Shown here in pieces: positions 1 through 64,000 of a DNA stretch of 64,000 nt. Below the pieces are notes generated by a model. That model saw nothing but the letters and a program-made list of their open reading frames with translations. It was not told where the DNA came from and did not search any database. Source of the stretch: Phaeosaccion multiseriatum. Lineage: Eukaryota; Protista; Ochrophyta, other classes. The DNA lies in contig OZ218956.1 of assembly GCA_965112735.1 (NCBI GenBank), positions 2,604,001 to 2,668,000 on the forward strand. The letters are read 5' to 3'. The stretch's first letter is position 1. The number at the start of each line of letters is the position of its first letter. The translations under genes were made by a program, and so were the position numbers.

Positions 1-1296
1 ATTCTGAGCAGTCGATGGCTCCGGCATTGTCAATATCGATTTCGACGAAGATGTTTCGAAGTTTCTCGCGATTTGAATCACTCACTGCAGCAGAGGAGGG
101 GCCGAGGAGGAGGAGGAGGAGGAGGAGGAGGAGGAGGAGGAGGAGGAGGAGGAGGAGGAGGAGGAGGAGGAGGAGGAGGAGGAGGAGGAGGAGGAGGAGG
201 AGGAGGAGGAGGAGGAGGAGGAGGAGGAGGAGGAGGAGGAGGAGGAGGAGGAGGAGGAGGAGGAGGAGGAGGAGGAGGAGGAGGAGGAGGAGGAGGAGGA
301 GGAGGAGGAGGAGGAGGAGGAGGAGGAGGAGGAGGAGGAGGAGGAGGAGGAGGAGGAGGAGGAGGAGGAGGAGGAGGAGGAGGAGGAAGAGGCGGCGGGT
401 GGGCGGGTGGGCGGGTGGGGGAGCAAAGGATGGAGGCGGAGAAGAAGTAAGAACGGGGGGGGGGCAGTGGGGGTAGACAAGCGGATTAAGGAGATGGAGA
501 GAGGTGAACAGAGAGAGAGAGTAGGAGAGAGGGAGAGAAAGTGAGAACCGCCGGAGGGGCCGGGCTGGACGAGAGGGAAGGGGAAAGAGCAAGTGTAGCA
601 AGCATCAGCGCGGATCGTGGTGGGTGGGTGAGGTAGGGTCTTGACTACCTACAACTCACTTTGGAGCATGGCAACAACTTCCTTCGCCTCCGCGGACAGG
701 GTGCTCTCGCCAACCGACAGCACTTTGTGAAACAGTCTCCGCAGCATCTTCACGAACGGACTCTGCTTGGAGCTCTTTAGGGCCGCCTTTTTCTTCTGCA
801 AGTTCTCTTCGGAGGTAACCCTCTGCAGCACGTCTCGCTTCACCAGGCCCGTCGAAGGGTCTCGCTTGAGCGCCCCCGATCTCGCGCCTGGTACCCTGTT
901 GGCAGTCGCCGCCCTCTGCATCTGTGGCTTGGCGCTGCTGGCGATGCCCTCGTTATTGTCCTTTTTCGACAACTGTCGCTTAAGACTCCCCGATATTGTT
1001 CTTCCCACCCCTTGAATGGCGGAAGAAGCCGTCGCGCCCTTTCCCGTGTCCTTCAAAGCTCCTTTTGGTAATGGTTTGCTCTGTTGCTCTACGGGTATCA
1101 CCTTGGCACCACCGCCCCCCGTCTTTGAATGCTTGCGCCCATCCTTCTGCCCATGTCCGCTCCCATGTCCATGTCCATGTCCATGTCCATGTCCATGGCC
1201 GTGGCCGTGGCCATGTGCACTGTGATGGGCACTCTGTCCATGAGTATCCTGTTTGCTCAGCTTGGTTGTCCGGGCGGCGTGGGTAGTCGGGGCCAT
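1..1296 (-). CDS. EF-hand calcium-binding protein with N-terminal His/Gly repeat (partial, runs off the left edge)
   Basis: Exon 1 is 1296-660 with a GTGAGT donor. A (TCC)n tract and CTGCAG acceptor precede exon 2 (84-1). The splice is in frame and gives MLQMSDSNREKLRNIFVEIDIDNAGAIDCSE; DIDNAGAIDCSE is a canonical 12-residue EF-hand loop. Confidence 0.75.
104..387. repeat. (GGA)n microsatellite, about 94 units, intronic
   Basis: Pure triplet run. On the coding (-) strand it reads (TCC)n and acts as the polypyrimidine tract of the EF-hand intron. Confidence 0.97.
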
Positions 1297-1813
1297 GGCT
1301 CTCTACGCCCTGCTATAGGTGAGATTTACCAGCCCCTCCTTGGTCCTCTCCCCTTTTGCAACACCCTTCTTTCAAGGCTACAAAGCCCCGCGAAGCTCCT
1401 CCAAAGCGGAATCGCACAATCCATTTGGTGGAAGCCAGATCAAAGACAACGCATGTCTTCAAGAGATCTTCACTACCAAATGACTCAGCCACACCATCTT
1501 TCAGAGTGTCCAGCTCTCGCCAGAATTCCCGGTCGCCCCTCCCTCCCTGTCCCTCGCTGTCGTTTATCTATATTTCGCCCCTCCTTTGCGTGTGGCCTCG
1601 GCCCCTCTAATCAGTTCGCTGCAGGGAAGAAGACCCTTTCCCACTTGTCACTTGGATGACGCCTCCGTGCTTGTCACTCGAGCTGTGTTTGTCGTGGCAA
1701 GCCAAGTCGATACAATCGGCGTGGCGTTACAATTCAAGTGCGTGCGATTGGATTGTTAAAAGGGTCGTTGGGTTTTGAGGGTTTTGAGCGGGAGCACAAA
1801 ATCGACGGCAAGG
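1297..1813. promoter_or_regulatory. Putative bidirectional promoter, EF-hand/FANCM
   Basis: About 0.5 kb between divergent ATGs; inferred from position only. Confidence 0.45.
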
Positions 1814-3471
1814 ATGGTGGAGTGCTCCCGCCACCGCGAGCGGGGCGGAGCTGTAGCGGAAGGCGTTTGGACGTGCAGCAGCTGCGATAGCAGCAATAGC
1901 GCTGGCCGCTTCCAGTGCATCAAATGCTTCCTGCCGCGGCCGCGGCAAGCAGCACCTGATTCAGATTTGGGCGATTTGGAAGATCCATGTGATGAGCGGG
2001 AGCTGCGGCAGCACGGGCAGGGGGGGGAGTACCACCGAGAGAAGTGCCATCAGAAGCAAGGGATTCTAAACTTTCGGGAAAGAAGAAATGGGGGCGATGC
2101 TCGGCTGCCACCGTTGGGCCGAAGTGGGGCTGGCGGTCAGCGGGAGGGTTGGCGGCTGCCAAACGCCGGGCAGCAGCAGCAGCGGCAACAACAACATGCG
2201 GGAAAGAGGAGGGGTAGAGACGACTCATACTATTCCGGTGATGATGCTGGAGGGGATGCAGGTATTGTTCCCATCGACACAGAGGCCGCGAGGACGTGGG
2301 TCTACCCATCGAACTACCCCATCCGGGAGTACCAAAGGCAGATTGTCACCCAGGCGCTTTTCAAGAACACATTGGTGGTCCTGCCGACCGGCCTAGGGAA
2401 GACTCTCATCGCAGCCGTGGTCATGTACAACTTCTATCGGTGGTTTCCTACGGGGAAGGTGGTGTTCTTGGCCCCCACCAAGCCCCTGGTTGCACAGCAG
2501 ATCAATGCCTGCTACAATATTATGGGCATTCCCGCGAGTGACACGGCAGAGCTGCAGGGAGCCGTGTCGCCGCATACGCGTAAGAAGCTCTGGCAGGAGC
2601 GAAGAGTGTTCTACTGCACGCCTCAGTCCATGGAGAATGACGTTGGGGCAGGGAGGTGTGACGCGAGCCAATTCGTCTGCGTCGTCATCGACGAGGCTCA
2701 TCGAGCAAAGGGCGACTACGCATACACAAAGGTCATTCGACAGCTCGTCTGTGCCCACGGACAGCAGGGGGAAGGAGGGGGAGGAGGCAGGGAGGAAGGC
2801 GTCCCGCGGCAAGGTGGTGGGTTTCGTGTGTTGGGTCTGAGCGCCACCCCGGGCTCCACAGTGAGTAGCGTTCAGGACGTGCTGAACAATTGCCGCATTG
2901 CACACATCGAGTGCCGGACAGAAGACGATCGGGAGGTTGCAAAGCACACCTTCAACAGACAGGTAAGCCAGCGAGCAGAGGTGACCAATGGTATAAGTTC
3001 TCCCCTTAGTGCCCTCAACCCCCCCCGAACCCCTCCTACCCTCACATCCACCTCCCTGTCCTGTCCTGTCCTGTCCTGTCTACAGGTCGAGATTGTAAGG
3101 TGTGATTTAGGAGATGCGATTGAATCGATGCGACGAGCCCTGACCGCTGTGGTGAGGCCCATCGTTCACCACTTGGGCAAGAGAGGCGTCCGTATGAACG
3201 CCAGCAGCGAGGACCTCAAGCCTTATCCGATCTTGATGGCCATGACGCGGTTTCGTGAGGGCGAATTGGCAGAGGTGAGGGAAGTGGAATGGAAGGTGGA
3301 GAAGAGAATGTCGCCACCACCACCATCACCGAAGCACTACTCTTACCACTGCTACGTGTTTGCTGCTGCTGCTGCTGCCCTCCCCCTCTCCTCCTCCTCC
3401 TCCTCCTCCTCCTCCTCCTCCTCCTCCTCCTCCTCCTCGTCGTCGTCCTCCTTCTCCTCCCCCTGCTCCCC

Positions 3472-3502
<31 letters not shown>

Positions 3503-4986
3503 ACTCCTCCTCCTCTCCCCCCACTCCTCCTCCTCCTCCTCCTCCTCCTCCTCCTCCTCCTCCTCCCCCTCCTCTAGAGAATGCCCAATGACATGCGGCG
3601 TGAGGTGGGTTCGGATCTGCTCCTGCTGCGCTCCTTGGTGTCAGCAAGAGAACACCTCGTGACCCACGGTGTGGGCGGTATGAAGACTCAGGTGGACGCC
3701 CTCAGAGATGATGTCAAGAAGGGTGGGGGGGCGCGGACACCCATGTACGCTCAGATGCTGCGCTCGTCCGAGTGGAGTTCGCTGCTACGCATGATCAGCT
3801 CCAAGCAGGGGGGGGGCTTGGCTGACAAGAAGGTATGAAAGACACGGATGTGAGAGGGGAAGGAGAGAGAGAGGGAGAGAAAGGGTGGGCGGCGGAGACG
3901 GGGAGGGAAGACAGGGAGGATGGAGAGGAAGGGGGAGAGGGGGAGGGGGGGGGGTGAGGGCGAGACACTACTGCTAACGCAAGAAATAGGCTGTGTGTGG
4001 TCCATTCCAGCCCTAACAGCGCCGCCTCTCTCCGCTCCTTGGTCTCTCTCTACGTCTGTTCTTGTGCATGGAACGTGTCCACACACGCACTCTCTCGCGC
4101 GCATACATACACACCGCACACACGCACGCGCGCGCACACACACACACACTCACTCGAAAACACGCACACGCACACATACACGCCCGCAGCACCCCAAACT
4201 GGTCAGGCTGATGGAGATCCTCCAGGACCACTTCGGCCGCCATCGCACCGAGGGCACGAGCACTAGAGCCATCATCTTCACGCAGTTCAGGACCAGCGTG
4301 GAGGAGATCGTTAACCATGTGAAGGACCATGCGGAGCCGTGGGAGGGGCAGGAAGAGCTCATTCGAGTCAAGGCCTTTGTCGGGCAAGGAAATTCAGGGA
4401 AAGCAGCAGCAAAAATAGCAGCAGAAGCGGCAGCAGCAGCGGAAGCGGCGGCTGCGGAGGAAGCCGGGGAAGAGGAAATGGCCATTGGGGGCGAGGGCGG
4501 AGGAGGAGCGGGGGGCGGGGAGGGAGACGGGGAGACAGCCGCCGCGCCGCCCACTGCAGCCAGCAAAGTATCCATCAGAGGTCAGACTCAGAAGGAGCAG
4601 AAAGCGGTGGTCAAGGCTTTCTTCGCTGGAGAGTTTAACTGCCTTGTGGCCACGTGCATCGCAGAGGAGGGCCTCGACATTGGGGAGGTCGATTTGATTG
4701 TGTCCTTTGACACGCTCAGCTCGCCCGTAAGGATGGTGCAGAGGATGGGCAGGACGGTGAGTTATCGAGTTCTTGGTGGGAGGAGGAGGAGGAGCAGGAG
4801 GAGGAGGAGGAGGAGGAGCAGGAGGAGGAGGAGGAGGAGGAGGAGGAGCAAGAGGAGGAAGAGCAAATGCGAATGGAAGAGGTCGAGGCTCTTTCTCTCT
4901 TATTTGACCAGGAAGATTTGATCGCACCGGTCTCATTATCACCACTATTATCATCATCACTCGCATCCACCACACATCATACACAC

Positions 4987-5024
<38 letters not shown>

Positions 5025-8000
5025 GCCGCAAGAGGGCGGGGCGAGTGGTGCTGCTGGTGACCAAGGGTGCAGAGGAGAATAAGCTCAAGTCTGCGAACAG
5101 CATGAGCAGGACCGTGAGCAAGGCCCTGACTTCGGCCAAGAGAGACAAGTTCCGGCTGTTTGACAAGAGTCCCCGCATGGTGCCGAGGGGGAGACTGCCA
5201 CAGATGGTCACCAAGGAGATGGTCATACCGGATTATCACCTTAGTCAGGTGGGTAGGGGTGGGGGATGGGGGTGAGTAGGGGCGTGTGTGGTTGTGTATG
5301 TGCGTGTGTCATTGTATAATGTTGTGCCGTCAGAGGCTCACTCGCTCACTTACTCTCTCACTCACTCACTCACTCACTCTCCTCGTACTGCGGCTCATGT
5401 AACAGGTTGGGGGCCATGGTAAGTCAGTGAAGAAGCCCTCCCGCAAGAGACCCCGGGCCAATGATGCCCCCCTGAAGCAGAAGCGCCTGTCCTTGGCCAC
5501 CCTAAGGAAGAGAGACGGTGCAGATGGGGAGGGATGGCGCCTCACCGCAGAGCAGAAGACGGTCCTGGAGAGGGACTACAGCGATCCACAGGGACACACG
5601 TGTTACATTCCCAGCATGGAGGTGGGCTGGGTGGAGTGCTGTCGTGAGAAGCGGCGCCTTCGACAGCAGCAGCCGCCGCCACCGCCGAAAGAACAACAGA
5701 AGGAGCAGGAGGAGGAGCAGGAGAGAGGGAGGGGAGGTGGGGGGGGGGAGGTGGATGGGGGGATGGAAGGAATGGGAGCGGCGAGAATTGGTCATTCTGG
5801 AAGGTACCAATTGCTGCTGGAGATGCAGGGCTTCATCAGGGATGACGCCTGGAAGCGGCTCTACAAATTCAGGCCTGGAAACGCCGCCCCCTCCTCCCGG
5901 AGCTGGGATCGTGAGGGAGTGGAGATGAGTGAGCAGCGGAATCGCGGCGGCCCAGAGGTGGACAAAGCTGCTGTACCTCCTGCTGGGGCAGTGAGAGGAG
6001 GAGGAGGAGGAGGAGGAGGACCAATTTGGGACCTCCATCGCGCCCCGGAGAAGGAGACAAATAAAGGCACCACCAGCAAGAGAAAGCGATTGACGACCGA
6101 AGAGAGCACCAGCACAAGTCACGCAGCTTCACTTTCTCACACTGCATCTACATCAGGCGGATTTGCGGCGCGAGAAAAGAAGCGGAAGAGCGACAGCAGT
6201 TGCCCCAGTACTGCTGCTTCTTCTTCTACTACTACCTCTACCGCCGCAGTAGACACAAACAACACTACGGGCAGGAGGGGCAGGGGTCGGGGCGGAGGCG
6301 GCGGTGAAGGCTTAGACCTGACGATGGAGGAGGACAGAGAGATTCTCGTGGGGGGGGGTGGGGGGGGGGGCAGCAGCAGCAGCAAGGGGGATGGGAGGAG
6401 GGGACCACAGAAAGAGAGGATTGTGATAGATGTGGAAGAGGAGGAGGAGGAGGAGGGGCACTACAGCTGCGGAGGAGGAGGAGGAGGAGGAGGAGGAGGA
6501 GGAGGAGGAGGAGGAGGAAGAGGAGGAGGAGGAGGAGGAGGAGAAGGAGGAGGAGGAAGTGACCGAGGCTTTGACTGGAATAACCTCCCGCCGCTGGAAG
6601 ATGACGAAGAGACAGAAGACGAGGACAGGACCCAAACTCAACCTAGGGAGCCCCCTATACGCGCCGAGCCCCGAGGAAGAGGAGGACCGAAGAGGGGCAT
6701 AGGAGGCCCGGTGGACCCACCAGCTCCTCCGCAGCAGCGACGGCGGGAGGAGATCCGCGAGGAAGCGACGGAAGCTACGAGAGGAGAAGCAGAGGCACAC
6801 GAGGAGGAGCCGAGCGCATGTCGAACATGTGGGGCCGTACCAAATCGGTCGCCCCAGGCGCAGAGCTGTTGCGGCGTCTGCGGGGCGGTGTTCAGCTTGA
6901 GCCAGAGCCAACCACCGCCACCGCCACCCGCTGCTGCTACTCCTGCTGCTGCTTCTCCTGCTGCTGCTTCTCCTGCTGCTGCTCCTGCTACTCCTGCTGC
7001 TGCTTCTCCGGTTCGCCTGACCGCACTTTCTTCTCGCGCTCGGGATGACCACAACCATGGCCGAGTGGGACTGGAGCGGCAAAGGGGGGTTGGCATCGAA
7101 GTGGGTGGGAAAGAGCACAAAGAGCCCTCCACAGCTGCGGCAAGATCCGCGAGAGAGGCCCCTTTGATGTTGCACAGTGGTGGCGACAGCGACAGTCAGC
7201 GGCCGAGGGAGGGGGGGGGGGAGGAGCAGCAGCCGCCTAGGGCGGTCCATGGGCGAGAGGAGGACGTGAACCCAGGACGTAAAGAGGGCGAAGTGAGCTC
7301 GCAGGGAGGGAAGCGAAGAAGGGTGGACGAGGAGGGGGAGAAGGAAGAGAAGGAGAAGGAGGACGTTCAAGCTGGCGAGGACACCGAGGATGAGGAGGAA
7401 ACGGAAGAAAATTCGGAATGCGCAATGTTAGATGTTCAAGCGCTGCGCAGGCAGCAGCGGGAATGCCGCCAGGACGAGGCGAAGGTGACGATGGTGGAGC
7501 GTGATGGCGATGGGGAGGAGGTCTTAGAGGAGGAACAGAGCGCGCAGATGACATCTACTCCGGTGCAGCAGGTGAAGGTAAATCACGGGGCCAAGAAGGG
7601 CAAGGCCGTCCATGTCGATGGCGAGAAGGAGGAGAGCAAAGCGAAGGGTGTGGAGGAGGAGGAGGCGAGGGAGACTGCCCCTGCTGTGAACGCGACGCTC
7701 TTCCCTCTCGCCTTTCATGGGGGTGAAGAGCCTGGTCGAGAGGACGAAACGAAGCTGTTTGGAGAGGGTGGGGGGGGGGGGGAGGAGGAAGCCTGTCACC
7801 AGCAGCGGGATGAGGAGCAGGAGCAGGGCCTTCCTGTTTCCGCAACCACCCGGCCTCCTCTGCTGGACCAAGAGCAAGACCAAGGCCAGGGCCAAGCTGA
7901 GCGTGGTGGGTGGGAACGTGAGAGGCTACGGCAAAGAGCGTGTGCGCCACAGCTTCAGCAGCAACTCGTGATACACCAGCAGCAGTTTGGAGCCTCCTTC

Positions 8001-9541
8001 ACCAACGACCTTCACCCTCACGACCCCCTCGAAGGTGGTGACTTACGGCAGCAGCTCACGGGGGAGGGGGAGGGAGGGCGGCTGGGGCGGGCTGGGGTTG
8101 TTGTGACTAGGGAGGGCAGCAGCGGTGATTGCGGTCAAGATGAGGATAAAGGGGAGGCTCGTGAGAAGGAGAGTGTTAGGTGGATGGCGCAGGAGAAGGA
8201 GGGGGAGGGGGTAATAAGGAGAGGCAACGAGAAGAAGGAGGAAGAGGAGGAGGAGGAGGAGGAGGAGGAGGAGGAGGAGGAGGAGGAGGAGGAGGAGGAA
8301 GAGGAGGAGGAGGAAGGCGAGAGCCTTAGCGCGGAAAGTCAAGACGCAGATGGCGAGGGAAGCTGCTTGGAGCTCTTCTCGACGACAAAGGCATTCACGG
8401 CAAAGACGAAGCAGCGCGGCGAGGAGAGGAAGAAGGGAAGGAGAGAGGAGATGAAAGGACCGGTTCAAGGGCAAAGCTGGGCTGCGGTGAGCACTCAAGA
8501 CGTGGACAGAGACAGAGGCAGAAGCGACGGGGGAGGTCGAGGGAGAGGGAAAGGGAGGAGTTGGAGGGAGGGCAGGGCGGCGCTGATTCCCCAACCGCCT
8601 CCCGTGATCCGAAGGGCGCAGCTCCCCCCCCCATCTACTCTTTCTGCTGCTACTACTGCCACTGGTGGTGGTGGTGGTGGTGAGGCTCCTGTCGCCGAAG
8701 CTGAGGCTCCTGCAGCATCAATGGCAGAGCAGACAAATAAGGAGGCACTCCAGGAGGGGGGCTCTGTGGAGGATGATGGTGGTCCAGCACAAGAAGAACA
8801 AGGACAAGAGGGAGGGAGCCATGGGGGGGGTGCGGCAAGGGGGGCGGATCAAGACGCGACTTGCTCATCGCCTTCTCGTCTCATATCTCCTCCTCCTCCT
8901 CCTCCTCCTCCTCCTGCTCCTCCTCTCCCTCATCTTTCTACAACCACTGCTGCTCTTCCTCCTCCTACTACTACAACTACAACTACTACTAGTCCCACTA
9001 CTACTAGAACAACTACTACTCCCGCTATTACCACTCGCCCTGTGCCGCAAGCAGTTGGATCAGTAGCAACAGTGGCGGAAGCAGCACATGTCGAGGTGGA
9101 AGTGGGCGCAGCAGCAGCAGCAGCAAGTCCTGGCCAGAGAGACGACTCTTCACCGCAAGATGTCCGACATTCTCACCAGAGCGAAGAATTTGCATCCTCC
9201 CAGCGACCGCAGGACGGCGAGCGCTTGGGGGAAGTACCAGAGCCGCAGTTGGTGATACAGCAGCAGCAGGAGGAGGAGGAGGAGGATGAGGAGGAGGGAG
9301 AGGAGGAGCAGGAGGAGCAGCAGCAGGGAGAGGAGGAAGAGAAGGGGGAGGAGGAGAAGAGGGAGGAGGGGAAGGCGGCACGAGAGGAGCGCCCAGAAAA
9401 TGTCATCGTCACTCGTAGTCCGTTCTTCCAGCAGAAAGGACAAGGGCAAGGGCAAGGGCACGCTGCTAGATCCCACGAGCCCCCACGACCGCGCCAAGAC
9501 TCAGGTGGACAGGGCTGCAGGACAAACCCGACGGTAGTAGT

Positions 9542-9587
<46 letters not shown>

Positions 9588-12500
9588 CATGTTGGTGGTA
9601 CAACATCATCGGAAGGGGCACTCTCCACCACCGTCGCTGCTGCTGCTGCACCTGCGGAGCCTCTTGTCGTCGCTGGTACTGCTGTGACTTGTGTGCTTCC
9701 TGTTGCGGGTGGGGTAGGAGAGTGGGGGCAGCAAGAGGGAGGGAATGGGCTCAGTGCATGCCCCAGCGGAGAGCAGGAGCAACAGCAGCAGCAGCAGCAG
9801 GAGGAGGAGGAGGAGGAGGAGGTGCAGAAGAAGACTTGCCGGCAAGAGGTTCCCGCAGTAGGGAAGGGGGAGGGAGGTCCAGAAGCGAAGAGAAGAGGTC
9901 CGGAATCCATCCCTGAGCCTGCACACGCGCCCGCAGCAGCGGCCCCAGCAAGAGCAACAGCAACAGCGGCGGTGTCCTCTATCCCTTCGTGTCTCAAGAA
10001 GCGGAGACGGAACTCGAGCAGCAGGGCTCGGGCTGCTTATGCTGCTGCTACCGCTCCTGCCGCTGCTGCTTGTACTACTCCGGCGCCGTTCACCTCTTCG
10101 GTAGACAGAAGGCGGCTTGCCAGCCATGCACTCACCCCACGAGCAGGAAGGGGTGACTGTGACTCCGGAGCAGTGACTGCAGCCTCGAGGGTCGGCGATG
10201 CCCTGCAGTCTGCTACCCCTACTGCTAGTGTTGCTGCCGGTACTGCTGCTGGCGCTGCTGCCAACGGGCCTTCTTCCGTATCCGCTGCGGTGGGTGGTGC
10301 ACCAGGCGTCGCCATGTCTGCCTACCAGTTCAACCGACTCAGAAAGGCCCGGAGAAGAAGTAGGTCGACAGGGAACATTCCTGCTGTTTGCGCTCCTTCT
10401 CCTGCTGGTGCTGTTGGTGGTGGTGGTGGGGGAGGTGGTGATAGTGCTGGCACTAGTGATTTCTCGAATGGAACGGGCGCTCCCTCGACTCGCGACGCAA
10501 GGTCAGAGGGGAATGGACGTGGGGCACAGCAAGTGGCAGGGACAGGAGGGGTGGTTCAGGTTCCGAAGCGGGTAGAGGAAGGCAAAGGCAAGCGTGTTAG
10601 GAAGGAACGTGCGGAAACTGTTGAGAAGATCGACAGCGACGACGACAGCGAGGAGGAGGAGAAAGAGGAGGAGACCGGAGCAAAAGAAAAGAAGGGGGGA
10701 GGGGGAGAGGAGGAGGAGGAGGACGACGACGACGACGATGAAGACGAGGGAGGCAGGAACCGCGGAGAGGGGGGGGAAGGTGATGAAAGGTGCATGGTTT
10801 GCGGGGATGACGCCGTCGCGGATGAGAATGACCCCATCATTTTCTGCGACGGGCCGGGCTGCGGGGTCGTCACGCATCGCTACTGCTACGGAGTGGAGGT
10901 GGTCCCTGAGGGGGATTGGCTATGCGACGTATGCCTCAGTCTCGCGGTGGTGCCCAGCTCGACGGCGAGTAGTCCTGTTGGTGTTGGTGGTGATGGTGAT
11001 GGTGGCGTGGAGAAGGAGGTGGAGAGCTACAAGAGCGACGACGACGATGATGATGACGACGACAACGACAAGAGAAAGAAGAAGAAAAACGAGAGGGGGA
11101 AGAAGCAGAGCAGGAGGAGTAAGAACAAGCACGCGGGAGGAGGAGGAGGAGGAGGAGGAGGAGGAGGAGGAGGAGGAGGAGGCTGCTCGCACTCGCAGCG
11201 GAAGGCGAAGCGAAGGCCGCGCTGCGAGCTGTGTAACCTCCGGGGTGGGGCAATGAAGAGGGTGGTCGGGGAGACGGACAAGTGGGCACACCTTCTCTGC
11301 GTGTTTTACATTCCCGAGCTCACACTCGACCAGACCACCACCCAACCGCGTAGGCTTGAGGACCTCAACCCCGAGAGGGCGGATCTTGTGTGTTCGCTGT
11401 GCTTGGGGCGAGGAGGGGCAGTCGCGCAGTGCGCCGTGGGGAGCTGCTACACAGGAGCACATCCTTACTGTGCTTTTCGGTACAGCACAAGGTGCCATGG
11501 AGGGCGGGCCAAGATCAAGATGGGGGGTCTGGGTGGGGGTCGGAGCAAGAGAGGGGCGGGCGAAAGGCATGGGAGAGGAGGAGGAGGAGGAGAAAGTTCG
11601 CCACCTTCATCGCAAAGTTTTCTTCTGTTGGAGGACGGTGACTGCGAGGAGATGGGGGAGGCAATTGGCTACCGGCTGTTCTGCCCCGAGCATGCCGAGC
11701 CGAAGAGGAGAAGGCGAGAGAGGAAGGTGATGAAGGAGAGAGAGCACGAGCGCTTTCGACGCGAGCAGGAGAAGGTGAAGGAAGAGGCCAGGCAGCGGAA
11801 GCTTGGCCAAGGTGGGGCGGCATTGGGCCTGTTGGAGGTGGCGCAGCAAGCGTCACCTGAGTCATCGTCGCCCTCGGAGCTCATGGCCCTGACCCAGGCA
11901 GTGGCGATGGGCGAAGAAGACGAAGAAGAACAAGGACGAGGAGAACGAAAGGAAGAAGGTGGAGGAGGAGGAGGGCACTGCGTGGGGAGCGGCGACGCGG
12001 CCAGTAAGGGAAGGGAGGAGGGAGGGGGTAAGAAGCTGCTGCGGGGCAGAAGAAGTAAGAGTAAGGGGAAGGGGAAGGCGAAGGGGCACTCTCTGCAAGG
12101 GCAGCAGCTCAGGCCTACAAAGGGGCAGCAGCTGGTGATGCAACAGCAACAGTTGGTGGTACAGCAGCGGAAGAGCAAGGGCTTCTCCACGGACGTGACT
12201 CGTTTGTTCGACGAGGAAGCGGCTCTCGACGAAGAGGAGCGGAAAGAGGGGGGCTGGAGCGATGATGAGGAGGACAAGCGCGCCGAGCTGCTAGACTTGG
12301 AGGAGGAGAACTCAGAGGACGAGAGGTTCATCAATGATGGAGAGATCAGCTACAGCAGCGAGGGGGGCAGCAGTCAGAGTCAAAGCCAGAGCCAGAGTCA
12401 GAGCGAGAGCCAGAGACAGCGTCAGCAGGAGCGGGAGAGTTATGGCTGTCGGGCTGGCACGCAGTCTGCGAGGGGGGGGGGGGACGACGACAACACCAAC

Positions 12501-14180
12501 AAGAACGGCAGCACGAGCAAGAGGAGAAGGTTGGACAAGGTAAAGAGGAAGAGGATTCAAGGAGTTGACGGAGGAGAGGGCGGGGACGGACATCTGATGT
12601 ACATGCAGCTCCACAAGCAGTGGGAGGAGGACGGCGCGCATGAGGCCTTTGAAGCACCGGCGAGGAGCAAGATGGGCTTCATCAATGCCATCCTCAGGCA
12701 CTCCAAGGACGGTGGAGATGCGATGGATGTGGAGAAGGCCTACTGGGGAGCATCGACCCAGACCCAAACACAGGCAGTAGAGGAGAAGGGGCACACGCAG
12801 ATGCAACAGCTGCAGCAGGCGCAGGAGCAGCAGCAGCAGCGAGAGGGGCAGAGGAGTCAGCTGAATCAAGCCGGTGGAAAGAGGAGCAACAACAGCGACG
12901 ATAGTAGCGACAGTAGCAGGGAGGAGGACGAAGACGAAGATGACGACGAGGAGGAGGAGCTCGAGCTGTCTCTACACCGCAGAGGGCGGAGGACTGAGGA
13001 GAAGCAGCCCTCGCCTCAGCAGCAGCAGCAGCAGCAGCAACAGGAGCGGGCACTACAGGGGCATGGCATAGGTCGAGGCCGCCAGGGTCAGGGTCAGGGA
13101 CCGGAGCAGCGAGGAGAGCGGACACCGGACAAAGCCTTGACATGGGAGGAGCGCGGCTGGCAGGGGACTCCGGGGGGAAGGGGAGGAGGAGGAGGAGGAG
13201 GAGGAGGAGGAGGAGGAGGAGGAGGAGGAGGAGGAGGAGGAGGAGGAGGAGGAGGAGGAGGAGGAGGAGGAGCCCAAACAAGCACGAGCAGCGGCGGCGC
13301 CTCTCCTCGCTACGACGTCGAAAGTGGCGGGGAAAAGGGCGCCCCTTCATCATCCGTAGGGCGAACGGGTGGTCAGCAACAGACGCAGCGGTCGATGCCT
13401 GTGCTTACAGGGAGGCAGGGCGGCCCGATGAGCGGTGGGGGCAGCTTCAACGGTAAGGGCTTCAAGCCACCGCGACCCACGCAGCAGCACCAGCAGAACT
13501 CTGACGAAGGAGAGCCCCCCACGCGCTCCAAAGGAGTTCCCCGCCTCTGGGCTATGGCGACTGTGGACCCCCCTTTGCCGGCTGCTGCTCCTGCCCCTGC
13601 TCCACCTGCTGCTGCTCCTGCTGCTGCTCCTGCTGCTGCTGCTCCTTCCTCTTCGGCTGCTGCCCCCCCCCCTTTGAGGGTTTTAGAGCCGCATTCATCG
13701 TCGCGAAGCAGCAGTAGAGCAGCGCAGCCCCCCTTGGAGGAGGCCGCTAACAAACCCGCCTTGACCGCGGAGGTTCGAGCGAGGATAGCGGCCAATCGAC
13801 TCCAGGCCTTGGAGAAGCGGAGGCAGCACCAGCAGCAGCAGCAGCGGCAGCAGCGGCAGCCGCATCACCTGAAGCAGGCTTCCCCGGGGTGCTTGGGGCG
13901 TGCTCATGCTGCGAACAACGGGAACTGGTGTGGGGGTGGAGGTGGTGGCGTTACAGGCTTTGGCTTTGTTGCGGCGTCTCGGGTCGGCTCCTCAGTCGCA
14001 GTAGGAGGAAGCGCGGCAGTGGGCGGAAGCGCAGCAGCAGGAGGAGGAGCATCGGCAGAAGAAGGAGCAGCAGGAGGAAGAGGAGAAGGAGGAGGGCAGA
14101 AAGCGGTGCGGCCGGGGGGGAAGGAGAACGGACGGAAGGGGGGTGGAGGGGGCGGGAGCCAGGATCCGCGCTGCCGCTGA
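1814..14180 (+). CDS. FANCM: FANCM/Mph1-family DEAH helicase, about 3719 aa, 6 exons (1814-2962, 3086-3274, 3578-3832, 4190-4756, 5024-5248, 5406-14180)
   Basis: TWVYPSNYPIREYQ, NTLVVLPTGLGKT, YNFYRWFP, DEAH, LSATPG, HPKL, IIFTQFR, ATCIAEEGLDIGEVD and QRMGRT|GR are all present. All introns are GT-AG and phase 0. The C-terminal part has a FANCM MM3-like motif (FDEEA...FIND...MYM). Confidence 0.93.
1868..1927 (+). other. RanBP2-type zinc finger at the FANCM N-terminus
   Basis: WTCSSCDSSNSAGRFQCIKC fits W-x-C-x2-C-x3-N-x6-C-x2-C exactly. Confidence 0.85.
10791..11693 (+). other. PZP module (PHD, Zn knuckle, extended PHD) within FANCM
   Basis: CMVC...IIFCDGPGC...HRYCYGV...PEGDWLCDVC; CELC...GGAMK...WAHLLC...IPE; CSLC...QC...C...HPYC...FCPEH. 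This is the BRPF/JADE/AF10-type pattern. Confidence 0.88.
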
Positions 14181-14737
14181 CAAGTCAAGTCACGCACAGG
14201 CTGACTACGTGCAGCCGCAAATGAGCCTGCACCGGGCACACGCCCCTTTTTTCTGATGATGGGTGTACTTACCTGCTTGATGTGCCCTCACATAACACCC
14301 TCCCCTCTTCTGATGAGATACTACTCACACAAAAAAAAATCCAACAAAATACACACACAATCGCTCCGCAGTCTGGCCCGCGGCCGCAACAGATAATCCT
14401 AAAAGGGCAGAATTCAGCAGCTGGCTATATAAGCAACCAATGACCAGACGTACTACAGTCCATCAAAATCAGTGTGTGTGTGCAAAGACGCATTCACGCT
14501 GGTGCGTGGCATCAGCCTAGAGAAAGGGCCCAAGCTGCGGAGCAGGCCAAGCACAAAGCAGAAATAAAGGGCTCAACTTAGAAAAAGAAGGGCCGTCCAT
14601 TGCAAGGAAAGGGGAAAAGGAGGAGGGGCAGGAGAAGGAGAAAGGGGACCGGTAGAGGAGGAAAGAAACCGCAGAAGAGCGAAAGATAAAGATTCTTTGG
14701 TCGGCCGGCTGAGCGATGGCACTGGACAACTCTCACG

Positions 14738-14805
14738 ATGACGAGCATCCCAAGCAACGGCTCCGGTGGCGAATCCCCCGCAGCAGCAGCAGAAGCACCA
14801 CCACG

Positions 14806-14840
<35 letters not shown>

Positions 14841-15197
14841 GCAGCAGCAGCAGCAGCAGGAGGAGGAGGAGGAGGAGGAGGAGGAGCAGTGGCGGAGAAT
14901 CGGTGCGTATAGCTATTTGGTCCTATCTACTGCTGCTGCTGCTGCTGCTCATTACAACGAGCCTACAGGCCTGCTGATGGACGACCCCTCCCATCCTCTT
15001 CAGCCCCCTCCGGAACTATGCATGTATACATCTAATGGATCTTTCCTTTCTCTCCCTTGCTCCCTCCTCTTGGATGCTTTCGATGTGCAAAAGTTCTTCA
15101 AGAGCACCAGCCTGTGCCAAGGCTTCTGGGCTACGTCTCCGCGCACTTTCACCTGAATGCCGTCCTGCATCCGGCCTACACCACGCCCGTGCCTACT
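14738..15197 (+). pseudogene. Truncated copy A of the orphan gene at 18375 (5' part only)
   Basis: Paralogous to about 18375-18800, with RLLGYVSAHFHLNAVLHPAYTTPV versus RLLGYVSAHFHPNAFLHPAFTTPV. It carries a 4-bp insertion and is cut at the duplication junction. Confidence 0.6.
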
Positions 15198-17648
15198 AGG
15201 ATAGGACCCAAACTCAACCTAGGGAGCCCCCTATCCGCGCCAAGCCCCGAGGAAGAGGAGGACCGAAGAGGGGCATAGGAGGCCCGGTGGACCCACCAGC
15301 TCCTCCGCAGCAGCGACGGCGGCAGGAGATCCGCGAGGAGGCGACGGAAGCTCTACGAGAGGAGACGCACAGGCACACGAGGAGGAGCCGAGCGCATGTC
15401 GAGCATGTGGGGCCATACCAAATCGGTCGCCCCAGGCGCAGAGCTGTTGCGGCGTTAGCGGGGCGGCGTTCAGCTTGAGCCAGAGCCAACCACCGCCACC
15501 GCCACCCGCTGCCGCTACTCCTGCTGCTGCTTCTCCTGCTTCTCCTGCTGCTGCTCCTGCTACTCCTGCTGCTGCTTGTCCGATTCGTCCAACGGCACTT
15601 TCTTCTCGCGCTCGGGATGACCACAACCATGGCCGAGTGGGAGTGGAGCGGCACAGCAGGGGGGTGGCATCGGAGTGGGTGGGGAAGAGCTCAAAGAGCC
15701 CTCCACAGCTGCGGCAAGATCCGCGAGAGAGGCCCCTTTGATGTTGCTTGCACAGTGGTGGCGACAGCGACAGTCAGCGGCCGAGGGCGGGGGGGGGGGG
15801 AGGAGCAGCAGCCGCCTAGGGCGGTCCATGGGCGAGAGGAGGACGTGAACCCAAGACGTAAAGAGGGCGAAGTGGGCTCGCAGGGAGGGAAGCGAAGAAG
15901 GGTGGACGAGGAGGGGGAGAAGGAAGAGAAGGGGAAGGAGGACGTTCAAGCCGGCGAGGACACCGAGGATGAGGAGGAAACGGAAGAGAATTCGGAATGC
16001 GCAATGTTAGGTGTTCAAGCGCTCCGCAGGCAGCAGCGGGAACGCCGCCAGGACAAGGAGAAGGTGACGATGGTGGAGCGTGGTGGCGATGGGGAGGAGG
16101 TCGTAGAGGAGGAACAGAGCGCGCAGTTGACATCTACTCCGGTGCAGCAGGTGAAGGTAAATCACGGGGCCAAGAAGGGCAAGGCCGTCCATGTCGATGG
16201 CGAGAAGGAGGAGAGCAAAGCGAAGGGTGTGGAGGAGGAGGAGGCGAGGGAGACTGCCCCTGCTGTGAACGCGACGCTCTTCCCTCTCGCCTTTCATGGG
16301 GGTGAAGAGCCTGGTCGAGAGGACGAAACGAAGGTGTTTGGAGAGGGGGGGGGGGGAGGAGGAAGCCTGTCACCAGCAGCAGGATGAGGAGCAGGAGCAG
16401 GGCCTTCCTGTTTCCGCAACCACCCGGCCTCCTCTGCTGGACCAAGAGCAAGACCAAGGCCAGGGCCAAGCTGAGCGTGGTGGGTGGGAACGTGAGAGGC
16501 TACGGCAAAGAGCGTGTGCGCCACAGCTTCAGCAGCAACTCGTGATACACCAGCAGCAGTTTGGAGCCTCCTTCACCAACGACCTTCACCCTCACGACCC
16601 CCTCGAAGGTGGTGACTTACGGCAGCAGCTCACGGGGGAGGGGGAGGGAGGGCGGCTGGGGCGGGCTGGGGTTGTTGTGACTAGGGAGGGCAGCAGCGGT
16701 GATTGCGGTCAAGATGAGGATAAAGGGGAGGCTGGAAGTGAGAAGGAGAGTGTTAGGTGGATGGCGCAGGAGAAGGAGGGGGAGGGGGTAATACGAAGAG
16801 GCAACGAGAAAAAGGAGCAAGAGGAGGAGGAGGAGGAGGAGGAGGAGGAGGAGGAGGAGGAGGAGGAGGAGGAGGAGGAGCCCAAACAAGCACGAGCAGC
16901 GGCGGCGCCTCTCCTCGCTACGACGTCGAAAGTGGCGGGGGAAAGGGCGCCCCTTCATCATCCGTAGGGCGAACGGGTGGTCAGCAACAGACGCAGCGGT
17001 CGATGCCTGTGCTTACAGGGAGGCAGGGCGGCCCGATGAGCGGTGGGGGCAGCTTCAACGGTAAGGGCTTCAAGCCACCGCGACCCACGCAGCAGCACCA
17101 GCAGAACTCTGACAAAGGAGAGGCCCCTACGCGCTCCGAAAAAGTTCCCCGCCTCTGGGCTATGGCGACTGTGGACCCCCCTTTGCCGGCTGCTGCTCCT
17201 GCCCCTGCTCCACCTGCTGCTGCTGCTCCTTCCTCTTCGGCTGCTGGGGCCTGCCCCCCCCCCTTTGAGGGTTTTAGAGCCGCATTCATCGTCGCGAAGC
17301 AGCAGTAGAGCAGCGCAGCCCCCCTTGGAGGAGGCCGCTAACAAACCCGCCTTGACCGCGGAGGTTCGAGCGAGGATAGCGGCCAATCGACTCCAGGCCT
17401 TGGAGAAGCGGAGGCAGCGCCAGCAACAGCAGCAACAGCAGCAGCAGCGGCAGCATCAGCAGCGGCAGCCGCATCACCTGAAGCAGGCTTCTCCGGGGTG
17501 CTTGGCTGGGGCGTGCTCATGCTGCGAACAACGGGAACTGTGGGGGTGGAGGTGGAGGTGGTGGCGGCTTTGGCTTTGGCTTTGTTGGCTGCGCGCGGCG
17601 TCTCGGGTCGGCTCCTCAGTCGCAGTAGGAGGAAGCGCGGCAGCAGGA

Positions 17649-17681
<33 letters not shown>

Positions 17682-17858
17682 AGCAGCAGCAGCAGCAGGA
17701 TGAAGAGGAGGAGCGAGGAAGAGGGCAGAAAGCGGTGCGGCCGGGGCGGGGGGAAGGAGAACAGACGGATGAGGGGCGGAGGGGGCGGGAGCCAGCCAGC
17801 CACGATCCTCGCTGCCGGTCACAAGTCAAGTCACAGGCTGACTACGGGCAGCCGCAAT
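15198..17858 (+). pseudogene. Frameshifted, internally deleted tandem duplicate of the FANCM terminal exon
   Basis: 15198-16860 aligns with 6622-8300, and 16860-17858 aligns with about 13260-14230. Several indels break the frame. Confidence 0.88.
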
Positions 17859-18374
17859 GAGCCTGCCACGAGCGAGATGCATCCAGTCAATCTGGTGGGA
17901 GGTGGAGAGCGCCTTCATCCCGCATGCCCGCTGTATTCTGCTCAAACAGCTCCTCAGCGCGGAAGAAAAAAACAAGCCGACTTTATTTTTGCTTTGCTAT
18001 TATTTATTATTTCCCCCTAAAAAACGAAATCCCCCCTGAAAAAAAATTAAACCCTTTGCCCTACACCCTACACAGTGTGGCAAAGCCACCACGCCCCCCT
18101 GTCTGCGTGCGTGCGTAATAGCACGGACAGTGCAACAAGAGAAAGGGCCCTTCCTGGCTGCGCCAACGTAAGAAGAACAAAGCAGAAGTAAAGCAAGGGC
18201 GAGCGTAGTATGAATGCCGGTCCATTGCAGGGGGCCACTGCTGCATTGCAAGCGCAAAAGGAGGAGGAGGACAAGGCAGGGGACCGGTAGGGAGCAGCCA
18301 AAGAAACGGGAACCGCAGAAGAGCGAAAGATTCTTTGGTCGGCTGGCTGATGGCACTGCTGGACAACTTCCACG

Positions 18375-19011
18375 ATGACGAGCATCCCAACGGCTCCGGT
18401 GGCGAGTCCCCCGCAGCAGCAGCAGACGCACCACCACCAGCAGCAGGAGCAGCAGCAGCAGCACCACCACCAGCAGCAGGAGCAGCAGCAGGAGGAGGAG
18501 GAGGAGGAGGAGTGGCCGGGAATCGGTGCGTTTGGCCCTGCTATACGATGCTGCTGGCTGCTGCTTATTATCGCGAGCCTACAGGGCTGTTGTTGGGCTA
18601 CCCCTCCCGCCCTCTTCAACCCCCTCCGGAACTATGCGTACCTCTTATGGATCTTTCCTTTCTCTCCCTTGCTTCCTCCGCTCTTCCTTCTTCAATGTGC
18701 AAAAGTTCTTCAGGACAACCAGCGGCAAGGCTTCTGGGCTACGTCTCAGCGCACTTTCATCCGAATGCCTTCCTGCATCCGGCCTTCACAACGCCCGTGT
18801 CAACAATGGCGCTAGGGGCCGCTCAGCCAGCAGACCCGGCGGCACAGGCAACAACAGATATTGAGGAGTGTCTCGCTGCTGGGGTCGCTGATGCTGATGA
18901 TGCTCAGCATGGCTACAGCATCCTCTACTGTCCCGTCGTTCCTATAGTACAAGCCCCCGCAGCCCTAAGAGCAGAAGCAGCGACAATAATAGCAGGAGCC
19001 ATAGCAGAAGG

Positions 19012-19055
<44 letters not shown>

Positions 19056-20037
19056 GAGGAGGAGGAGGAGGAGGAGGAGGAGGAGGAGGAGGAGGACGAG
19101 GAGGAGGAGGACGAGGAGGAGGACGAGGAGGAGGAGGAAGAGGAAGAGGACGAGGACGAGGACGAGGAGGAGGAGGAGGAGGAGGAGGAGGAAGAGGAGG
19201 AGGAGGAGGAGAAGGAGGAGGAGGAGGAGGAGGAGGAGGAGGAGGAGAAGGAGGAGGAGGAGGAGAAGAAGAGGCAAGAAAGAAGAAGAAGAAGAAGAAG
19301 AAGAAGAAGAAGAAGAAGAAGAAGAAGAAGAAGAAGAAGAAGAAGAAGAAGAAGAAGAAGAAGAAGAAGAAGAAGAAGAAGAAGAAGAAGAAGAAGAAGA
19401 AGAAGAAGAAGAAGAAGAAGAAGAAGAAGAAGAAGAAGAAGAAGAAGAAGAAGAAGAAGAAGAAGAAGAAGAAGAAGAAGAAGAAGAAGAAGAAGAAGAA
19501 GAAGAAGAAGAAGAAGAAGAAGAAGAAGAAGAAGAAGAAGAAGAAGAAGAAGAAGAAGAAGAAGAAGAAGAAGAAGAAGAAGAAGAAGAAGAAGAAGAAG
19601 AAGAAGAAGAAGAAGGAGGAGGAGGAGGAGGAGGAGGAGGAGGAGGAGGAGGAGGAGGAGGAGGAGGAGGAGGAGGAGGAGGAGGAGGAGGAGGAGGAGG
19701 AGGAGGAGGAGGAGGAGGAGGAGGAGGAGGAGGAGGAGGAGGAGGAGGAGGAGGAGGAGGAGGAGGAGGAGGAGGAGGAGGAGGAGGAGGAGGAGGAGGA
19801 GGAGGAGGAGGAGGAGGAGGAGGAGGAGGAGAAGGAGGAGGAGGAGGAGGAGGAGGAGGAGGAGGAGGAGGAGGAGGACGATGCCCTGCAGCGTCTGCTC
19901 AGACCACAGCAGCGGCTTCGCAGCCACAGCACCATGGCGACGAACAACGACGTGGCCCGGCGAGCCGGGGGCAGCGAGAAGGCCAAAACGGCCACGCCAA
20001 CAGCCACCTCGACAACAGCAGCAACAACGTGCACATC

Positions 20038-20077
<40 letters not shown>

Positions 20078-20406
20078 GTAACACCCACGCTCCAGTCTCT
20101 GAGGCAGGAAGAAGCCTGTCGCGCGCCCCGCCCCTTCCACCCACCAGCATCATCACCTCGACCACGACCACCACCACCACCGGGCTCTCATCCGCTCCGC
20201 GCTGGCTCGGCACCCACCCCAGGGGGGGCGGGGAGTCGGTCGCAGCTGCTGGCAGCGGCTGTGACGAGGCGACGACAGCGCCCTGCCCTGGGCCGTCTTT
20301 CATCCCTCAAATAGGAGACGGCCAGGAAGACAGAGCTGGCAACGAACACTGGAGCGACGTACTGCAGCAGCAGCAAGAGCAACAGGAGCAATTGGACCAG
20401 TTGGTG

Positions 20407-20438
<32 letters not shown>

Positions 20439-20811
20439 AGAGCAGCAGGAGCAGGAGGAACTCGGAAGCCTGAGCCCTACAATAGGCTCGGCAGAGCACC
20501 GCAAGACTACTGCAAGCGTCATCTCCACTGCTACTGCCACCACTGCCACCCCTTCTGGCACTACTCAGGCTGGCACCACCACCGACGGGGCGAGCGGCTC
20601 GGACGGGGACGGGTCAGCAGCAGCAGTGAGGGTGGGTAGCAGTCTGCCCGGTACGCCCTTCTGCAGCTCCTCTGACACGCACACGCCCACGCATGACACG
20701 CACGCATGCGCGCGCACCTCCACACCACCGTCGTCGGACAACAGTCCCCCTAACAAAAGACCCAGGGGGGCATCACTCTCGTCGCCGGACTCCGCCACAA
20801 GACGCTGCTAA
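18375..20811 (+). CDS. Orphan low-complexity protein gene, possibly a pseudogene (frameshift near 19280)
   Basis: A plausible intron lies at 18526-18713 (GTGCGT...CTTCAG). The conserved block shared with copy A includes synonymous changes. The 3' part reads best in the 20029-20811 frame, which needs a frameshift at the start of the GAA run. Confidence 0.35.
19052..19877. repeat. Compound purine microsatellite (GGA)n-(GAA)~110-(GAG)~85
   Basis: Directly visible; about 0.8 kb of almost pure purine on the + strand. Confidence 0.97.
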
Positions 20812-20896
20812 AGCTGGAGAGAGAGAGAGTGCGCGACGGACGAGTGAGATTGCAGCCGCTGCCTACTTCTTGCTTCTGAGGTGGGGGGATTATTTC

Positions 20897-20924
20897 ATTG
20901 ACTTACAGGAATCAACCTAAGAAT

Positions 20925-20961
<37 letters not shown>

Positions 20962-22050
20962 GTGGAGGGCCCGCTAGGGGCCCTTTTTACTCTCCCCCGT
21001 GGCCGAAGAGGGGAAGGGGAAGCGTTTGTCCGGCGCCGTGGTTGAGCCGTCCCAGGAAGGCACGCTCTCGCTTCGAGAGCAAGCCACATCTGATGAGGGA
21101 TGGGATGGGATGGCTGCAGCTGATGAGGCGTCGAAGTTTAAAGTGTGATTGGATAGGACAGGACCCTTGGTGGTGGAAGAGCCGGTGCGCCCGGTGCAGG
21201 TGACGACGTGCTCGGCTATGGTGTGTAGAAGGGATTGTACCAGTGCGCTGAGTCGTCCGTGGGTCTCGGTGGCGAAGGTGCTAGAAGGTGGTGAGGCGCA
21301 TTACCTCGGGGTCGTAGGTGCTGGCGTAGTGCTGCTCCTTGCGGGTCTCGCTGGCTGCTGCTGCCGCTCCAGGCCTGAAGTCCGTGTGGAGCACATTCAA
21401 GGCCGTCCTGCAAATGCTGTTCCTCAGGGTGAAATCTGTCATGTGCGCCTTGTGGGCGTGTGCTGGGTCGCCGGCGGGCGCCAGAGAGAGTGCCGCGGCG
21501 GAAGATGGCGTCCATGCGGTATGTCCCCGCCATGTTGTACGGGGGAAGGAAGTATCCCGAAGCCCTCGTGTCCGACGCCGGGGACGAACCTCTTCTTGAA
21601 CATGTCCTCGATGGAGGGCAGCATGCCGGTGTGGTAGGTGGTCGATTGGTTGGGGCACTGACTGCGTGGCGTTGAAGGAGTCGGCGCGGGTGTTGCAGCG
21701 GGAGCAGACGAGTGCGTCAGGCCCGCCTGGTCCGTACGGGCAGTTGATGCCGAGGGAGCGTCGTAGGGTCCCAACCATGTCTATGGCCGGCATGAAGACT
21801 CGTCCGGGGGAGGTGGCGATGAAGCTCATCGCGCCGGGGCTGTCTTGGCTATTGTAGGGCGCCTTGCCTTGCTGCCGGCTGGGCTCCATGCCGGTGTCGG
21901 CCGCTGTCGCGTCGTCGGGGAGCGTCTCCGGCGAGTCTCGAAAGGCAGCGCGTCGCTGTGGGGCGAGGGCCTTCTGGAGGGTGCGTTACCATATGAGGTG
22001 GCGTGGGGGTGGCGAGCGGGGCGCACGCGAAGGAGTTGCTTTACTTGCTT
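20897..22050 (-). mobile_element. 5'-truncated, degenerate non-LTR retrotransposon with CCHC knuckle and restriction-like endonuclease (CRE/R2-group-like)
   Basis: Frame-joined translation: SQDSPGAMSF...LRRSLG...CSRC...HAVxCP...YH...YRMDAIF...HMTDFTL...GAAAAASETRKEQHY...FATETHGRL. A 3' UTR and a (CA)n run follow. The RT core is absent and there are several frameshifts. Confidence 0.72.
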
Positions 22051-22109
22051 TGCTTCGCGCCTTCCTCGAAGCACAAGGCAATAACAGGGTGAACAGGGGG
22101 CATGGCTGC

Positions 22110-22137
22110 TGGAGAATGAAATACATGTATTGTATTT

Positions 22138-22169
<32 letters not shown>

Positions 22170-22340
22170 ATACTACGAAGTATATATATATGATATCTAT
22201 GATGTAATATATATAATCATTTATTTCTACTTCATTTCTGTACGCTGTGTCAAACAGTGTAGCACCCCTCATCGTGTATGTGCATAAGAACGATGCGATA
22301 TACATACATGATACAAAAGTAAGGTACATACATACAGACA
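22110..22340. repeat. AT-rich (TA)n island
   Basis: Sharp drop in GC with TA runs, between the retroelement 5' end and the 3' end of the neighbouring gene. Confidence 0.8.
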
Positions 22341-22393
22341 CTACAGACGCTGACCAGCGAACAGAGAGGGAGTGCTCATGACCCTATACCATA

Positions 22394-22551
22394 TTATTCT
22401 TTGCAATATGAGTGGCTCACGTCCATAATGTGGTCGATGAACGCTAGCTCCTCCTTCTCCTCCGACGCGCTCTGCCGCCGCTGCTGTAGACCATATGACT
22501 GCTGCTGCCACTGCGTGAGGACCGGAGTGATGGCCCTAACCGTGTGGCCAG

Positions 22552-22582
<31 letters not shown>

Positions 22583-23773
22583 CGAATGGCTGCTGCTGGC
22601 GCGCTCATCGTGACGACCTGCAGCAACCGCCGCCCCAGTCAATGGCCAAAGGACGAGAGGGAGATCCCCCTCGTCGGGCTGCAGGTCTACTAGCTGCTGG
22701 CGTTGAAATTGTTGGTTCTCTGCTCTGCTGTTGGTGGTGCTGTTGTTGCCCGCGTCCTCCTCTTCCTCAGTGGCGGTGAGGCTGCACATGGCGTCAGGCT
22801 CCGACGAGGACGTGAAGGGAAAGGCGAATGAGCGGTTCATCTCGCGCTCCCAGGAAGAACACCCCGCCTCCCTGGCTGTGGGGGCCGCGGCCGGGCTGCT
22901 GCTGGAGAAGAGCCCGAGGGCGAGGTACCGCGCGGCCTCACAGGACGGCGGAGTAAGGGCGTACGAAGACACTGGGAAGACAAGGAGTGGAAGGGGGAGC
23001 TGCTGCTGCTGCTGCTGCTGGTGGTGCTGCTGCTGCTGGTGGTGGTGGTGGTGGTGGTGCTGCTGCTGCTGCTGCTGTTCCTGCCGCTGGAGCTGCTGGA
23101 GCTGCTGGAGCTGCTGGAGTTGCTGGAGCTGCTGGAGCTGCTGGAGCTGCTGGAGCTGCTGGAGCTGCTGCTGCCGCTCCCACCGGTGGAGCAGCGAGCC
23201 ATTAACCGGAGCCTGCTGCGCCGTTGCGGCCGTCAATGTGGCCACGCCGGCGTTGTTGCAGCGTCGTATCTGGCTGCGGGGGGGAGCGTAGGGAGAAGAG
23301 CACGTTTCCTGCGTCGAGGTGGGACTCGGACTGCGGCCGTTGGCCCTTCTCACCATCCTCTCTCCTTTGTTGCCCAGTAGCAGGTGTTGAGCAGGCATTG
23401 GCACCGCTGCGGCAGCAGCGCCGTTAGCAGCCTTCGCAGCCTTAGCAGCAGGAGTATCAACCCACCATGATCGAAGAGGCTTCTCAACGGCCGCCGGCGC
23501 GCCCCCCGCCGCGACGACCCCAGTAGCCCCGCGCCTGGCGCCGGCCCTGCTGCTGTTGTTGCGCCCGCCCAATGCCCTCGGCATGAAGCTGTAGTTACAA
23601 GAGCCACACTCCTTGACGGCGCTCTTTTGGATTGACCCACACGGGCATTGCTTCCTGCCCTTGCCCACCCTGCCCTTGCTGCCTCTTTTCTTTCGATGGC
23701 GAATTCGAACTCCTGTCATGGCTCCTACCGGTGCCCCCTTTTCTTCCGCTGCTGCTCTTGCGTCGGTCCCCAT
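22394..23773 (-). CDS. Hypothetical nuclear protein with basic Zn-ribbon and Q/H-rich region (start uncertain)
   Basis: Long open frame containing RHRKKRGSKGRVGKGRKQCPCGSIQKSAVKECGSCNYSF (UPF0547/C16orf87-like Cys pattern), (QQL)n and poly-Q/H. The first in-frame ATG is at 23773. Confidence 0.55.
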
Positions 23774-24052
23774 CTCGGCTGCTTCCTCCTTTTCCTCTTC
23801 AGCTGTCGTAGCGTCTTGCTTTACTTTACCTGTGCCCCGACCTTTCGTGGCAGGAGAGCGAGGGGAGGGAGGTGTGAGGGGTGATACCGTGCATACCCCC
23901 GCTTTGCTTATTTTTCGGCGTCTGTGATTCCCTCGGCGGATTCTAGGGCGCGGCCAAGAGAGCTTGAAGCTTGTTTTGAGGGCAGAGGAGTGGTCGGGAT
24001 ATCGTCTTTGAACTTTTGGGGGGCATAGACTAGAGACGACAAAAGTGGGAGG

Positions 24053-25369
24053 ATGCTTGGTCCTTGCACTTCTGCGGCGGCACGCGGGGCGGGGGCGCGA
24101 TTCGTTGACAGCAGCAGCGAGGGTCCGCCCGCGGCAGCAGCAGCAGCAGCAGCGGCAGCACCAAGGGGAGGGGGGGCGCGGGCTGGGGGAGGGGGGAATG
24201 AGGTCGCCGCGCCGCAGGGTCAAAGCCGAGACGGAATGGTGGTCGCTGCCTTGGCGGAAAACCGGTGAGAGAGATTTTTAAATCTTCATTGGTTGGAAGC
24301 TCAAACTGAGCTCTGAGCTCTGCAGATGCATCAGCTTGCTTCCATTTGCTTGGCCTGCCCTTGTCAAGGCACTTGCTTGGCTGCCCCACTAATCTTCTTG
24401 AGCATCCTCGCTCCGGGAAAATGATACATACGCGTAGCTTTTGTGTGAATATTTTGTCCCCCCCACCACGCTCGTCTTGTTGTTTGCTGACTCTCCCCCA
24501 AAGCTACAAGGAGAGCGCCATCGCGTGGATAGACACGGGCCGAGCCTCGAGACTCGAGGTGTTCTGCGTGCAAGACACTCACAGGTAAGAGCGAAGTACG
24601 AAGGTAAAGTCAGCAGGTAGCCTTTAGCTACTTCGCTGCCGGGTGTGAGGCTCGAGCGAGGAGGCAGAGAGAGAGGGAGAGATAGCACTCGAGGGCGTAC
24701 AGAAGGGCATTGGGGAGGGAAACAAATGTCGTTGCTTGCGTCCTCTGCTCCCCGTTCTTTGGTTTGCCCCTTGCTGCTCACTCGCCTCGTGCCCAACGCC
24801 TCGCCTTGGACGCCCTCCGGTCTCTTTTCCCTCAAGCAAGAAGGCGGACCCGCACGTCCACTGGCAGCAGCAGCAGCAGCAGCAACAGCAGCAACGCCCC
24901 CGAAAACCGGTATCTCTCCCTCCCCCCCCTCTTACCTGCCTGCCTCCCTCCCCCCCCCTCCCCCCCCCACAGCTACAGCGCCACTCTCGACGCTCTGGCC
25001 CAGCTGGCGCCCCAAGAGATCCTCCTCCATGACGGATCGCGCAAGAGAGCACTCTCGCAGAAGATCGTCGCCAACCTGCAGGGGGGGGGTAGCAACAAAA
25101 CGCGCGTCCTCTTCGTCAGCAGGGCCTACTTTGATCAGGTACAGCACATGATCATATGAGTAGATGCATGAGTGCATGAGTGCACGTGCCTCAGAGATTC
25201 GATGCAGCACGGTACGCTCGTCCGCGGGCAGGAGGGCAAGCTCAGCCAGGCAGGTCGTTCAGCTGTGGAGGTTGGCGGCCCTGTCTATCTGACTGGCTAC
25301 CCTATGTTCCTCCGTCCCTCCGTTCCCTCCCTCCCCTTTATCCCTCCGTCCCTTCCCCCAACACACACA

Positions 25370-25454
<85 letters not shown>

Positions 25455-28400
25455 CCACACACACACACCGGAGCGAGTTAGGCTCGTGGGGCGGAGCTCT
25501 TGAAACGCTTGACCCCTGGCGGTGAGGTGGACGCAGACTTGACCGCCAAGTACACAAGCCTCGCCGCTTGCTACTGCCTCCTGCGCTATGTAGAGAACGT
25601 CACTGGCCAGGTGCGGGGTGTCAGGATGCTGGGGGGGGGGCTATTGCCTCTGGCTGCGCGACGTTAGAAAACGTCACTCACCCGTTCAATCTCCCACTCC
25701 CTCCCTCCGTCCCTCTATCCTCAGACCTATTCTCCCGGCTCTCTCCACCTCTTCTTCTCGGGCAGTCCGGAGGGACGCATGCTTATCGACGCTCACACCG
25801 CCACAGAATTGGAACTCATCACCAACGCACGCACCGGCAGTCAGAAGGAGTCGCTCTTCGGGTGCGTGGGGGCGTGCGTGGGGTCGTGCGTGGGTGCGTG
25901 TGTGTTTGGATGGGTGGGTGGACGGCTGGGTGGGTGCGCGGGCGTCTGTGTGCTTGGATGGGTGCGTGTGCTTTAGCAGCCATCTTTCTTCCTCACAATT
26001 GTTTTGCCTCGTCTTGGTTGGATGGGACATTTGTGCTTGCCAACTGTGAGGCCGTCCCACCCCACCCCCACATACACACTTCGGTAATTCTGAGGTTGAT
26101 TCCCATAAGTCAATACATCAACCCAAATTCACCCCCACATACAGGGTGGTCAATCACACGAGGACAACTGTGGGTCTGAGATTGCTCAAGTCCAACCTGT
26201 GAGTCAGTGAGGAGGGGAGGGAGGGAGGGAGGGAGGGAGGGAGGGAGGGAGGGAGGGAGGGAGACTGGGAGGGAGGGAGGGAGGGAGGGAGGGAGGGAGG
26301 GAGGGAGGGAGGGAGGGAGGGAGGGAGGGAGGGAGGAAGGGAGGGAGGGAGACTGGGAGGGAGGGAGGGAGGGAGAGAGGGAGGGAGGGAGGGAGGGAGG
26401 GAGGGAGGGAGGGAGGGAGGGAGAGAGGGAGGGGGGGAGGGAAGGAAAGAGCGAGGGAGGGAGAGAGGGAGTGAAAGTGAGTCAAAACTGGTGTCAGAAT
26501 CGAGAGAAGGTTCAACGCAGGGAGGTGCCCGTGGCCGCCACACGACTTACTCTGCGGCTCTGTGCCTCGCACTGCACCCCATGCATCCACTGCCATCCAT
26601 CTACTGCCATGCATCCATAGCCTCGGCCCTCCCTCCGACCCCACCACCATCGAGGAGAGACAGCGACTCGTGAGGTTCCTCCTCTCCCACGAAACCACGT
26701 TCAGAGAGGTGAGTGTGTGTGTGAGTGAGTGAGTGAGTGTGTGAGTGGGTGGGTGCGTGCATGTGTACGTGAGTGCGTGTGTGCGTGAGTGCGTGTGAGT
26801 GTGTGTATATGTGGGAGTGCGTGCGTGACTTCTTGAGTGCGTGTGTGTGTGTGTGTGCATGAGTGCCCCTCGTGTGTGTCCCTTGTCACTCGTCCCATTG
26901 AGAAACTCGCCCTACGCGGCTTGTTATCCTGACCCTGGTTGCTCCTCCCGATGTCGCCCCCTCGCCCCCTCTCCATTTCTCCCCCTTTTCCCTTCCTCTG
27001 CCCTGCTCTGCCCTTCCCATACACATTTACCTTAACCTGGTTTGCCCTGTACCACCAACTGCCTGACCTCACTCACTCACTCACTCACTCACTCACTTCC
27101 TTCGCCTCTCAGTTGATGCGTCTCCTGACGGACTTTGTTGACTTAGACGCGATGTTGGGAGGGCTGTCCACCTCCCCAAGAGAGCTCAGCGAGGCCTCTG
27201 CTGGGAAGCGTATCGGGGCCCTTATCGCGGCGCGGCACAACCTGCGCCTCGTCAACACGCTCACAGACGCCCTCCAGTCTGAGATTGACGACATCAGGTA
27301 TGTGTATGTGTGTGTTTATGTGTGTAGGGCAGGGTTATGTGTGTGTATATGTGTAGGGCAAGGGCAAGGTCCACACGTAAACACACACACACACGTACTC
27401 AAGCAAGCGCGCACATACACACACATGCACGTATACACACACACATGCACGCACACACACACACACACGCACACAACACACATACACACACATACACACA
27501 CGCGCACACATACACACACGCACACACACACTTATACACAAACGCACAAACTCACTCACACACACATATATGCACACACGACACGCACTGACAGGCTGCG
27601 TTCGGCAACCCCTCTCCCCGGAGAGACGGCGGCGCACACGGGCTCAAGAGTAAGGAGAGAGGAGGAAGGTGAGAGGGAGAGGGAGAGGGGAGTGGGGAGC
27701 GGGAGGGAGGGAGGGAGGGAGGGAGGGAGGGAGGGAGGGAGGGAGGGAGGGAGGGAGGGAGGGAGGGAGGGAGGGAGGGAGGGAGGGAGGGAGGGAGGGA
27801 GGGAGGGAGGGAGGGAGGGAGGGAGGGAGGGAGGGAGGGAGGGAGGGAGGGAGGGAGGGAGGGAGGGAGGGAGGGAGGGAGGGAGGGAGGGAGGGAGGGA
27901 GGGAGGGAGGGAGGGAGGGAGGGAGGAAGGGAGGGAGGGAGGGAGGGAAGGAGGGAGGGGAAGGAGAGACGGGCCCGTCTCGCTTACTCCTTCTCGACTT
28001 GCTTGCCACTGCCTTGTGCAGCTGCTCTTACTCATCTGCTGCTCTGCTCCTCTGCTGTCCTATTCCTCGGCTGCTCTGTATCACCAACTGCTCTGTTTGT
28101 ATTGCTCTGCTCTACTCTACTCCTCTGCCCCCCCTCAGGACTGAGTCTCTTGTGTGCGGTGGTGGAGTCTATGAGGGGTGCCTCACTGCCTCCCATGCTG
28201 GCCCGACTCAACGCCCTCCTGCACGAGGGAGCTGCGTACGCGAAGAACTCGTACGAGAGGAGGCATCAGGTACTGTGCACTGTCGTGTAGACACCTAGGA
28301 GGAGGGTGGGATGGTAGTAGAAGGAGAGGAGACACCAGGTATTGTACTGTATTTTAGTGTCATGTAAGAGGAGGAGGATGGGATGGTAGCAGAGGGGCAT

Positions 28401-28832
28401 GGAGTGGCAGCAGAAGGGGAGAAGGGGGGTTACAGTTCCACCAGGAGACACAAGGTGCTGTAACTCCCTCCCGCCCTGCTGCATCACCACCACCAACTGT
28501 ATCACCAACAGGAGTGCTTCGCCATCCGCCCCAGCGTGGACGGACTGCTGGACGTGGCAAGGAAGACCTTCCTGCAGTCAGTGGAGGACATCTATGCCCT
28601 TGCACAGGTGAGTGGGTGGGTGCGTGCGTGGGTGAGTGGGTGGGTGCGTGAGTGGGTGGGTGCGTGAGTGGGTGGGTGCGTGCGTGGGTGGGTGCGTGAG
28701 TGGGGGGCTGCGTGAGTGGGTGGGTGCGTGCGTGGGTGGATGCGTGCGTGCGTGGGTGGTTGCGTGCGTGCGTGGGTGGTTGCGTGTATAGATATGGTGG
28801 GTGGGTGGATGGGTGCGTGGGTGCGCAAGTGA

Positions 28833-28865
<33 letters not shown>

Positions 28866-30530
28866 TGTGTGTGTGTGTGAGTGCGTAAGTGTGTGAGTAA
28901 GTGCGTCAGTGAGTTATTGAGGTTCTTTGGCCAAGCAAGTCGGTTGATCCATATGCTTGCCCGTACGCATGCCCTGCCTGTCCTCGTCAATACGCACGGG
29001 GGCGGGCGGCGCTTCTTCTTTTCAGTCCTATGCGGAGGCGATGGAGATGAAGATCCGCGTGAGCTTCTCCGCGTCAAGGGGATACTTCCTGCAGCTGCCG
29101 CTAGAGGCCTCGGAGGTAAGCTCATGAGCCAAGGGCAGGTGTAGGGCAAGTAGAGGAGAGGGGAGGGGAGGGCACGGGAGGGGAGGGGGGTCCTACGCCC
29201 TACCTACGTCCTGCGTGTGTCCATTGGTCTCCTCTCTCTCTACCTTCGACTCGCTCTTCCCTCACTCATGATGATGATGAGGACTACGATGATGGGTGCT
29301 AAGTAACCCTCACCTCCCTCTCCCTCCCTCCCTCCCTCCCCCCACCCCCCCGTGTATCACCAACTGCCGTACAGGGAGGGGTGTTGCCCGACATGTTCAT
29401 CCAGCCTGTCCGAAACGTCCGATCCATCTCGTGCTCCACCGAGGACCTCTCCTCTCTCTCCGACAGGGCAAGTGAGAGTGTCATGGAGTGCCTTCGGAGA
29501 ACCAACGCGCTCATCGACGACGAGGTGTGTTGTGTTGTGTTTTGTGTGTGTGTGTGTATGTGTGTGTGTGCATGTGTGTGTTTGCATGTGTGTGTGTGTG
29601 TGTGTGTGCATGTGTGTGTTTGCATGTGTGTGTGTGTGGGTGGGTGGGTGGGTGGGTGGATCGGTGCATATGTTTGTGTGTGTGCCAGTGTTTGAGAGAG
29701 TGGGATGCAGTCAGAGAGGGAGAAACAGTGCGTACTCACTTGCTTACCCAACCCTTCCCTGCCCCCCGTCCCTCCCTCCCCATCCACTGCCATCCCCCCC
29801 CACCCACCCCAAGATGTCCTCTATCCTGCCCCGCCTGCCCGACCTGTTCGCAATGACGGAGGCCGTCGCCCTCTTGGACATGCTCTTCTCATTCGCTGAT
29901 TGCGTGGCCGCCTCCCCGGACGAGCTCCCTTGGGTGTGTCCGGAGATTACGGCGGAGGGACCACTGGCCATCCGAGAAGGTATGTGTGCGGTTGTGTGTG
30001 GGTGTGGGTGTGGGTGTCGGTGACTTTGTAATTTTGTAACTACGTAGCTCTGTGTGTGTGTGGTTGTGTGTGTGGATGTGTGTGGATGTCTGTGACTTTG
30101 TGATTGTGTAACTACGTAGCTGTGTGTGCGTGTGTGCGTGTTTGTGTGCGTGTGTGTGTGTGTGTGTGAATGCTTGTGTGTGGGTGGGTGTTCGTGTGTG
30201 TGTGTGTGTGTGTGTATACATTTGCGTCATCGTGCGCCCAGCTCAGTCAAGCAGCCTCACTCACTCACTCACTCACTCACGCACAGGCCACTAACTCACA
30301 GGCTGAGACAGAGCTTGGGAAAGCACGATAGCCTGTCCTCCCTCCCTCACTCCCTGGTGGATAGGCACAGCCGCTATCTGTCACTGCGTACCACCAACAC
30401 CTCCCTCACGACGGCCTCTCCTCCTCTTTTCCTCTCCCTCCCTGCCTGCCTGCCTGCCTGCCTGTCTACCTGTCTGCCTGTCTGCCTGCCTGCCCGCCTG
30501 CCTGCCTGCCCGCCTGCCTGCCTGTCTGCC

Positions 30531-30563
<33 letters not shown>

Positions 30564-33500
30564 GCCTGCCTGCCTGCCTCCCTGCCTGCCTGCCTGCCTG
30601 CCTACCCGCCGTCCCCTCTGTCGGCGGCCATACCATCCGCTGCCATCCTGCTAGGCTATCACCCCATCATGGCGTCTCTGCAGGCGGAAGGGGGGGGCGC
30701 ACTTGGTCTGGACGGGGGTGGCAACTCCAGAGGTACGTCACCGCCCTCCCTCCCTCTCCCGTCTCCCTCCCCGCCCCCGCCTCCCTCTCCCCTCTCTCTC
30801 TCCCTCCCGCTCTCCTCTCTCCCCTCCGCCCTCTTCTCTTTCTCCCTCCCTCTACCTCTCTCACCTTATTCTCTCCCTCACCCATTCTCTCTTTCTCTCT
30901 CTCTCCCTCCCTCCCGCCCGCCCGCCCGCCCGCCCTTGCTCTTGCTGACTTATTGCCTCTCAGCCGGGGCGTTCTCCTCATCGAACGGTGTGGTGCCCAA
31001 TGACACCTTCGCAGCTGCGCCGCTCTCCAATTTTGTCATCATTACAGGTGTGTGTGTGTGTGGGTGAGTGCCAGTGCGTGTGTGTGCGTGTGCTTGAGTG
31101 TGTGCATGTGTGTGCGTGATTCATTCACTCACTATCATACCATTGGTGAATCGCCCCCGTCCCTCCCTCCCCTCCTTCCCTCCCTGGCTTCCCTCCCCTC
31201 CCTCCCTCCCTCTCTCTCTCTCTCTCTCCTCCCCTCCCTCCTTCATCCCCCCCTCCTTCATCCCTCCCTGCCTTCCCTCCCCTCCTTCCTTCCCTCCCTC
31301 CCGCCCCTCTCCTCCCTCCCTCCTCTCTCCTCCTCTCCCCTCCTCTCCCTTACCCTCCCCTCCTTCCACTCCTCAGGCCCAAACGGCTCTGGCAAGTCCA
31401 CTTTCCTCAAGCAAATCGGCCTCATAGTCATTCTCGCGCAGTGCGGCTGTTACGTGCCAGCGGTGCGTATGGAGAGCGGGGCAGGGAGAGAGTGGAGAGA
31501 ACGAGAAAGGGGAGACAGTAACGGAGGGAAGGGAGGGAGGTACATTGAGGAACGATGGCCTCTGCCAGTCCATTCACGGTAGAGTCAGTAGTCGCCAGAG
31601 TTAGCCAGTCGCGAGATTCACCGGTCGTCGGCCCAGTCACAGTCAAGACAAGCACGGGCTGACAAGAAATGCGCCCCTCTCCCTCTCCCTCCTCATCTTC
31701 ACTCACAGGCGGAGGCCTCAATCCCTGTGCGGGATAGGCTGCTGACCCGCGTGGGTACGTCCGACGACGCTGAGAACAACATTTCCTCCTACCAGGTGGG
31801 TGTCTCGACACACACTTACTCTCTGTCCTGTCTCTCTCTCTGCCCCGACTCTCACCCCCTCTCTCTCAAGCCTGACGCTCCCTGCCTATGTCCTCACGCA
31901 CACACTCTGTCCCTGTCCTGACACTCACCCTCTCTGCTTTTGCCTCTCTGTCCTGACACTCACCCTCTCTGCCTCTCTGTCCTGACACTCACCCTCTCTC
32001 CCTCTCTGTCCTGACACTCACCCTCTCTCCCTGTCTGTCCTGACACTCACCCTCTCTCCCTCTCTGTCCTGACACTCACCCTCTCTCCCTGTCTGTCCTG
32101 ACACTCACCCTCTCTCCCTCTCTGTCCTGACACTCACCCTCTCTCCCTCTCTGTCCTGACACTCACCCTCTCTCCCTGTCTGTCCTGACACTCACCCTCT
32201 CTCCCTCTCTGTCCTGACACTCACCCTCTCTCCCTGTCTGTCCTGACACTCACCCTCTCTCCCCCTCTGTCCTGACACTCACCCTCTCTCCCTCTCTGTC
32301 CTGACACTCACCCTCTCTCCCTCTCTGTCCTGACACTCACCCTCTCTCCCTCTCTGTCCTGACACTCACCCTCTCTCCCTCTCTGTCCTGACACTCACCC
32401 TCTCTCCCTCTCTGTCCTGACACTCACCCTCTCTACCTCTCTGTCCTGACACTCTCTCTCCCTCTCTCGAGCACAGAAAGAGATGCGCGACACAGAGCAC
32501 ATTCTGCGCTCCGTCACACCCCATTCCCTTGTTCTTATGGACGAACTCGGCAGGTGTGTGTGTGTGTGTGTGCATGTGCGTGTGCGCGCGCGTGTGTCTA
32601 TGTGTGTGTGTGTGCGTGTGCGCGTGTGTGTGTGCGTGTGAGTGTGTGTGCGTGTGTGTGTGCGTGCGTGTGTGTGTGTGTGTGGATGTACGTGTGTGTG
32701 TGTGTGCGCGTGCGCGTGTGTGTGTGCGTGTGAGTATGTGCTCGCTGTAAGCCACAAGAACACTTTTCGTCCAATGTTGCTCTGACCTTTATGGGCCTTC
32801 TTTGCTTTGTTTGGTTGCTTTGCTTGCTCTACTCGCTTTGCTTTGCTCCCCCATGTCCTCTTCCCTCCTCCCTCAGAGGTACCAGCAACAGCGAGGGCCT
32901 GGGTATGGCGTGGGCCGTGAGCGAGCGGCTGCTTGAGATGGATGCGCTTGTTTTCTTCGTCTCGCACTACCCAGGTACTTACTTACTCACCCGTTCAATC
33001 ACCCACCCGCACTCGCTCACTTCCTCACTCACTCACTCACTCACTCAACCCCCTCCCTCTTTCTCTCCCTCCCTCCCTCACTCCCCTCCCCCTCTCCCTC
33101 CCTCCTTCCGTCGCTCCCGTCTCTCCCTGCGTCCCTCCCTTCCTCTCTGTCAGATATACCAAGGCTTTCGAGCATGTACAGGTGAGGCAACAGCGCGAAG
33201 TGAAAACTGCAAAACCTCCCTCCCTCTCTGTGGGTCTCTTCCCCCCCTCGCTCCCTCGCTCCCTCCCTTCCCCCCTCCCTCCCTCCCTCCTCCCTCCCTC
33301 CTCCTTCTCTTCCTCCCTCCCTCCCTCCCTCCCTCCCTCCCTCCCTCCCTCCCTCCCTCCCTCCCTCCCTCCCTCCCTCCCTCCCTCCCTCCCTCCCTCC
33401 CTCCCTCCCCCCCTCGCTCCCTCGCTCCCTCCCTTCCCCCCTCCCTCCCTCCCTCCTCCCTCCCTCCTCCTTCTCTTCCTCCCTCTCTCTTTCTCCCTTC

Positions 33501-33926
33501 CTCTCTCCCTCTCTTTCTGTTTGTGCCAACCCGAGCAACTCGACTCTGCTGCTCCAACTCCCTCCCTCCCTTCCCTTGACCCCCTGACCATCTATCTATC
33601 TATCGATCCGTCGATCCGTCGATCCATCGACATCGCTGGGTTCTTCTGTTGTGCTCCTCTCTCGTGTGACGCTCACCAGAAACGCCATGTGCGTCCACCT
33701 AGAAGCCGCGGTGGGAGGAGGAGGAGGAGGAGGAGGAGGAGGAGGAGGAGGAGGAGGAGGAGGGGGGGGGGGAGGAGGGGGGGGGGGAGCAGTAGCAGCA
33801 GGACGCGGAGGAGGAGGTGCCGGGCAAGGGCAGGGCGGGATGGAAGCGGATAGGACTATCGAGTACAAACACAAGGTTTGCGCCGGCGCATATGACCTCA
33901 CCACCGACTACGGACTCGTCATGGCC

Positions 33927-33975
<49 letters not shown>

Positions 33976-34288
33976 TGCCCGTTGATTCCCAGAGTTTGCA
34001 ATTAGTAAGTCACACATCCCACATGCCATGTGCTGCCATCCCATCCCTCGCAGGACTGCGGGCTTCCCCGAGGAGCTGCTGGACGACGCTCGTCAGTATC
34101 GGGAGGTGAGTAGGCATATGGGCAGGCCTATGGGCAAGTAGACAACAGCTCGCTCGCTGGAATGCTATCTCAAAGCGGCGGGGGTCTTCCTTACTTCTGA
34201 CGCACCAGCGATGACTGCATTGTGTCCGCATACCTCCCCCCTCCTCTCTCACTGGCACACGCTTGCTACCTATGTGTGTGCACGTGCG

Positions 34289-34326
<38 letters not shown>

Positions 34327-35422
34327 GGTGCGTGTGCATGTGTGCGTATGTGTGCGTATGTGTGTGTGCGTGTGTGTGCGCGTGTGTGTGTGCGCGCCCC
34401 CCCCACCCCTCTGCTCATCTGCCGCAGGTGCTAATGCGCAACAGCGACGTGTTGTGGAGCGAGGGCCGCATTGGGGAGGGTGAGAGGGCAGCGTACGACA
34501 TTATCAAGAGGCTTCTTCTCCTCGACCTCACCACCCTTCGGCAGCCCGAGGCGGAGGACAAGCTCAGAAGCTTCCTGCACAGGTACAGTAGTGATTGTGC
34601 TTGGGTGCGTTGGAGCCGATTAGAGCGGTTGGAGCCACGTTTAGGTGTGAAGTTCGCAGTTCATCCTTTCTCCTCTACCCCACAGCCCAGTCCATGGAGG
34701 AAAGGGGATTGAGAGAGGGGAGCGAGAGAGAGAGCGCGATGGAGAGGGAGAGGGAGGGGGGGGGGGGAGACTGTGAGAGAGCGAGAGAGAGAGAGGGAGG
34801 GGGGGGGGGATAGAGAGAGATAAAGCTCTTTGCCGTGGGGCAATGCCCGACGCTCCGAATCAAAACTTCGTCCTCGCCCCAGGCCGAGGCCGTGCTCCGT
34901 CCACTGCCATCTACTGCGTCACCTCCCCCCCTTTCCGTCCACCTTTGCTCGCCTGACTTCGTCCCCTCCCCTCCCGTCCCCTCCCCTCCCGTCCCCTCCC
35001 CTCCCCTCCCCTTCCCTTCCCTCCTCTCCCCTCCCCCCCCCCTGCTCGCTTCTTCCCTCCCCTCCTCTACAAATATGTGCTATGACATCATCAGGCTCGT
35101 CATGGAGAGTGACCAAGACCTCATTCTGGCAGCTTTGGACGAGAGGCCTTCAAGCTCTTCCTCCTCCTCCTCCTCCTCCTCCTCCTCCTCCCTTCCCTCC
35201 CCTCCCTCCCCTCCCTCGTCTTCGCTCTCGCACGGGCCTTGTGTCCCCTCTCATCAGCAGCCCAAGCCCAAGCAACGCGACCCAACGACCCAACAGCAGC
35301 CGCAGAAGCAGATGCAGCAGGGGCAGCCAGAGGGAAGCGAAGCAACATCAACAGCAACAGCATCGGCATCCGTATCAGGACGGCTCGTTGACATGGACAC
35401 CACGGAGGGGGGTGGTGCATGA
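24053..35422 (+). CDS. MSH4: MutS homolog 4, meiosis-specific; more than 20 exons, terminal exon(s) uncertain
   Basis: Spliced motifs: AENR|[14 protein letters not shown]|[25 protein letters not shown]|VVNHTRT, HQ|[23 protein letters not shown]|[33 protein letters not shown]|GTS, YGL...AGFP. There is no mismatch-recognition (GxFYE) domain. Confidence 0.9.
27700..27960. repeat. (GGGA)n tetranucleotide microsatellite, intronic (similar tracts at 26213-26470 and, as (CCCT)n, 33240-33480)
   Basis: Directly visible. Confidence 0.95.
31915..32460. repeat. 29-bp minisatellite (TGTCCTGACACTCACCCTCTCTCCCTCTC), about 19 copies, in an MSH4 intron
   Basis: Contiguous near-identical units ending about 15 nt before the 3' splice site at 32476. 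Confidence 0.95.
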
Positions 35423-35553
35423 AGGGGGGGATTGCGAGGCTTCACAGAGTCAGCGACACAAGACACCGAACAACCAACACGGGACGAGGAGGACGACGAG
35501 GAGGAGGATGAGGATGAGGATGAGGAGGAGGATGAGGAGGAGGAGGAGGAGGA

Positions 35554-35643
<90 letters not shown>

Positions 35644-36348
35644 GCACGCACGCATTCAGCAGCAGTGTGGACGGACTCTGTGGAGTGATGTCGACTCTGT
35701 GTCGACACTCGTGTGTAGGTAGACATGTAGGTAGGGCAGATGCAGGCAGCATGTAGATATGTGTAGGGACGTAGGTAGGTGAGTAGGTGGGTAGGCAGTA
35801 TGGCTTCGCTCCGTGTGAGGTGAGTAGGTGGGTAGGCAGAGTGGCGCGAGCGACGGCACACGGAGCGAAGCCATACTGAGAGACAAGAGGGCTCCTGAAA
35901 AGCACCTGGAGAGCACTAGAAAGAGAGCTCAGATCTTTGGCCTGGGGGAGTGGTGGCGGGGTGCCAAGGGGAGAGGAGAGGAGGGGAGCGCCAGGAGGTT
36001 GTTTTTCTGTTTGTCCCCTTCTTTCCTTCGTTCGTTTCTCCCCGTCTCCGCTCGCTCATGCAGTCACTCGGCCAACTTCAGAGAAATAGTACTGTATATA
36101 TTTTTCGAAGTATTATACTTTATACACTCGCATCAAAAGAGGAGGGAGAAAGAGCCCCCACCAGGTCTCCCATTTACATCTCTGTGTCTGTCTATCTGTC
36201 TGTCTGTCTGTCTGTCTGTCTCTGTCTGTCCGTCGTCTGTCGACCACTTACTCTGACCCTCACCCTCAGCAAGAAGATACATGACCAATCAATGACCGAT
36301 ACATCCATACCCATACCAAACAACAACAACAACAACATCAACAGCACA

Positions 36349-42657
<6,309 letters not shown>

Positions 42658-42827
42658 CCTCCACTGATCCCTCTCCTTCTTCTTTGAGCTTTCTTGTTTT
42701 GTTTGTTGGAGAAATCCCTACAACAACCTGAGGGCCCTCGATCTCAAACTCATGGTCCAAGGGAAGAGGCATCCTTTCTCCTGCTATATCGAGTCATCGA
42801 AGGGAGGGGAAGCGCTTGGGGTGTGCT

Positions 42828-43444
42828 ATGGGGCCTGCACGGTGCCAAATACGCTTGCTGGCCCTGCTCATCTTCCTGCAGGGCAAGGGAAAGGCATTGC
42901 TACTGGCGCAGGGGTCTCCTTTCTCTGTGCGGTTTGTCCACAATGCGCCCAGACGCACCAGCTGCAGTAGCAGGAGCAGCAGCAGCTTCTGCAGATTCCG
43001 TAGGCCATTAGCAGTGGTGATAGGAGGAAGGGGAGCGGTGACGAGAAGGATGGCTTCATCTCGGTCGACGTCTCCTCCAGTGGCCCCACCTCCACCTCAG
43101 CCTCCAGTCAACAAAGGTGGGGCGGGCAGCAGCGGCCCAGGGGATGTCAACCCCGCCACAGAGGAAGGAGGATCATCGGCAGCGGCAGCAGTAGGGGCTG
43201 CGGGAGAGGCGTCATTAGAGGCAGGGTTGGGGGGGAGAAGTGAGGTCATTAGGACAGAAGTAGCAGAAGGTGTCAGCCTCAGCCAAAGAGGGCAGAGGAT
43301 AGGCAGCGCACAGGGGATGGAGGGCCAGCGCAAGCTGCCATCAGTAGCTCTCCAACAGGCAGCAGTAGTACCCCCTTCACCAAACCCTGTACAACAACAA
43401 CAACCACCACCACAACAACAACAACAACCACCACCCCCACCACC

Positions 43445-43541
<97 letters not shown>

Positions 43542-46014
43542 GCTCAAGTCGAGGAGGATGAGTGGGCCGAAAATGAGGAGTGCGTGGCTCGGTATAAAGA
43601 GTTCACCTACACAGATGCAATGAAGGGACTGGAGGTGATTCTCAAGTGCGAACTTGGGCTGACGCATGCAGAGTGGCTGCGATTGCAGGAGAGCTACTAC
43701 CCACTGGAGAGAGCGAAGAACTACGGCCATGTTTTAGACCGACCGTTTACCGCGGAATCAGAGGAGTGGGGTGGAGAGGGGGAGCAGGTGTGGGGGCAGG
43801 GTCAGGGGCAGGAGTGGGAGGGAGGGGGAGGGGGCGGATCAGAGGCTAGTAGACAAGGTGAGATAGCAGACGACGCGTATCGGGAAGAAGGAAGCGCCAG
43901 GGGCGGAACTGGAGGGACAGGAGGCGGAGGCGAGCAGCAGCAGGAGCAGCAGCAGCAGTGGGGGCAAGAGGATGAGGAGGATGGCGGCAGCGGCAGCGGC
44001 ACCCGAATGGTAAGACGAGGGAAAGTGCCGAGGAGCTTGAAAGAGTACATTCAGTTCCAGAGGGACAAGCGAAAATACACCGAATACTCCATCATGGCAG
44101 GGGGCAGCAAGAGGCGGCGACCCACGCAAGTGAGCGACCTCGTGCGGACCGTCGAGGGACTGTTTGTATACCTTCGTACCGAGCTCAGCCTCAGCAACGA
44201 GGAGGTCAGGAAGATGCTCATGGCGTACTACCCGCTGCTCTCGCGCAGCGCAGTGGACGTACACTATCGAGTGGTGTTTTTGGTCAAGGTGTTGGGCATG
44301 AACAAGACGCAGATTAGCAAGGCCTTCCGGATACAGCCGCGGCTGCTCAGCCTGGACATTGAGCGGGACCTTGCGGGGTGGGTGCGGTGGTTTAAGCTTG
44401 AGCTGGGCATGACGGTGCCTCAGATGGCCAAGTGTGTGACCATATTCCCCGATGTGCTCACCTTTGGGGTGCTGGATGTGCTGGGGCCCAAGCTAGAGTG
44501 GCTGGAGGGAGGAGGAGGAGGAGGAGGAGGAGGAGACGGGGGAGAAGAGAGAGAAGGAGGAGCAGCAGAAGCAGTTGGTGCTACAGCAGCAGCAGCAGGA
44601 GGAGGAGCAGAGGGAGGAGGAGTAGCAGCAGGAGTTGGTGATACGGCGGCGGCGGCAGCAGCAGCAGGAGGAGGAGGAGGAGGAGGAGGAGGAGGAGGAG
44701 GATGGGGCCTGTCGCTCTCTCGTGCGCAGTGCTGCAAGGTGATTGTATCCAACCCCTCCATGCTTGCCTACAATGTGGAGCACAATCTGGAGCCCAAAGT
44801 CCAGTGGTTTGAGCGAGAGCTGGCCTTGACCAGAGCGCAGGTCTGTCTGTGTGTATGGCAGGGGGAGGGTGTGTGAATGAGGTATAAGTTTGTGTGAGAA
44901 GTTATGCATGAGTGGATGTTTTTGAAGGGTGTACTTGCGTGTTGTGTGTGCTACGATTAGCCCTTGTTGTTATTTCTTGGTTTCTCCTATACTCTGACTG
45001 CCTGATTGATCCCTGGTACTCTTCCCAATCCAAGTCACTCCTTCTCCTCCATGTCCTTCCACCCCACCCTCCCACTGGCCTACTCTTAATCCTCACGCCT
45101 CGTTCCTGCCTGCGGTGCTTCACACCACTCTCTATTTGATGTGACCCTCCTCATCCTCCTCCTCCTCCCTCACCCACCCACCCACCACTCCTCCCCAACT
45201 CCTTACCCCTACTCTCCCACCCCGCCACCAACAGATCACGAAAATGGTGGCGCAGTACCCTCAGCTGCTGCGCATGAGCGCGCAGTCCACCCTCATGCCT
45301 AAAGTGCTGTGGATGGAAGAACATCTCGTTCTGAGCAGGAGCCAAGTCTCCAAGGTCGTGCGAAGGTACCCCAGCCTCTTCGCCTGCAGCATTCCGCGCA
45401 ACTTGACCCCCAAACTCGCCTTTTTGACCAAGGAAATGGGCATGTCTCGGGCCCAGGTTTCCAGTCTTGTGAGAACTTACCCTTTCCTTCTCACCCTGAG
45501 CCTGGAGCGCAACCTCAAGCCCAAGGTGGAGTACATTCGACAAGCTTTCTTCTCAAATGGCAGCACAAGTAGCAGCAGTAGCAGCGGCGGCGGCGGCGGC
45601 GATAGCACCAACAGCGATGCCAAGCGTGAACTGAAGGAGGTTATGGCAAGGACTGCGGCGCTGTGGTCCAATTCAGCGGCGAATATCGAGTCCAAACTGG
45701 AGTTTTACCGGACCGAAATGGGGGCCAGTCCAGAGCAGCTTAGGGCGGCTCTTGTCAAGTCGTCCAAGGAAGGCTTCCTTGTGAGCGCGAGTGTCGACAA
45801 GCGCTTGCTTCCTCGAGTCCAACAGTTGAGGAAGGCGGGCATTGAGCCTAGCTTTGAGAGGTTTGCGTGGATCGCCAAAGCGCACAATGTCGACTTTGAG
45901 AGTAGGCTGCAGTCACTCGTGGATGGGGATGACCCGGCGGCGGCACCGCGCGATTCATCAGCCACCACCACCGCCACCGCCGGGCCGGGCAGCAGTAGCA
46001 TCAGCGGCAGCGGG

Positions 46015-46048
<34 letters not shown>

Positions 46049-46215
46049 GGGGTAGCAGCAGCGGGGGCTTGGTTGATGGTGAGGGAGTTGGCGTCGACGA
46101 GGACGAGGAGGCGGAGGAGGAGGCGGAGGAGGAGGAGGAGGAGGAGGAGGAGGAGGAGGAGGAGGAGGAGGAGGAGGGGGGTGTCGATAGGGATGGAGGA
46201 AGAGAGCAACAATAA
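42828..46215 (+). CDS. mTERF-family organellar protein (exons 42828-44840 and 45235-46215; C-terminus may be longer)
   Basis: Tandem ~35-aa mTERF repeats (QPRLLSLDIERDL, NPSMLAYNVEHNLEPKVQWF, YPSLFACSIPRNLTPKLAFL, YPFLLTLSLERNLKPKVEYI) and the terminal SVDKRLLPR motif. The N-terminus is hydrophobic. Confidence 0.85.
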
Positions 46216-47467
46216 CAGCAACAGCAGCAGTAGCAGCAGGAGCACCACCACCACCACCACCACCACCGAAGCAGAGACAGACACAGTGAGAGATGCACCC
46301 CTCTCCATAGCGGAGAAAGACGCCGCTCTCTTCCTGCAGCACACCGGTGTCTCCAGGGACCGAAGCGGGTACGGCAGCATGGCTGCCCCTGCGGGAAGAG
46401 AGAGAGAGAGAGGGGGGGGGGTTCTTGGAAGAGAGAGAATAGAGGGGTTGTGGGTTGATGGGTTGGCCCCTTCGACCCCCCGCCCCTCTTTCCCCGGACT
46501 CCCCTCTCTGCAGCTAGCTGTAGCTGTCGCATTGTTATCTCGCTGGTTCTGGTTGGTCTTTTGGTCAGCATCGTGGTCAACCAACCAAGGCCCCACACGA
46601 CACGACCACAGCACGGCACGGCATACCAACGACAGTGGTGTAGCGCTCGGACGGCACTCCTCCCCAACAACAACAACGAGGGCTGACGAGTCTTGTGGAG
46701 AGAGAGCGCCTGCAGCAATAGCAGCAGCAGAAGCAGGTGGTGATACAATAGAAGGAGCAATGCGGGGGCAGCAGCAGCACAAGCAGCAACAGTTGGTGTG
46801 ATACAGCAGCAGCAACATTAGCAGTTGGTGATACAGCAACAGCATCGTGACTTCGTACTGGTCCGTCCCGTCAGGCCTGCGCCTTGCCCTCACACCACCC
46901 CACGCCGCTCCACCACACACGGCTAGGTGTGTCAATCCCCTCTTCAGCCTTCTTACTGGATGCCTGAGGAGCGGGGGGAGAGACTTATCACAGTCCTGGG
47001 ACTCGCATTAGATCGCTTCACTTCACTGAGAGCAAACAACAAACAAAGCAACTCATTTTTTTTTTTGGATTGCTGCTCCCTTCTGTTGAATATTATTATA
47101 TGTATACATCATATACACCCCCCTCGCAAACGCGTCCATCAAAGGTTGCACGTGAAAGGTTGTTTTCGTTTTTGAATGCTTGTACTTCAGTGGAACTTTC
47201 TTTGATGATATAGTGTACAAAGATGAAATACAATCACTTCAGCCTTCCCATTCTTCCGACCTTTTCATTCCAACGCCCTATACTTACACATATTCACACT
47301 GACTGGTAAGGAAGGTACTCAAGTCTCAAAAGAGGACAAGCGCCCCTTCGTCCTACCCGGGACAAACCCCCTCCTCTAACGGACCGACAGGGGGGGAGGG
47401 GCACTTCCTCCCTCCCTCCCTCCCTCCCTCCCTCCCTTCCTGCACAAAGCCTTGACTAACAAGACTT

Positions 47468-47587
47468 CACTTCAACAAACAAGCTCGTCTTCCACTTCAA
47501 CAAACAAGTTCGTCCTCCACTTCAACAAACAAGCTCGTCTTCCACTTCAACAAAGCTCGCCCTCCACTTCAACAAACAAGCTCGTCC
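47468..47587. repeat. 25-bp tandem repeat x5 overlapping the stop codon of the C2orf69-like gene
   Basis: CTTCAACAAACAAGCTCGTCTTCCA units start at about 47470, 47495, 47520, 47545 (shortened) and 47567. Confidence 0.9.
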
Positions 47588-48292
47588 AGCACCTTGAAGT
47601 GGGCATAGAGTGTCCTCTCTTCGCTCTCTTCACTGTGCATTAGCGCTCTCTCCTCGATCTCTTCCCTGTGCATTCCTCTGTCAGCCCCACCCTCCTCCTC
47701 CTCCTCTTCCTCCTCCTCGGATACTCTGTCTCCCTCCACGTCGTCCTGTCGCCCTCCTCCTCCTCCCAGGCCGGTGCCAGCAAGAAGACACTTCTGCTGC
47801 CCTCGCTGCTGCCCAAAGTACGTCCTCACGCCGAGGGCCAAGTGGTGGTCCTCCAAGGCATCTGCGAATTGTCTCACTTCTACCCGGAGCCAAGGACGTT
47901 CCTCGCTCATCCACTGGTAAGGGGTCCCGTGTGCATAGAGCTCCACCCCCGGATACAGACGGGAAAGGTTCTCCAGCGCCGCCTGGTCCGTGGGGAAAGA
48001 CCCCGGTAGGGAGCCATTACCGCCGTCCACCCAGTGGATGGCAGTCAAATGCAGCCCTCCAAGGGACGCATTCGAGGCACCACTCCTACTCCCAATCCCA
48101 CTTTCGACGCCCCCCCCCTCCACCTCGGTCTCGGCAGAGATCAAGGGCAGGAGTCGGTGGGGGTGGGGGTCCTCGTCCCTCTCGTCCCTCTCCTCTCTCT
48201 CATCTGTGACTCTATTGGCTCTGCCTCTACTGGCAGGGCTGCTTAGAAGACCACATGCGCCACCGCCGCCACCACTGCCGCCGCCACCGCCC

Positions 48293-48333
<41 letters not shown>

Positions 48334-50060
48334 ACTGCTGCTTATGCTCTCACTCCGCCTTCGGCCAAGGGTAAGGGCGCCTTCTCCTCCTACTCCTCCC
48401 CAACTCCTGTTGCTGTTGGTTCTGCTATTGCTGCTACTTCGAGGGCGACTTGCTCGCCGACGAGTGAGCGACTTTCGCCGACAAATGGTGGGTGAAACCG
48501 TCGGGGGAGTCAGTACCGCACGGGACACACTCGGAGAGTGGATGGGCGAGAATGGCACACTTGGAGACTGGAGGGGTGTAAGCTCGCCTCGCTCGGGACA
48601 TGTGGCCTCTCCCTCCCGCTCCCCTGCGGGGCTGATACGCCCCGGCTCCCATAACGATACCGCATTCACTCTTTTCTGGGAGGAAGACGAAGGAGATGGA
48701 GAAGAGGAAGAGGAAGAACAGACCATGCTCTCACCGCTGGTCCTGCTTTGGCCGCTATTGCTGCTATCATGAACAGGGCTGGGGACCATGCTGCTGCGTA
48801 GTACCGAGGGCGTGGGGTGGTCATTGCCATTCCTCGACTTGGCTGCCTTGGGTGCGTCCTGCTGCTGCCGTTGCCGCTGCTTTTCTAGCAAAATCTCTTG
48901 CTCGCTCCTCCTCCTCTTCATCACACCCATTGGAGGCCCAGCAACAGCACACTCCCCACCTCCTCCCTGATGCTGAGCCAACGCCTCCGCAGCAGGCACG
49001 CTGGAAACACCTGCCCGACGTGATGACGCGGAAGAAACCCCCCCACTACCAACTCTACCGTAACTCTGCCCAGTAGAGTCATCACCTTCCTCACTTCCTC
49101 TCCCCCCACAACAAGAAGACGTGTAAGAAGAGGGGAGGCGGGCGGAAGGGGGAGAAGAAGGAGAGGAAGAAGATGCCACGCCCGCCGCTGAAAGCCTCGT
49201 CGAAGACGACAAAGAGGATGCCGAGCCCGCCAGTTCCGTCACAAGCTGATTCAGGACAACCACGCCCTTGCTAAAGCCCACCAATATAATGGGGAGGCTG
49301 CTTAGCATCCCCAAGCGAGCCCCTGCAAGCCTCCTCTCCACCTCCGCCGCTGCTCCGGTCAGTAGCGACGTGAGGTGGGTGGTGGCGTGCCCCCAGGGGC
49401 AGTACCCTACGGCTGCTCCGGTGGACTCCTCGCATTGAGTAAAGTTCTTGTAGCAGCTAAAGACGCCCTCTCGCTGCAAAGAAGGCCGCACGACCCAGAT
49501 GGCGTGCTGCGGCCACTTCCTCGACAACAGAAGGGCCGTCTGGCGTCGTGTGGAGGGGAGTTCGGTTGGGCGGGTGGAGTGATGAGTAAACCAGGAAAAC
49601 CTGGTACCGCCGCGCCATCCACTGCGGCGGAATTCCACACCCAGTCGGGGGCAATCCCTTTTTTCCTTATTGCCCCCTCTCTGCTCTTTTCCCCATGGTG
49701 CTCACCTGCTGAAGCGAGAAGCTGATCCACGCCCCGTGGCCCTGCAGTACATAAGGAAAAAAAGACGGCAAGGAGAGGAGTCAAGCGCGAAAAACGAAGT
49801 AAGGCCCAGCGAAACAGAAAAGGAAAGAAAAAACACACCTTCTCGAGCATCCTTTCTTCCATATCCTGCAAGTCCCCCGGAAAGAAGACGACATGGCCCA
49901 GCAGGGGCACTCCTCCAACAGAGAAGTCGCACGGTGACGAGGAGGAGCGGGCCGGGACTGCTCCCGTTGCAGTCAAGGCCTCTACGGCCGGAGGGCAGAA
50001 GAGCACAGTGTTTGTGCCGCTCTCCACCACGACCTCGCAGCAGAGCATGGTGGGGCCCAT
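47569..50060 (-). CDS. UPF0565/C2orf69-like protein (exons 50060-49839, 49741-49706, 49540-47569)
   Basis: VFFPGDLQ, SFSLQQ|TALLLSRKWP, FSCYKNF, LVGFSKGVVVLNQL, IHWVDGG, HGTPYQW and HFKVL match the family signature order as I recall it. Confidence 0.8.
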
Positions 50061-50480
50061 TGTAAGTGAGCGTGGCTATGGGCTGCTCCTTTTCATGATG
50101 AATGTCTGGGCCAAAAAGACGAGCGAAGATGGAAAAAAAAACTAGGTGGAGTACGGCCTAGTCATAAGCAATGCATTCCCGAGGGGGCGCAGCCTTGTCC
50201 TAAGCAATGCAATCCCCCCAGCACCCCCCACTCTATTAGTAGAGCGCCGGCACTCGCAAGAAGGACCATACGCTTATACCAAAGGACCAACTGTATTCTC
50301 ATTGGTACGGCAGTAGGACAGCCAGCGGCGTTGGGTCGTGAAGGTGTCCCCTTCGTCCTTGATTTCGCTCGCCTTCTATGCTCTCTCTCTCTCTTTCCCA
50401 TTAATCTGTTAACTTCCTTTGCCTGCCTTCCTGCTTGCAGACTTGCTCGGCGGGGGACTTCCAACCAGCAGAAGGAAACT

Positions 50481-60005
<9,525 letters not shown>

Positions 60006-60825
60006 GAGGGTCACATACATACACACGTGTCTAATCTAGGGTATAGAATATAGAGGAGAGAGAAGGGACTCTTTCCAAGTATTATATATGTAAGGTTAGA
60101 GGAGGACATTTTTTTCTTGGTAGTACTGAGTACTGCTGAGGCCAAGTAAGTCACGGTCCTGCGGGTGTGTGTGTGGGCGTGGGCTGTGCTGGGTTTGGGG
60201 GGGGGGGGGGGAGTTAGGGACACCCACCGAATAAACGACAAATGAGGGGCGGGGTTACGTGGGGCTGTTTTCGGCTTCACATTTTTGCTTTTTGCTTTTT
60301 TTTATTTTATCAAGCTAGAGGAGCAAGGAAGAGAGGGGGAGAGGGAGAGAGAGAAAAAATCGAACATCTTGGCAGGAAACAACTAATGGTGCTAGTTAGA
60401 TGGCATCAGTCCCGGGGAAGAAAAAAAAAGAAAAACTCTATTCTTTGGTTTGTCTCCATACAGAGAGAGAGGAGAGATGGGTAGAAAAAAAAGCAAAAAA
60501 TAACCGCATTGGGGGCACTTTTCTCTCTCCTCTCCTCTGCCGCCTACTTACTAGAAGATTTTGCTTGTACCGCGGAGATAAATTTGTTTGCCTACCGTAC
60601 CCCACACAAATCGTGTCTAGTACTGCCCGCCTGTTGTACTCATCAGCACGCTACAACTCCTTTTACCCTTACCCTTGCCTATAAACATATATATATATAT
60701 ATCCCCCATATATCCTTCCACCTCCCTCTCTTCTTTCCTCTCCCTCATCGGCAATCCACTGCCATCCCAGCCCCTCGCCATCCACTGCCATCCATCCATC
60801 CATCCCCCCATCTTCCTCCCTCTCT

Positions 60826-62562
60826 CTACTGCTTCTGCTTGGGGTTCATGAACAGCGAGAGCCTGTTGCCCTCCCTCCTCGGCATCGCCGTCTCCGCCAC
60901 CCCCAGTCCCTCGCAGTCCCTCACAAGATTGTCGATGAGCTGCTTGCCCAGCTTCATATGCTCTTGCTCTCTGCCGCGGAAGCTCACGATAATCTTGACT
61001 CGGCTACCCTCCGACATGAACTTTTGGGCTGAGCGCAATCGCACCTGTAGAAGGACGGGGTCACAAATACACACACATATATATATATATGAAATATTAT
61101 GATATTATACATATATGATATGGGGCATGGGGTATGAGGTATGGGGTATCGGTGGGGTGGGAGAGAGAGACAAGACCACAGGGGGGAGGAAGGAGGGCGT
61201 ACCCAGGGTAGAGGGAATGTACGGGGTATCACCACCTGTCTGACCTACACATACGAGATCATCCTTCGTATCATACACTCCCACACACACGTACCTGGTA
61301 GTCGTGTGTGTCAATCTTGTACGACATTTTGACCTCCTTAATTTCGTTGGCCTTGTTGGTCTTCTTCTGCTCCCTCTTCTTCTTCTCGCTCTGGAACAGG
61401 AATTTGCCATAGTCGATAATCTTCACCACAGGCGGGTCTGCCGTGGGGGAGATCATGACGAGGTCAACGTCCCTGTCCATGGCGGCCTCGAGGGCGTCGC
61501 GGAGGTCCATAATACCGAGGGGTTCGTCGCCCTCGGGTCGGCCCAGGATAACACGCACAGTTTGGGCCTGGGTGGGGGGTGGAGTGCGTTGGGGAGGGTT
61601 GGGGGTTGGTGGGTGGGTGGGTGGTTTGGTTGGTTGGTTGGTTGGTTGGTTGGTGGGTTGGTTGGGTGGTTGGTTGGTTGGTTGGTTGGTTGATTGGTTG
61701 GTGGGTTGGTTTGTTTGTTTGTTTGTTTGGTTGGTTGGTTGGTTGGTTGGTTGGTTGGTTGGTTGGTTGGTGGGTTGGTTTGTTGGTTGGTGGTTGGTGG
61801 GTTGGTGTGTTGCATGTTTGTGTTTGTCGAGGGCAAGACAGGTAGGAGGTGGTAGGTAGGAAATTTAGCGTGGTGTAGTAGACGGTCATGCCGGGTTTGT
61901 GTTTGTAGGGCGCAGGGTGTGTAGGTAGGTAGCTTGGCATGGAGCACACGGAGGACGCCAACGCCTGCCTTGTTCTGCAGCGATGCACACCACGAGGTAG
62001 AGCCACACATCTTCCTTCTGTTCTAGATGCCGCTCTTCCCTTCTTTCCCCCTTCCCCCTCCGCTCCCGTCCCCCCCTCTTGCTCACACCCAGGTCCGCAA
62101 CAAACAACCCCTCCTCCTCCTCATCCGCCACCCCCCCCCTCCTGCACTCTCCTCCGTCGCCTTCGCTCTTCCACTTACGTCAATCTCATTGTTAAGAAGC
62201 GGACGCTCCTCGTCCGGCCCATTCCCTCCTGACTTCCGGCGATCTACCCACACCACCAGCGAATCCCCCCTGCTCCTACATCTGCTAAAACTGTTGCCGC
62301 CAATGCTGCTGCTTCTGCTGCTGCTGCTGATCCCCCTCCCGGCCCCACACCAGCCCCCCCCTGAAGACGCCACGCTCCCCATCGCTCTACTCCTCTTGCC
62401 ACTTCCGCTCCTCTGTGCTCCTGCTGCCCCCGCTCCTCCTGATGCTACTGCCCCCAACGAAGGTCCCACCACGAAGGCGGCGCAATGGATGGTGCTGCCC
62501 CAAAGTAGAAAGCTGCAGCACGTCGCTACCCAAGTCAAGCGCCGAAGCACACGGGGCGCCAT
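60826..62562 (-). CDS. infC: Organellar (probably plastid) translation initiation factor IF3, 3 exons
   Basis: LNNEID|AQTVRVI, DLVMISPTADPPVVKIIDYGKF, IKEVKMSYKIDTHDYQ|VRL and FRGRE. The leader has a hydrophobic signal ending CAA|FVV. Confidence 0.92.
61605..61806. repeat. (TGGT)n microsatellite in an IF3 intron
   Basis: Directly visible. Confidence 0.92.
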
Positions 62563-62928
62563 CCTAACAATAAGACCTGGTTGATTCAAGAAGAAGGGAG
62601 GTGACCGTTGCAGTGCTCTCCGTGTGTGTGTCATGAACCCATTCGTTCGATCGATAGGTGGCAGTGACCCCGAACTTTCAGCTCATCTCCCTGGTTCAGG
62701 GAGCAGGAAAGTCTCTCCTTCTAAAAAAAGGAATCCTATCTCTTCCTTCTCTCCCTTACACCTTCTCTTTCTTCCTCTCCTTCTCCTTCTCTCTGTCTCT
62801 GTCATGGGTGCCGCTTGGCTGGTACTCTGACTCTTTTTGGGAGACCCAATGACCTTGTCCACTGGCGAGAGAGTGTAGCCAGAGGAGGAGAAGCAAGACG
62901 ACCGAGAGGGAGAGGACCCAGCGGTATA

Positions 62929-64000
62929 ATGCCTTCGGCACAGCCAAGCAATGGCTTACAGAGCGGGGGAGGAGTCCCCGATGTGTCTTCCACTAATGCG
63001 GACACCGCCGCATCCGTAGCTGCAGCAGGACAAGGATTTGGACCATCTGGAGGAGGAGGAGGAGGAGGAGGAGGAGTGGGACTGCTCGCTCAGATGGACT
63101 CAAACCCCTTCTTCACCGGAGGCTTGGGCCTTGCAGCCATGGGGGTGGCAGCTGGAGTGCTCAGGAGCGCCATGGGCGTCGGCACCGTGCTACTGCGGCG
63201 CCACCTCATGATGACTCTCGAGGTGACCAACAAAGACCCAAGGTAGGGGTAGTGTCGTAGAGTTGATTGGATACAGTTGTTGAGAGAAGTCAATACCCCG
63301 CTCTCGAAGGGCCCCTTCCCCACTCGCACTCGCTGGTGATGCTGTGACGTCAGCAACGTGCTCTCCCGTCTTGTCTTCCCTTCTCCTTCTTACCTCTCTC
63401 ACCCTCTTCTCTCCCCCTCTTCCTCTCCGCTGGTGCCGTTGTCACAACACAACTGGGGCACTAACAGTTTCCCTTGGGTGATGAACTGGCTCACCACACA
63501 AGGCCGCCGCTCGCAGCACTTGAGTGTGAGCACCCGCCTGGTCCAAGAAGCGGATGGAGCGAAGGTGTGTGAGGAAGGAAGGAAGAGAGGGAGGGAAGGC
63601 GCATAAGGAAGTACAAGATCCACCGTCTTCTCTCCTTGCTATTAGAGGGAAACGAGTTAACACCTGTCTAGAATAAAGCGTCACCTTACCTTCCTCCTCC
63701 CCTTTCCTCTCACCCTCCCTCAGGGGCTCCGCTTCGACATGGTGCCTGGGCCTGGCAAGCACCTCATCCCCTTCCGCAACAAGTGGTTCTGGGTGGACCG
63801 CGAGAGGCAGGTGAGTCAGTTTCCGTTGCAGCTACTGTAATTCGTACCGAAGTGTAAAACACACTCAGTGGTGACCCCCCCCCCCCCCCCCTCTCCTCCT
63901 CGGCACACGCACGTAGGTGACCAGTGTGACCCTCGAGAGCGGGGCGCCCTTCGAAAAGCTCGTGCTCACTACGCTCGGTAGAGACCCCTCTGTCTTCGAC
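62929..64000 (+). CDS. BCS1: Mitochondrial AAA chaperone BCS1, N-terminal part (runs off the right edge)
   Basis: NPFFTGGLGLAAMG, RRHLMMTLEVTNKDP|SFPWVMNWL, SQHLSVST, VPGPGKH, VDRER and GAPFEKLVLTTLGRD. Confidence 0.93.

Follow-up and report, generated by a model that had tools for sequence, protein, structure and literature searches.

A six-exon stramenopile FANCM orthologue with a predicted PZP module and an RPA32C-type C-terminal motif

FANCM has a central part in protecting stalled replication forks and holds back meiotic crossovers. To our knowledge, its route to its substrates has been worked out only in animals and yeasts, where it works by way of FAAP24, MHF and the FA core complex. 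An ERCC4-like domain with (HhH)2 is found in animals and in Hef; as far as we know this tail is not universal in the family, since yeast Mph1 and Fml1 do without it. We know of no characterised FANCM that targets itself by a PZP module together with docking on RPA. PZP modules of the BRPF, JADE and AF10 proteins read histone H3 tails and nucleosomal DNA, and ubiquitin binding by NZF fingers is marked by a T-F signature after the second cysteine.

Fork reversal, D-loop dissociation and crossover suppression are the activities expected of the FANCM family, and a review of the family lists neither a RanBP2-type zinc finger, nor a PZP module, nor an RPA32C motif among its domains (PMC4573851). The MM3 segment of human FANCM, residues 1502-1708, is without known function (PMC6743340). 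The class of RPA32C-binding motifs that includes SMARCAL1, TIPIN, XPA/Rad14 and UNG2 has been described (PMC11387677), and SMARCAL1 and FANCM form a synthetic-lethal pair in human cells (bioRxiv 10.1101/2024.02.27.582393).

Could a FANCM carry its targeting devices within its own polypeptide? We analysed a stretch of 64,000 nucleotides from Phaeosaccion multiseriatum, here called the window. Very likely it holds a six-exon FANCM gene of a stramenopile layout, with a RanBP2-type zinc finger, the motor, a degenerate ribbon, a PZP module placed before MM3 and an RPA32C-type motif, from which the ERCC4-type tail has been lost. A literature search for FANCM with PHD or PZP found no description of such a protein; the layout is visible in public annotation.

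Gene model and helicase motor

The gene occupies 1814-14180 on the + strand. Its model was read from genomic DNA and from colinearity with orthologues, and comprises six exons with GT..AG borders throughout, all in phase. Splicing yields 3719 aa, the length that the initial annotation had estimated.

1814-2962, + strand: exon 1 (start codon, RanBP2-type zinc finger, helicase N-lobe motifs I to III), from the ORF and a GT donor at 2963
3086-3274, + strand: exon 2 (helicase insertion domain), both junctions colinear with the intronless orthologue P0060
3578-3832, + strand: exon 3, from colinearity with intronless P0060
4190-4756, + strand: exon 4 (helicase C lobe up to the QRMGRT motif), Pfam Helicase_C E 2.7e-16; 9el5 E 3.1e-25
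5024-5248, + strand: exon 5 (end of the helicase core), from colinearity with P0060
5406-14180, + strand: exon 6 (2924 codons plus stop), an open frame whose junction LSQ/VGG corresponds to the continuous SQVGG of P0060

Colinearity with P0060 extends over all five splice junctions, among them that after exon 4 (RMGRT/GRKR), and on into exon 6. The last exon has no internal stop in its 2924 codons; the other two + frames have 65 and 88, or one stop per 33-45 codons. Homology searches covered this exon in two parts, 5406-9323 and 9378-14177. About 2000 low-complexity residues swell the protein to its full length.

Does this 8.7-kb exon conceal introns? Intron 1 (2963-3085, 123 nt) is itself in frame and free of in-frame stops, so an open frame alone is no proof that all of exon 6 is exon. 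Were further in-frame, stop-free introns hidden there, we would still be dealing with one gene of the same domain order, but its protein would fall short of 3719 aa. Pyrimidine- or CA-rich sequence marks the known introns; near 6914-7213, 8714-9013, 9914-10513 and 13514-13813 purines make up 0.41-0.50 and GC3 is lower, and the orthologues are shorter (1480-2450 aa). On the other hand, the candidate stretches, stop-free as they are, translate to Ala/Ser/Thr/Pro-rich linkers such as the orthologues also have. We regard hidden introns as unlikely, though with a real minority chance, and retain the six-exon model.

A decayed partial copy of exon 6 lies at 15195-17866 and has suffered frameshifting indels; the gene itself is still open.

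The motor and the conserved region that follows it are placed as follows.

2315-2866, + strand: helicase ATP-binding lobe (GKT 2390-2404, DEAH 2690-2701, SAT 2840-2854), from Pfam and motif positions
5535-5870, + strand: post-helicase conserved block (WRLTAEQ ... HSGRYQLL ... AWKRLY), aligning with P0060 and Choristocarpus P0176

Helicase motifs I (GKT), II (DEAH), III (SAT) and VI (QRxGRTGR) were all located, and exon 1 matches Pfam ResIII (E 1.6e-20) and DEAD (E 1.1e-19). The closest solved relative of the motor is human FANCM 9el5, with E 1.7e-71 for exon 1 and 3.1e-25 for exon 4; the exon-1 helicase matches Hef 1wp9 at E 2.4e-35 and RIG-I at only 2.7e-10. In the helicase tree the protein sits among the stramenopile FANCMs, as sister to that of the brown alga Choristocarpus (support 99/93), a position that makes its bearer an ochrophyte. 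Both the best solved match and the tree bear out the FANCM helicase of the initial annotation. Judged by its sequence, the gene is a FANCM orthologue, and its product a predicted SF2 double-strand-DNA translocase of the FANCM/Hef/Mph1 family. No Pfam match to the MHF-binding region PF16783 was found in the protein. When the stramenopile post-helicase alignment was compared with the animal MHF-binding region, hhalign returned a probability of 7%, short of significance, over 22 columns around H-S-x-R.

Zinc modules, MM3-type block and C-terminal motif

Outside the motor, six further features were delineated.

1868-1927, + strand: N-terminal RanBP2/NZF-type zinc finger, exact fit to W-x-C-x2-C-x3-N-x6-C-x2-C
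6819-6881, + strand: Cys4 ribbon, two CxxC motifs 17 residues apart
10791-11693, + strand: PZP module (PHD1, Zn knuckle, ePHD) with two low-complexity inserts, from Pfam PF00628/PF13831 and PF13832
12201-12611, + strand: MM3-type block (F-D-E-E-A ... acidic ... F-I-N-D-G ... M-Y-M-Q-L), from the three-part motif and profile score
12669-12740, + strand: conserved block K-M-G-F-I-N-A-I-L-R-H ... G-G-D ... E-K-A-Y, matching Ectocarpus P0002, Mayamaea FANCM P0246 and others
13758-13823, + strand: RPA32C-binding-type motif (L-T-A-E-V-R-A-R-I-A-A-N-R-L-Q-A-L-E-K-R-R), from profile A1 and a known-peptide HMM

The N-terminal finger, already called a RanBP2 zinc finger from the letters alone, fits its pattern exactly, though its Pfam PF00641 score of 14.6 bits is below the cut-off of 27. 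Orthologous oomycete fingers do have a precomputed PF00641 match, and a finger ahead of the helicase is also present in oomycetes, in the brown alga Choristocarpus and in P0218/P0222. At the position of the T-F signature the Phaeosaccion finger has D-S, with T-F or T-L in several orthologues; we therefore do not propose that this FANCM binds ubiquitin. Within the 1306 aa that precede window position 9324, no CxxC motifs occur other than the two of the Cys4 ribbon, earlier described as CxxC-x11-CxxC at about 6819-6885. The ribbon probably represents a RanBP2-like finger that has degenerated. In the brown-alga-type homologue P0001, three RanBP2-like fingers lie after the post-helicase motif and ahead of the PZP module, one of them with a Pfam E of 1.3e-4.

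In the PZP module, PF13832 matches at E 2.9e-17, and the zinc ligands run in order through the Cys4-His-Cys3 of PHD1, a Cys2-His-Cys knuckle and the ligands of the extended PHD. Across 38 orthologues (alignment A4), C7, C10, C25, C30, H35, C38, C51, C54, C151, C154, H173, C176, C210, C220, C225 and H230 are invariant and C207, C233 and C304 almost so. The AlphaFold2 model has a core with pLDDT above 90 and two inserts, model residues 72-138 and 251-292, with pLDDT under 50. Foldseek placed AF10 5DAH, JADE1 8GDX (TM 0.82, rmsd 1.9) and BRPF1 5ERC (TM 0.80) at the top, with E from 8.5e-12 to 2e-7 against the PZP structures of AF10, JADE1, BRPF1, Nto1 and PHF14 and target TM up to 0.82. Pfam matches, conserved ligands and predicted fold agree with the full PZP first read at 10791-11693, and on this model the region is predicted to adopt the integrated PZP fold.

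The MM3-like acidic motif reported at 12204-12608 was recovered at nearly the same borders. With the window left out of its construction, a stramenopile MM3 profile gives it 35.3 bits, versus a maximum of 23.8 in 5000 shuffles. The animal profile reaches 18-22 bits on oomycete FANCMs; used on the window, the animal-only profile gives 12.2 bits, not above shuffles. The three-part motif is common to animal, oomycete, diatom and brown-alga-type sequences, and we class the block as MM3-type by a transitive link, from animal to oomycete to window.

Profile A1 was compared with 177,635 PDB sequences, and its top two matches were the SMARCAL1 peptide 4MQV_B (E 3.8e-6) and TIPIN 194-217 (E 5.5e-4); RAD14 residues 2-19 were also among the matches. 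Conversely, an HMM made from the SMARCAL1 and TIPIN peptides alone finds its best site in the whole protein at 13758-13823, with 8.2 bits, a score that one in 5000 shuffles reaches. The motif of the window alone, run by phmmer against the PDB, gave no match. Matched in this way to solved ligands, the C-terminal RPA-type motif of the initial annotation falls in the candidate RPA32C-binding class. Sixty of the fetched FANCMs carry it at 20 bits or more, 59 of these at most 60 aa from the C-terminus; in the window, by contrast with diatoms, it is followed by a further 119 or so low-complexity residues. Weaker RPA-type motifs stand upstream of the ERCC4-like tail in Phaeothamnion and in oomycetes.

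Might these modules serve other ends? The PZP could be a DNA-binding or protein-docking zinc scaffold and no histone reader, and the C-terminal motif a generic basic helix without an RPA partner. The two long low-complexity inserts of low pLDDT that interrupt the PZP would fit such a role, as would the low score of the window's motif on its own; the many diatom FANCMs in which Pfam finds only PHD1 suggest that the ePHD half is dispensable. Yet the zinc ligands have been kept across deep stramenopile divergence, the predicted fold matches H3-bound PZP structures of AF10, JADE1, BRPF1 and PHF14, the motif profile singles out the two solved RPA32C ligands from the whole PDB, and in 59 proteins the place of the motif near the C-terminus is constant. 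We consider the scaffold explanation rather improbable and continue with a histone-reading PZP and an RPA-docking motif as the preferred, if predicted, functions.

One gene, and the history of its tail

Are helicase and PZP parts of the same gene? Two adjoining genes, a FANCM helicase and a zinc-finger-PZP chromatin protein, might have been joined by low-complexity, GC-rich DNA that is open by chance. The idea first arose because no helicase was seen on PZP contigs: the first homology search gave helicase-less PZP proteins (P0001, 1876 aa; Ectocarpus P0002, 1485 aa), no helicase was found upstream on their contigs, and none turned up when the PZP contigs L001-L004 were searched. It was dropped once helicase-PZP proteins surfaced. 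P0002 begins inside a zinc finger, 220 nt from its contig end. P0001 begins at an acceptor-like site, and the motif with which it opens, QEWELLYDPSDM, carries on the post-helicase region seen in Choristocarpus FANCM P0176 and in P0060. Several PZP-only 'unnamed proteins' of brown-alga type in the databases are probably truncated FANCM genes. In L005, by contrast, positions 6001-10437 form a single uninterrupted ORF of 1478 codons with DEAD, Helicase_C, PHD and zf-HC5HC2H_2, and 74 fetched proteins have helicase, PHD1 and ePHD in that order, including oomycete proteins named FANCM. Because the exon-6 frame is open (the other frames being closed by frequent stops), P0060 is colinear, 74 proteins have both parts and the MM3 block of FANCM lies downstream of the PZP, we conclude that a single gene encodes FANCM motor, full PZP, MM3-type block and RPA32C-type motif as one predicted polypeptide; two genes are highly improbable. 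The chance of an assembly chimera or dead gene is close to nil, for although the partial exon-6 copy just downstream points to a rearranged region and the four sequencing runs that hold it, none of them recorded as RNA, all come from one study, the reading frame is unbroken, no catalytic helicase motif or zinc ligand is missing, the order is that of the orthologues, and the frameshifts are in the downstream copy, not in the gene.

The guess that this might be an unstudied lineage-wide architecture has held up: the layout is seen in oomycetes, in diatoms (in many of which only the first PHD finger is scored by Pfam) and in further marine lineages. About 45 oomycete proteins, many of them named FANCM, combine PF00270 and PF00271 with PF00628/PF13831 and PF13771/PF13832, and PF00641 is present in many of these as well. 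The oomycete FANCM-PZP entries are automatic annotations only, and no paper on them was found.

The lack of ERCC4 and HhH2 recorded at the outset is upheld. The protein of the window has no Pfam match to ERCC4 (PF02732) or HhH2, hhalign gives probabilities below 1% against the oomycete and animal tail alignments (A2, A3), and tblastn of relatives' tails finds nothing elsewhere in the window. No tail is recognisable past the RPA motif, as in many diatom FANCMs. The tail of the oomycete FANCM-PZP proteins, on the contrary, aligns with animal tails at an hhalign probability of 97% (E 9.5e-11), and an ERCC4-(HhH)2-like tail is also kept in the Ectocarpus (78%) and Phaeothamnion (64%) relatives by the same method; profiles were needed, single-sequence PDB searches with the Phaeothamnion and Phytophthora tails giving nothing useful. 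Brown-alga-type PZP proteins, although partial models whose helicase part falls outside the contig, have PZP, MM3 block and ERCC4-(HhH)2-like tail in common. The proposal that the PZP had been swapped in for the ERCC4 tail does not survive, as oomycete and brown-alga-type relatives hold both. Since PZP and tail coexist in relatives and the PZP is always upstream of the MM3 block, in the window as in relatives, the alignments indicate that the PZP is an ancient insertion and that loss of the tail here is a separate, later event.

Proposed targeting and comparison with known systems

We propose that the motor would remodel stalled forks and D-loops, by analogy with other FANCMs, and that two built-in adaptors would bring it to its substrate. 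The C-terminal motif may dock on the winged-helix domain of RPA32, and thereby on RPA-coated single-stranded DNA; the PZP, as modelled, may hold the enzyme on chromatin through the histone H3 tail and perhaps DNA. In this lineage, these contacts could together take on the targeting role that in animals falls to FAAP24 and the ERCC4-HhH2 tail. More tentatively, and at somewhat less than even confidence, stramenopile FANCM may ancestrally be a 'self-targeting' fork remodeller, composed of motor, H3-reading PZP, NZF-type finger and SMARCAL1-type RPA32C motif, in which RPA and chromatin contacts replaced FAAP24-type targeting in the tail-less lineages (this organism and diatoms). A major eukaryotic lineage, with diatoms, brown algae and the oomycete pathogens of crops among its members, would then have two other targeting devices inside FANCM itself. 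If both are functional, they amount to an experiment of nature in how a fork remodeller can be directed, would tie FANCM action to chromatin state, and offer ways to intervene in the recombination of diatoms and brown algae.

Animal FANCM (human, 2048 aa) provides the best solved match to the motor, and it shares the order of motor first and MM3-type acidic block after it. The window FANCM differs in its lack of PF16783, PF02732 and HhH2, and in its additions: RanBP2-type zinc finger, PZP and RPA32C-type motif, none of which was found in the animal FANCMs checked.

The 'Fanconi anemia group M protein' entries of oomycetes (Phytophthora, Peronospora, Pythium, Aphanomyces, Saprolegnia, Albugo, Bremia, Plasmopara) share with the window RanBP2 finger, helicase, PZP and MM3 in order, with 44-47% identity in the helicase. 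Unlike the window protein they keep an ERCC4-(HhH)2-like tail, their RPA-like motif is weaker and internal, and at 1650-2420 aa they have far less low-complexity sequence. Diatom FANCMs (Thalassiosira, Cyclotella, Pseudo-nitzschia, Skeletonema and others) have the helicase, a PHD finger upstream of MM3, a block of the F-I-R-S-V-L-E-H-H type and, in the last 40 aa or so, a strong RPA32C-type motif, with no ERCC4 listed by Pfam; mostly PHD1 alone is found, the ePHD being weak or absent, and those checked have no N-terminal RanBP2 finger.

BRPF1, JADE1, AF10 and PHF14 share the three-part zinc module and its predicted fold, and their structures are complexes with the H3 tail; they are acetyltransferase-complex subunits or DOT1L cofactors, no DNA motors, and lack the two long disordered inserts of the window's PZP. 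SMARCAL1 (HARP) and TIPIN have the RPA32C-binding motif class in common with the window FANCM and no homology beyond it. SMARCAL1 is an annealing helicase of the SNF2 family that has HARP domains and bears its motif at the N-terminus; it is likewise a fork remodeller recruited by RPA, and the RPA-type device predicted here belongs to the same peptide class that recruits it in animals.

One protein or two

Are the helicase and the PZP module (PHD1, zinc knuckle and ePHD) of the FANCM candidate at 1814-14180 parts of one protein or of two? Six segments joined in phase make up the gene and amount to 3719 codons, the figure read from the sequence alone.

Exons of the FANCM candidate (open segments, GT..AG introns, in phase)
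1814-2962, + strand, exon 1
3086-3274, + strand, exon 2
3578-3832, + strand, exon 3
4190-4756, + strand, exon 4
5024-5248, + strand, exon 5
5406-14180, + strand, exon 6

Pfam assigns ResIII/DEAD to exon 1, Helicase_C to exon 4, and PHD/PHD_2 followed by zf-HC5HC2H_2 (E 2.9e-17) to exon 6. Among solved structures, human FANCM comes closest to each of the two helicase lobes (9el5; E 1.7e-71 and 3.1e-25); archaeal Hef ranks after it, and RIG-I-like helicases far lower. The window protein is a FANCM family member, and every element of the initial annotation is present where it had been placed.

Exon 6 contains no stop in 2924 codons, and the other two forward frames contain 65 and 88. Intron 1 (2963-3085, 123 nt) likewise keeps the frame and lacks stops, an ORF running straight through it from 1775 to 3577. 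An open frame by itself is thus no proof of an exon in this genome, and the one-gene case therefore leans on comparison with other sequences. Following this precedent, in-frame introns may also lie within exon 6.

A HMMER search of the whole library with the PZP-to-end part of the window protein retrieved proteins that also bear the FANCM helicase. One orthologue, P0060/P0163 (1478-1480 aa), carries DEAD, ResIII, Helicase_C, PHD and zf-HC5HC2H_2, and its gene in an NCBI assembly is a single unbroken ORF (L005, 6001-10437). The spliced window helicase matches P0060 with 43% identity over 747 columns and is colinear with it over all five predicted junctions and onward into exon 6, which validates the splice model. 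With P0060 as query, the search turned up about 45 proteins from oomycetes (Phytophthora, Peronospora, Hyaloperonospora, Pythium, Globisporangium, Aphanomyces, Saprolegnia, Thraustotheca, Albugo, Bremia, Plasmopara), 1650-2420 aa long and in many cases labelled 'Fanconi anemia group M protein'. These combine helicase families with PF00628/PF13831 and PF13771/PF13832, often with PF00641 too; animal FANCMs among the matches have PF16783 and PF02732 in place of the PHD-type families. The order helicase, PHD1, ePHD recurs in 74 fetched proteins.

The MM3 region of human FANCM spans aa 1502-1708 and is without known function (PMC6743340). A three-part acidic block (F-x-D/E-x-E-A ... F-I-N-D ... M-x-x-x-Y) lies downstream of PZP in the window protein. 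It is common to oomycete and diatom FANCMs and to brown-alga-type PZP proteins (P0002, P0046, P0006), and is also found in animal FANCMs, there inside MM3. An animal-only MM3 profile scored 18-22 bits on oomycete proteins and not significantly when applied directly to the window protein; a stramenopile profile built without the latter gave it 35.3 bits, against a shuffle maximum of 23.8 (n=5000). A FANCM-specific block thus follows PZP, which places PZP inside FANCM. Together, the stop-free exon 6, the colinearity with P0060, the 74 similarly ordered proteins and the position of MM3 bear out the proposed single helicase-PZP polypeptide.

The first homologues retrieved are annotated as stand-alone PZP proteins: P0001 (ENA), P0002 (Ectocarpus sp. 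12 AP-2014) and P0006 (Phaeothamnion confervicola). They first suggested two genes, a reading rejected in favour of truncated gene models.

PZP-only loci
L002, 1-1836
L001, 220-9860
L004

P0002 has a contig end 220 nt away, and its start falls inside a zinc finger. P0001 starts at an acceptor-like site, and its opening motif continues the post-helicase region of Choristocarpus FANCM and P0060. All three have the look of FANCM 3' portions whose upstream part was cut off by a contig end or an unrecognised intron. On an AT-rich metagenomic contig (L006, 5063-10760), a helicase N lobe ORF (5063-5938) and a helicase-C/PZP/MM3 ORF (5913-10760) share 26 nt but differ in frame, which points to a frameshift or short intron. 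The source label of the longer ORF, 'ribosomal protein S14', is a misnomer.

A partial copy downstream

Copied segments
15195-16880, copy of 6619-8303, 95.8% identity
16778-17866, copy of 13173-14230, 87.8% identity
18242-18799, copy of the region after the gene, 14601-15191, 79.9% identity

The copy is chimeric and partial, without helicase or PZP. Its indels are numerous, with many lengths not divisible by three, and its substitutions fall evenly on the codon positions. For these reasons it looks like a decaying pseudogene fragment; the gene itself is open. The copied exon 6 pieces serve as an internal control, the copy being frameshifted and the frame of the gene kept open.

Two related 146-codon ORFs (14716-15156 and 18375-18815), both with segments such as EPTGLL and PLQPPPELC, belong to the same tandem duplication. 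Adjoining the duplicated segment is an extreme simple repeat, 18335-20314, with an ORF of 659 codons that includes a run of roughly 100 Lys codons and, after it, roughly 100 Glu codons, and poly-Phe/Ser/Leu on the opposite strand.

Zinc fingers, RPA-type motif and tail

The N-terminal finger conforms fully to the RanBP2 consensus, at a Pfam score of only 14.6 bits, under the cut-off. Such a finger also precedes the helicase in oomycetes, Choristocarpus and two further clades, and in none of the animal FANCMs checked. Ubiquitin-binding NZF fingers typically have a T-F pair. This pair was not found in the window's N-terminal finger, and we therefore propose no ubiquitin role. The Cys4 ribbon (6819-6881) contains both of the CxxC motifs that occur in the 1306 residues preceding position 9324; three RanBP2-like fingers occupy the matching region in a brown-alga-type homologue. 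Positions 9325-9375 fall within a low-complexity, acidic portion of exon 6; the homology searches with this exon covered the stretches on either side, 5406-9323 and 9378-14177.

All PZP zinc ligands are kept in an alignment of 38 orthologues. The AlphaFold2 model derived from it has a core pLDDT above 90, with two low-complexity inserts below 50. Its top Foldseek matches are solved PZPs of AF10, JADE1 (TM 0.82, rmsd 1.9), BRPF1 (TM 0.80), yeast NuA3 and PHF14, several of them H3-tail complexes.

A profile of the window's C-terminal motif aligned with four diatom-clade tails was run against all PDB sequences. The SMARCAL1 peptide on RPA32C (4MQV_B, E 3.8e-6) and TIPIN 194-217 (E 5.5e-4) ranked first and second, and the Rad14 N-terminus was among the matches; all three peptides belong to the RPA32C ligand class (PMC11387677). 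With an HMM from the two solved peptides alone, the top site in the entire window protein was the C-terminal motif, equalled in 1 of 5000 shuffles. The motif reaches at least 20 bits in 60 fetched FANCMs, including those of Thalassiosira, Cyclotella, Cyclostephanos, Skeletonema and Pseudo-nitzschia, and lies at most 60 residues from the C-terminus in 59 of the 60. Unlike in diatom FANCMs, about 119 low-complexity residues follow it in the window protein. Weaker RPA-type motifs lie upstream of an ERCC4-(HhH)2-like tail in Phaeothamnion, Pythium and Phytophthora.

Was the ERCC4 tail exchanged for PZP and the RPA motif, as initially suggested? Its absence is confirmed, no ERCC4/HhH2 similarity being found in the window protein's tail or elsewhere within the 64-kb window. 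The exchange is contradicted by oomycete FANCM-PZP proteins, which hold both PZP and a tail similar to animal ERCC4-(HhH)2 (probability 97%, E 9.5e-11, 199 columns); the Ectocarpus (78%) and Phaeothamnion (64%) tails are similar too. Judged from sequence, the simplest history would be an ancestral stramenopile FANCM ordered as finger, motor, PZP, MM3, RPA motif and ERCC4-HhH2, whose tail later disappeared from the diatom line and, in the same event or another, from that of the window organism. In the helicase tree the window groups with Choristocarpus, a brown alga (99/93), and both together adjoin the P0060 group, so the losses of the tail were probably independent.

Targeting of the motor and known systems

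Motors of the FANCM family travel along duplex DNA, reverse forks, take D-loops apart and keep crossovers down (PMC4573851). Two built-in adaptors would aim the window's FANCM. By analogy with SMARCAL1, its C-terminal motif would dock on the RPA32 winged helix of RPA-coated single-stranded DNA; PZP may bind the H3 tail, perhaps also DNA, as in BRPF1, JADE1 and AF10. Without the ERCC4-HhH2 tail, a platform for a FAAP24-like partner would be missing.

A review of the family names helicase, MHF-binding, RMI, ERCC4 and HhH domains and no others (PMC4573851), and our literature searches brought up no paper describing a FANCM that has PHD/PZP, a RanBP2 finger or an RPA32C motif. The window protein does not differ in kind from the oomycete and diatom FANCM entries in public databases, whose domains are listed by automatic pipelines. 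The layout is real, widespread and uncharacterised, and already readable from public annotations.
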